Shown here piece by piece: positions 1 to 64,000 of a stretch of DNA of 64,000 nucleotides (positions are counted from its first letter, which is position 1; each line of letters starts with the position of its first letter). A model generated the notes under the pieces. The model made no database searches. It had not been told where the DNA came from and saw nothing but the letters and a program-made list of their open reading frames with translations. The DNA lies in assembly GCA_964016885.1 (NCBI GenBank), contig OZ024747.1, forward strand, positions 70,742,001-70,806,000. Direction: 5' to 3'. The DNA comes from Eledone cirrhosa (taxonomy: Eukaryota). The position numbers and the translations under genes are program-made.

Positions 1-19
1 TATATATATATATATATAT

Positions 20-360
20 GGAGGCATATGGCTTAGTGGTTAGAGCATTGGCCTTGCAATCGAAAGGTTGTGAGTTCAATTCTCAGACCGGGTGATGTGT
101 TGTTTCCTTGAGCAAGACACTTTATTTCACATTGCTCCAGTTTACTCAGCTGTACAAATGAGATGATATGGACTGGGGTTCCTATCATTCCACTGCAAAG
201 TGGTCGTGGGGGTGCCAAAAAAACCACCCAGCACTCACTGTAAATGAGGTTGGTGTTAGGAAGGGCATCCAGCTGTAGAAATCAAGCCAGAATCAGTTCC
301 CGTCCCACCCTTGCAAGCAGGGAAAAGTGGACGTAAGATGATGTTGATGATGATGATGAT
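20..360 (+). mobile_element. tRNA-headed SINE with an RTE-LINE-derived 3' tail, ending in (GAT)n
   Basis: Pol III A box TGGCTTAGTGG and B box GAGTTCAATTC. The 3' part (GGTTGGTGTTAGGAAGGGCATCCAGCTGTAGAAA...GGACGT..GATGATG) matches the RTE 3' end at about 17165-17315. Near-identical copies at 35405-35750 and 58166-58511. Confidence 0.9.
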
Positions 361-517
361 ATATATTGTTATGCTTTGGGAGGGTCATGTTGCCAATAAG
401 AAACACACGAACCAGTTGCTTTCACTCCAATTTATTATAAATTAAATTTATAAATTTAAGAATTTATAAATTTCCGGTTGGTTGGTTGGTTCCATAACCG
501 GACGGTTGTTCATATAT

Positions 518-562
518 TGTCAAGGTTCTTTCGTCACACATTCTGTGACCTCTTTAGTGATT
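518..562 (-). ncRNA. Degenerate hammerhead ribozyme of PLE family B
   Basis: Minus strand aatca-CTAAAGA-g-gtcac-agaatgt-gtgac-GAAA-gaacct-tgaca. The core carries a G>A change relative to the intact copy at 28801-28845. Confidence 0.6.
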
Positions 563-758
563 GGGGATTCTTTTCTTTGTTTTTGTGTCTCTCCTTTGTT
601 CTGTCCTACGCCATCTTGTTTTTGTGTGTGTTCCATGCTTAGTTTGCGCATGTGTTACATCCGGGTGTCTGTGTTTGTTTATATTTGTTTATTTATTTGT
701 TTATTTACATGTTACAGGTTGGTTGTTTGTTCTATGTGTGTGTGTTTTCATTTTGACC

Positions 759-1394
759 TTAATTGTAAGTTGTGATGTTGCTATTCCATTCATGTTTTCT
801 ATTTAATTTGGGTTGGAGTTCATTTATGTTTATTGCCTCTATGATTTGTCTAAACATTGCGTCTTTTCTGTGTGTAGATTCTATTTTTATTTCTATGTTC
901 TCTAATTTTCCCTTATGTTCTATTTTAGCATGTTGGTGGAGTATTGATGATTCTTTTTCATATTGCAGTTCTCGCCAGTGTTCATTTAACCGTTCTCCTA
1001 CACTACGAGCTGTCTCACCTATGTACACTATATTCTTATCTTTACATTGTCCTTCAGTACATCTTATGCTATATACTACATTTCTAGTTTTACAGTTAAT
1101 ATGGGGTCTTAGTTTACAGATTATGCATTTCTTATCTATACAGGGAGGTCTTTGAAAAGGGTATGTATTGCTAATAAGTGTTTTTATGGAGGTACCTGGT
1201 CTTTCTACTATCTTAATATTAAGCTTATCTTTATCTAGGGCCCTTCTAAATTTGTAAGCTAATTCACCTCTAGGGGTTGTATTGATGAACATTACACTCT
1301 GGTATTTATTGCTATCATACCATGAGTTTATTCTATTAACCTTATTCCTAGTTCTTTCTATTCTATTCCAAAATTTGCTCCTATACAAATTCAA
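759..1394 (-). CDS. PLE ORF C-terminus: RT thumb end, Cys linker and GIY-YIG endonuclease (partial)
   Basis: CIDKKCIIC linker; NVVYSIRC...C...VYIGET.R...RLNEH...SILHQH (GIY-YIG with CCHH); C-terminal EA..I....PKLN. Confidence 0.88.
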   Translation of the reverse strand: MNLYRSKFWNRIERTRNKVNRINSWYDSNKYQSVMFINTTPRGELAYKFRRALDKDKLNIKIVERPGTSIKTLISNTYPFQRPPCIDKKCIICKLRPHINCKTRNVVYSIRCTEGQCKDKNIVYIGETARSVGERLNEHWRELQYEKESSILHQHAKIEHKGKLENIEIKIESTHRKDAMFRQIIEAININELQPKLNRKHEWNSNITTYN

Positions 1395-1604
1395 ACTATA
1401 TTTCCATTATTTATTTTCAGAATAATTGATTATGAATAATTTTGAACCTCCAAATTTGTGGAAGAGACACGGATTTCTTCTTTGAATCCACGCTGGGAGT
1501 ACAAATAAGACCAGAAGATCAACTCCCAGAACAACAGGTGACTCACTGTCTCATCCAAAGACGTTCCCAGAGTCATGCAGACAAAGTTTCCAGAAAGGGA
1601 TAAT

Positions 1605-1930
1605 ATAATATAATAATTGTTTGTACTTTTACTTTTGGCACAAGGTCATCAATTACCCCAGTGCATTACTGTTGCTTTATTTTCTCAACCCTGTAAGGAT
1701 TACAGACAAAGTTTACCTTGGCATGATTTGAACTCAGAACGTAATGGACCATAACTGACATCCTACTGTTACTGCCAATTCACTTCCCTAAAATAATTGT
1801 TTCTACTTTTAGTACAAGGCCAGCAAATACCCCAGTGCATTATTGGTGCTTTATTTTATCAATCTCATAAGGATGAAAGGCAAAGCTAACCTTGGTGGAC
1901 TTTCTACTCAGTGCATAAAGAGATGGTTTT
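1605..1930 (-). mobile_element. Two tandem degenerate copies of a Meta-domain-like SINE with (TTA)n tail
   Basis: Reverse complement of the GAGTTCAAAT...ACTTTGCCTTTCATCCTTA...TTGCTGGCCTTGTGCC.AAAGTAGAAACAATTATT motif seen at 37075-37880. Confidence 0.75.
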
Positions 1931-4900
1931 GTCCACTACCTATTTGTTTGTGCCTTCATAGGAATATGGGTTTCTTAACAGGGTTCAAAGCCACAATTTT
2001 CTTTTGGTAAAGGGAGGGGCAGTTGTATATCAATACTCGACTGATAATTATTTTATCAGCTCCAAAAGGATAAAAGATTGAATCAACCTTTGAACTTAGA
2101 ACATAACTAAATACTGCAAAACATTTTATTTGGCTGCATAATGATTCTACCAAACCACCAACTTAGAAAAACATAAAAATAATGAAAGAGAATTTTATGT
2201 TGGAATCTTTTTGCATTGGGGAGGAGCACTAACAGCAATGCCAGAAATTCTTGAAATGGAAAATACTTAATTGTTTTTTACATATAATTTCTCTTTTTGG
2301 CCAGTCTAGTGTTAAATTCTAAGAAACAGAATATCTTGTAAAACTCAACCTCATTGCTAAATCTCTTATAGACCACCAGCTATTACCATTTTGTTAGATT
2401 CAATATTGGTTTATTACACTCACAGGGCCCTTGGATATGTGGCAGAAAATCTAAAGAATTATTTAAGTATGTTTCCATCATTTAAAACATTCATTTTACA
2501 AGAATATAACAGTGATTTGTTGGTGTTAGCATTAGAAAAATGCTAGACATTGTATCACAGTTTTGAAATCAGAAACCACATCAAAATTGAAACTCATAAA
2601 TTCTTAGTTATTTTGCTTTAGCTACATATCTCCCCAAAGAAAAGTAGCATTGCCTAAAAGTATATATTTCTGAAGTTAAAAAAAATAATGAGGATTTTTT
2701 TTACATCCACTGAGTGTATTTAGTGAATATTTGCATCGATTTCTAACTCTTTGTTTTGTAATATTTTGTGCTATTATTTATTATTTTATTTTGGTGCGGC
2801 AAAGGTGATATATGGCAGGCAGGTTCAGCAATAATCTTGCTTTATGATTAGATTCTCAGAGTCTAAAGATAGCATTGGGAATTTTTACAAACCACTAACA
2901 TGAATGCTCTAAAGGAAAATAAAACAATTTTTCACAGGAAAATATTATGCTTTACTAAAATGCATTATGCCAAGAATAAAAAGAGAAAAACTACAAACCT
3001 GAAATACTAAATATTCATTATCACCATTACCATCACGTCCACCTCCTCTTCCTCCTCATCGTCATTATTATTTTTCCTCGTGTGTGGTATATAGCCATTT
3101 CTTTTGATAAAGCTAATAGATAATGACTTTGCTAGATTAGGTCATTGCCTTAATTATGACACATTCTACAAAACTGTACTATGATTACTGACACAAGAAA
3201 ACATGCTATGAAGTAAACTAGTTGTAAAATATCCAGAATACTAGCTACCATCCAACCAAGCACTCTGAATGAGTGTGTAACATAATCACCAATAACTCTA
3301 AAAACAAGGCATTATATATTGTATTTGATTTATTAGTGATTCTGGGAAATTTTAGTAACTCTGTGTCATAGCTATGCTCCAGTAAGGTTGATTGTGGCAA
3401 TTCAACTATTTGCTTTAGTTCCTGTCCAGCTCTGCAATGTAATAATTTCCAAACAAACAACTATGAATTCAGTATCATTGAACTCATTAGTTGTAACTCT
3501 GCAAGTGACTTTAACATTTATTCTATTAAATTGATAAAATGATTCCTTAATTACACTTAATCTTAATTTTTGGTAGGTATTGAATTAATAGAATTCTCTT
3601 GATCATATATTTGATATAATGCAAGTGTCAAACGGGATTATATTTTTGATATCTCATGACAATTTGCAAGGATATATCCAGCCTGGTTCTTCTTTGTCAT
3701 TACACTCTTTCCCTTATTCACATATCTTTGTCAATATGCCTAGAATTAGTGGGGATGAGATTTGAAAGAGAAATAAAATGCTCCCAATATACATGCCAAA
3801 AATGAAATGTTCAAGCATACACACATGCATGCACACACACACATGCATACATATACATATATATATCATTATCTCTGTTTAACATACATTTTTCCATGCT
3901 ATATATATATATTTATATATATGGAGGGATAGAGCAAGAGACTATTGACCACATAGTCTTCTGTTCAAAACTAACTAATCAATAATTTGTGGCCCCCAAG
4001 GCAAAGTACTTTACTTTGCTAGCACCACTGTTCCAAGCTGAAAAACCATTGCCACTATTTTTTAAGGATTAAGTGATTAGCAGCAGGAAAACTAGTCATG
4101 ATGCTGTGAAGCCTAATATTACAAATTTTCCAAAAAGAAAATAGCAAAGGTAACAAAACTAGCTATAAGTGGAAATGTATCTGTAAAGGCAAATTGAAAT
4201 CTATGGGGCTCTTTTTTCATATACTATTTTAATATGAATCATCACATGTGCTTCTGAAAAATTATTGCTACTTACTTAAACTTTTCATGATCAAATTTTT
4301 CATAAAATACACTCTTTATCAGTTGTAGATTACTATTACACATCCATCAGAAAATATTCACTATATTTCTGTCCAGTCTTTACAATTCCTTAGAGCTCAG
4401 CCCTAGTTTTGCTTCATGTAGCATCAGCTTTCACACATAGGTATCATTCAAATTGCTTTTCACTTTCAAAGAAATCCTCTTTGTATCCCACAGATGTAGT
4501 AGCTCTTTAGACTTTTCCAGTGCGAAACCATTTTGCTGGTTTGAGAGCTGATGAGGGTGAAGATGTGTGTGTAAACTTGTCTTCTACATCACATTTTTTA
4601 GTTTTCTTTTTCCATTCCCTTCTGTGTGCCAGCACACTTCTAAATGTCATCCTCTTTCAATCTTTTCTATATTTAATCTAACTATCACCCACCTTGTGGA
4701 TTGTCTCTCTCTTGACCACTGGCTGCTGGTCTGTCTGTTGAGGCATTTAGCTGTTTTAACAGCTGTTCCAGCGAACAGTTTTCTCATCTTATATATGTAT
4801 TCAAATATACTCTCGCTTCGTCTCGATCAGAGACAACATTGTTTAATATAAATGTATATACATATACATTTATACCAGTGTATAAACGTGTTATAAGTTA

Positions 4901-4969
4901 AGAAGAATTCTACATATTGGACAATGTCAGGTACCACTGTTCGTATATGCATATGTATATATATATATA

Positions 4970-5211
4970 TATCATCATCATCATCATCATTTAACGTCCA
5001 TCTTCCACGCTTGCATGGGTTTAGACGGGAGTTTTCCCATTTGAGGCAAGATTGGTTGTCTTGCTCGTATAGGACTGTCTGGCAGGTTTTCTACAGCTGG
5101 ATGCCCTTCCCAACACCAACCACGTTTACAGTGTGAACTTGGAGGTTTTTACCGTGTTACCTACACGGCCACATCACAGCGTGGACTGTGTGTTTTTTTG
5201 TCGTGACACCT

Positions 5212-5215
<4 letters not shown>
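4970..5215 (-). mobile_element. RTE LINE 3' UTR fragment with (CAT)n tail on the + strand
   Basis: Reverse complement of 17070-17315. Confidence 0.85.
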
Positions 5216-5246
<31 letters not shown>

Positions 5247-5446
5247 AAGCTAGTTTCACAATAAATTAGCAAAGCATCCCAACTTGTCCCATGGAATTAG
5301 TGGTCTATTAACTACGGATATAAACACCTGGTGTTTCACCACTATATATATGTATATGTATGTATATATACATATATATATATGTATATATACATATATA
5401 TACATATATATATGTATATATATGTATATATATATGTATATATATA

Positions 5447-6553
5447 AACACCGATAACAAGTGGGGTGCCTCAGGGGACAGTCCTGGGACCACTACTGTT
5501 TTTGGTGGCTCTCTCGGACATGCCCTCTGTGGTGCATGCAACAACATCCCTCACTAGCTATGCTGATGACACTAAGGTAGCACAGGCAATCAAAAACCCG
5601 GCTGACGCTGCCCTCTTACAGCAGGATCTGGATGCCATATACAGATGGGCGGAAGAAAACAACATGCAGTTTAATGCTGGCAAATTCCAAGCCCTACAAT
5701 ACAAACCTACAAACACAAACACAAATATAGCGGAACACAGCTACACAGGACCAGGAGGGACCGATATCCCCGTGTCAAAATCGATACGAGACCTGGGCAT
5801 AGACATGAGCGATGATGCATCTTTTTCTTCACACATCATTAAGGTGGCGACAGCATGTAGACGATTCGCTGGCTGGATCTTGAGGACTTTCCTTACAAGA
5901 GATCGAGACACCATGTTGACACTGTGGAGGACTTTTGTCCTAAGCCGCCTGGACTACTGCTCCCAGCTGTGGTCACCCCATAGTGTCAAACTAACCACAG
6001 AGCTTGAGGCAATCCAGCGAAGCTACACCAAGAGGATTGCCAAGATGAGGGAGACAAGCTACTGGGAGAGGCTGAAGGAACTGAACCTCTACTCCTTGGA
6101 GCGAAGACGGGAGAGATACGCAGTGATCTACATGTGGAAAATCCTGGAGGGACTAGCACCAAACTTTGGCATTGGGAGCTGGACCAACCGTCGAACAGGA
6201 CGTCACTGTGTGGTGCCAAAGGTCCCGTCTTCCACATCTAGAATAAGGAGCAGGTATTGCAATAGCCTGGGATTCAAGGGCCCTCCACTCTTCAACAGGC
6301 TGCCGAGGCATCTGCGAGACTTGCATGACGTGGAGGTGGATGTCTTTAAGAAACATCTCGACACCTTGTTATCCAGGATCCCGGATGAGCCCACAGCAAG
6401 ACACGAGGGAAACCTAAGGGCAGCAGCAACAAATTCCCTCCTACACCAGTGGCCAACCTATACAGGCTGGAGATAAAATGTGTAGCAACAAGGGCGGTGC
6501 CCCAGCATGGCCTCAGCCGGATGGCTGAAACAGGTAAAAGAGTAAAAGAGTAA
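5447..6553 (+). mobile_element. 5'-truncated CR1-group LINE inserted in (TA)n
   Basis: RT motifs in ORF 5466-6476, a short 3' UTR and a (GTAAAAGA)n tail. Confidence 0.9.
5466..6476 (+). CDS. CR1-type reverse transcriptase, C-terminal half (partial, uninterrupted)
   Basis: [55 protein letters not shown]. Confidence 0.9.
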
Positions 6554-6654
6554 TATATATAGTGGTGAAACACCACGTGTTTATATCCGTAGTTAATAGA
6601 CCACTAAGTCCATGGGACAAGTTGGGATGCTTTGCTAATTTATTGTGAAACTAG

Positions 6655-6719
<65 letters not shown>

Positions 6720-6844
6720 GGAGGTGAGTTTTATTGTAGTACAATAAAGCAATGCAGATATCGGATAAGAAGCACTCTACAGTTTGTAGAACTGGAGTAT
6801 ACATAATATATAAGAACAAAAAATGGTTAAAAGAGTTCCATGTA

Positions 6845-6911
6845 TTTTATTATGTGCATTTCAAAAACAAATATCATGTTGCAATAATATTTGTGTTTTC
6901 ATCAGATAAAA
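6845..6911 (-). ncRNA. Type-I hammerhead ribozyme, PLE family A, left arm
   Basis: Reverse complement of 7042-7108. Confidence 0.85.
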
Positions 6912-7041
6912 CAGGAGAACATGATATGAAGGCTAAAAAACACTTGTGGATAGTGCAGTTTTAAATCAACATATATGGATATGTTGATTTAAAACTGCAC
7001 TATCCACAAGTGTTTTTTAGCCTTCATATCATGTTCTCCTG

Positions 7042-7108
7042 TTTTATCTGATGAAAACACAAATATTATTGCAACATGATATTTGTTTTTGAAATGCACA
7101 TAATAAAA
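7042..7108 (+). ncRNA. Type-I hammerhead ribozyme, PLE family A, right arm
   Basis: Stem I TTTTAT/ATAAAA; core CTGATGA (7048-7054); stem II AAAC-ACAAATATTA...TGATATTTGT-TTT; GAAA (7091-7094); minimal stem III ATG-CA-CAT; triplet AUA, predicted cut after 7102. Confidence 0.87.
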
Positions 7109-7138
7109 TACATGGAACTCTTTTAACCATCTTTTGTT

Positions 7139-7210
<72 letters not shown>

Positions 7211-7399
7211 TACATATATACATATGCATATTCGAACAGTGGTACCTGACATTGTCCAATATGTAGAATTCTTCTTAACTTATAACACGTTTATACCCTT
7301 TTTTCTGCTTCAAGGGGTTATATCCTGATTTATTCACAACTATCTTATCATGATAATTCATGCTCTGGTTTTTTGTTTTAAAGACAAAACACAGTTTCG

Positions 7400-7401
<2 letters not shown>

Positions 7402-7481
<80 letters not shown>

Positions 7482-7483
7482 AC
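7402..7483. repeat. (CA)n microsatellite
   Basis: Direct reading. Confidence 0.95.
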
Positions 7484-9019
7484 ATATGACTTATATTAAA
7501 TTAATCCTTGACTAACCCTGATTTTATCTGTTGAATGTTCAAAATCATATGCATACGAGTACCTAAACAAACATGGGTGTGTGTGTGCTTAAATACTCAT
7601 GTGCAGGCATGTAAATGTGTATTTACATATTAGCAGATAAGTATCAGTGTCTATGTATTTATTCAAATACATGTATAAATATATATGTAGTATTATATAT
7701 ATGTTCTCAGACACATGCATATGCACATATATGCATATCTTGCTGTAGTTCTTTTTAGGACATTTATCAAGTTATTCATGTTGTGGTATACACAACAAGG
7801 ATCCAGATATATTTATCACGTTGGAATATATTTTTTTGTTTTACTAAATATAATCTGAGTAATATCCATGCTGGCTATCATCTAATTCTGTTGGAAACTT
7901 ATCAGCCTGCCTGTCAACCAGTCATGCTAGTAGTATTAAGAGCATAACTATGGAAGTTAGTAAAAACAGAGTAGATCTCTATCTCTTCATTCTTCCCCTT
8001 TCTCCTTCGCCAATTCTCTCTCTACTTCCATTTGTCTCTTCTTTCATATTCCTCTTAAAGTATCCTGGCACTTCACCCTCGTCCATCTGGCTGCAATCAT
8101 TCACAGTATTTTAGAAACATAATCTCCATTGAGTCCAGACTGTGATTCACTGGTGGAATTCATTACTGTTTAGGCTAGTCCTCTAATCACTGTGATCTGT
8201 TTTTGTGGAGACTGACTTCATGTTATGGGCCATTGATCTTCCACAGACTAAATAGGCTGAAACCTCTGTGTCCTGAGATGAATACAGAGTTTAATGGTAG
8301 CCACTACCATTACCCCCACCACCATCACCTCTAACACCCCCAACAACACCACTACCACAGAGAACACTATCACCACAACCATCAACAACAACCATTAAAA
8401 CAGCAAAAACAACACAAATATCAACTCCAGCACTCAACAGCAATCCCAATAAAATATACAGCAATCAGCACATTTTTTTAGTTGTTTTATTTTTTAAGAC
8501 TAGGAAGAAATCTTTCCTTGTCTATAATGAACATATCAATCTATCAGCAGAGAGGAAATAATAATACAGTTGAGTTTATGTGAATGAGCTTTGCTGGTGA
8601 GAATAAAAACTGATATCCATCACTGATAGTCAATGAGTAGGTTGGGATAAACAGCAGAGAGAAATAATCTAGAACTTATCAATAAAAACAAATGATTCCT
8701 GTAGAATATGGCAATAATATGAAGATGGATGTCGAAAAAATACGACCAAGGAAAGGATAATCTAATTTCTTTTTTCCCAAAGGATAATATTCAAGTATTC
8801 CTTAGGGTTTCGTTTTTCAACACATCATATACTAAGTCGTTTCCATCAATATTGAATATTTATTTACTCTGAGAAAGCAGCAGCCATATTATTCTATACT
8901 AGGTAGAGTTTAACTAGGTATTAAATCAAAGCAATAAGTATATATATTTTAATTGTAGTTTGTGTAGTCTGTAGACACACAAGAGATGTAGTGAAATAAC
9001 AGGTAAACAGAGAGGAAAT

Positions 9020-9530
9020 TAAATGTGTATACAGTTGATGCACAGGTGTAGTCAACAGTAAGAATACCCAAAAGATAAACTATCAGATCTACAAAAGGAG
9101 CACTAAAAGTTGGAGAAAAGTTTTGCTGTCTAGGATATATCATTGGTAGTGAAGGTGGATGTACCAAAAGTGTTATAGCCAGAGAGAGAACAGGGGAAAA
9201 GAAGTTCAGGATGGTATTAGTAGTGGAAATAAAGGATATCTCTCTTACAGATGAATGGTAGACTGTATGAAGTCTGTCTGCAAATTGCAATGCTACATAT
9301 CAGTGAAACATTGACATTGGCTGCAAAAGACTTGCAAAGGCTACAAAGATGTGAAGCAAGTATGCTCTGGTGGATGTGTAATATTAGTCTTCATGAATGA
9401 TGTAGCATGAGGAATTAGATGATGTTGTGTTGAGTCAGTAGCTGAAAATATTTCTAGTGCTGATGCCATTAAAAATGCACCCAGTACACCCTGTAAGGTG
9501 GTTGGTGATAGAAAGTACATCCCACTGTAT
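9020..9530 (+). mobile_element. Highly degenerate RTE LINE 3' fragment
   Basis: Relics of F.YLGD..GGC, LH.SETW and EASML.WMCN, plus the GGTTGGTG.TAG.AAG tail motif. Confidence 0.65.
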
Positions 9531-10954
9531 TTTAGGGAGAGAGGGCTTATAGCATCTCACTTAATATTCTCTGACATACTGAACCATATAAAATGAATAT
9601 GAAATAAATTATATACATAAAAAAGTGGGAGAGGTGTAGAATAATTGGTATATCTCCATCAAGCTAAGATCACAGTGTAGTATCAATCAGTAGTTGAAAC
9701 ATTTTTAGTTTACTTATGCTCCTTGGTAAACTTAATATGGTGGTTTGGAAGCCTTTAGCAGAGTTCATTATGTTCCAAGCATTCATGTTAGACATCCACT
9801 AATCACAGAAGCTCTGAAAAGTTTCATGGGCATTGCTTGTCTTTTTCTGACTGAGCATCTAAGAGAAAGGTATGAGTATCTTTCTACCCTCCTTTTAAAT
9901 ATAGGACCACATGTAAATAGCTACCATGGCTTTGATCCCTGGTTTCCTTCATCAGAGTTAGCCTGTGGGTAAACAAAAACAATGCACCCTATTTGTGAAA
10001 CTGAATATTATTATCCTCATAAAGTATATTGGATGTTTAATGCAACTTAAACTGATGGAGTTATTCTATTTGCAAGACTTATTTATTGTAGAATTCAATT
10101 TCAAAACTACAAACTAATGAAACATTCATTAAAATGCAGTGCCAGTAGCTGCCCAGAATAATGTAATGTACATATTCATGCTTCTTATTTTACAACCTAA
10201 TATATAGGAATATTAGAAGTTACCTGTCTTTGCCAAGAACATGGTTAAAACCAATGACATTATATAAACCAACAATCCTCTGGGTCTGACTCATTGGCCA
10301 GTACCCCTAACAACTCCCCTTTCTCTGTCTCTCATTGTCCAAACTTTGGTGCCAAAATAGCAAACCCTTAAACCATTCAGCTCCTCCGTCACTTTATCTA
10401 AGCAGAAGAAAGCAATTAGAATTTAAATGATGTATCATGCAATCAAATTACGGCACATTTTCTCTTATATCTAATTAAGATTGATTGAAACAGCAGAGTA
10501 GTCAATCAAAGGAATTATAATTCCAGCCTAGACTCCTTGCAATGTTTGTGTTTTCCAATATGTTAAAATATATTCACAGCATCTTGTTATCTAACAGAAA
10601 TGGTCAAAGCAAGATTACATTTCTTAATTATTTGTTGTACTGGTCAATTTAATTTACAATTGATTTATGTCTTCCGGCATTGAGAAATGTTGGAAGAAAT
10701 ACTCCAATCCATTACACTATATCGAAAGACATGCTTAGGCAATTTACTTTTGCACCATCAAAGGAAAATTAGAAACTTTAATTCCCTAATTCATTAAATT
10801 TACTTATTTTAATGGACAAGTAATAAATTACTTCATCAAATTGGTCTTGGTATTGAAACAAAGTAAACAGAAACTTTGAAAAACAATAAAGTTAAAAGTT
10901 GTCTGGCAAACCATTTGTGAGACAGTTGTATATTAATGTGATCTTGATATCAAA

Positions 10955-11375
10955 CATACATATGTCCATACCATCTCAGCTTTGTCTCCTGCACACCACA
11001 ACTTATCCCTCTTAGATACAGTTTCTTTCTCAACTCGTCTATGCTTGGTCGTTCACGCACATTGACATTGCACATGCAATGGAGCATGCTTGCTTCATTT
11101 CTCTCCAGCCGTTGCATATCCTCTGTAGTTGCTGCCCATGTTTCACTACCATGCAGCATCGCACATCTCACACAGGCATCATATAACTGTCCTTTCGTAC
11201 GCAGGGAAAAACCCTTCTTTGTCAACAAAGGAAGCAGCTCCCTAAACTTCTTCCAACCCATCCTTATTCTATGACCTCAGAACACCCCCACCCCACCCCA
11301 CCCATGCTAATCTGATCACCTAGGTACTGGAAACTATCAACCACTTCTATAGAACCCACCTGCATTGGAAAAAGG
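10955..11375 (-). mobile_element. RTE LINE C-terminal fragment
   Basis: ORF 10950-11261: GWKKFRELLPLL...LHGSETW...LRWYGHM. Confidence 0.85.
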
Positions 11376-11389
11376 AGGACTATATTGTC

Positions 11390-13095
11390 ACAAGAAAAAT
11401 AGAATATCACAGGAGTATATTTGAAGGAGATATTCCCCCTTGATGCTATTTATACTATCAGTAAAACTCCCTGTCCTTTATGCTGAGGAAATATGAAGGT
11501 TTCCTAATTGGTTCACAGGAGGCTAGAAACACAAACCTAACACAGATTCTTTTTGGATGCCCTGAAACTTTATGCCAAAATATAAACCATATGAAGAAAA
11601 ACTTTGACCTGATTATGACATTCTTGAAAGTTATCTTAATGGAGTTCGGCCAGAATAAGTGTTTCTATACGATTGTAAAGAGAGGAAAAACTACAAGCCA
11701 ATCTAGCAACATCTCTATAAATGGCCTAAGTGCTTCACCAGTGTCTGATGAGGACTGCTACAATTACTTAGGGATAGATGAAAATATATCCTGTGATGGA
11801 ATTTATAACAAGGAACATGTAACCCTAGATTATAAAACCCAAATAAGAAAAATATGGTCTTCAGAACTTTCAGCACACAATAAATCAGTGGCCCACAATG
11901 TATTTACTGTGTCTGTACTGACACCAACATTTGGACTACTTGACTGAATGCTAGATGAGATTTGAACCATTGATGTTAAAACCTGAAAAGTTTTAATTGG
12001 CACCAGAAATTTCCACATCAACAGTGACATAGACTGCTTTTACCTAAAATGTAAACAGCGAGGTGGGGCTTAACATTAATTCAAACAGCATTTGAGTATT
12101 GCATTATATTCTATGACATCTATAAACCACCAAGCATAGAAGCCAATCCATAGAATAAATATAATGAGATTGGGAACGTGCTCCTTGTAAAGTGCTCCCT
12201 GCATGATAACCAAAAACTCACACTCTGGAAAATTGTACAGCAATACCACAATGAATCCATGGATGATTATCACCGAAATAGGTATGGCTATATTGCCAGG
12301 ATGCTTCAAAGTGTGAGTAATATTGATAAAAAAAAGTTCATTGTGGACTGACAAACAGGTTAATAGGTCTCAGTTTGAATGATATGCCTTTTCAATCTAC
12401 GAATGACATCATGCTAGCGTGGAAGATAGACGTTAAACGATGATGATGATGAACAGGAAATAACAATGAGATACAAGAGGTACAAACGTGATAGAGATGC
12501 AGGAAAAACGCCTATATGTGACCCCAGATACAAATACTGTGAAATAAACATTAAAGATGTCACCTACACCATAAGAAGCAGTCCAAAGATGCCATCTAAA
12601 TACTATCTTCCCATGTGGCATGATGTAGTGACCAAAACACAATATAATCTGGAGAAAGGATAGGTTTGAGAATAAAAATATAAATAGTTACAGTGATGTG
12701 GAGTGTATACACATACACAATATGAAATAGCAATGGTGGAATGTTCTAATAAAATGCAAACATAGCAGACCAAATATAGTGTTATGGGGCAAAGAAAAGA
12801 AGGCATGCACAGTAATTGAAATAGGCAATCCAACAGATTTCAATATAATGCTAAGGATTAGCAAAAAGGAAAACATTTATGCTAAAGTAATTAGGAATAT
12901 GCAGATAGTCCCACCAGGCTATAACCTTAGATTTGTACCTGTGATCATTAGGGCTCTAGGATATGTTACTAATTGCTTCAGTACAAATTTTGAGAAACTG
13001 GGATTCATAGAACTAGATAGAACACAGCTAGTTAAGAAGTTACAATTAATGGGACTGTAAAAATATGTAAAACAATTTCAGAAATTCAGTATGTA
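11390..13095 (+). pseudogene. Degenerate R4/Dong-like non-LTR element (RT plus restriction-like endonuclease)
   Basis: Relics of GIF.GD...P.LF, YNYLGIDENI, IWSSELSAHNK, a CCHC-like CKYCEI...YYLPMWHDVV and REL-like P.IVLW.KEKKACTVIEIGNP. Many stops and frameshifts. Confidence 0.75.
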
Positions 13096-13300
13096 ATAAC
13101 TGCATATACAGAAGCATATGCATGTGTACTCATATAACACAAACACACATACACACATGCAATAACATCAATATTTGCACACAAACACACACACACACAC
13201 ACACACACATATGGATACATATTTACCTAGGTGATGCCTACATTTCAATGAATGGGTCTTGTTTCTGTAATAAGTCACTCAAAAATGTAACTCACTTTAA

Positions 13301-13520
13301 CCCTTTAGCATTTAAACTGGCCATATCCGGCCAAAATTCTCTCACCTCTTTCTGTTCAAACTGGCCATAACCTGCTGCTCATACTTATGTTAAAGTATTG
13401 TTCTTAAAATAAATAATATCAAATCTCATAGACTCGAAATTATGTGAGATAATTATGTGAGGTAAAGCCTTTACCATGAAAATACAATAGTAAATATAGA
13501 GTAATATAAATGCTAAAGGG
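13301..13520. mobile_element. piggyBac-like MITE
   Basis: Perfect 14-bp TIRs CCCTTTAGCATTTA / TAAATGCTAAAGGG, with TTAA on both sides (13297-13300 and 13521-13524). Confidence 0.85.
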
Positions 13521-13821
13521 TTAAGCTGTAGATATCAACAAATTCATAAGAAGGTTTGTTATTTACAATCTATGATTTATTCAAACAGAGAATCACTTTG
13601 TTTCCAGCAGAGAGTATACTTTCTTGAACATTGCGCACCCTCTTTTTATTCTGGCTGCTCTGCTTTCAGAATGCACTTCTCCACTAGTAATTAGATCGCC
13701 TAGATAATAATGCTTCTCAACTGCTTCAATAATAGTTTTTAAGGGATTTCTTATATGGTTTAAGATTTAAGACAAAATAGAAAAACTGAAATTTTATAAT
13801 TGGATTGTTTTTTTAAAGTTA

Positions 13822-13989
13822 CCATATTTCCCGGCGCTGAAGACGCTTCGTCCTCGAGGACACATCCTAATTTTGACAACCAAAAATTAAAAAAAAAATA
13901 ATAAACAATCTTCAGCCTCCGGGACGCATGGTAGATTTTTGAGACTTATTTTAGGAAAAAAGTAACGTCTTCGATGCCGGGAAATGCAG
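13822..13989. mobile_element. pogo/Tigger-like (Tc1/mariner superfamily) MITE
   Basis: Imperfect 24-bp TIRs CCATATTTCCCGGCGCTGAAGACG / CGTCTTCGATGCCGGGAAATGCAG, with TA on both sides. Confidence 0.75.
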
Positions 13990-14161
13990 TAATCAAAGTT
14001 TAGAATATATAACATCAAAGCCAGAACACAAAAGCATTGTTAGTTAAATGGTTCTGGAGATAAAACATATAAGATACAATGAAAGTTAAATCAATTCTTA
14101 TCAAGGTTCAAATAAAGACTGCTTCCTCTTAAAGTAACTATTACAGTACTACTTTCTTATA

Positions 14162-17100
14162 AAAATAAGACTTGTCCTCAATAGAACTACGGTGACAGTA
14201 ATATCTGCGTACGCACCCCAATCCGGACTGCCTGGCACTATAAAAGACAGATTCTATGAGACACTGATGCTCACTACCTCCCAAATAACCGACAGTGACT
14301 ATATAATTATTGCAGGCGACCTAAATGTTGGACAACATTGTGACGGATACGACGAAATCCATGGAGGCTATGGGTTTGGTACTAGAAATGAGGAAGGCTC
14401 CAGAATCCTGGAATTCTGTGACGCAAATAACCTAACTATCTGTAACACTAACTTCAAAAAACGTGACAATCACCTGATCACCTATAGATCCGGGGAACAC
14501 ACAAGCCAGGTAGATTATATCCTTACCAGAAGACATGACAGAGTGTCTGTTGTAAACACTAAATCCCTCCCCCATGAAGAATGCACCTCCCAACATAGAC
14601 TGATAATTAGCGACCTAACAGTCAGGACGAGACGTACTAGACAACAGAAGAGGACTATCCTCAGGAGAAAAATATGGAAGCTAAAGGACCCCACAGCCAG
14701 AAATAAATTTAAAAGCATACTACTTGATGCTTTCGACAGTAAGGAAGAGCAATTAGAGTCGTACAATATAGAGGAGCAGTGGGAATTCCTGAAAGCAAAC
14801 CTGCTGATGGCGGCAGATGAAGTCTGTGGCTGGAGCAGGCCTGTAGGCAGGAGGAGAGTAACATGGTGGTGGAACAGTAAGGTGGAGGGGTGAATTAAGG
14901 CCAAAAAGCAGGCTTGGAAAGTATGACGGGATGGGGGAAGTAGAGAAGACTATCAAGTGGCCAGGAGGGAAGCTAGGCGACAAGTGAAATTCACAAGATG
15001 GGAAGCAGAGGAAAGAAAGTTCAAGCATGTTCTACAACGCAAGGACCAAAAACGTGAGGTGTTCAGGATTGCTAGGCAATGTGTCAAGGAAAACCGTGAT
15101 ATTGTCGGGGAGAAGTGTGTACTTAATGATGACGGCGTACTTGCCATCACCGACGCAGATAAGAAGGTAGCTTGGAAGTGTCACTACGAAAGGCTACTAA
15201 ATGAGGAGAATAAATGGGAGAAAGACAGTCTCCCCCACATCGACCCAATAGAGGGCCCAGCAGTGTTTGTCGAGGGTAGTATAATAAGTAAGGCAATCAA
15301 GGATATGAAGACGGGTAAGGCAGCTGGGCCTTCGGAAATAGTTGCTGAGATGCTGAAGGCATCTGGCACGGTGGGACACACCATGGTCACCCAGATAGTT
15401 AACCAAGTCGTACAGAATGGGGTTGTTCCGAAGGACTGGCGTAGCAGCATCATCGTTAACTGTTATAAGGGTAAAGGAGATGCCCTAGATAGGAGTAACT
15501 ATAGAGGCATTAAATTAATCGACCAAGTCATGAAGGTCACGGAAAAAGTAATAGCGCAACTAATCAGAGAGAGAATTGACCTAGATGAAATGCAGTTCGG
15601 GTTTGTGTCAGGCAAAAGTACCACAGACGCTCTTTTCATTGTACGACAACTACAGGAGAAGTACTTAGCTAAAAGTAAACCACTATACTTAGCTTTTGTC
15701 GACTTGGAGAAAGCCTTCGACAGAGTCCCCCGTTCCATTATCTGGTGGGCTCTTAGAAAACTAGGTGTCGACGAATGGCTTGTGAGAGCTATACAAGCCA
15801 TGTATAAAGAAACAGTCAGCAAGGTTAGAATTAACAACGAATATAGTGAAGAGTTTAGCGTAAAAGTTGGCGTCCATCAGGGCTCTGTTCTCAGCCCCCT
15901 ACTATTTATTATTGCCCTTCAGGCTATAACAGAGGAGTTCAAGACCGGTTGCCCATGGGAACTCCTATACGCAGACAACCTAACACTCATGGCTGAATCA
16001 ATGGCCGAGCTAGAGAAGAAATTCCAAACATGGAAGCACGGCCTAGAATCAAAAGGCCTTAAAATTAACCTGGCTAAGACCAAAGTTCTAGTTTGTAGGA
16101 AAGAAAATAAGGCGGCGGTCCCTTCCGGGAAGTGGCCATGCTCAGTGTGTAGGAAAGGCGTAGGTAGAAACTCCATTTTGTGTCAGAAATGCAAAGTATG
16201 GGTGCATAAAAGATGTAGTGGGATCACAGGTAAGCTAACTAAGAACATAGATCTTTTTACATGTGGCCGATGATCTGGTGCAATAAGTAGCAGCAAGTGC
16301 CCACAAAATACTAGCTCTTTCAACTGCGCAGAGGGCTCTATAGAAATAGTGGACAGCTTCCGTTACCTGGGTGACAAAATCAGCAGTGGGGGAGGGTGCT
16401 CTGAAAGTACAGTAGCTAGAGTCAGAACTGGATGGAAAAAGTTCAGAGAGCTTATACCACTATTAGCCGCTAAAGGGTTCTCCCTAAAAATGAAAGGCAG
16501 GTTGTATGATGCCTGCATACGAACAGCAATGTTGCATGGCAGTGAGACCTGGGCATTGTGTGCAGAGGATATATGCAGACTAGAGAGGAACGAAGCTTGC
16601 ATGCTCCACTGGATGTGTAATAGTAATATACGTGAACGGCAAAGCATAAACGAACTAAGGAAAAAATTAGAAATAAGAAGGATCAGATGTTGTTTACTCG
16701 AGAGAAGGCTACGTTGGTATGGACACATGATGCGCATGAAAGTCGATAGCTGTATAACAAAGTGCAGGGCAATAAAGATAGACGGTAACCACGGAATAGG
16801 CAGACCTAGAAAAACCTGGGACGAGCTGATAAACTCAGACCTCACACACTTACACCTCTCCAAGACAATGTCACTGGACCGAGACCTTTGGCGGTACTCA
16901 GTAATAGAGAAGACCCGCCTTACCTAAATACATAGTAAAACCTACTACAGTCAGTAGGCATCTCTAACAAAATACACCCCCGTCCCACCACCCCCACCCC
17001 ATCCACACCGCCCCCTTCTACGTAAAGTTATGTTGGTGCCACACCATCCAGGCCGAAACAAATGAGATCGTGTAGGTGTCACGACAAAAAAACACACAGT

Positions 17101-17315
17101 CCACGCTGTAATGTGGCCGTGTAGGCAACACGGTAAAAACCTCCCAGACCCACACTGTAAACGTGGTTGGTGTTAGGAAGGGCATCCAGCTGTAGAAAAC
17201 CTGCCAGACAGTCCTATGCGAGCAAGACAATCACTCTTGTCTCAAGTGCGAAAACCCCCATCCAAACCCATGCAAGCGTGGAACACGGACGTTAAACGTT
17301 GATGATGATGATGAT
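14162..17315 (+). mobile_element. 5'-truncated RTE-clade LINE (APE endonuclease, RT, PHD-like finger, 3' UTR, (GAT)n tail); disabled
   Basis: ORFs 14192-14893 (SAYAPQ, AGDLN, QVDYIL, SQHR), 14957-16273 (QFGF, FVDLEKAFD, GVHQGSVLSP, YADN) and 16349-16927. In-frame stops and a YADD>YADN change. Confidence 0.95.
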
Positions 17316-18959
17316 AGGCTAATATTCACTATTTGAGAAATATGATACACTTCTTGACCACATCCTAATTAAGTAACTAATCAACATCCTTTTATATCAT
17401 GTTATGACCATTTTTGCATATTTATGACATACACACTCAACCCTCACTGAAAATGTTGCTTTAGCTTTAAGGTGCCCAAGAGTGTGTAACTGTCATTCAT
17501 TACTCTACGATACTTCAGTACTGCAAAACTGAATGCTCCTTTCTTATTTCATAGTGCTGAAGAAATCATTATATAACCACTCCAGTGTAATTCTAGCTTT
17601 AATTGCTAGATGAAGATTAGATTCTCAATGCTAATTCAATGATCCAAGAAGATTACAAGACTAACCTCCACCACAAATAGTGTAGTGAAAATGCATTAGC
17701 CATTAGTTCACTATGCTGTTACTAGGACACCATTTAGTCATGTTTGATTTCACTATGGTTATGTAATACTCACTTCATATATTGGTTATATATTTCTTGA
17801 GAAATAATTGATACACATAAGGAATCAAAACTCAGTAAGAGAAGGGACACAGGATTTAAGTGCACAAAATGTGAGGTTCAGAGTAAAACCAAACTATATG
17901 TTATTGGTAAAAGCAAACATCCAAACATATTAAAATGGCAAAAGGGCCTTTTATAAATTAGCAGTTCATATTACTATCACATCAAAAAGCTTACTGATAT
18001 CATAAGTTAATCTGAATATTTTGATTGGTTGATGATGTTTATTTTGTGAATAAAGTACGTTGTAACGATATCAGGTTAGAAATAAAAGTTTAGGAAGAAC
18101 ATATGCTAGATGTAAAACTGAAAAACAATATTTAGAAATTCAACTTTAGCTGATAATCTTCAGGCCTTAACTTCAATCAAAATATATATTTTGCCCCTAA
18201 TCATAGTGTCTTTAATCTGTTTCCTACAATTAAATACCATTGCCTACATCTTGAAAAGTCTACTAAAATTGTAGCCAGAAAATACTGAAAGCATTTTATA
18301 GCCTTAAGCTAAATGTTAAAATTCCTCAACTTCAAAGCAGATAAATTATATAGCATAGAGTATTTTACATCTGGGGCAATATAAGATGTGTAATGTTCTA
18401 TGAAATGATTGATTTATTGAGGAAACTTCAAATTGCTCAACTGCAAACTTAAATTCACCCTTGTGAGATTGTTAATTCCCTAAAATGTCTTTTTTCCTTC
18501 CACCCCTCTCTCTCTCTCTCTTTATATATATATTTATATTGATAGATAGATATCTTTTGTTGCTGGGGCATGTTCCATGAGGTGATTTTAGATCTTTTAA
18601 AACTTGGCAACGCTTGTCTTTCTTCAAGTAATTTTTCCTGAGAATCCCCAATGACAGTGTCAACCAAACATCAATGCTATTGAATTTAGGGAATTGATGA
18701 AAAACATCATCAATACCTACTAAAATCATTAGAAGGGACATAAATCTAAGTTTAGAAACAATGTGATGTTAGAAGTTTCTTACAAAAATTTATCTTTATA
18801 TCTTTAAAATCTATTCTGCTAGTGCTTATGAGAAGAAGAGTAAAATAATTCTGAAGGGAATTATACCATCTTACAATACCTATATACAGCTACATTAGCT
18901 GGGCTTTTGAAACCTTTTATGACTGCATTTTATATGAAATGAAATCTATTTTGATTAAT

Positions 18960-19290
18960 TAATTGTTTCTACTTTAGGCACAAGGCCAGCAAATATCCAG
19001 TTCATTACTGGTACTTTATTTTATCGACCCCGTAAGGATGAAAGGCAAAGTCAACCTCGGCGGGATTTGATTAATTTTTGATTAATTAATGAAGAAGTTT
19101 TAGGGATTTACTAAAATTATTAATTATTTCATTACTAAGATTGTAACTTTATGTAAGGTTCTCATATAAAATTATGTTGGAAGATTTTAATTGAAATTGG
19201 AAATCTTTAAAGTGGATAGTATTATTTCAGTACCAGTAATGCACTGGGTAATTGCTGGCCTTGTGCCTAAAGTAGAAACAATTATTTCAT
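18960..19290. mobile_element. Two partial Meta-like SINE copies (18960-19070 minus, 19228-19286 plus)
   Basis: Match to 38770-38965. Confidence 0.7.
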
Positions 19291-19747
19291 AGAACCGGGG
19301 CCAGTTTTGGCCAGGCTGGTAACTAAACGGTTAGGATATATTTTTGCTAGAACAACACAACTGAGGTAGTAAAATCTAAATTGTAGAATTCCTTACGAAG
19401 TAAATTAAAAAATTCAGATTTCTTATATGTTTAAATGATAGCTATTATGATTGAACTCCATATTAAAACCATTCAGACATTCAGATACTTATCTGTAATT
19501 ATTTTAATGCACAAACACACACATGTGTATGTCTACACACACATACACCTGTATCCCTGTGAATGCACTTGTGTATTGTGTATGTTAGTATGTGTATTTG
19601 ACAGGGATATCTGGTTATTGGTATGTATTGTGTGGTTGCAAGTATTGGTGTACATATGTGTATGGAAGGAGTGGGGTAGGTTTTCATATCTAATATTGTC
19701 CAAGTTGGATTCGCAATTTCTGGCCATGGACTGTAGCACTCAAAATT

Positions 19748-20126
19748 TATAAATGGAGAGAGAATAACCAAGTTATACTTAAAACAGAATTTTAATTATA
19801 CATATGTTTCAATGTATAATAGTGGACCATACCACAATATATACAAGGTTGAGTTTAGGCTTTATATACTGTAGACATCGCTCTACTTATCTTCAGTAAT
19901 TTATATATTGTTGTAAGTTTCAAGAGTAATACATACAAGAGATAACTTCATACCATATATATATAACAATATATACATTCTTGAAGGTATGTAGAGTGAC
20001 AGACAAATACCTCGTATATATATTGAGTATGGCCACAATATATTGAAATTTTAATTCTACATGAAACATATGTAGATTTAAAATTATGTTTTAAGTATAA
20101 CTTGGTTATTCTCTCTCCATTTATAT
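19748..20126. repeat. Old diverged fold-back element of about 380 bp
   Basis: ATAAATGGAGAGAGAATAACCAAGTTATACTTAAAACA against its reverse complement at about 20085-20124. Inner blocks 19824-19847/20008-20035 and 19880-19912/19967-19999 also pair. Confidence 0.85.
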
Positions 20127-21689
20127 ATGTATGTATACATATATATATATATATATATCATCATCACTGATTAATATGTATTTGCCATGCTTACATACGT
20201 TAGACAATATATATATGGTTAACAACAAACAACAACTTTTTCTCTATCCCTCTTATGTTATTTAATGAGTTTTCTCCTATTTAAGGCTGTAGGTTAAAAA
20301 TTGAGGGAGACTTTTTGCTATTTCTTCTAGGCTGAATAGATGTACGATCAATGTAGCTGTAATAATAGCCTCAAATTTGCAATATTTCAGTTATATTCAC
20401 ATTACATATGCAAAGCAGAAATCTGCCTCTTTACCCCTGATTATAGCTTCGAGAAAGGTTGATTCTATCAGGTTGACTTGACACTACATGAAGATGACGT
20501 TTGTGAGTCAGTGGATTATAGGTATGTCTCACATTACTTGAATCTAAGCTTTAGTATGCACCATATTTATTATCTGTGTCCAGAAGTACAGGATTCAATG
20601 AACACCAAGAGATTTGAAATTGTAAAAATGCATGAATATATTTCAAGCATTGAAACTTATCTAAATTCTGAGTGAAAAATTATGTACAAGCATTGCATAT
20701 ATACATAATCCATGGTTTAGTGGAAAATATCATAAACTTATTTTATTTCTATCACAAAAATAAACTTAAATCACCAGAATATATCAGCAATGTGCAAAGA
20801 AATCTATTATTTCTTTTAAATGTCCTTTAGGTTTTGTATTGTCTTTGATCATTATTTCAAGGTTAAAATCATCTGAGCCTTATATCAGAATATCTCAAAG
20901 TCCAACCAACTATTCTTTATTTTTCTTTCTTTACATTTCCATGCATTGTAATCTTTGTTTTACAAATTGCTTTGTGCCTTTGAGAGATTTGGATTAAAAC
21001 ATTGAGAAGGAATTGTTGTATATCGATTTTGAAGACCTTCAGATATTTCTGCATTTCTTTTCTCATTTTTCCAATTATGGTTTTCCTCAAAAGAAACACT
21101 TCCTCATATTTTCTGCATTTACTCTTGGTGGGGTTGTTTATTATCTGAGGATCTTTCACAACATGAACTGCTGGCATCTAATCCTCAGGGTTGAAGAATG
21201 AATGCACAAACAAAATGTTCAGGGATTTGTATTTCTGCTTTCTCCTGCCAAAGAATGTAAAAAGGTCAAAGAAAGCAAACCTCCTTAATTGGCATTTAGA
21301 AACAGTGGAGAGGAAAAACAGATAAAAATCATGGATATCAGGCCATAGCCTTTTCTATCTTTATTACAAAGATAATCTCAGTTTCTTCAATCTTTACTAG
21401 CCCCAGCTTAACCTCATTCTAAACCTTCAACTAAATATTCCATTTCTTTTCTTGTAATCAAAATATTTCTGGAGACCCTTGACCAATTTTTTACCAAATT
21501 ATATACTTCTGTGTTTCTATTCCCACTATGCTATCTCCTATATTATCCCTCTACCTCACAAATATATGAGCAAAGCACCTATAATTTATTTAAATTAATC
21601 CTTATTTTTTAATTCACGAAAGAAATACCATGCTCATTTTGGAAATAGACTTATAAGGAAAATATCATCACCACCACCACCACCACCAT

Positions 21690-22690
21690 CATCATCATCA
21701 TTTAATGGTTATTTTCCATCCTTAAATGTGTGAGATGGGTTGTTACATATTGAAACTAGATACAACCACATCTTGCCCATATGCTCTATTTTGGGACTTG
21801 GTTTCTATAGCTAGATGCCCTTTTCAATGCCAACTACTTTATAATGTACTCGGAGCCTTTTATTGTGCCTCCAGCACTACCACATTACAGGGTTGATTGA
21901 GTACATTTTTCATAGCATCAGTGCTATCCCTTTACAAGGTGAACAATGTGATTTTTTATGGCATCAGTAATACCAGTTATATATATGGCTAAATGAATAC
22001 ACACATACTTTTTTTTCAAAAATATGCTTTGCGTTCTTTCCTCTTCTCACTCTCAATCTTTCTATTTCATCTTTTATTTGACATTTTATCTTCCAATGAA
22101 GGAATAATGTCTGAAATGTGAAGATACTTTTCTTACTATATCAAGTGCTTAATTAACATATTTCTTCATTGTACTGTGTTGTTTGCTTTGTCGTTTCTGT
22201 TTACTTTTTACATGCACACACATATATATCATCATCGTTTTTACATCTGCTTTTCCATGTTTACATGGGTTGGTTGGGTCCTTCTCAGCATGGCATCTCT
22301 CTACTTGTCACATTTCTTCATCATCTCCACAGCCACTCTTAGCAATTTGAAGTCAGCTTTCACAATCTCTGCTCAAGTCTTTGTTGGTTAACCTCTCTTG
22401 TGGCTTCCTTCCACTGGGATTTCCTGGCATTTCTTCACCCATCTGTCATTGTCAATGTGCATCACACTTCCATACCAACGCAGTCTTCTCTCCTGTACAC
22501 CACCTCAAAATCCTCTTAAACCTAGCTTCTCCTTCAGCTCATCCAAGCTCTGACTTGTTCTCACACTTACTTGCACATCCAAAGAAGCAATGTTGCTTCA
22601 TTTCTTTTCAGGCTACACATGTCCTCTGCAGTCACAGCCCATGTTTCACTACCATGCAGCATCACACTTTCCATACAGGCATCCTACAGC
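21690..22690 (-). mobile_element. Degenerate RTE/SINE 3' fragments (about 21690-21965 and 22228-22690)
   Basis: (CAT)n followed by tail motifs; LH.SETW relic near 22640. Confidence 0.6.
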
Positions 22691-23319
22691 CGTCGTTCTG
22701 TATGATGCCTATGAGCAAAGTATGATGTACTATGGAGGTAACTGTATTTAATTATTGCAGAGATGTGTGATATCTCATTCACTGTAGCAAAATATTTACA
22801 ATTTGTTTGTCTTTCTAAGAAGTCTGAGAACTGATCTGCACTAGAAAAAAAAATGTTTAATATATTTAACAGGCACATGTGATTTTCTTGGAAAATGATT
22901 TAAAGACTTACTGAAATAGCCAGGATATGCTCTTGTATGACTCACAGAAGTTAAAAACATTTTAATCTCTAAGACCAAAGAAACAGCAAACCCTAAAAAC
23001 TAGAAACTGGTGACCTGTCTGTCTACAGTATATAAAGCCTAAACTCAAGTAATATCACAAAGAATAAATGTTCAGCTGAAAATTAAAATCATTTATAAAA
23101 AATGGCAAAGAAAGCTGTCAAGACACATATTGTTGTAAAGATCAATTACTGATTCACAAAACCAAAAGTGAAGACAAGAAAATTCGAAATAAAGGACTGA
23201 TCATAACATTGATAGATTCCTCGAATCACCATTAACATTAAAATGTTATGAATAAATGTTAAATAATTCTATATGTATATATTTATTTAGATTTTGTATT
23301 TTACCTCAAATATGAGGAC

Positions 23320-23845
23320 ATATGGGTCTTCAATAAATAGAATATTATTATGAAATATCAACTGTAAGACTATAAAAATATCAATAAAAAAAGAAAAAAT
23401 GGAAACTGATATAAATAACAAAAAAATGAGAAACAATATAAAACTTGTTTTGTCTGCCAAAAGGCCAAAAGCCAGGAAGCAAGCTGAAGTAACAGAAAGC
23501 TGTAAGGTAGAAGAAAAAACAACAGAAACTATTAAAAAACACTGAAAACGCTACTAAAAATGGGATTACAAAACATCATCTTAAGACATTGGCAGAAAAG
23601 CCTTTACATGGCTAAAATCTGATGAGACTTAAACCAGTAGTGGATAAAGAAAATCTCAGCTCTGACTGAGAAACACAATAATGAAAGCTAAGACCAAAGG
23701 ATTTTTCTTTTTATTGCAGTATAAAACTAAGCTTTGCTATCAGAAACTAACCAAAACAAAACAAAATACAAAAAGTATTTACATAATATATGAAGGTTGT
23801 GAAGAAACAATAAATCACATTGTTTCTGGCTAGCCTGCTTGAAAA
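23320..23845 (+). pseudogene. Very degenerate R4/Dong-like LINE fragment
   Basis: WQ.KPLHG and ETINHIVSG.P (CCHC region) relics. Confidence 0.5.
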
Positions 23846-23919
23846 AAGGTGTGTGTGTGTGAATATATATATATATATATGTATATGTTTATTTATGTAT
23901 ATATATATATATATTTATG

Positions 23920-23955
<36 letters not shown>

Positions 23956-24328
23956 GATAGAAATAGATACATATATATATGTTTACATGTCTATATACTC
24001 TATGTGTAATGCACATATTCACACCAACTCAGTTAGTCCTGTACTGTATATATATATACAGATATTTATTTTGTGTTGATAGTGCAAATGACTCTTTATA
24101 TAGTCATTATTTGTTCTATAGAATTAATTGATATATTATGAGGTTAGAATTGTATTAGTGTAAGGGGTGTTGAATTGATGTAGGATATTGAGGTACTGTT
24201 CTTAGGTTATAGCAGGCATGGGCAACCTTTTTTGAGAAGTGGGCCGCTTGAGATATATATGCATATATGTATACATATATGCATATATAATATATAAGAA
24301 CAAAAGATGGTTAAAAGAGTTCCATGTA

Positions 24329-24395
24329 TTTTATTATGCACATTTCAAAAACAAATATCATCATGCAATAATATTTGTGTTTTCATCAGATAAAA
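24329..24395 (-). ncRNA. Type-I hammerhead ribozyme in the 3' pLTR of PLE family A, sense to the ORF
   Basis: Minus strand TTTTAT-CTGATGA-stem II-GAAA-TGTGCA-TA-ATAAAA. Confidence 0.85.
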
Positions 24396-24764
24396 CAGGA
24401 AGACATGATATGAAGGTTAAAAACACTTGTGGATAGTGCAGTTTTAAATCAACATATGAGAAGTAGTTTTAGATTGATGTGTGATATTGGGAAAAAAATA
24501 TTTTATTTTGAGGGGGGGTGGGGTGGAAAGGATGAAAAAGAGGAGGAGATGAGAGTAAACAATGGAGAGGGAGGAGTATAATGAGGAAGGATGAGATAGG
24601 AGGAGAGATGGGTGATAGAGAGAGAGAGATAGCTTTTATAACTGAGAAAGATATATTGTTTTACATAGAGAGGTTGAAAACCGTTGGAAGATAATGTATA
24701 AATTAAAAGAATTTGAAAATTAACGAAGAGAAAAATAATGTAAAGTTAAGGTTTGTATATTGAG

Positions 24765-24930
24765 GGGTTTAATAATATGTGCGATGGAAAGAAAATGTTA
24801 ATATGTATTAAGAATAATATTTAAGGGTTTAATAACATGTGCGATGGAAAGAAAAAGTTAATATGTATTAAGAATGATATTTAAGGGTTTAATAATATGT
24901 GCGATGGAAAGAAAATGTTGATATGTATTA
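24765..24930. repeat. 60-bp tandem repeat, about 2.8 copies, in the PLE 3' UTR
   Basis: GCGATGGAAAGAAAA recurs at 24781, 24841 and 24901. Confidence 0.9.
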
Positions 24931-25328
24931 TTAAAAAGAACAACAGGTAATTTAAGTAAGGATATATTGTGAGATGAGCATGAATGAGTTAGATGAAAGG
25001 GAGAAAAGAATAATGAATTGAGGATGAATAATCTAACGTCAAAAAAGTGTTTATGTTTACGAAGGATTTTTACAAGGTGATATAGGGTAAGAATGTATTG
25101 TATTATGTAATAATTGATTCTATGTTAGGCAACAGTGAGAAAAGGTACAGATTAGGGGTTAGACATTAAAAGAAAAATAGGAGCGATATAGAATGAGTAA
25201 CAAGTATTATATAATGTATAATAAAACCTTTGAAATAAGGTAGAAAGATGGGTATATTTTTAAAGAAGTGTATATATATATATATGTGCCTTTGAGAAAA
25301 AGATTCTAAATTGATAAAGATTTGGATA

Positions 25329-27465
25329 TTAGCTGTATACTTTGTGGAATGTTTTGTGGAATTTATGCAAGCAGATAGAAAACCAGTCAGTGCGTCTATT
25401 TATTATAGAATCTAAATTAGATATAATGGTAAATTTTTCATTTAGACAGAGATTGCAAATCTTGGATAGAGAACTGTTCAAGTATGGAGACGCAGAATAA
25501 ACCTTCTTCCAAAAGATGCTATATTTAATATTTTTGTCTTTCAAGGACCATATGAGTTCTGAGAGAGCCGTGTTGGTTCTTTTAAGTTTGTATTTAAAAG
25601 ACGAATGATGGTTATGAAGACGAGCTTTAAAAGAGGTGGAAGTGGAGCCAAAATAGGTGAAGGAATTGGTGTCAGTTATAACTTTACATTCGTAAATTAA
25701 GTTTTTATCAAGACAATGGTTGTTGAGAGGACATTTATTTTTAACAGGGCAATTGCAATTGCGATTAGAGAGATTATTAACGAGTGACCTAGTGTTATCT
25801 ATAGAATGAATTGGATTGGAGAAGTTATTTGCGATAGGAATAATAGTTTCTTGATTTAGAATGGGATTAAGAACATTTAGCAAAGTTGTGTTTGACGTTG
25901 TATTTGGGTTTGCAGAAATTAGCCTAGGGTTTACAATGACGTCGGGAGTACTATTACTATTATTATGATATTCAGTGTTGGAAGGAAGAGATTTAGTATT
26001 TAGTATTTTATTGTTGTGTTTAGAGATAATGTTGGAAATGTTGGAGGATGTAGAATAGGAAAATTTTATAGTGTGTTTGTTAAATATTTTACTATAGATA
26101 TGTGAGGGAGGGAAGCATTTATTTAAGGCACTAAAGAATAATTTAGGAATATTATTATTAATAGAGATGGAGAAAGGAGCATTATACCAGATTATGTTTT
26201 TGTATCTAGGTCTTTTATTAAAGTTATTGGAATGATCATGATTAATTATTCTACTGTAAGTTCTTCTAGAATTTGATTCTTTACTATATTTGATTTTATC
26301 AGGATAGCCGGCTTTAGAAAGCGCGTTATTATAGTAATTGGCGTTAGCATCAAAGATGTTTTTATTAGAAGATAGGTTAGATATTATTTTTCCAATATTA
26401 CTAACTATAGCATTCTTGATATTAGTAGGATGGTTAGATTTAAAGTTAACATAATTTAGGTTCTCATTGTTTTTATGGTAAGGGTAATATAGGCCAGTGT
26501 CAAGATTAAGAGATACATCCAAGAAACTAGTTTGATGCTGTTATCAAATTCAATTTTTAGGTTATGTTGGTTAAAGAGATTACGTATATTGTTCTTAATA
26601 ATATTAAGGTTAACTATGTTGCAATTTAAGATAGTAAAGAGTCCATCGTCACGATAAATTCCACCGCGAAGTTGAGGAATTTTCCGACTTAAAGAGTTCA
26701 AAATAAAGATACCAATTAAATCTGTCAATTGGGATGAATCGGATGCTTCCATTGTGATGTCGAAGTTGTTAGAGGTATCGGCTCTGGTCCAATATTCGTT
26801 GATGAACTCTAGGATGGTTTTACGTGCGGTGAGAATGATGTGAAGTTCATCTGTGGTGATGTCAGAATATTTAAGTGCGAAAGATAGAGCATTATTGAGA
26901 AGTGAAGGCGAAATAGAAGAATAGTAGCTGGCAATATCAAATTGAACAAATTTTAGTTTGTTTTTATTATTCAATTTGTTGAACCAGCTAATCACTTCAG
27001 AAGTACCAAACCATAAATTTAGGTTCAAAGAAGAGCAATTAGAACGAATCTGTGGGATAATTCTATCCAAGATGGCTTTACTAACAACCCCCAGATCTGA
27101 TTTAGAGGGGGCGATTAATCTAACAGGTAGTTCAGTGCGAAAATTGTTTTTGTGATCCTTGAGATTTATCCTCGGAGTTCTTGAGAGGAATGGTTCGGTC
27201 TTTTTTTCAATGCCAAGTTTTGACATAATCTCAGAGGCTTCAAAGTTTATGTATTCTAAATTATCATGGTTGGTTTTATGATATTTTTTCCTAACTTCCG
27301 TTAGGATAAGGTTTTTATAATTATCCTTGGAAATACCATATAAGTTATTGGTTTTGTCAGAGTGGACTAAAACATTTTTTGAGGAATTTAGGTTTGAAAT
27401 TGTGTTCTTGAGATTTACAAGGTGTTCTTGTCCTTTGTAAGGGTATCTCTTGAATTTAAGATTTT
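25329..27465 (-). pseudogene. PLE RT-GIY-YIG ORF with one frameshift near 26525
   Basis: SDKT upstream of the 26456-27226 ORF in the same frame, RLIAPSKS, QFDIASYYSSI, YRDDG; then (FL)DVSLNL, SNHP, CNCPVKNKC, LIYECKV...YFGST...FKARLHNH, CNLCLNEK. Confidence 0.9.
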
Positions 27466-27562
27466 TTATATATTATGTATACTCCAGTCCTACAAACTGT
27501 AGAGTGCTTCTTATCCGATATCTGCATTGCTTTATTGTACTACAATAAAACTCACCTCCTAC

Positions 27563-28646
<1,084 letters not shown>

Positions 28647-29412
28647 GGTTATACTTTGGGAGGGTCATGTTGCCAATAAGAAACACACGCACCAGTTGCT
28701 TTCACTTCAATTTATTATGTATTTATAAATTTACAAATCTATAAATTTATAAATTTCTGGTTGGTTGGTTGGTTCCACAACCAGATAGTTGTTTATATAT
28801 AGTCATAGTCCTTTCGTCACACACTCTGTGACCTCTTCAGTGACTGGGGATTCCTTTCTTTGTTTCTGTGCCTTTCCTTTCTTCTGTCCTACGCCATTTT
28901 GTTTCTGTGTGTGTGTTGTGTGCTCAGTTTGCGCATGCGCCTCACCCGGGTGTCTGTGTGTGTTTGTGTTCATTTATCTATTTGTTTATTTATTTACATG
29001 TTGTTGGTTGGTTGTTTGTTCTTTGTGTGTGTGTGTTTTCATTTTGTCCTTAATTGTAAGTTGTGATGTTGCTGTTCCACTCATATTTTCTATTTAATTT
29101 TGGTTGTAATTCTTTTAGCATAAAAGAATTACAACCAAAATTAAATAGAAAATATGAGTGGAACAGCAACATCACAACTTACAATTAAGGACAAAATGAA
29201 AACACACACACATAGAACAAACAACCAACCAACAACATGTAAATAAATAAACAAATAGATAAATGAACACAAACACACACAGACACCCGGATGTGGCGCA
29301 TGCGCAAACTGAGCACACAACACACACACACAGACCCTCCCAAAGTATAACAATATCGGTTTCAACACACGATTTCAGATAAAGAATCTTGCTAATCAAA
29401 TTCAGAAACGAA
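28647..29412. mobile_element. Fold-back mini-element from the 3' end of PLE family B (arm 28647-29117, loop GCA, internally deleted arm 29121-29351, tail 29352-29412)
   Basis: TAATTCTTTTA-GCA-TAAAAGAATTA centre. The arm encodes [20 protein letters not shown], as in ORF 759-1394. TA arrays on both sides. Confidence 0.92.
28801..28845 (-). ncRNA. Minimal type-I hammerhead ribozyme, PLE family B
   Basis: Minus strand AGTCA-CTGAAGA-G-GTCAC-agagtgt-GTGAC-GAAA-G-GA-C-TA-TGACT. Stems I and II are perfect and the triplet is CUA. Confidence 0.87.
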
Positions 29413-30622
<1,210 letters not shown>

Positions 30623-30819
30623 AGAGATATATTTGATATATCTCATATGAAATAATACAGCCAACTTTCCACGCAATACAATTAGTTACCACCCCGAACG
30701 TCTAATTAGGGATATACTCAGTTATTTCCTAATGTTTGTTGAGTGAGTTGGGATTTGGCCGGAGTATCGCTATTAGCTTTCTCCGATTATGTATTTATAT
30801 ATATATATATATATATATA

Positions 30820-31625
30820 CATCATCATCATCATCATCATCATTTTACGTCCGCTTTTCCCTGCTTGCAAGGAGAGGACGGGTCTTATTCAGCACAGCAT
30901 CTCTCCACTTGTCACGGTCGTTCGTCATCTCCACCCTGAACTTCAGCGATCTGGCGTCTGTTCTCACCACCTCCGCCCATGGTTTTTGTGGTCTACCTCT
31001 ACCACGTCTTCCTTCAACTGGCATTTCCTGGTACTTCTTCACCCATCAGTCAACCTCCATGCACATCACATGTCCATACCAACGCAACCTCCTCTCCCGT
31101 ACACTACATTCTATCCCTCTCAGATACAGTTTATCTCTCAACACATACATGCTGGGTCGTTCACGTACATTTACACTGCACATCCTACGGAGCATGCTTG
31201 CCTCATTGCTCTCCAGCCATCGCATATCCTCTGCAGTTGCTGCTCATGTCTCACTACCATGCAGCATCGCGCTCCTTACACAGGCATCATATAGCTTTTC
31301 ATATACAGGGAGAAACCCTTCATCGTCAGCAGAGGAAGCAACTCCCTAAACTTCTTCCAACCCATCCTTATTCTAGATACTATGGCCTCGGACCCCCCCT
31401 CCATGCTAATCTGATCTCCTAGGTACCGGAAGCTATCCACCACTTCTATAGCACCCGCCTGCATTTGAAAAATGTGTCTATCAATGCGACTTCTACGTCT
31501 AATTTCCCTGTACATCTACTGCATATGTATTCTCCCTACCTGTTAGTTTGCCTGCTATCCCACTACATCTCTTGTGTACCCAGGATCTGCATTGTGTGCA
31601 TTTTATAGAATTTATGCCAGTTCCT
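30820..31625 (-). mobile_element. RTE LINE 3' fragment (PHD-like finger to 3' end)
   Basis: [37 protein letters not shown] and a (CAT)n tail. Confidence 0.88.
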
Positions 31626-31659
31626 ATATATGCATATATATATATATATGCATACATGC

Positions 31660-31745
<86 letters not shown>

Positions 31746-32227
31746 ATAAACATAAATGTGTGAGTGTGTATTTCAATACTTACAATGCATGGAACTATTT
31801 CCTAACCTTCGCATCAAACATGCATAAAACTGGTGAAACTTAATTAAAAGAAAACATTACTTTATTGGAAAAGAGCTGACATCGTTGAAAAACAGTGAAA
31901 CCTACAGATTTTATTAGTCAAGACTTAAGGATGTGAAAGAACAAATCTCTAAAAGATCTAGCTGATTTTTGGAATAGTTCCAGTAACCAGTTCACTGAAG
32001 CTAGCTTAAAAACTGATGGCTTTCGTTTGGGTTATTTGATATGGTAAACTACCTCAGCACATAGAGTTATCAGTTTTGATCCATCTGAAGAGGGGCCAAC
32101 TTGGAATTGCATTTTTTTATATTTATTTTATATCAGCTTTTATATCATTGCAGTTCTGTATTATTTTATTGCATCGATATATGAACGTACTTGTATTACA
32201 TACACACACACGCGCGCACACTCACGT

Positions 32228-32258
<31 letters not shown>

Positions 32259-32583
32259 TACATATATATACATGCATACAAGATGAGCAGCTTAGTTCTT
32301 GCCACACACATTTATAGAATCATAATCGAATATGGCCATATGCACCCCCCCCACATATAGATAGACTCACTATCATTACCTTTATCATTCAATCATTATT
32401 TTATATGTTCATCTGGATGGTTGAAACGAATTATTCCTGCTCCAAAGAAATAGTATTTAGATAGCAAACTGTTATGGAATACATATTTTGAAATGATTTG
32501 GTCTTATAGTGAGATTTGAAATTATACAGCAGATACAATGCTTTTCTTTATTTTAATGATTAAATGCACTTCAGGCAGTCTAC

Positions 32584-32634
<51 letters not shown>

Positions 32635-33913
32635 CTGTGGATGTTTATTCAATGTCTAGGATGTATTGTGCCTGAAAATAAGATGGGATGGTCAACATTG
32701 GAATGTCTTTGATTCGAAGTTTGTCCAATTAGAACTGACCTGCTGCTAAGGAAAAGAACGCAACAACAATAAGAGAGAACTCTCTATACATTCTTTCGAC
32801 CTCTTATATTTAGCAGGCAAATCTTTCTTAGACTACACCATATCCTACTAAAGTCTTTGTTACCACAGATTTATTCAGTTGAGCGTTGTTTCAGCAAATA
32901 GCACTCATAAAGATTTACCTGAGAATCATGATGAACCACAAAAAACTAACAACTCTCTACCTACTTGATATAGGGGGCAGTGTTCCAAAATTGATGCAGT
33001 TTGATGGATTCAGTAAAGATTTTTCAGTGTAGAATGAAAGAATTTTGTAGGTATTCTACTGGTATATGTAGTTGTAAGTAGGCATAACATACTCTAATTT
33101 GTTTAGATAAAGTTTTGCATTGACAGTTGCATTTAAACTTTCTATGGTGGATTTGGTACATTTTGGCCTAAGCTTTTTGTACATTTGCTAATATGTTTGT
33201 GTCAGCCATGGATCTATCATTTAATATATATACATTATATATATTTCCATTTAACATTTAGGCATTTATGTATATTTCCATGTTGTATTTATGTATAACT
33301 CGTCAGTTTTTTGCATTTATATATTTTTCATTATTAAGCTGGTTTAAAAGATAACGTATCAAAGTTTCTTACATACAATTAGAATAGAAGAGTTTTAGGT
33401 TAATACGAACATTTTAAAATAAACAGCTTAGTATAATAAAAGGTGAGGTAGTATCAAAGAAACAGAGGCAGTTTCTGTCAGTTTCGTGTCGAAAGGGTTT
33501 AGCAAAGAAAGTGAATATTTCATAATGTTATCCTGGATAAACATGTATGGAATAGGGGTCAAGTCTAGACTGTGTTTCATTATAGTTCTTATTGTTCAAG
33601 GCTGGCATAACGTTAAACAGCAGTGCAACAACTGTATGCTACTATTAAAACACACACACATATATATATATATAAATTAAATTCTATCATTTATTAATGT
33701 TCCTACAATTTTGATGCCTCTTGTATGCTGGAGGTGTTTTCAATATTGGGCAATGAAACCTTAGGTAGAGCTTTTCTTCTGTGTATAAACGTTAATAAAT
33801 AGTATAATATATTTGCTCTCTTTCTGATTGAGCATTATTTTCCGTTTTCATTTCACACCTATGGATATTGCTACATATTCACACACACATATATAAATAT
33901 ATATATATATATA

Positions 33914-33953
33914 TCTGTTCATATTTCTTGTTGCAACAAGAAATATGAACAGA
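33914..33953. repeat. Perfect loopless palindrome of about 40 bp abutting (TA)n
   Basis: TCTGTTCATATTTCTTGTTG|CAACAAGAAATATGAACAGA. Confidence 0.92.
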
Positions 33954-34086
33954 CCTTTTCAACACTTAATTTTAAATGTTTTATTCTTTTTAATTCTCTT
34001 TTAATTGTAATATTCAACATTTGATAAGATGGTTTACACTGATACATCGAAACCGATTATATTTCATATATTTTACATTATATAAC

Positions 34087-34223
34087 TCCTATTTTTTTAA
34101 AAGAATTAATCCACTCATTTTTTCAATAATGTCACTTTGACGAATCAAAGAAGAAAAAAAGAAAAACAGATCCTTAAATATATTTTCCGTGGTATTTCTA
34201 ATTCCACTTTTCTCTCTCTCTCT

Positions 34224-34291
<68 letters not shown>

Positions 34292-34660
34292 TAGAAAAGG
34301 GAAGTAAGGTTCTATACAAAACAGTGGTTATAGAGAAAAGGTGAAGGTGAAAATAGCACAGAAGATATATTTTAGGGTCTGTTTTTCATTTTTTTTCTTT
34401 TTTTTCCTTTCTTTGATTTGTCATTTCTTTGAAGTGACATTATTGTAAAAATGAGAGGGATAATTCTTTTAAAAAAGAATTTTATAATGTATACCTTATA
34501 TACATTATAAAACTCTTTTTTAAAAGAATTGTCCCTCTCATTTTTTCAATACCGTCACTTTAATGAATCAAAGAAAGGAAAAGAAAAGGAAAAAAAAAAA
34601 GAAAAACAGACCCTAAAATATATTTTCTGTGCTATTTCCACCTTCACCTTCTCTCTCTCT
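34087..34660. repeat. Three-copy direct/inverted repeat (34087-34225 forward, 34331-34493 reverse, 34499-34660 forward)
   Basis: Palindrome centred on TTTTATAATGTATA-CCTTA-TATACATTATAAAA, plus a more diverged upstream copy. Confidence 0.85.
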
Positions 34661-34887
34661 CTCTCCCTCTTTCTCTCTCTCTCTATATATATATTTTCGA
34701 AATATTTACTTCTGCGTTCACAGATTGATTTTTATTAGTTTCAGAAAATCCCGTTAGGGTTGAAAGGAGCGATTCTTTGCTTAAACTTTTATTTTAATAA
34801 ATATTTGCTCTAGGGTTCTTATATATTTGATATATATTTATCCTTATCGAGCCCTCTTTGGATTTTAGTCTTCACATTTATTATTAT

Positions 34888-34929
<42 letters not shown>

Positions 34930-35019
34930 AGGGTAAACATTGATGCAATTCAATTCAAGCACTCAACGTATATATATATATATATATATAAGTGGTTATA
35001 CAACAGTTAGTTCACCATA

Positions 35020-35059
35020 CCGAGAACAATTGTTTCACCTTAGCGGATCTTCAGCTCGG
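35020..35059 (-). ncRNA. Minimal type-I hammerhead ribozyme, family C, left arm
   Basis: Minus strand CCGAG-CTGAAGA-TCCGCTAAGGT-GAAA-CAATTG-TT-CTCGG. Confidence 0.85.
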
Positions 35060-35094
35060 GATATGTATGGTTATAGGAACAGGAAGGACACATC

Positions 35095-35134
35095 CCGAGC
35101 TGAAGATCGGCTAAGGTGAAACAATTGTTCTCGG
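35095..35134 (+). ncRNA. Minimal type-I hammerhead ribozyme, family C, right arm
   Basis: CCGAG-CTGAAGA-TCGGCTAAGGT-GAAA-CAATTG-TT-CTCGG. Stem I is perfect, stem III is the palindrome ACAATTGT and the triplet is GUU. Confidence 0.82.
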
Positions 35135-35228
35135 TATGGTGAACTAACTGTTGTGTAACCACTTCTACCTAACTCATCCCTTGGACTGAGTGCTCTACCA
35201 CTACGGATATTACCTTCCAGTGTTCCAC

Positions 35229-35281
<53 letters not shown>

Positions 35282-35404
35282 AATAATAAATCTGAAGAGG
35301 ACTCGATAAGGATTGTATATGTATAAGTGTATATAAAACCGTAGAGTAAGTATCTATTATTAGTAAAGATAAAATTTTTAAACTTTTATTTTTTAAGCTT
35401 TTAA

Positions 35405-35750
35405 TCATCATTTCATCATTCATTTCATTTTACGTCCGCTTATTCCCTGCTTGCAAAGGTGGGATGGGAACTGATGCTGGCTTGATTTCTACAGCTGGAT
35501 GCCCTTCCTAACACCAACCTCATTTACAGTGAGTGCTGGGTGCTTTTTTACCGTGACACCTCCACGACCACTTTACAGTGGAATGAGAGGGACCCCAGTC
35601 CTATCATCTCATTTCTACGGCTGAGTAAACTGGAGCAATGTGAAATAAAGTCTCTTGCTCAAGGAAACAACACATCACCCAGTCTGAGAATTGAACTCAC
35701 AACCTTTCGATTGCAAGGGCAATGCTCTAACCACTAAGCCATGTGCCTCC
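35405..35750 (-). mobile_element. tRNA-headed, RTE-tailed SINE
   Basis: Reverse-complement copy of 20-360. Confidence 0.9.
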
Positions 35751-35761
35751 AATTGGTACTA

Positions 35762-36044
35762 ATATGTATATATATATGTATAAATATAATATACATACAC
35801 ACACACACACACATTTATATATATATATAAATACATGTATATATGTATGTGTATGTATGTATATATATAAATATATATATATACATATACATATATATAT
35901 ACATATACATATATAAATATATATACATATATATATACATATACATATATACATATATATATACATATATATATACATATATATACATACATATACATAC
36001 ATATATATACACATACATATATATACATACATATATATGCATAC

Positions 36045-36080
<36 letters not shown>

Positions 36081-36100
36081 GCATACATATATATGCATAC

Positions 36101-36134
<34 letters not shown>

Positions 36135-36135
36135 T
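35762..36135. repeat. TA/CA compound microsatellite
   Basis: Direct reading. Confidence 0.9.
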
Positions 36136-36145
36136 TTTTTTAAAC

Positions 36146-36238
36146 GATCGACTTTCGTCAAATCGGACCGAGGGAACAACGTTTCCGTTGGTCTTTCCAA
36201 TTGCTAATACTATCTATCGGTGGCAACTCCAGGTAGAA
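36146..36238 (-). mobile_element. Fragment of a second SINE family body
   Basis: Near-identical to 61446-61539. Confidence 0.75.
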
Positions 36239-36254
36239 ACATACATATATATAC

Positions 36255-36286
<32 letters not shown>

Positions 36287-36295
36287 TTTTTTTAT

Positions 36296-36483
36296 ATATA
36301 GAAGAGCTTCTACGGGACTAGAACTGCTTCATTTGTGAGAAATCATCAGGAAGCTCTGATGATTTCTCACGAATGAAACAGTTCTAGTCCTGTAGAATCT
36401 GTTCTATATGAAAACATTTATACTCTGCTATGTATGGAGTACCTTACTTACTGTGGTTACCTCCGATTCAACCCAGAATAACT
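36296..36483. mobile_element. Fold-back mini-element family D (arms 36296-36349 and 36356-36409, tail 36410-36483) with hammerhead core relic
   Basis: 54-bp inverted arms and loop GAAGCT. The right arm starts CTGATGA-TTTC-TCAC-GAAT-GAAAC. TA-flanked. Confidence 0.8.
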
Positions 36484-37074
36484 TATATATATATATATGT
36501 ACTTAACACGCACGCACACACACACACACACACAAATATATATATATATATACACATACACACACACACACACATATATATATATGTATATATTGATATA
36601 TTCATATGCTTGTATATGTGCAAATATACATTATCTCTTCTTTGATTTTGATTACTCAATACATTTACTTTTTTTCTTCAGTTTTTGTTTTCTTCTTCAG
36701 CCACCACCACCACCACCACCCAAATTGCTGGCCTTGTGCCTATAGTAAAATTGATTATTATTATTATTATTATTGTCCCTTGGAAGTCTCCCCCCTATTG
36801 GGGAATTTTTCTTTGTTATTTTATTTCAACCTCTGTTTTTTTACACGCAGAAATGCCCATTTGTACCGTCCTGTATTGTCCTGTACTGTCCTTAATGTCT
36901 ACTTTATGTGAACCCTTGTGGTTAATAAAGAAAACATTATTATTATTATTATTATTATTATAAATAAAATGTCATGCACTGGGGTCCATTTCATGGACTT
37001 TCCCCTCCCACCAAATTGATGCCACTCCCAGCAAATTGCTGGCATCAGAAACCATTATAAATATTATTATTATT

Positions 37075-37880
37075 AGTGGATTGGCAGTATCGGTAGAGTT
37101 ACGGCCCTTACCATTCTGAGTTCAAATCCCGCCGAGGTTAACTTTGCCTTTCATCCTTACAGAGTCGATAAAATAAAGTACCAGTAATACACTGGGGTAA
37201 TTGCTGGCCTTGTGCCAAAAGTAGAAACAATTATTATTATTATTTTTATTATTATTATTAAAATCATTAAGGGCAGTGGTTTGGCAGTATTGGTACAGCG
37301 TCAGACACCATGCTTTGCAGAATAGGAGTTATGGCCCTTTACGTTCTGAGTTCAAATCTCACCAGGTTAAATTTGCCTTTCGTCCTTACGGGGTTGATAA
37401 AATAAAGCACCAGTAATGCACTGGGGTAATTGCTGGCCTTGTGCCAAAAGTAGAAACATTATTATTATTATTATTGGCTGTATTGGGAGAGTGTCAGACA
37501 ACTTGCTTTGCTGCATAGAGTTACGGCCCTTTCTTTTCTGAGTTCAAATCCTACTGAGGTTAGCTTTGCCTTTCATGCTTAACAGGTTGTTGAAATAAAG
37601 GACCAGTAATGTACTTGGTTTGATTTAATCGACTTTCCCCACCCCCCGAATTGCTGGCCTTTATTAACTGAACCATTATTATTAACTGGATTAACAGAAT
37701 CAGTAGAGCGTCAGACACCATGCTTTGCAGCATATAGTTATGTCCCTTTATGTCCTGAGTTCAAATCTTGTTGAGGCTAGTTTTGCCTTTCATCCTTACA
37801 GGTTGATAAAATAATGCATCAGTAAGCACTGGGGTCAATTTAAACAACTTTCCTCTCCCCCAAAATCCTTGCCCTTGTGT
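37075..37880 (+). mobile_element. Tandem cluster of at least four Meta-domain-like tRNA-derived SINEs separated by (TTA)n
   Basis: Repeated TGGCAGTAT.GGTA...CTGAGTTCAAATC...TTTGCCTTTCATCCTTAC...GATAAAATAAAG.ACCAG units. Confidence 0.85.
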
Positions 37881-37891
37881 CTAACTCAATC

Positions 37892-37927
<36 letters not shown>

Positions 37928-38769
37928 AGTGCTATGCATAGACAGCCAGACAGTGGTGTAGTTGTCGCTAGTAAGGACTTTGTTGTTTGTTATTTCAGTA
38001 GTTGCACAAATACAAGCAGAATATTTGTGATTTTGATTGTTCTTCGTTATTCAGGGAATGTTATGAATTAAATATTCATTTTTGGTTATTGCCAATTTTG
38101 TATTTAATTCTTACTTCTGGGAGTTCTTCCACTACATACACACTTACAAACATATACAAGCCGCACTAAACTCACACACACACACATACATACATACACA
38201 CATACACACATACACAACAGCACTACCATAACAATAATAACAACAAATTCCCACTCGAATGCACACAACCACAAACTGTCACTATACAGGCACCATATAC
38301 ATATACATATACATGTAAGCACACCCTTACCATACTACTTACACACACACACACACATACCACCACAATCACAACAGCCACAAACCACCTCCCCCTCTCT
38401 CTCTCTGAATCCTGCTGCATCTTAAACACATTCTCTTCAAGGATGTAGAGTTGGATGGGGGAAGATGGAGGAAGATGGGGGAAGATGTGTTTATATGAAT
38501 TATAGATCTGAACAAGTAGGATGGACAATAGTGAGTTTATCATCAGTTTAGCATTGCCAGTGGTCACTAGTATTTAGTAATAGTGAACTGGGCCTACTGC
38601 TATCTCTTGTAGTGGGTGGAATAGGGGAAAATGATAATGTTGACGATGATGATGATGATCAATGACTTAAATGCTGATGCAAATGCTGGTGGTAGTGATA
38701 GTAGTGGTGGTGGTGGTGGTAGTGATGGTGGTGGTGAAGGTGATAGTGATGTTGACTATTATTATTATT

Positions 38770-38965
38770 GGCGGTGGGTTGGCAGTATCGGTAGAGGGTC
38801 GGACGCCGTGCTTTCCAGCAGAGTTACGTCCCTTTACGATCTGAGTTCAAATCCCGCCGTGGTTGACTTTGCCTTTCATCCTTGCGGGGTCGATAAAATA
38901 AAGTACCAGTAATGCACTGGGTAATTGCTGGCCTTGTGCCTAAAGTAGAAACAATTATTATTATA
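38770..38965 (+). mobile_element. Well-preserved Meta-domain-like SINE
   Basis: A box TGGCAGTATCGG, B box GAGTTCAAATCC, GTTGACTTTGCCTTTCATCCTTGCGGGGTCGATAAA and a (TTA)n end. Confidence 0.85.
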
Positions 38966-39249
38966 GTTGTTGTTGTTGTGGCGGAGGAAGGCACGATGGT
39001 GATGATGTTAATGTTGATGAAGAGAAGGGGGAAAGGAGGAGGAGGAGGAGGAAGAGGAGAGAAGGAGGACATTGATGATGCTGATGATGATAGAGTACAT
39101 CATGATGACATTTGTGATGATGAAGACAAGGAGAAGGATGGAGAGGAAGAGGAGAAATAAGAGAAGAAGGTGGGGGGGGGGGGATGTTAAATTATTTAAG
39201 CAGAGAAGAGGAGAAAGAAGAGAAGGGGTTGAGGCTGATTTATACCAGC

Positions 39250-39355
39250 GTGTGTGTATATGTATATATGTATAGGTATCTATATGTACATATATGTATG
39301 TATGTATGTATATGTATATATGTATATATGTATATATGTATATGTATGTGTATAC

Positions 39356-39412
<57 letters not shown>

Positions 39413-39488
39413 CATGTATGTATATATATATATATGTATATACGTATATAAATGTATGTATATGTATATATGTATATATATATGTATG

Positions 39489-39536
<48 letters not shown>

Positions 39537-39676
39537 TGTATATGTATATACGTATATACATACATAGATATATATATATATATGTATGTATGTATATACG
39601 TATATATATATATGTATGCATATACGTATATATATATATGTATGCATGTATATATATATACGTATATATATATATT

Positions 39677-39710
<34 letters not shown>

Positions 39711-39898
39711 CATGTATGTATGCAATTATATGTGTGTATTTTATAAAATTATATGTATATATATATTTATTTCTATATACATATATATATGTATTTATAT
39801 ATATATATATATATACATATATATATACATATATATATACATATATATATATACATATATACATACATACATATACATACATATATATATACATATAC

Positions 39899-39938
<40 letters not shown>

Positions 39939-40649
39939 ACATATACATATATATACATACATATACATACATATATATATATACATACATACATATATAT
40001 TTATACATACATACATATATATATATACATACATATATATTTATACATACATACATATATATATATACATACATATATACATACATATATACATACATAT
40101 ATATATACATACATATATATATATACATACATACATATACATACATACATATATATATACATACATATACATACATATATATATACATATACATACATAC
40201 ATATATATATACATACATATACATACATATACATACATATATACATATATACATATATATATATATAGATATATATATATACATATATATATATACATAC
40301 ATACATATATATATATACATATATATACATACATACATATATATATATACATATATATACATACATACATATATATATACATACATACATATATATATAT
40401 ATACATACATATATATATATATACATATATACATATATACATATATACATATATATATATATATACATACATACATATATATATATACATATATACATAT
40501 ACATATATACATATATATATATATACATACATATATATATATACATACATATATATATATATACATATATATATATACATATATATATATATACATATAT
40601 ATATATACATACATATATATATATATATATATACATATATATACATACA

Positions 40650-40685
<36 letters not shown>

Positions 40686-40698
40686 CATAAATATATAC

Positions 40699-40732
<34 letters not shown>

Positions 40733-40792
40733 GTATACATACATATATATATTCATATATATATATATATACATATATATACATACATATAT
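39250..40792. repeat. TATG/TACA compound microsatellite array
   Basis: Direct reading; polarity switches near 39770. Confidence 0.93.
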
Positions 40793-41400
40793 GGTGGCTG
40801 CCAACTCGTTTTCGAGTACGGCCACTACTTTATATCCATGTAGGAGAACCCCTACCGATGCGCTGAACGAGTGTGACTTTTTAGTCCAGCCAGCGACTTG
40901 AAAACTCTGGTACAAACACTACACTTGTGACAATTATTGACACATAGGGCTTTGCCTTTGGTACCATGTGACGACAAGTGCAGAGAGATCTCCAGATATA
41001 AAGCAATGCCTGTGCCGTGAAGCTTTTATAGTGAGCAAAGGCACTGCACAAAGCCAGTCCCACTCTCTTAACCAAGATGATATTTACCAAAAAGAAGAAC
41101 AAGTCAACATCATTGGATACCATCAGGGTTGCAGGTGTTATATCAGAGTTTTCCTTCTCCTAGAATTCTGCCTTGACAAAGGCTAAGGGGTCATCTCTCC
41201 CGGTGATTTTGGATGGCCATTGACTCTTAAGAGCTCCTTTGCCCTTTGACAGGTTTTGTTTTTAGTCCTGCTGGATGTCCAAAGTCCCCCTCCTCACCAA
41301 GAAACCTTGGTGGGGTTGCCAGTTTAGTCGCCAACGACCCGACCATGAGACAGGTTGTACTGGGATACATGTTACCAGTAGCACCAAGTGGTGACCTGAC
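40793..41400 (-). mobile_element. RTE-5'-UTR-like non-coding element inside the microsatellite array
   Basis: GC-richer island with minus-strand TCTAGGAGAAGGAAAACTCTGAT, resembling RTE leaders. A similar TTCTAGGAGAAGACAAC occurs at 57830. Confidence 0.55.
41318..41400 (-). ncRNA. Candidate HDV-like ribozyme lacking the 5' strand of P1
   Basis: Minus strand: P2 GTCAG/CTGGC, P3 TCA/TGG around CCACT, P1' TGCTACT, GG, P4 TAAC...GTTG with two internal hairpins, J4/2 GACTAA. Confidence 0.45.
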
Positions 41401-41605
41401 ATACGTACATATATATACATATATATACATACATATATATATACATATATATACATACAAATATATACATATATATACATACATATATATATACATACAT
41501 ATATATATACATATATATATACAAATGTATACATATATATATATATATACATAAATATATATATATATATACATATATATACATAAATATATATACATAT
41601 ACATA

Positions 41606-41653
<48 letters not shown>

Positions 41654-41705
41654 CATACATATATATACATACATATACATACATATATATATGTACCTAC
41701 ATATA

Positions 41706-41739
<34 letters not shown>

Positions 41740-41762
41740 CATACATATATATATGTACCTAC

Positions 41763-41803
<41 letters not shown>

Positions 41804-42332
41804 AACATACATATATATATACATATATATACATATACATACATATATATATATATATACATACATATATATATACGTACATATATATATATATATATAT
41901 ACATATATACATATATATGTATATACATATATATACATACATACATACCTATATATATATATATATACATATATATATACATACATACATCCCTATATAT
42001 ATATATATACATATATATATACATACATCTATATATACATATATATATACATACATGTATACAATCATACATACATATATATATATATACATATATATAC
42101 ATACATGTATACAATCATATATACATACATATATATATATTCATATATATATATATACACACATATATATATACACACACACACATATATATACATACAT
42201 ACATATATACATATATAGATATATACAAATATACATATATACATATATACATATATATACATACATATACATACATACATACATATATATATATACATAT
42301 ATATATATACATACATACATACATACATACAT

Positions 42333-42365
<33 letters not shown>

Positions 42366-42551
42366 TATACATACATACATACATACATATATATATATAC
42401 ATACATACATACATACATATATATATATATATACATACATACATATATATATACTTACATATATACATACATATATATATATATACATACATACATACAT
42501 ATATACATACATATATATATATACATACATAAATACATATATATATATATG

Positions 42552-42615
<64 letters not shown>

Positions 42616-42650
42616 CATATACATATATAGATATATATATACATTTATAC

Positions 42651-42737
<87 letters not shown>

Positions 42738-42775
42738 CATATATATATATAAAGATATATATATACACAGACACA
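41401..42775. repeat. TACA/TA compound microsatellite array
   Basis: Direct reading. Confidence 0.93.
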
Positions 42776-42777
42776 CA

Positions 42778-44688
42778 TGTGTCTGTTTGGGTGGGTGTGT
42801 GTGCGAGTGTCTGGGTGTGTGTGTGTGTGTGTCTGGGTGTGTGTGTGTGTCTGGGTGTGTGTGTGCGCGTCTGGGTGTGTGTGTGCGCGTCTGTGTGTGT
42901 GTGTGTGTGTGCGTCTGTGTGTGTGTGCGTCTGGGTGTGTGTGTGTGTCTGGGTGTGTGTGTGTGTCTGGGTGTGTGTGTGTGTCTGGGTGTGTGTGCGT
43001 GTGTCTGGGTGTATGTGTGTGTGTCTGGGTGTGTGTGTCTGTGTGTGTGTGTGTGTGTCTGGGTGTGTGTGTGTGTCTGGGTGTGTGTGTCTGGGTGTGT
43101 GTGTGTGTGTGTCTGGGTGTGTGTGTGTCTGGGTGTGTGTGTGTCTGGGTGTGTGTGTGTGTGTCTGGGTGTGTGTGTGTGTCTGGGTGTGTGTGTGTCT
43201 GGGCGTGTGTGTGTGTCTGGGTGTGTGTGTGTGTGTCTGTGTGTGTGTGTCTGGGTGTGTGTGTGTGTGTCTGGGTGTGTGTGTCTGGGTGTGTGTGTGT
43301 GTGCGTGTGTCTGGGTGTGTGTGTGTGTGTGTCTGGGTGTGTATGTGTGTGTCTGTGTGTGTGTGTGTGTGTCTGTGTGTGTGTGTGTGTGTCTGGGTGT
43401 GTGTGTCTGGGTGTGTGTGTGTGTCTGGGTGTGTGTGTCTGGGTGTGTGTGTGTCTGGGTGTGTGTGTGTGTGTCTGGGTGTGTGTGTGTGTGTGTCTGG
43501 GGGTGTGTGTGTGTCTGGGTGTGTGTGTGTGTGTCTGGGTGTGTGTGTGTGTGTCTGGGTGTGTGTGTGTGTGCGTCTGTGTGTGTGTGTGTCTGGGTGT
43601 GTGTATGTGTGTCTGGGTGTGTGTGTGTGTGTCTGGGTGTGTGTGTGTGTCTGGGTGTGTGTGTGTGTGTCTGGGTGTGTGTGTGTGTCTGGGTGTGTGT
43701 GTGTGTGTGTGTGTGTCTGGGTGTGTGTGTGTGTGTCTGGGTGTGTCTGGGTGTGTGTGTGTGTGTCTGGGTGTGTCTGGGTGTGTGTGTGTGTGTGTCT
43801 GGGTGTGTGTGTGTGTCTGGGTGTGTGTGTGTGTGTCTGGGTGTGTGTGTGTGTGTCTGGGTGTGTGTGTGTGTGTCTGGGTGTGTCTGGGTGTGTGTGT
43901 GTGTGTCTGGGCGTGTGTGTGTGTCTGGGTGTGTGTGTGTGTCTGGGTGTGTGTGTGTGTCTGGGTGTGTGTGTGTGTGTCTGGGTGTGTGTGTCTGGGT
44001 GTGTGTGTGTGTCTGGGTGTGTGTGTGTGTGTCTGGGTGTGTCTGGGTATGTGTGTGTGTCTGGGTGTGTGTGTGTGGGTGTGTCTGGGTGTGTGTGTGT
44101 GTGTCTGGGTGTGTCTGGGTGTGTGTGTGTGTGTCTGGGCGTGTGTGTGTGTCTGGGTGTGTGTGTGTGTGTCTGGGTGTGTGTGTGTGTGTCTGGGTGT
44201 GTGTGTGTGTGTCTGGGTGTGTGTGTGTGTGTGTCTGGGTGTGTGTGTGTGTCTGGGTGTGTGTGTGTCTGGGTGTGTGTGTGTGTGTCTGGGTGTGTGT
44301 GTGTCTGGGTGTGTGTGTGTGTGTCTGGGTGTGTGTGTGTGTCTGGGTGTGTCTGGGTGTGTGTGTGTGTGTGTCTGGGCGTGTGTGTGTGTCTGGGTGT
44401 GTGTGTGTGTGTCTGGGTGTGTGTGTGTGTGTCTAGGGGTGTGTGTGTGTGTCTGGGCGTGTGTGTGTGTCTGGGTGTGTGTGTGTGTCTGGGTGTGTGT
44501 GTGTGTGTCTAGGGGTGTGTGTGTGTGTCTGGGTGTGTGTGTGTGTGTCTGGGTGTGTGTGGGTGTTTCTGGGTGTGACTGGGTGTGTGTGTGTGTGTCT
44601 GGGCGTGTGTGTGTGTGTGTCTGGGTGTGTGTGTGTGTGTCTGGGTGTGACTGGGTGTGTGTGTGTGTGTGTCTGGGCGTGTGTGTGT
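42778..44688. repeat. [(GT)nCTGG] minisatellite, about 1.9 kb
   Basis: Direct reading. Confidence 0.95.
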
Positions 44689-44744
44689 TAGATGGAGTAA
44701 CTAATTACTGAAAGAGAATGATAGAGACAGGATATTATAATATT

Positions 44745-44757
44745 TATATTTATATAT

Positions 44758-44800
<43 letters not shown>

Positions 44801-44935
44801 TATATATATATATACACACACATATATATATATATACACACACATATATATATATATACACACACATATATATATACACACACATATATATATATATATA
44901 TATACACACACATATATATATATATATACACACAC

Positions 44936-44966
<31 letters not shown>

Positions 44967-44995
44967 CATATATACATATATATATACATATATAC

Positions 44996-45054
<59 letters not shown>

Positions 45055-45098
45055 CATATATACATATATATATATATACATATATATATACACACACA

Positions 45099-45130
<32 letters not shown>

Positions 45131-45147
45131 CATATATACATATATAT

Positions 45148-45202
<55 letters not shown>

Positions 45203-45223
45203 CACACACATATATATATATAT

Positions 45224-45264
<41 letters not shown>

Positions 45265-45295
45265 TATATATATATATACATATATACACACACAC

Positions 45296-45375
<80 letters not shown>

Positions 45376-45436
45376 GTGTGTAAATATATATATATACACA
45401 TATGTATGTGTATATATATACACACATACATATGTG

Positions 45437-45472
<36 letters not shown>

Positions 45473-45494
45473 CACATACATATATATATATATG

Positions 45495-45532
<38 letters not shown>

Positions 45533-45546
45533 CATATATATATGTG

Positions 45547-45577
<31 letters not shown>

Positions 45578-45905
45578 GTATATATATATATTTATATATA
45601 TATATGTATGTGTATATATATATGTGTGTATATATATGAGTGTGCATATATATATATGTGTGTATATATATATATATATATGTGAAAATATATATAGAGA
45701 GAGAGTGAAGCCATATGGGGGAAGGAAGATTGAGAGGGTGTGTCTAGGATAGGTGAAGCAGGTGTAAGTAGGAGGGGGGTTTCAGTGGAAATTATTTTTC
45801 TTCAGCCCCAATGCTTTGCTTCATCATTCAATATGTGTATGTATGTGTGTATTGTATGTACCTATGTATGTATGTGTGTATTTATGTATGTGTAAGTGTG
45901 TCTGT

Positions 45906-45951
<46 letters not shown>

Positions 45952-45978
45952 GTATGTCTATATATATGTATGTATGTG

Positions 45979-46013
<35 letters not shown>

Positions 46014-46351
46014 ATATGTATATATATATGTTTGTATGTATGTGTGTATGTGTATATCATCATCATCATCATGATCATCACATATGTATCTATGTATGTT
46101 TATGTATGCTTATATATGTATATATGGATATATGGATTGATGTATGTATGTGTGAATGCATCTGTAAATATGTATATTTATGAGTATATACACACACATA
46201 TATATATATATATATTTATGTGTAAAAGTGTCTATATGTGAGTACGTGTGCATACCTATGTAAGTATGTACGTGTGAATGTGTCTGTATATATGTATATA
46301 TATATATATTTATGTGTGAAAGTGTGTCTGTACGTAATTACGTAAATATAA

Positions 46352-46409
<58 letters not shown>

Positions 46410-47127
46410 CTGTGTGTGTGTATGTATGTATATATAAATGTATATGTGTATATATATAAACACATATGCATGCACACACACACAAGAAGAGAAACACATA
46501 GATATATATGAGAGGGTGTATGCAATGTATATAAATTTATATTGTGTGTGTATATATTACTTAGTTATACACCTATACATACATATATATTTCTTGACAT
46601 ACAGTAATGGCTAGAAATATGACATTAAATGAAAGAACGTGTTCTTTGTTTTGTGGATGTGCATAAGTAGCTGTGTGTGTGTGTTTCACGTGTGTGCGTA
46701 TGTATATGTATGAGTATATACACACACACAGCCATAAACACACACACATACACAAACACACACACATATATATGTGTGTGTGTGTGTATGTGTCTGTTTG
46801 TGTGTATGTGTGTGTATTTATGGCTGTGTGTGTGTATATACTCATACATATACATACGCACACATATATATATATGTGTGTGTGTGTGTGTATATATATA
46901 TACATGCACACACACATATATATATATATACATGCATATGCATACATAGATGCACACACTGGCACATATGCACACACTCACAAACAGAAACACACGTGTA
47001 TATATATATATATACACACATGCACATATATATATTAACTTGGACGTGGAGTGTGCATGTGTAGGTCTTTGCATATGAGAGTAATTAAATTGAATGTGTA
47101 TGTGAATGTATATATGAGTTATATGCA

Positions 47128-47169
<42 letters not shown>

Positions 47170-47570
47170 TGAATATAACTCATATATACATTCACATACA
47201 TTCATATATATATATATGTATGTATATATGTGTCTGTATATATATATATATATGCCACTGCGTCTGCATGTTATCAAAAGTATGCATATAAAAATGCAAG
47301 TGAATGCATATATTTATAGATATTTATGTATGTGTGTACATATGTATGGGTGAATATCTGCATACAATTATATATTTGTGCATCTATATATGTGTGTGTA
47401 TATATCTGTGTGTTTGTTTGTGTGCTTGAGCATGCATGCAAGTGTATATATCTATTATGTATGTATATATGTATATATGTATGTATATATGTGTGAATAC
47501 AATTTTGCCAATGTGAATATATTTATTGTTTGAGTATATATATAGATAGATAGATATAGATATATATGTA
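44745..47570. repeat. TA/CA/TG compound microsatellite region
   Basis: Direct reading. Confidence 0.9.
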
Positions 47571-48640
47571 AGAGAAAGAGAGAGAAAGGAAGAGAAAACG
47601 GGAGAGAGATTGTGTCCTTATGTATGCATGTGCATGTGCATGAACGTGTATATATGGTTATGTGTTTATGTGTTTATGTGTCAGTGTGTCTACATGTCTA
47701 TGTATTTCTGTGAATGGAGAAATGGTATGAGTTGCCATAAATATTTCAGGAAATTTCTTTCAAGTGTTGACCAGTGGTGAAAGTGGGAGTGAGTTGATAT
47801 CTCTCCCTTTTACTCACTGGACATTGGTCAGTGTCTAGGAAAAAAGAGGAAGTGGTGGATGGTGGAGGAGGTTGTGAGGGTAAAGGCAGAAGAGAAGAAA
47901 AGAGATGATAAAAGTTTGGGGATGGTAGTGGTAGCCACTAACTTTCGCTGTGGCATGCAGTGTGGCTGGACAAAGTAGTAAGTTCAGTCTGTGAGAGAAA
48001 GAAAAACTGACCAGTGCATTACAGCCACATAAAATCAATATCCAGTAAAGAGGAGTGAGAGTGGTGTAGCTTACCCTTCACATATTTCTTTCAATCTCCT
48101 GTCTTCATTCCATCCCACATCACCTCCATACTTCAGCCACCACCAACTGCCATCAACCAACCCTACCATCACCAGCATCACTATTAGCATTAGCATCACC
48201 AACACCATGTCATCCTTCAGTAAAAAGAGATTTGCAATTTGCTACTGTGATACTAGTCTGCTTTCCATGGCAGCCATATTTTGGCCATGTCATCCAAGTA
48301 ACTGGCCACTGTCCATCTTCGCCAAACACCGCCACCGGCCAACGAGGCAAGCAGCTATTTTCGAGAATGTTGTAATCCAAGGTTTTCAAACATTCAGTGC
48401 TGAAAATAGTTAGTAGTAGTTGTAATAGTAGTAGCAGTTGTGGTGGTAGTAATTATGCTAATAACAATCATGATAATCATGATAATGAAGATGTTTAATT
48501 AATAATAAAAAATACACTCACACACACATACTTTCATGTATTGGAGTACACACAAACAACAGACTAATATAACAGTAGTTCTATTGCCAATAAAGGAAAG
48601 CAATATATATAATCCAGTATGGAAAACACATAAAAATATA

Positions 48641-48789
48641 TGCTGCTGCTGCTGCTGCTGCTACTACTACTACTACTGCTGTTATTGCCACTACTACTAC
48701 TACTACCACTACTGCTTCTACTACTACTACTACTACTACTACTGCTGCTTCTACTACTACTACTACTACTACTACTACTGCTGCTGCTT

Positions 48790-48821
<32 letters not shown>

Positions 48822-48831
48822 ACTGCTGTTA

Positions 48832-48863
<32 letters not shown>

Positions 48864-48920
48864 AGTACTACCACTACTACTGCTGCTGCAGCTACTACTA
48901 CTCTTACTACTACTACTACT
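48641..48920. repeat. (CTA)n/(CTG)n trinucleotide array
   Basis: Direct reading. Confidence 0.95.
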
Positions 48921-49329
48921 TTTTATAATTAAAATTACTTCTATTACCAGTAATTTTAGTAATTCTAAACATTAATAATGCCATGAATAAAGAGGGGAGC
49001 AATGTCGATTAAATGATCCCCTATATTTATTCTTAATGAATGAAGATGATAAAAATGTAATGTTCGCCTCACCATGATTTTAATTTGGAATATAAAGGGA
49101 CATAACTATATATTGTAAAGTATTTTGTCCAGCACCAAATACATTAGCAATAATTATTTAATAAATTTAACAGAATATTTACAAGATGAACAATAGAATA
49201 ACAACAGAGGTTAGCTACATTTATTTAATAATATTTTTTTAATAACCGACTGTTGATGTGTGTGTGTTCTGTATTTGCTACTGTTTAAGGGTTAGTCGGC
49301 TTCGTTGTCCTGCAGACGGGTTAGAGAGC

Positions 49330-49640
49330 ACATTGTCCCAGAGGATGGGGAGGGAGACATGCAGCTACTCCACCCTTCAGGGCTCACACTTGTGGGTAAT
49401 CAACTCCACACTGATGGTAGTGAGTAGGGCAGTGTTCCAGGAGCCAAGTATGCTGGAAGTTTCCACTGTTATAGCTTCAACCACAAACCTATCAGAGAGA
49501 GGCCAATATTTGACAGTTTCCCCTCTTCAGCCTGGCAGGCAGCATAGCCTACACTGGTAGTTGAATGTACCAGGTTGCACTGGAGAATGTGTTACATGTG
49601 GCATTCCCAATGAGTGGGCTATTCCAGCAGAATATCAGTT
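49330..49640 (-). pseudogene. Relic of a CRE-like non-LTR element, REL endonuclease C-terminus
   Basis: Minus-strand translation across frameshifts gives LIGNATC.T...VGYAACQAEEGK..KY..LSDRFVVEAITVETS.ILG, resembling the CRE-type pattern WDATC.DT...AA..AE..K..KY...F.P.AVET.G. Confidence 0.55.
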
Positions 49641-49769
49641 TTCTTGTTTGTATGGATTAGACAGGTTGTCACATTCCATGCCTAGACAGGTGAGAGGACC
49701 ATGTTTTGCTCATATGTTCCATTTTGGCATGGTTTATATATCTATGGCTTTGGGGAAAGAACTTAGGAT

Positions 49770-50335
49770 AAAAAAAGGTTTAGAGTAAACTTGGGAAAAA
49801 CTAAAATTTGGGTAAGTAGGACAGAAGACAAGACTCTGATCCCACCAGGAAAGAGGCCCTGCTCATTATGTAGAAAAGGAATAGGTAGTAACTCTATAGA
49901 ATATACACAAGAGGGGTAGCAGGCAGACTATCAGAAAAGATAAACATTGTATGTAGCAGATGCACTGGGGTAGTAAAATAAACACATCCCAATCCCAGGA
50001 AGTCTCCATAGAAGTGGTTGATAGCTTCTGCTACCTAAGTGTAGGAGGCTGCATCAAATACACAGTAGCTAGAATAAGTACAGAACTCCCTACAAAAGAA
50101 TGGCTGGCTGTATGATGCTTGTCTATGTAGTGCATTATATGGTAGTGAGGCTAGGGGTAAAAGCTGAGGATATATGAAGGCTGGAAAGAAATGAAGCAAG
50201 CATGCTTCTATGGATGTTCAATATTAATATGCATGAAATGTAAAGCATAGTTGAGCTGCAAGAAAAACTGAATATAAAAGAAATTAGATGTAGTGTGCAG
50301 GGAAGAATACTGAACAGGTATGGCCATGTGATACA
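49770..50335 (+). mobile_element. Degenerate RTE LINE fragment
   Basis: Relics of PCSLCRKGIGSNS, VVDSFCYL and LERNEASMLLWM. Confidence 0.75.
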
Positions 50336-50709
50336 TATTGATCATCATTGGTCGCATAGGGAAGGAATATTCCCAATGTGCGACACATAAAACATGGTTC
50401 TGAAGCAAACTTCTTGTCATATATAAAACGTGTGACAGTGTATAACTGCAAATAGTGTAAAACACTAACAATATACACAAAGAATGTTTCTGTTCCAACA
50501 GAACAGATTATTTGAAAGCAGTCGAAAGAGGTTCATCCTAAGCCTGATTCACACACAGTTCCTGCTTTATGGAGCAGCATGTGAGGAACATTTGTGAAGA
50601 GTGGCTCAGTGATATCCAAAGACAATTTAAAGTCGTACCCAAACATGAACCATTTACAATCAATAGTGACAGCATCAATACACAGTTAGCTATGCCTTTC
50701 ATCCTTACA

Positions 50710-51785
50710 GTAATAATAATTATTTCTACTTTTGGCACAAGGCCAGCAATTACTCCAGTGTATTACTGTTACTTTATTTTATCGACACCGTAAGGATGAA
50801 AGGCAAAGCATGGCAGGATTTTGAACTTAGACAATAAAGGGCCGTAACTATTTAACTATTGACTTCAGACGTATTTGAACAAACAATGTAATGTGCCGTA
50901 ACAAATACCACAGAGTAGGGTGTCAGACGCTCTAATGTTTCTGCTAACCCATTTCACAAATCTTTTCCTAATATTAGTACAAAACCCTAAATGCTTTGTG
51001 GAAGAGTTTGTTGATTATATCAACCCCAGTGCTTGACAGGTATATTATACTATTTCATTGACCCTTGAGGGATGGATGGCTAATTTATCCTTAGTAGGGT
51101 TTAAATTCAGAATGTAAAGTGCCAGAACAAATATGGCATGGCATTTTGTCTGATGGCTTAATGAATCTGCCAATATATTTACTGTTCTTTAATAATAATT
51201 TCTTACATAAGCACAAGACTAGAAATTTTATGGGGAGAGTTTAGTCAATTACAATGATTCTAGTATGTAACTGGTATTTTATTTCATCAATTGGATGAAT
51301 GAAAAACAAAATTTACCCCAGTAAGGTTTGAACTCAGATTGTAAAGTAATGCAACTACATAAATAGCTGAAAGTAATTCAACTGCTACTCAACCATCTAA
51401 TAATTGTTTTTACTTTTGGCACAAAGCCAGCAACTACCCAGTACATTACTAGTACTTTATTTTATCGAACCCATAAGAATGAAAGGCAAAGTTAACCTCG
51501 ACGGGATTTGAACTCAGACTGTAAAGAGACGTAACTATGCTGGAAAGCATGGCGTCCGACCCTCTACCGATAGTGCCAAGGCATAAGACCAGCAATTTGG
51601 GGAGAGGGAAAAGTTGATTAAATTGACCCCAGTGCATTACTGGTGCTTTATTTATTGACCCCATAAAGATGAAAGGCAAAGCTAACCTTGGCAGGATTTG
51701 AACTCAGAATGTAAAGGGTTGTAACTATATGCTACAAAGCATGTTGCCCAATGCCCAACCGATGCTGCCAATATACTACCATACT
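50710..51785 (-). mobile_element. Cluster of Meta-like SINE copies of different ages
   Basis: Repeated GGATGAAAGGCAAAG.TAACCT...GATTTGAACTCAGA units. Confidence 0.8.
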
Positions 51786-52405
51786 ATTTAATAATGATAA
51801 TAATGATTTCTAGCTTTGGTACAAATGATACATTTGTAAGGAGGTTTAAATTAATTGATTTCACTACTTGAAGGATTTGAACTCACATGATATAATGACT
51901 AAACCACCACAAGACATTTTTTCATGCAAGTGCTATAACAATTTTGTTTCTCCAAAAATAAATTCCTTATTCTTAATGTGATGCTATTTATGGCAAAGCT
52001 TTTGATTATTTCCATTCTACAATTTTTTGAAATTTAGGATAATGACTCTGCAATAATAATTCCGCTACCATATCATCACGCAAATCAGATAACAATTATA
52101 GATTTCAGCTCCAAATTTCACTGAAGAAAATATTTCATACTTCTGTTTTCTTCTTCAAGAAAGATTTTCAAGGAGTTTCATGAAAGAAGAAAGAACACTA
52201 GCATTTAGGGCAATTAGGGTTTAGTAGCAGGAGCTAGGTGATAAGGATACTATATAAGACATACTACAACTGTTCAGACTTAAGAAGATTTCTCTATAAG
52301 AAGGTGTATTGACCTTTAATAAACTGTATAGTACTTGGTACATATGAGTGTAAAGTGGAGACAAGCTTTGTATAGAGCCTAATGAATGGTGAATTAGTGA
52401 TAATG

Positions 52406-52457
<52 letters not shown>

Positions 52458-52885
52458 TATGAACGCACATGCATACATATTCACACATATATACCACATA
52501 CTTTTAAAGATACAAAGATGTATGGTCTTACATTTTCTTGCATGTATCTCTCTCTCTCTATATATATATATATGCACATCCACACACACATACATATATA
52601 AAATAATATATATATATATAGTATAATGTATACTGTGAAGACTGGCAAGAAAGACGTATATGATTACAATGGGTAATGGTGTTAATAACACAGCCTTCCA
52701 GGATAAGGCAGCGATATGGGTCAATTCCTGAACGTGATTTTGTTCAATTTTTTCCATCCCAAGGGGGTATATCCCTGATTTTCAACTATATTATATTGAG
52801 TATGCATTGTAGTAAATTTATGTGAACAAAACATTCTCTTAAATTTCAATCTTACTTCATGTTCCTTCAGGGTTCCATTGTTTAT

Positions 52886-52918
<33 letters not shown>

Positions 52919-52944
52919 CATACACACATATATACATATAAGAT

Positions 52945-53625
52945 ATCATCATCATCATCATATCGTTTAATGTTTATTTTCCATACTAGCATCGATTAGA
53001 CGTGTTGTCCCTTTAGAGGCAAGTTATGTCAGGTGACTGTGTCTTGCTCATACAGAACAGTGTGGGCTGGGTACTTTTTGTTGTGACACCTACATGACCA
53101 CTTTACAGTGTGAACTGGATGCTTTTTGGTTGTGGTACCAACATACATTTACAGTGTAAGGGTGGACTGAAGTGGGTGGACGGGTGTTGGGGTGTGGGAG
53201 GTGTATGGAAGGGGCTATAGTGGATAAGAGGTGGGTATTCTATACTCATCCACATACAGACAAACATGCATGCACACACACATTCACATATATATACATA
53301 TATATATAAAGGGTAAGTGTAAAGACCCCTTTGGTCATGAAGGACCATGGGATTTGCACCTTGAAAGCTCTCCTCTGAGGCGCATGTCCGGGCAAGGTTG
53401 TTTTGTGGAAGACCAGCATCACCCATGCATACCTGTCTCCCCTTGTCCAAGGAAAAGGCAATAGTATCAGTAACATTGTAACTCATTTCTACAGCTGAGT
53501 AAACTAGAGCAACGAGAAATAAAGTATCTTGCTCAAAGACACTATGCATCACCCAGTCTGAGAATTGAACTCACAACCTCATGATTACAAGCCCAACACT
53601 CTAACCACTCAGCCATAAGGCTTCA
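52945..53625 (-). mobile_element. RTE 3' tail fragment (about 52945-53210) and a tRNA-headed SINE (about 53310-53625)
   Basis: (CAT)n plus tail motifs. 53480-53625 is the reverse complement of the SINE head at 20-160. Confidence 0.7.
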
Positions 53626-55764
53626 TATATATATATATGTATATATCAAGAGAGAGAGAAAGTAAGTATTCTATACTTACAATTATCATATTCATTAAAT
53701 ATATATTGACCAGTACCACCACCTTTACAATTACTACTAATACTACTATTACTTTTACTTCTCTGTCATCATTATAATTTCTTATTTTTATTACATGCTA
53801 TATACTATTTCTATTGTAAATAGATACCTATCATAGTATTTCTCTTCGAAACGTTGATAGTTATTTATAATTCATATTTATTTATTTCTAAATATATTAT
53901 AAGCCTTTCTTCAGTCCAGTATTTATTGTTTGGTTTTCTTAGTATTTTATTAACACTATTGCCCATTCTAATCGTAATACTACCAGAATACTTCCTCTTC
54001 AGTAACACCTGATGCCAGAAATATTCAGCTGTTATATTATCATTCTTTTATCTATTTCTCAGTGTTATTGGTCTTAGAATATACCAAGAAAAGCTACTAT
54101 TGGGGATGCCGACTTGCTAGGAAGATTGTAAACATTCCAGCAGGATCAGATAATTTTAGTTCTGTACTTTGAGAGCTGTTTTATGATTTTGAGTTTAGTG
54201 TTCCCAAATCTGTGTAATAAAGATGTTTACTTTGCATCCATATGGTTCTCATTCAAATACAAATGAGTAACACCTTGGCAAAGTGTTTTCTCACATAGCC
54301 TGGAGTTCACCAATATTTTCTGAATGGAATTTGGTAGACATAAAGAAGAAGCCTATTCATCATCACTATTTAATGTCTGTTTTTCCGGCTAGTAAGTGTT
54401 GAATGGGTATTACAGACCAAGTCAGTACTCAAGCAGGGTTACAGACCCTTCACTCTGAGACTTGGCTCAAATACTTTCAATAGAGTAAATTCTGGGTGAT
54501 CCAGCCTGAGTCTTGGTCAAATGCTTGCAATAGAGTAAATTCTGAATGATTTATTAACTCTACCATTCAAATATGTTACTGTTGAATTCGAACTCAGGAC
54601 ACAAATATCACTAATCTTCTGATCTAACACTCTATGAAGTCCACCATCGTAGACTGGTATTTTATAGATTGAAAGTTGAAAGGATGAAAAACAAAGTTAA
54701 CCTCAGAAGGATTTGAACTCAGGACATAAACTGCCAGAATGAATACAGCAAGGAATTTTGTCTGAAGCTTTAATGATTCTAGCAATCCACCATCCTTCTT
54801 AAATAACATTTTAAAAGCACAAATGGTTCCCTATGTTATATTAACATTCTCAATATAATTAATATGTATGGAAAGGAGAATAGCAATCTCAAGCAGAAGG
54901 TTTATCCGTAAAACAATTCTGATACCACAAAGCATCTGATCTAACACTCTAATAAGCCTGCCAGTCCACCAGATAGACTGGCATATTATCTATTGATGCT
55001 GGAAGGAGGAAAGATAAATTTGATAGAATTTGTAGTCAAAATGGAAGCATCTAGAAAAAAAAGCTTCAAGGTATTTTATCAGATGCTCTAATGCTGCTAC
55101 GAATTTGCTGCATTAAATATTCTTGCTATTGATATGGCACTAATCTATTGCTGGTAATTTTTTCAAAAACCAGTGGATTTATTATTTTCAATAGCTTAAT
55201 GAACTTTTTAGAGAATTTTTTTTTTAAATGACAAAATATTACTGAAATATGAAAAACTTATAAAATATCTCATTTTGAAACTTCAAACCTCTTTATTGAT
55301 AGTTAGTGTTTTAAAACAAGAAGAATACCACGAGTCCACAGGTGAAAATAATCATAGAACAATGAAGCATGTAATAAGAAATCTTCTCCAAATAAATTTT
55401 ATCATTGGTTTCAAATCTGATTTCCTATGTTAAGTAATCTTGTACAAGTCATTCTAACCCTATATCTGTAGTCCACTGTATTTTCTATTCCCTTACCTAC
55501 AAAGGACCATCTTTCTAGATTCCTTGTTATTTAATTAATCTCAATTATTTTCCACTAGTTTCTGCTTCAGGTACCAGTGGCAAGTTATGCAATACAATAT
55601 TACATAATCTATTAGGTCATTGAAGTGGTTTAATTGAAGAATTCTGATGAAATCAGTTTCATCTTCATGTGACCAAGGGAAATCATTCCAACTTGAACAT
55701 ATTCCTCTCCAAAGTATTCACTTAGGGAAATAATAAAGTAAGTTGATATGTGTGTGTGTGTGCA

Positions 55765-55845
<81 letters not shown>

Positions 55846-56097
55846 GTGTATATGTATATATATTTATATAGATGTATATATATGCAAATATACAAATGTA
55901 TGTATATATGGATTTTAGTCTTCAAATTTATTATTATTACTATATATATATATAACAAAGGCAGTGTGGTAAGGAACCAGGTGGACCATAACGCACCAGA
56001 GTACTCAATACTTTGGGTAATAGAGTGGGTAATAGGAAAATGGTCCAGAAATAGCCATCAAAATGGCTTCAGCTCTGTCGTCGGAGTCTTGAATATT

Positions 56098-56129
<32 letters not shown>

Positions 56130-56182
56130 TGTATGTATATATATGTATGGATGTATATGTATACATGTGTATATGTATATAT

Positions 56183-56864
56183 ATCCGACTTCCACACCGA
56201 TCTCAAGCTGTGGCACACCGCCCAGGCTTTGCTCTTCCTCTCAACCACATCATCTTCCGTATTCCCAATCTTTGCTCCCAAATACAGGAAGTCCTCAACC
56301 AATTCTAGCGGCTTCCCGCCTACATTGGTGATCCCCTCTGGCTTCTCAACATTCTCTACCAGATATTTTGTTTTAGTCTCATTCACTCTGTGTTGCTGTA
56401 CGGATCTGAAATTTGGAAACTGACCAATAAACTCACTCAGATGGTGGATGGGTGCTACACGAGAATGCTGAGGATGGCTGTGAACATTAATCAGTATATA
56501 CTGAAGCTGAAAAACTCAGAGCTGTATTGGAGCCTCCCAAAAGTCAGCTCGAAAGTGACACAGAGGAGACTGAGGTTAGCTGGACATGCTCACCGGCATC
56601 AAGAGTTGACATTGCACTCAGTGCTCCTGTGGGAGCCCGTACATGGACACACTGGAAGAGGAAGACCAAGGATAATGCATGCTGATGCCCTAAGGACAGA
56701 CACTGGTCTGTTGGAGATGCAGGACATGGCAGCGATAATGAGGGACAGAGACCGCTGGAGAGAACTCGTCCATGGATCTTGGGAATACATTCTATTCTAT
56801 TCTAGGGAGGGTAAAATTCCCAAGATCCATGGACGAGTTCTCTCCAGCGGTCTCTGTCCCTCAT
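56183..56864. mobile_element. RTE-clade LINE 3' fragment of a different family, with 5' inversion and 3' fold-back, in (TA)n
   Basis: Minus 56183-56388 encodes NETKTKY...VEDFLYLGA...WKSD. Plus 56385-56790 encodes SVLLYGSEIW...RLRLAGH...GRGRP...DRDRWR. Then an (ATTCT)3 tail and a 49-bp perfect inverted copy. Confidence 0.88.
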
Positions 56865-56989
56865 ATATATATGTATATATGTATATGATATATATATATA
56901 TATATGTGTATATTCATATGTATATGTTACATATAAATATAAATATATATATATATGTATATTCATATGTATATAAATATATATATATA

Positions 56990-57602
56990 TGTGATTGCTT
57001 CCGGTACCTAGGTGATCAGATTAGCATCGGACGGGGGTGTTCCGAGGGGGCTATCTAGAATAAGGTAGGGTTGGAAGAATTTTAGGGAGCTGCTTCCTCT
57101 GTTGACAAAGAAGGGTTTGTCCCTGCATACGAAAGGCCGGTTATATGATGCCTGTGTTAGATGTGCGATGCTGCATCTTAGTGAGAGATGGGCAGCAATT
57201 ACAGTGGATATCTGATGGCTGGAGAGAAATAAAGAGAGCATACTCTATTGGATGTGCAATGTTAATGTGCGGGAACGACCAAGCATAGACGAGTTGAGAG
57301 AGAAACTGTGTATAAGAGGGATAAGTTGTGGTATGCGGGAGAGAAGACTGAGAAGGTATGGACATGGAAGATGACCGCTGGGTAAAGAAGTGCCAAGAAA
57401 TCCCAGTAGAAGGAAGACGCAGTAGAAAGACCATGAAAAACATGGGTGGAGGTGGTGAGAGCAGACCTCAGATTTCTGAATGAAGCTCACAAAGGAGATG
57501 ACGAATGGCTGTGACAAGTGGAGAGATGTTGTGCTGAATAGGACCCATCCCACCCTTGCAAGCAGGGTAAAGCAGATGTGAAATGATGATGAAGATGATG
57601 AT
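56990..57602 (+). mobile_element. RTE LINE 3' fragment
   Basis: DCFRYLGDQIS..GWKNFRELLPLL and a (GAT)n tail. Confidence 0.85.
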
Positions 57603-57611
57603 ACATGTATA

Positions 57612-57683
<72 letters not shown>

Positions 57684-58165
57684 GTATATAAAGGGTGGAA
57701 GAACTCATGAGTCAACGACCATCCAAAAATGTGTATATATGTGCGGGGACATAGAAATAATTAGGCTAGATACCCGATCATGCAGTTAAACCACTGGGAG
57801 TGAAGGACTCCTAGTATTTGTCAGGGCATTCTTCTAGGAGAAGACAACATAGGAAACTGGGATAACTCCGACATAAAATCTGTGGCTCATTAGTCACCGA
57901 TGATGTTGATCTTTTCTCCCTTTCAGGTTACAACTACTGTCGCTCAGAGAGTGGGATTGGCTCAGTGCACAGTCTTTCCTCACTTTAAAATAAATTTTCA
58001 CGTACAGGCATTGCACGATAGCTTTAATTGATAGTTACTAATAATGTTATATTGTACAATGGCCATGCTCGATAAAGAGGGGGCAGCCATCATATATATA
58101 TATATATGTATATATATATTTATATATATATATTTATATATATATATGTATATATATGTATATAT

Positions 58166-58511
58166 GGAGGCACATGGCTTAGTGGTTAGAGCATTTGCCT
58201 TGCAATCGAAATGTTGTGAGTTCAATTCTCAGACCGGGTGGTGTGTTGTTTCCTTGAGCAAGACACTTTATTTCACATTGCTCCAGTTTACTCAGCTGTA
58301 GAAATGAGATGATAGGGACCCCAGTCCCTATCATTCCACTGCAAGGTGGTCCTGGAGGTGTCACGGTAACAAAGCACCCAGCACTCAGTGTAAATGAGGT
58401 TGGTCTTAGGAAGGGCATCCAGCTGTAGAAATCAAGCCAGAATCAGTTCCTGTCCCACCCTTGCAAGCAGGGAAAAAGCGGACGTAAAATGATGATGATG
58501 ATGATGATGAT
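58166..58511 (+). mobile_element. tRNA-headed, RTE-tailed SINE
   Basis: Direct copy of 20-360. Confidence 0.9.
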
Positions 58512-58520
58512 ATATATATT

Positions 58521-58555
<35 letters not shown>

Positions 58556-58581
58556 ATATGTATATATATTTATAACGGCGA

Positions 58582-61400
58582 TGTAGGTTTTACTTTGTAT
58601 TTAGGTAAGGCGGGTCTTCTCTATTACTGAGTACCGCCAAAGGTCTCGGTCCAGTGACATTGTCTTGGAGAGGTGTAAGTGTGTGAGGTCAGAATTTATC
58701 AGCTCGTCCCAGGTTTTTCTGGGTCTGCCTACTCCGTAGCTACCGTCTATCTTTATTGCCCTGCACTTTGTTATACAGCTGTCATCTTTCATGCGCATCA
58801 CGTAACCATACCAACGTAGCCTTCTCTCGAGTAAACAACATCTGGTCCCTCTTATTTCTAATTTTTTCCTTAGTTCGCTTATGCTTTACCATTCACGTAT
58901 GTTACTATTACACATCCAGCGGAGCATGCAAGCTTCGTTCCTCTCTAGTCTGCGTATATCCTCTGAACAGAATGCCCAGGTCTCACTGCCATGCAACATT
59001 GCTGTTCGTATGCAGGCATCATACAACCTGCCTTTCATTCTTAGGGAGAACCCTTTAGCGGCTAATAGTGGTATAAGCTCTCTGAACTTTTTCCAACCAG
59101 TTCTGACTCTAGCTACTGTACTTTCAGAGCACCCTCCCCCACTGCTGATTTTGTCGCCCAGGTAACGGAAGCTGTCCACTATTTCTATAGAACCCTCTGC
59201 GCAATTGAAAGAGCTAGTATTCTGTGGGCACTTGCTGCTACTTATTGCACCAGAGCACCGGCCACATGTAAAATCTATGTTCTTAGTTAGCTTACCTGTG
59301 ATCCCACTTCATCTTTTATGCACCCATACTTTGCATTTGGGACATAAAATGGAGTTTCTACCTACGCCTTTCCTACACACTGAGCATGGCCATTTCCCAG
59401 AGGGGACCGGCGCCTTATTTTCTTTCCTACAAACTAGAACTTTAGTCTTAGCCGGTTAATTTTAAGGCCTTTTGATTCTAGGCTGTGCTTCCATGTTTGG
59501 AATTTCTTCTCTAGCTCGGCCATTGATTCAGCTATGAGCGTTAGATCATCTGTGTATAGGAGTTCCCATGGACAGCCGGTCTTGAACTCCTCTGTTATAG
59601 CCTGAAGGGCAATAATAAATAGGAGGGTGCTAAGAACAGAGCCCTGATGGACACCAACTTTTACGCTAAACTCTTCACTATATTCTTTGTTAATTCTAAC
59701 TTTGCTGACTGTTTCTTTATACATGGCTTGTATAGCTCTCACAAGCCATTCGTCAACACCTAGTTTTCTAAGAGCCCACCAGATAATGGAACGGGGGACT
59801 CTGTCGAAGGCTTTCTCCAAGTCAACAAAAGCTAAGTATAGGGGTTTACTTTTAGCTAGGTACTTCTCCTGTAGTTGTCGTACAATGAAAAGAGCGTCTG
59901 TGGCACTTTTGCCTGACACAAACCCGAACTGCATTTCATCTAGATCAATTCTCTCTCTGATTAGTTGCGCTATTACTTTTTCCGTGACCTTCATGACCTG
60001 GTCGATTAATTTAATGCCTCTATAGTTACACCTATCTAGGGCATCTCCTTTACCCTTGTAACAGTTAATGATGATGCTGCTATGCCAGTCCTTCGGAACA
60101 ACCCCATTCTGTATGACTTGGTTTAGTATCCGGGAGACCATGGTGTGTCCCACCGTTCCAGAGGCTTTCAGCATCTCAGTAACTATTTCCGAAGGCCCAG
60201 CCGCCTTACCCGCCTTCATATCTTTGATTGCCTTACTTATTATACTACCTTCGACTAACACTGCTGGTCGATGTGGGGGAGACTGTCTTTCTCCCATTTA
60301 TTCTCCTCATTTAGAAGCCTTTCGTAGTGACTCTTCCAAGCTACCTTCTTATCAGCGTCAGTGATGGCAAGTACGCCTTCATCATTAAGTACACACTTCT
60401 CCCCGACAATATCACAGTTTTCCTTGACGCATTGCCTAGCAATCCTGAACACCTCACGTTTTTGGTCTTCGCGTTGTAGAACATGCTTGAACTTTCTTTC
60501 CTCTGCTTCCCTTCTTGCGAAGTACACTTGTCTCCTAGCTTCCCTCCTGGCCACTTGATAGTCTTCTCTACTTCCCCCATCCCGCCATATTTTCCAAGCC
60601 TGCTTTTTGGCCTTAATTGACTCCTCCACCTTACTGTTCCACCACCATGTTACTCTCCTCCTATCTACAGGCCTGCTCTTCCTTACTGTCGAAAGCATCA
60701 AGTAATATGCTTTGAAATTTATTTCTGGCTGTGGGGTCCTTTAGCTTCCATATTTTTCTCCTGAGGATAGTCCTCTTCTGCTGTCTAGTACGTCTCGTCC
60801 TGACTATGAGGTCGCTAATTATCAGTCTATGTTGGGAGGTGCATTCTTCATGGGGGAGGGATTTAGTGTTAACAACAGACACTCTGTCACGTCTTCTGGT
60901 AAGGATATAATCTACCTGGCTTGTGTGTTCCCCCGATCTATAGGTGATCAAGTGATTGTCTTGTTTTTTGAAGTTAGTGTTACAGATAGTTAGGTTATTT
61001 GCGTCACAGAATTCCAGGATTCTGGAGCCTTCCTCATTTCTAGTACCGAACCCATAGCCTCCATGGATTCCGTCATAGCCGTCACAATGTTGTCCAACGT
61101 GACCGTTTAGGTCGCCTGCAATAATTATATACTCACTGTCGGTTATTTGGGAGGTAGCAAGCATCAGTGTCTCATAGAATCTGTCTTTTATAGCGCCGGG
61201 CAGTCCGGATTGGGGTGCGTACGCAGATATTACTGTCACCGTAGTTCTATTGAGGACAAGTCTTATTTTCATTATTCTGTCATTCACTCTATTTACGTCT
61301 ATTATCTTATCTGGCCACTTTTCTGCTACTATGATTTCTACTCCACCCAGCCCATTGTCATTTCCCACCCAGAAAAGATTATAGCATCATTCTTTACCCA
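58582..61400 (-). mobile_element. RTE LINE of the same family as 14162-17315; truncated at both ends and disabled
   Basis: ORF pieces 60661-61368 (APE), 59434-60297 (RT, YTDD), 58886-59179 and 58601-58801. Frameshifts and deletions. Confidence 0.95.
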
Positions 61401-61441
61401 CATGTATGCATATATATGTATATATATATATATATATATTC

Positions 61442-61656
61442 TAGTCGATCGACTTTCGTCAAATCGGACCGAGGAAACTATGTTTCCGTTGGTCTTTCCA
61501 ATTGCTAATACTATCTATCGGTCGCAACTCCAGGTAGAAGGAGCAACGTGAAATAAAGTGTCTTGCTCAAGGACATAACGCATCGCCTGGTTCAGGAATC
61601 GAACTCACAACCTCACGATTGTGAATACAATACTCTAACCACTCAGCCACACGCCT
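61442..61656 (-). mobile_element. tRNA-headed SINE, second family
   Basis: Minus-strand A box TGGCTGAGTGG and B box GAGTTCGATTCC. Body shared with 36146-36238. Confidence 0.8.
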
Positions 61657-61657
61657 T

Positions 61658-61775
<118 letters not shown>

Positions 61776-61786
61776 ATATATGTATA

Positions 61787-64000
61787 TATCATCATCATCA
61801 CCGTTTTACGTCCGTTCTTCCACGCTAGCATGGGTTAGACGGGTTGTCCTGTTGTGGGCAGTGTCTGGTCGGCTGACCATGCCTTGCTCATACAGGAACT
61901 GATCTGGCTTGATTTCTACAGCTGGATGCCCTTCCTAACACCAACCTCATTTACAGTGAGTGCTGGTGCTTTTTCGTGGCGCCTACACGTCCACTTTACA
62001 GTGTGGGCTGGGTGCTTTTTTGCCGTGGCACCTCCACGACCACCTTGCGGTGGGGGGGGGGGCATATTGTTTATATGCTTCAGCATGTACCCATGGGAGG
62101 TCGGGTACCCTGTATTACTGCGTGACGCCAGAAGTCACGGTCGTGTGTCATTGACTTTGAGAGCTGTAGTTGGGTAAGGTCGGCTTTTATCACCTCATCC
62201 CAAGTCATCTTGGGTCTCCCCACTCCGCGGTTTCCATCAACTTCTAGTGCTCTGCACCTTTTTATGCAGCTGTCATCCTTCATACGCATCACATGTCCAT
62301 ACCAGCGTAACCGCCTCTCCTGCACGCAGCATTTGATTCCTCTTATGCTCAGTCTCTCTCTCAATTCATTTATGCTTTGTCGTTCACGTATATTACTGTT
62401 ACACATCCATCGGAGCATGCAGGCTTCGTTTCTCTCTAATCTACGTAAGTCTTCCACCTTCAGCGCCCAGGTCTCACTACCATGCAACATCGCTGTTCGG
62501 ATACACGCATCATACAGTCTGCCTTTCATTCTGAGGGAGAAGCCTTTTGCAGCTAGCAGTGGTAGTAGTTCCCTAAACTTCTTCCATCCCGTTCTTACCC
62601 TAGTTATTGTACTTTCTGAGCACCCACCTCCGTTGCTAATTCGGTCACCTAGGTAGCAGAAGCTGTCTACTGTTTCTACAGGGCCCTCCCAGAGATTGGT
62701 GGTACTTGTTTCCTGTGGTTGTTTGCTTGCTGTTTCAGCACAGCTGCTGCATGTGAATCCTACATTCTTAATTAAGCTTCCTGAGATCCCGCTACATCTC
62801 TTGTGTACCCATTGTTTGCATTTGGGGCAAAGAATGGAGTTCCTACCTACACCTTTCCTACATACTGAGCAAGGCCATTTCCCTGAGGGGATCTGGGTTC
62901 TGTTTTCTCGTCTACTTATAAGGACCTTAGTCTTTGTCATGTTGACTTTGAGGCCCTTTCTCTCTAGTCCCTGCTTCCAGGTTTGGAATTTATTCTCTAG
63001 TTCTACCATAGATTCAGCTATGAGTGCGAGGTCATCAGCATACAGGAGTTCCCATGGGCATCCGGTCTTAAACTCCTCCGTTATTGCCTGCAGGACTATG
63101 ATGAACAGGAGAGGGCTAAGAACAGAGCCCTGGTGGACCCCAACCTGTACGCTAAATTCCTCGCTATACTCATTGCCAATCCTAACTTTGCTGACTGCTC
63201 CCCTATACATGGCTTGTACCGCTTTCACAAGCCATTCATCTACTCCTAGTTTTCTAAGAGCCCACCAGATTACTGCACGTGGAACTCTGTCAAAGGCTTT
63301 CTCAAGGTCGACAAATGCCAAGTAGAGTGGCTTACTTTTAGCTAGGTACTTTTCCTGTAATTGCCTCACAAGGAAGAGCGCATCAGTGGTGCCTTTCCCT
63401 GGTACAAACCCAAATTGCATCTCGTCTATATTCACCCGGTCCCTAATCAGCTGTGCTATAACTCTTTCTGTTACTTTCATGACCTGGTCCATCAACTTTA
63501 TACCTCTATAGTTTCCTCTATCTAGTGCATCGCCTTTACCTTTGTAGCAGTTGACAATGATGCTACTGCACCAATCTTTTGGTATGGCCCCCTCTAGTAT
63601 TACCTGGTTAACGATACGTGTGGTTATAGTGTGACCTACAGACCCAGATGCCTTCAGCATCTCGGCAGCTATACCCGATGGACCGGTTGCCTTCCCTATC
63701 TTCATATCTCTGATTGCCTTACTTACTACGCTGCCGCTGACTTGTACTGCTGGTCCCTCTATAGGGTCTACGTGGGGTAGGGTCTCTTCTTCCCATGCAT
63801 TCTCCTCATTTAGTAATCTATCATAATGACTCTTCCATGCATCTTTCTTCTCAGCACTTGTGAGGGCAAGCTCACCTTTATCATTCCGGATACACTTCTC
63901 TCCAATGACATCACAACTATCTCTGACACACTGCCTCGCAATCTTGAATACCTCCTGTTTCTGGTCCTCACGTTGTAAAACATGCTTGAATTTTCTATCC
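61787..64000 (-). mobile_element. RTE LINE of a sister family with complete 3' end, running off the window edge
   Basis: (CAT)n tail on the + strand, 3' UTR and uninterrupted ORF. Confidence 0.95.
62080..63999 (-). CDS. RTE reverse transcriptase with PHD-like finger (partial, open to the window edge)
   Basis: YRGIKL, QFGF, FVDLEKAFD, GVHQGSVLSP, intact YADD, CSVC...CPKC...HKRC...CSSC. Manual translation of 63706-63999 shows no stop. Confidence 0.93.
   Translation of the reverse strand, partial: DRKFKHVLQREDQKQEVFKIARQCVRDSCDVIGEKCIRNDKGELALTSAEKKDAWKSHYDRLLNEENAWEEETLPHVDPIEGPAVQVSGSVVSKAIRDMKIGKATGPSGIAAEMLKASGSVGHTITTRIVNQVILEGAIPKDWCSSIIVNCYKGKGDALDRGNYRGIKLMDQVMKVTERVIAQLIRDRVNIDEMQFGFVPGKGTTDALFLVRQLQEKYLAKSKPLYLAFVDLEKAFDRVPRAVIWWALRKLGVDEWLVKAVQAMYRGAVSKVRIGNEYSEEFSVQVGVHQGSVLSPLLFIIVLQAITEEFKTGCPWELLYADDLALIAESMVELENKFQTWKQGLERKGLKVNMTKTKVLISRRENRTQIPSGKWPCSVCRKGVGRNSILCPKCKQWVHKRCSGISGSLIKNVGFTCSSCAETASKQPQETSTTNLWEGPVETVDSFCYLGDRISNGGGCSESTITRVRTGWKKFRELLPLLAAKGFSLRMKGRLYDACIRTAMLHGSETWALKVEDLRRLERNEACMLRWMCNSNIRERQSINELRERLSIRGIKCCVQERRLRWYGHVMRMKDDSCIKRCRALEVDGNRGVGRPKMTWDEVIKADLTQLQLSKSMTHDRDFWRHAVIQGTRPPMGTC

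Follow-up and report, generated by a model that had tools for sequence, protein, structure and literature searches.

A predicted type I hammerhead, palindromic in the stem III of its family form, closes a putative Hydra-type Penelope-like element

What carried three hammerhead motifs into the 64,000-nucleotide stretch of DNA analysed here (the window), and how would an RNA with so short a stem III cut itself? An earlier note on this DNA had described a full core, a long stem II, a stem I extendable by GTTC/GAAC, and a stem III that reads TGCACA near 7 kb and TGTGCA in the copy near 24 kb. Our scan of the 64-kb window recovered every one of these features. It placed type I hammerhead cores at 7048-7102 (plus strand), 6905-6851 (minus) and 24389-24335 (minus), with CUGANGA, GAAA, an NUH triplet and stems I and II in place; all three motifs have an 8-bp stem I, a 36-nt stem II and an AUA triplet (Table 1). 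A descriptor demanding a stem I of at least 8 bp matched the window three times, as against a mean of 0.01 and a maximum of 1 in 100 block-wise dinucleotide shuffles, and when relaxed to a 5-bp stem I it found one extra motif, at 28840 (minus; shuffle mean 0.02). Single-sequence folding was unexceptional (z of -0.55 to -0.96 in all five folds of the motif), and a pattern scan of metagenome contigs gave 0 matches. Rfam returned no hammerhead match for the motifs; because it also missed the window's other hammerhead (28840-28806), we regard this test as insensitive here. The miRNA-like matches that Rfam did give to the palindrome near 7 kb all fell below the gathering score and simply reflect a long hairpin.

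Table 1. Coordinates of the hammerhead motifs, the insertions that hold them and the parts of the parent element
Feature	Positions	Strand	Remarks
(TA)n target, left flank of insertion 1	6658-6716	.
Tail of insertion 1, ~90 nt	6717-6805	-	downstream of hammerhead arm; ends at (TA)n
Bulged hairpin at tail start	6772-6798	-	4 bp, 2-nt bulge, 5 bp, 5-nt loop, then GC; minimum-energy fold and descriptor
Left arm of fold-back	6806-6974	-	equals right arm except at 6822; runs on into tail
Mirror hammerhead motif, left arm	6843-6913	-	stem III TGCACA; predicted cleavage after 6851
Palindrome centre, 4 nt	6975-6978	.	at the element's self-complementary CATATG site
Right arm of fold-back (element 3' end)	6979-7147	+	stops at internal TA motif ~45 nt past predicted cleavage site
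Complete type I hammerhead motif, right arm	7040-7110	+	predicted cleavage after 7102
GTTC/GAAC extension of stem I	7033-7036/7115-7118	+
Stem I, 8 bp	7040-7047 paired with 7103-7110	+
Core CTGATGA	7048-7054	+	scan
Stem II	7055-7090	+	14 bp, one C.U mismatch, 36 nt
GAAA	7091-7094	+	scan
Stem III TGCACA	7095-7100	+	scan
Stem III segment ATGCACAT	7094-7101	+	CG at 7097-7098 in the family form
AUA triplet		+	predicted cleavage after 7102
(TA)n-type target, right flank of insertion 1	7148-7228	.
3' untranslated region and hammerhead end of long copy	24291-25328	-	includes CATATG 24453-24458
Third hammerhead motif	24327-24397	-	stem III ATGTGCAT at 24336-24343 (TGTGCA); predicted cleavage after 24335
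Second ORF piece	25329-26540	-	RT motif FLDV, thumb, linker CxCX5C, GIY-YIG-like endonuclease, CxxC, CxH, no CCHH
First ORF piece	26456-27472	-	reverse transcriptase, DKT and YRDD; 5'-truncated by ~80-90 codons
Inverted tail of long copy	27473-27562	+	ends at same base as 6717, adjoins (TA)n; hairpin 27481-27507

The copy near 24 kb reveals the carrier: its hammerhead is the end of a 5'-truncated Penelope-like element (PLE) set in (TA)n, whose two open reading frame (ORF) pieces are split by a single frameshift near 26525. The reverse transcriptase (RT) piece has 3557 relatives at E<=0.001, the best 43% identical, and 75 of the 151 proteins searched also match the second piece. Full-length relatives reach about 80-90 residues further at the N-terminus than this copy does. 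Among 31 matches of at least 650 aa, the linker CxCX5C is present in 23, CxxC..EK in 25, CxH in 28 and RW[KR] in 17, the RWK region falling in the N-terminal part that the copy near 24 kb is missing. Two of the ten matches that were looked up carry names, both from Argonauta hians, which makes an octopod host likely. Pfam gave no RT or GIY-YIG match for either ORF piece, and a sequence search of the PDB did not recognise the RT. The 3' untranslated region also contains a unit of about 60 bp in three tandem copies (24757-24930).

The Hydra clade of PLEs with a C-terminal endonuclease (EN+), which includes Hydra-1_Obim, is diagnosed in section 11 of PMC8557442 by DKT, CxCX5C, CxxC, CxH and the lack of CCHH, and the same paper describes for it a canonical type I hammerhead some 40 nt short of the 3' end, insertion into (TA)n and inverted 5'-truncated copies with a one-sided tail (Craig et al. 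2021). The window element has each of these: an RT followed by a C-terminal GIY-YIG-like endonuclease, DKT replacing DKG, the CxCX5C linker, CxxC and CxH around E and N, and, in 2 of 2 insertions, a (TA)n target and a canonical hammerhead near the 3' end. Its GIY-YIG-like stretch is without the inner CxxC and without the following H-H, and is succeeded by CxxC..EK and CxH. It differs from the Hydra elements in the available rows of File S2 in a hammerhead that matches none of the rows, Hydra-1_oBim included, which marks it as a different family; in a stem II of 14-15 bp as against 3-7 bp in the Hydra rows; and in a stem III that is a perfect 8-nt palindrome, unlike those rows. The tail of about 90 nt compares with the 30-40 bp stated for PLEs in the same source, and the retained part of the element is already 3.2 kb long. 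Classed by motif and by eye, the putative ribozyme is what closes the 3' end of a new Hydra-type family.

Although the family is new, its design is known: a palindromic stem III and dimer cleavage are already published for PLE hammerheads, and further work on the minimal, dimer-type forms was reportedly done by Lunse et al. in 2016. File S2 of PMC8557442 already lists a perfect 8-nt palindromic stem III, that of PLE-X1_cBra. The minimal forms, as set out in the available text of Cervera and de la Pena (2014; PMC4209133), share with the window motif the type I topology, a very short stem III with a palindromic loop and a long helix II, and they too occur as dispersed single copies from truncated elements and as opposite-strand pairs lying close together; those with a palindromic loop 3 are described as cleaving as dimers with low activity (PMC4209133; PMC6765202). 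They typically have G10.1-C11.1, whereas here an A-U pair (A7055-U7090) closes stem II directly; they typically have an extra unpaired base after A9, which the window motif lacks; and the 8-bp stem I of the window motif is longer than is typical for them. Unlike them, the window family has natural CG, TG and CA forms and thus offers a ready allelic series. Metazoan non-LTR retrozymes also have a type I hammerhead related to PLE ends, but, as far as the available text describes them (10.64898/2026.07.22.740005), they are tandem non-coding arrays, whereas the window contains no tandem units and one of its copies is continuous with an RT-endonuclease ORF.

The history of the family was followed in sequencing runs, 24 of which were listed for the query 6717-7141; 20 contain part of it, and none is on record as RNA. 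We used 8 of the 24, with X15-X20, of small word shares, among those left out. Reference 6979-7141 collected contigs from X1 (2304), X4 (10) and X7 (20), and from X21 0 reads in about 1/100 of the run; reference 24288-24500 collected contigs from X2 (3271), X8 (288), X5 (30) and X9 (5).

The earlier note had counted three copies. Three motifs do exist, but two of them are the arms of one palindrome, a fold-back of 342 bp (6806-7147) whose arms differ at 1 of 169 positions, and we therefore count two independent insertions. The copy near 24 kb differs from the right arm in 9 of 169 aligned columns. Both arms read AC at 7074-7075, where X1 reads TG in 602,005 and 601,807 of 602,089 depth units; being common to both arms and absent from more than 99.9% of X1 depth, AC indicates either that the arms come from one source sequence or that they were homogenised.

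The ends of the two insertions are also alike. In both, the direct side stops at the TA motif about 45 nt after the predicted cleavage site, and in both only the inverted side has a tail, whose last base, next to (TA)n, is the same; copying of both target strands, each from its own internal start, would give such one-sidedness. The segments 6717-6816 and 27562-27463 match at 98%, and loose ends of runs X4 and X9 show the junction of arm and tail again. Nothing but the tail is inverted in the long insertion, where a ATATATAA overlap joins it to the truncated ORF; the arms of insertion 1 overlap over their full length. The counterpart of the fold-back centre in the long copy is CATATG (24453-24458), and 24458 is where 11 X2 contigs reverse direction; contig depth in the aligned runs continues beyond 24457. 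Since CATATG is self-complementary, two nascent strands ending in it could pair. All the inserts span the predicted cleavage site, so the template was either uncut there or re-ligated. The window copies themselves are likely dead relics.

Which form of stem III is the family's own? The earlier note had deduced TGCGCA from two copies that do not have it, and the runs bear this out: TGCGCA makes up 92-100% of depth in all four informative runs, and TGCACA and TGTGCA are rare. At 24340, A>G accounts for 1,414,315 of 1,432,790 units of X2 depth (98.7%, 100 contigs), 5606 of 5623 in X8, 2174 of 2230 in X5 and 10.2 of 10.2 in X9; at 24339, C>T accounts for 13,025 of 1,376,140 in X2 (0.95%, 11 contigs), 0 of 5273 in X8, 116 of 2230 in X5 and 0 of 10.2 in X9. 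Read on the ribozyme strand, CG has a share of about 97.8% in X2, 99.7% in X8, 92.3% in X5 and 100% in X9 (three organism labels), and X2 also has 0.95% CA and 1.3% TG or other; these shares are summed contig depths rather than copy counts, and as contigs drop rare variants, those of CA and TG are lower bounds at best. Positions 15.2-16.2 together with loop 3 are palindromic in the family form and not in the TGCACA copies (cleavage sites 6851 and 7102). A TGCACA consensus with a 2-bp micro-inversion to give TGTGCA was also considered and is ruled out by the positive CG rows in X2, X8, X5 and X9. We discarded the seeming lack of variants at 7097-7098 in X1, X4 and X7 as well: the table has no rows past 7081, though X4 contigs inside 7091-7141 differ by 2-3 letters, and for X1 it has no row for a 17.6% X2 variant at the place equal to 7112, though the sample is the same.

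Each window variant is a single transition from CG, the two on opposite strands, and to this extent the derivation by CpG decay that the earlier note proposed stands, with methylation as its presumed cause. In six repeat pairs of the window, transitions affect 44 of 266 CpG bases as against 113 of the 1691 remaining columns with C or G, a 2.5-fold excess (p 6e-7), and the window's CpG observed/expected ratio is 0.40. TGCACA and TGTGCA likely arose by cytosine deamination at CpG. Octopus transposons are reported, in the available part of PMC9476566, to be little methylated, yet more so than repeat-free intergenic DNA, and by analogy this low methylation would speak against a simple methylation account of the changes. 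In insertion 1 both arms carry CA, so the change either predates the duplication of the arms or was copied across.

Variation in the stems of X2 is compatible with a folded RNA. We considered all 23 places that vary at 1% of X2 depth or more. Six lie in stems I and II (7041, 7059, 7065, 7067, 7070 and 7081), and all six keep pairing, each by a one-sided change; the chance of this is about 0.03 if all changes are transitions and shared descent is ignored. The sole core variant in X2 is at the free N7 position (7052). In a sister form, seen as the loose end of 9 X1 contigs, inspection by eye shows stem II paired along its whole length, with A-U in place of the C.U mismatch. The earlier note had asked for compensatory changes in the stems; among the stem variants of the aligned runs we saw pairing-compatible, one-sided changes and no pair altered on both sides. 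The family varies in the GTTC/GAAC extension, 7035-7037 being altered in 22-34% of X2 depth. An X8 loose end could be taken for a second sister subfamily in which compensation turned a stem I pair from A-U to G-C, but we withdrew this reading because the loose end differs by A>G changes confined to one strand, the pattern of hyper-editing.

The stem III 8-mer has a computed homodimer helix energy of -10.5 kcal/mol as CG, -6.0 as TG and -3.7 as CA, and the heterodimers have -9.0 (CA/TG), -8.6 (CG/TG) and -5.1 kcal/mol (CG/CA). We consider it probable that the family has a Hydra-type PLE hammerhead whose palindromic stem III would lead to dimer cutting in tandem only, combined with insertion from two starts on both strands. 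The common stem III, AUGCGCAU, is self-complementary, and two ribozyme copies would likely pair through it in a helix of 8 bp. Cutting would then require copies in tandem; a lone copy would remain uncut, in keeping with inserts that continue past the cleavage site. Nicking of both (TA)n strands is likely the work of the element's protein, and RNA would be copied from two fixed internal starts separated by some 90 nt, one start giving the direct arm and the other the inverted arm with its tail. In insertion 1 both copies would have stopped at CATATG and been joined there, producing the palindrome. Several points count against this explanation: the stems show no two-sided compensatory change, G10.1-C11.1 and the extra base after A9 are absent and stem I is long, the hammerhead of an anole PLE cut only with protein and was dispensable for insertion, and octopus transposons are reported as little methylated. 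In addition, the CpG is altered in 2 of 2 window insertions as against about 2% such variants in X2 depth, a comparison in which rare variants are dropped by contigs and the window's species may differ from the X2 organism.

A precedent for the insertion steps is Poseidon of Anolis carolinensis (PAc), for which Frangieh et al. (2024; PMC11167929), in the available text, describe nicking and extension of both strands of AT-rich DNA and a tail that equals the interval between two internal starts. Common to both systems are the AT-rich target, the extension of both strands, two internal RT starts and a template that need not be cut by the hammerhead. PAc belongs to another PLE clade, its start sites sit in an AC-rich stem loop inside the ORF, and, unlike that region, the window tail is apparently non-coding and opens with a bulged hairpin.

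PAc also supplies an argument for a different reading, in which the hammerhead cuts as a monomer once the element's own protein binds and stabilises the 2-bp stem III, the palindrome being incidental or a mere help. The PAc hammerhead is described as cut only in the presence of protein, endonuclease-dead protein included (PMC11167929); minimal PLE hammerheads cut poorly even as dimers (PMC4209133); and Hydra hammerheads in the available rows of File S2 often have a stem III of 3-4 bp, a loop of 1-3 nt and imperfect palindromes. We nevertheless think this reading unlikely. In a monomer the CG would be part of the loop, with nothing to hold it constant, yet 92-100% of depth retains it where nearby places vary at 17-54%; the computed energy of the 2-bp monomer hairpin is the same, +4.7 kcal/mol, for CG, TG and CA; and neither window copy has a second CpG in its arm.

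Quite unlikely, in our judgement, is a role for the palindrome in pairing two element RNAs, a protein dimer then writing one template into each end of the break, with cutting secondary or absent. Insertion 1 does have overlapping arms that share one source sequence, and making them takes two templates or else two passes; the inserts span the predicted cleavage site, and the available text of PMC11167929 reports hammerhead mutants to be without effect on insertion in vitro and predicts the protein to be a dimer. However, both arms of insertion 1 are CA, the weakest homodimer, and copying went ahead all the same, provided that the source already had the change; moreover, the family preserves the whole catalytic core, a sign of selection on cleavage. 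That the palindrome is an assembly or library fold-back artefact, the element having no such form, is hardly credible: no aligned contig spans the locus, reference 6979-7141 yields no strand-change joint and the arms are identical at 168 of 169 positions, but one base does set the arms apart, their ends fall at separate sites that the family as a whole uses, this CATATG is also the turning point of 11 X2 contigs, and inverted truncated copies are described as typical of PLEs.

The family bears on a wider question. The role of PLE hammerheads is called unclear in PMC8557442, and PMC11167929 finds them dispensable for insertion in vitro, as far as the available parts of these papers go; the family is test material with three natural forms of stem III. 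The CA and TG forms are exact complements, and are therefore predicted to be weak alone and to work together, a clean test of dimer cleavage. The two insertions, for their part, would record both copying start sites of a Hydra-clade element.

Hydra-type Penelope enzymes are the closest mobile relatives of telomerase, and the tail may hold a signal for one of them. Its opening, 4-7 bases beyond the direct ends, is ACTC followed by a 5-bp stem, the 2-nt bulge, GAGT and GC, and a descriptor of this hairpin matches only the two tail copies in the window (shuffle mean 0.02), a result that is circular for this window. Six Hydra consensus sequences in File S7 of PMC8557442 were compared by eye, and three have the same fold with different inner stems: Hydra-2_Amil and Hydra-2_Ajap in the tail, and Hydra-1_Ajap twice at its 5' start. 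The fold is imperfect at both ends of Hydra-1_Crog, Hydra-1_Amil stops before the tail, and Hydra-1_Obim is ambiguous. That a complete element has this hairpin at its 5' start points to the tail as the leader, included by read-through of a tandem or circular RNA, and we regard such an origin from the element's 5' leader as likely. The words hairpin, stem-loop and bulge are absent from the main text of PMC8557442, and the literature searched contained no description of a tail hairpin, although subscription papers, Repbase entries and the supplements of PMC11167929 and PMC4209133 may have one. We put forward tentatively, as one possible reading, that the hairpin is a start-site signal of Hydra-type enzymes, conserved in shape from corals and sea cucumbers to a cephalopod-like genome, and that it accompanies a tandem-only hammerhead with mutual rescue of CA and TG; the hairpin would have kept its shape and not its inner sequence, with the palindromic hammerhead just upstream. 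Lying beside the first start site, it is a candidate recognition signal open to mutation in assays of a type already in use.

Run X8 (88 million letters, from a sample other than that of X2, its kind not on record) differs from X2 in a further respect. When aligned to 24288-24500 it has 14 places at 1% or more that are below 1% in X2, and A>G or T>C accounts for 12 of these, 9 of them shown and 3 deduced from the counts, compared with 11 of 23 places in X2 (Fisher p 0.035, or 0.076 with the shown rows only). The shown A>G and T>C sites have a 5' A or T in 9 of 9 cases, against 71 of 115 (p 0.013). The excess is on both strands, and one loose end has clustered A>G. ADAR editing of double-stranded RNA, according to the available text of PMC5625713, is very high in octopus and depleted of 5' G. 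The X8 pattern hints at something resembling A-to-I hyper-editing of the family's RNA. Three A>G variants in stem II (7059, 7065 and 7081) occur at 3-43% of depth in X2, a probable DNA run, and could be editing fixed by retrotransposition.

The window holds several other mobile elements. A second PLE family, also in (TA)n, occupies 368-1406 and 28648-29340; its GIY-YIG ORF (762-1406, minus strand) has CCHH and a CxxxxCxxC linker and is Neptune-like by motif. The hammerhead at 28840-28806 (minus) belongs to it, with a fold-back centred near 29119, and the core is decayed in its copy at about 500-560. Around insertion 1 there are nested inverted repeats, 4877-4943/7233-7299 (67 bp) and 5247-5351/6553-6657 (about 105 bp), 98% identical and each bounded by TA runs; they enclose a LINE RT fragment (5448-6476) as well as the palindrome, and are possibly the ends of other TA-targeting elements. 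LINE copies at 14159-16945, 58583-61272 and 62102-64000 have an APE endonuclease, an RT and a C-terminal PHD finger (Pfam E 5.8e-6), and two of the three are 94-95% identical. A tRNA-derived SINE of about 320 bp is found at 20-336, 35430-35751 and 58166-58488 with 92-93% identity, its head being recognised as tRNA by Rfam at 58175-58232. Short palindromes with 84-87% arm identity lie at 34987-35167, 36296-36409 and 56738-56864, and these further palindromes suggest that fold-back insertions are common in this window.

Follow-up and report, generated by a model that had tools for sequence, protein, structure and literature searches.

A truncated Penelope-like element and its inverted tail in a TA array of Eledone cirrhosa: probable origin from two putative hairpin-marked priming sites

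The window, the whole stretch of 64,000 nucleotides of Eledone cirrhosa DNA that was analysed, carries at 24287-27562 a dead, 5'-truncated and frameshifted Penelope-like element (PLE) with an inverted tail, located in a TA array. The footprint of an inverted tail is a published PLE signature, present here in a clean tail-only form and with an unusually long tail. The footprint itself is ordinary; the new content is a hairpin rule for two starts of reverse transcription, together with a fixed 5' stop. Probably, the enzyme of the element cut both strands of the TA array, and reverse transcription then began from each end at one of two internal starts, which are predicted to be marked by hairpins. 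The following features were assigned.

24287..27470, minus strand: long arm, a 5'-truncated Hydra-type PLE (RT, EN, 3' UTR, pLTR), assigned by sequence comparison
26456..27470, minus strand: RT in the first frame, with DKT motif and YRDDG; aligned with relatives, its start lies about 80 aa into the protein
25329..26540, minus strand: second frame past a frameshift near 26526, with thumb, N-rich insert, CxCx5C linker and GIY-YIG-type EN
24287..24457, minus strand: pLTR-like terminal 171 nt, common to the long copy and a mini-element
24329..24394, minus strand: type I hammerhead motif from our own pattern search, with a long stem II and a palindromic stem III; the CTGATGA core is at 24389 and the predicted cut after 24335
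24287..24297, minus strand: end point 1, AT-rich terminus without tail, 48 nt past the predicted hammerhead cut
27466..27562, plus strand: inverted tail of 97 nt; end point 2 at 27562 adjoins the TA array
27466..27470: junction microhomology TTATA, ORF strand versus tail strand
27482..27508, plus strand: bulged hairpin 1 (CTC, stem, loop, stem, 2-nt bulge, GAG), then YRCT
27563..28670: target array, (TA)n interrupted by TGC; right end approximate
6717..6974, minus strand: arm of the mini-element that carries the tail, hairpin 1 (with its CTC at 6797) and the hammerhead motif; reaches the base equal to 24457
6979..7147, plus strand: mini-element arm without tail; starts likewise at the base equal to 24457

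Read on the plus strand, a TA-rich flank is followed by the element (24287-27470, sense on the minus strand), the tail (27466-27562, sense on the plus strand) and a long TA array. Sequence comparison confirmed two statements of the first-pass annotation: the 3' end of the long copy lacks the tail and runs into the TA array, and the tail lies inverted at the 5' truncation point near 27470. Positions 27463-27575 matched the reverse complement of the left end of the mini-element (6816-6704) with 96.5% identity over 113 nt (E 1e-48, TA flank counted). The inverted piece had been given as 95 bp and its joint as a shared TTATATA. Both the piece and the microhomology held, at corrected lengths of 97 nt for the tail and 5 nt (TTATA) for the perfect overlap. 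The first 11 nt of the inverted tail duplicate the 3' terminus of the long copy itself (24287-24297). The left flank at 24277-24289 contains a 13-nt match across the insertion that is compatible with a TSD; the same 13 nt occur 74 times in 27563-30641, and the match is not diagnostic. TGC-interrupted (TA)n makes up the target array in 27563-30641, with other sequence near 28670-29400.

The open frames of the long copy on the minus strand extend over 26456-27472 and 25329-26540, and other copies of the family have four more letters at 26526 than the window copy. Without its 5' part, the long copy measures 3184 nt; it exceeds 3 kb because of the N-rich insert and a 3' UTR of about 870 nt. A 60-bp unit is repeated 2.9 times within the 3' UTR at 24757-24930. 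The Asn-rich insert, which is in frame and comprises about 70 aa, lies between thumb and EN at about 25760-26000 (minus strand) and resembles the N-rich inserts of Adineta PLEs in the literature text available; the relative P0003 has a longer low-complexity insert at this site. In a folding check, stem II of the hammerhead folded, and the whole tail folded no better than shuffled sequences (z -1.17).

Other copies were read from five of 18 public sequencing runs (X1, X5, X6, X16, X17). Three X1 contigs carried the ORF through the junction and left the window sequence after 27470, and the perfect ORF-tail overlap was therefore set to the 5 nt given above. By eye, 10 of 11 positions agree if a one-base gap is allowed. 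The loose letters of these contigs translate, again by eye, to FEEEL, compared with FEx[DE]L in relatives at that place. One X6 contig aligned as far as 27477 with 4 differences in 34 nt; the donor overlap may therefore have been longer. Among the 24 listed of 1300 pieces, none bridged the ORF-tail joint and no such joint was listed, so that the assembly is the sole source of the window junction.

The mini-element consists of two arms that are 97% alike and are separated by four extra letters (6975-6978), with a near-palindromic centre. Identity was 94.3% between 24283-24457 and its 6799-6974, and 93.7% between 24270-24457 and its right arm (7168-6979). These arm matches, together with the tail match, bear out the earlier observation that the long copy and the mini-element have the same two termini: on one side TA array / tail end ...CCTCCTAC, on the other side ...GTTCTTATATAT / TA array. 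Our own script placed type I hammerhead patterns in the mini-element at 6905 (minus strand) and 7048 (plus strand). Its hairpin motif (6797) is situated 54 nt past the predicted hammerhead cut, and the motif precedes the tail end by 81 nt in both copies (27482 and 6797). The strict hairpin motif was found four times in the window, compared to 0.07 times per shuffled window (100 shuffles).

Similar structures occur elsewhere in the window. An unrelated mini-element of like layout at 36296-36485 (plus strand) has a short inverted arm without tail and a long arm with a CTGATGA hammerhead-like core; its bulged hairpin is located at 36423, and its tail stops in TA about 61 nt past the hairpin start. 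At 55950-56110 (minus strand), a TA-flanked short element carries a bulged hairpin (CTC at 56025) with a TA run 71 nt on; an inverted arm was looked for at this element and none was found. A weaker match at 32923 (minus strand) has a 3-bp inner stem and lacks a TA run in the 200 nt around it; chance or an old copy may account for it.

The RT of the long copy was 28-42% identical to five longer proteins (P0001-P0005), of which the best named one is from Argonauta hians, and the second frame matched P0004 with 30% identity (E 2e-45). Pfam gave no significant match for either half of the protein. Rfam did not recognise the hammerhead and returned only TA-driven miRNA-like and other sub-threshold matches. 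The features of EN+ PLEs are present: RT plus, at the C-terminus, an endonuclease of GIY-YIG type (IYEC...YFG) in one ORF, split here by the frameshift; a pLTR with a hammerhead motif predicted by our own script at 24389 (minus strand); and an inverted 5' piece with a one-sided tail. The tail is longer than described, with 86-97 nt in the long-copy family versus 30-40 nt in the PLEs covered by the available part of PMC3846280.

Judged by motifs, with the reference sequences compared by eye, the long copy appears to match the Hydra clade of C-terminal EN+ PLEs as described in the accessible portion of Craig et al. 2021 (PMC8557442). DKG is changed to DKT, the CxCx5C linker is present as CNCPVKNKC with no CX2-5CxxC, and the EN has CNLC and CLH as the CxxC and CxH expected close to the conserved E and N; inspected by eye, it has no CCHH. 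A hammerhead lies near the 3' end, and the copy is located in (TA)n, the target described for the clade. RW[KREM] was found in P0001-P0003 and P0005; the N-terminus of the long copy is truncated. The clade is described there as generally short (<3 kb); the long copy, with its N-rich insert, is longer, extending over more than 3.2 kb though truncated (3184 nt for the truncated copy as such), compared to units of 2447-2503 nt in relatives. The same source lists the clade member Penelope-13_HM with an inverted and 5'-truncated copy on its 5' side. Hydra-1_Obim, also of the clade, belongs to another family than the long copy, with a different hammerhead sequence. The Hydra-clade section, as far as available, makes no mention of hairpins at end points.

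The hairpin rule is derived from 14 related loci (L001-L014), eight of which have a visible ATG. Two CTC...NN-GAG-CACT motifs were present in five of these eight (L001, L003, L004, L006 and L007; L003 and L006 are near-identical). The twin motifs are 59-70 nt apart, with the second 33-40 nt ahead of the ATG, and the first lies 42-56 nt past the predicted hammerhead cut in the four loci where the latter was seen. The order is hammerhead, hairpin 1, hairpin 2, ATG. One copy of the motif was found in the other three ATG loci, in L002 and L008 because a contig end or an inversion cuts the region, and in L009 with the twin spacing not matched. With an inner stem of at least 2 pairs, the motif occurred 9 times in 1569 nt before the ATG, but only once in 15431 nt of ORF. 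Inner stems vary in sequence but keep their pairing: a script counted 43 pairs in 14 instances, compared to a shuffled mean of 8.5 and maximum of 23, and the number fell to 0-4 with other bulge sizes. The instances were hand-picked and the count of 43 is hence inflated; L006 and the window mini-element (near-duplicates) as well as L009 (misfit) were left out, and MAFFT left the 5' halves of the hairpins unaligned. Hairpin 2 was weak (inner stem 1-2) in four of six instances.

The exact distance between copy end and hairpin was measurable in two relatives. The 3' copy of L006 stops at an ATTT array, 3 nt short of hairpin 1; that of L001 stops 7 nt short of hairpin 2, with 46 nt left to the ATG, and has its tail in direct orientation. 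L014 stops at TA about 54 nt past hairpin 1, and L002 and L008 stop at TA 44 and about 32 nt, respectively, past the hammerhead cut. L005 and L008 begin with inverted pieces at contig ends, which were left out of end mapping, and L010-L013 had no usable ends. Four contigs (L003, L004, L007, L009) have identical ends and represent tandem or circular full units, the length of which is given above; 3' UTR, hammerhead, hairpins and ATG are continuous in them. By comparison with these relatives, the tail is probably the 5' UTR of the next tandem unit and not the RNA end. Hairpin 2 and a 5' UTR continuation in the long-copy family itself were found in none of the listed loose ends. The tail contains an ATG-led open frame of 29 codons; a function as ORF N-terminus was not favoured, as the ATG of relatives follows hairpin 2.

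In the public runs, the ends of the family were far more abundant than its middle. Summed word depth in X1 was 1.5 million for the terminal 170 nt and 0.87 million for the tail versus 6-88 thousand in the ORF bins, and X16, a RAD-seq run, gave about 1800 reads for the terminal 170 nt and about 2400 for the tail versus 51-555 in the bins between; neither measure represents copy numbers. Among the 15 listed of 70 X1 joints, two were of the tail-pLTR type seen in the mini-element, two were deletions in the 3' UTR, and 11 linked 24447-24457 to variable tail positions. Position 24457 was reached exactly in eight of these 11 forms (overlap 0-4 nt). ATAT occurs at ten places in 24290-24700, yet the joints favour 24457, which lies in a TCA context. 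Because these eight joints and both arms of the window mini-element stop at this position, we infer a fixed RNA 5' end, and 24457 is likely the transcription start. Tail arms ended within about 10 nt of end point 1 in six of 14 listed forms, and at 27510-27533, just 3' of hairpin 1, in the other eight (the 11 X1 joints plus three more from 12 listed of 88 rows).

Behind 27562-27573, no non-TA continuation was seen among the loose ends listed (19 of 79 rows), which were all TA-rich. The pLTR was the left neighbour of the tail in 24 contigs of X1, three of X5, four of X6 and 1615 reads of X17 (again among 19 of 79 rows); in short contigs, a tail beside the pLTR may be in direct orientation at the 3' end or part of a hairpin, and the two look alike. 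The tail as an independent element was ruled out, its listed left neighbours being the pLTR or the 24457 end. One X1 joint connects 27562 to 25268, with the tail end in a short TA run of the 3' UTR of the element; here, one copy was inserted into another. An exact 30-nt tail pattern gave 0 matches in metagenome contigs, and relatives were found in 0 of 52 candidates from viral contigs and 0 of 132 from genome contigs.

In the mechanism that we consider probable, the element enzyme would cut both strands of the TA array, and each cut end would prime reverse transcription at one of two internal starts on the element RNA, with a small bulged hairpin just downstream predicted to set each start. 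From start 1, just before hairpin 1, the primer would have copied 3.2 kb upstream through 3' UTR, EN and RT. From start 2, before a putative hairpin 2, the other primer would have been extended by just 97 nt, as far as start 1, and the two cDNA ends would have been joined through TTATA. A like reaction near the 5' end of the RNA, presumably at 24457, would yield the mini-hairpins as abundant short copies. That the tail cDNA would have stopped at start 1 points to a collision on a single RNA; the mini-element would need two RNAs or strand displacement, because 170 nt were copied by both arms. In support of the mechanism, both window copies have the same termini, and the unrelated 36296-36485 family shows a like layout. 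Against one site per strand, top and bottom strands showed no start-site difference in vitro (PMC11167929).

The first-pass annotation had proposed that priming took place twice, on opposite strands of a (TA)n break. This fits the anatomy, the fixed outer ends, the variable inner joint and the in vitro result of PMC11167929; the two-primer idea is largely right and largely anticipated in the literature. Its other part, that one start is the RNA end, is likely wrong: the equivalent of the tail in relatives continues into hairpin 2 and the ATG, and both starts are internal there. We regard a true RNA 3' end at the tail end, with one primer starting there and the other annealing to an internal ATAT site, as unlikely. 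An AATAAA is present at 27544-27549, 13 nt ahead of the tail end, the listed loose ends lack a non-TA continuation, and end point 1 reads UUAUAUAU, which could pair with a TA target. But the terminus has no poly(A), the AATAAA forms one half of a local palindrome and is missing from the last 30-40 nt of the four other tail ends inspected, and the equivalent end in L001 is internal, as described above. Annealing of an AT-rich site of the element to the TA target as such is possible.

Inverted pieces could also arise by self-priming or fold-back synthesis, with an endonuclease resolving the product at staggered sites so that the tail stays on only one side (Arkhipova 2013; Craig 2021). This is the published reading of head-to-head PLE palindromes in the available parts of PMC3846280 and PMC8557442, and the similarity of the mini-element arms and their near-palindromic centre agree with it. 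It is improbable here, since fold-back needs arms that share the joint sequence, whereas the joints of the long copy and of 11 listed forms connect different element parts and overlap by 0-5 nt; furthermore, RT starts in vitro coincide with the two ends of the tail (PMC11167929). The window junction could, on the other hand, be a later deletion: the copy would have begun as a regular head-to-head insertion, in which a longer or full element follows the tail and an inverted pLTR, and would have lost its middle by microhomology deletion or by recombination with mini-elements. Microhomology deletions are common in PLE copies according to the part of PMC3846280 at hand, the overlap at the joint is an AT-rich 5 nt, the long copy is decayed (frameshift), and by depth the mini-elements far outnumber ORF sequence. 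The joint is, however, located at end point 1, as in six of 14 listed mini-element joints, and we give the deletion little probability. It would leave both start sites in place; only the stop of the tail cDNA at start 1 would fall.

Internal initiation at two starts has a precedent in Poseidon_Ac (Frangieh et al. 2024, PMC11167929). Purified PLE protein cut and extended both strands in vitro, two internal RT start sites in a stem-loop bounded the tail, uncleaved hammerhead RNA served as template, and a dimer was predicted. Poseidon_Ac belongs to another clade; its starts are located in an AC-rich stem-loop, 111-118 nt into the ORF, and the main text of that paper contains no twin motif and no inversion model. 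Other PLEs, as described in the available text of Arkhipova et al. 2013 (PMC3846280) and Fig. 2 of Craig 2021, share the optional tail at one end, the head-to-head 5' piece and microhomology at the 5' joint. In the PLEs of PMC3846280, the tail lies at the ORF start; in the long-copy family it would lie in the 5' UTR, judged from relatives. Unlike the inverted pieces described there, that of the long copy consists of the tail alone, without an inverted pLTR. With L1 twin or dual priming (Meyer et al. 2010, PMC2837659, in the portion available), the long copy shares inverted pieces joined with little or no microhomology and would share two primers on opposite strands. The same source describes the one-RNA (twin) and two-RNA (dual) versions as indistinguishable from sequence, with the first priming at the poly(A) end and the second at a variable internal site. 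In the long-copy family, both starts are fixed and likely internal, and neither end has a poly(A); the long copy works like twin priming, yet is not the L1 case. Hammerheads on opposite strands 100-700 bp apart are noted in the accessible text of PMC4209133, and the word 'tail' is absent from the available part of a retrozyme preprint (10.64898/2026.07.22.740005). No report of a twin hairpin or a fixed 5' stop was found in the literature on PLE priming, initiation and octopus inverted repeats, of which few subscription papers were covered.

On the origin of PLE tails and inversions, the available part of PMC8557442 calls for an in vitro system, and PMC11167929 gives two start sites, with later steps unvalidated. 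Two-ended priming becomes directly testable through a short named RNA motif at a fixed distance from the two end points, together with the fixed 5' stop and the many junctions found in nature, and the hairpin motif bears on the choice of template start by telomerase-related RTs. More tentatively, and with somewhat less confidence than in the mechanism itself, the twin bulged hairpins of the Hydra clade may each load one RT of a dimer, one per cut TA end, a few bases upstream of the hairpin. If true, such a loading rule would explain the one-sided tail (as the spacing of the two hairpins) and the head-to-head inversion; inversions of the tail alone would result from a collision at start 1, and the swarm of mini-hairpins from both cDNAs running off a fixed RNA 5' end. 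Telomerase-related enzymes would thereby gain a defined template-positioning element.

Further retroelement fragments were located in the window. A second PLE endonuclease fragment at 759-1406 (minus strand; Pfam GIY-YIG, E 3e-4) has a linker of the CxxxxCxxC type and hence belongs to another clade. RT and EN fragments of non-LTR retrotransposons of other kinds were found at 14138-16927, 59434-61386, 62080-63999 and 5448-6476, with an RVT_1 match for 5448-6473.
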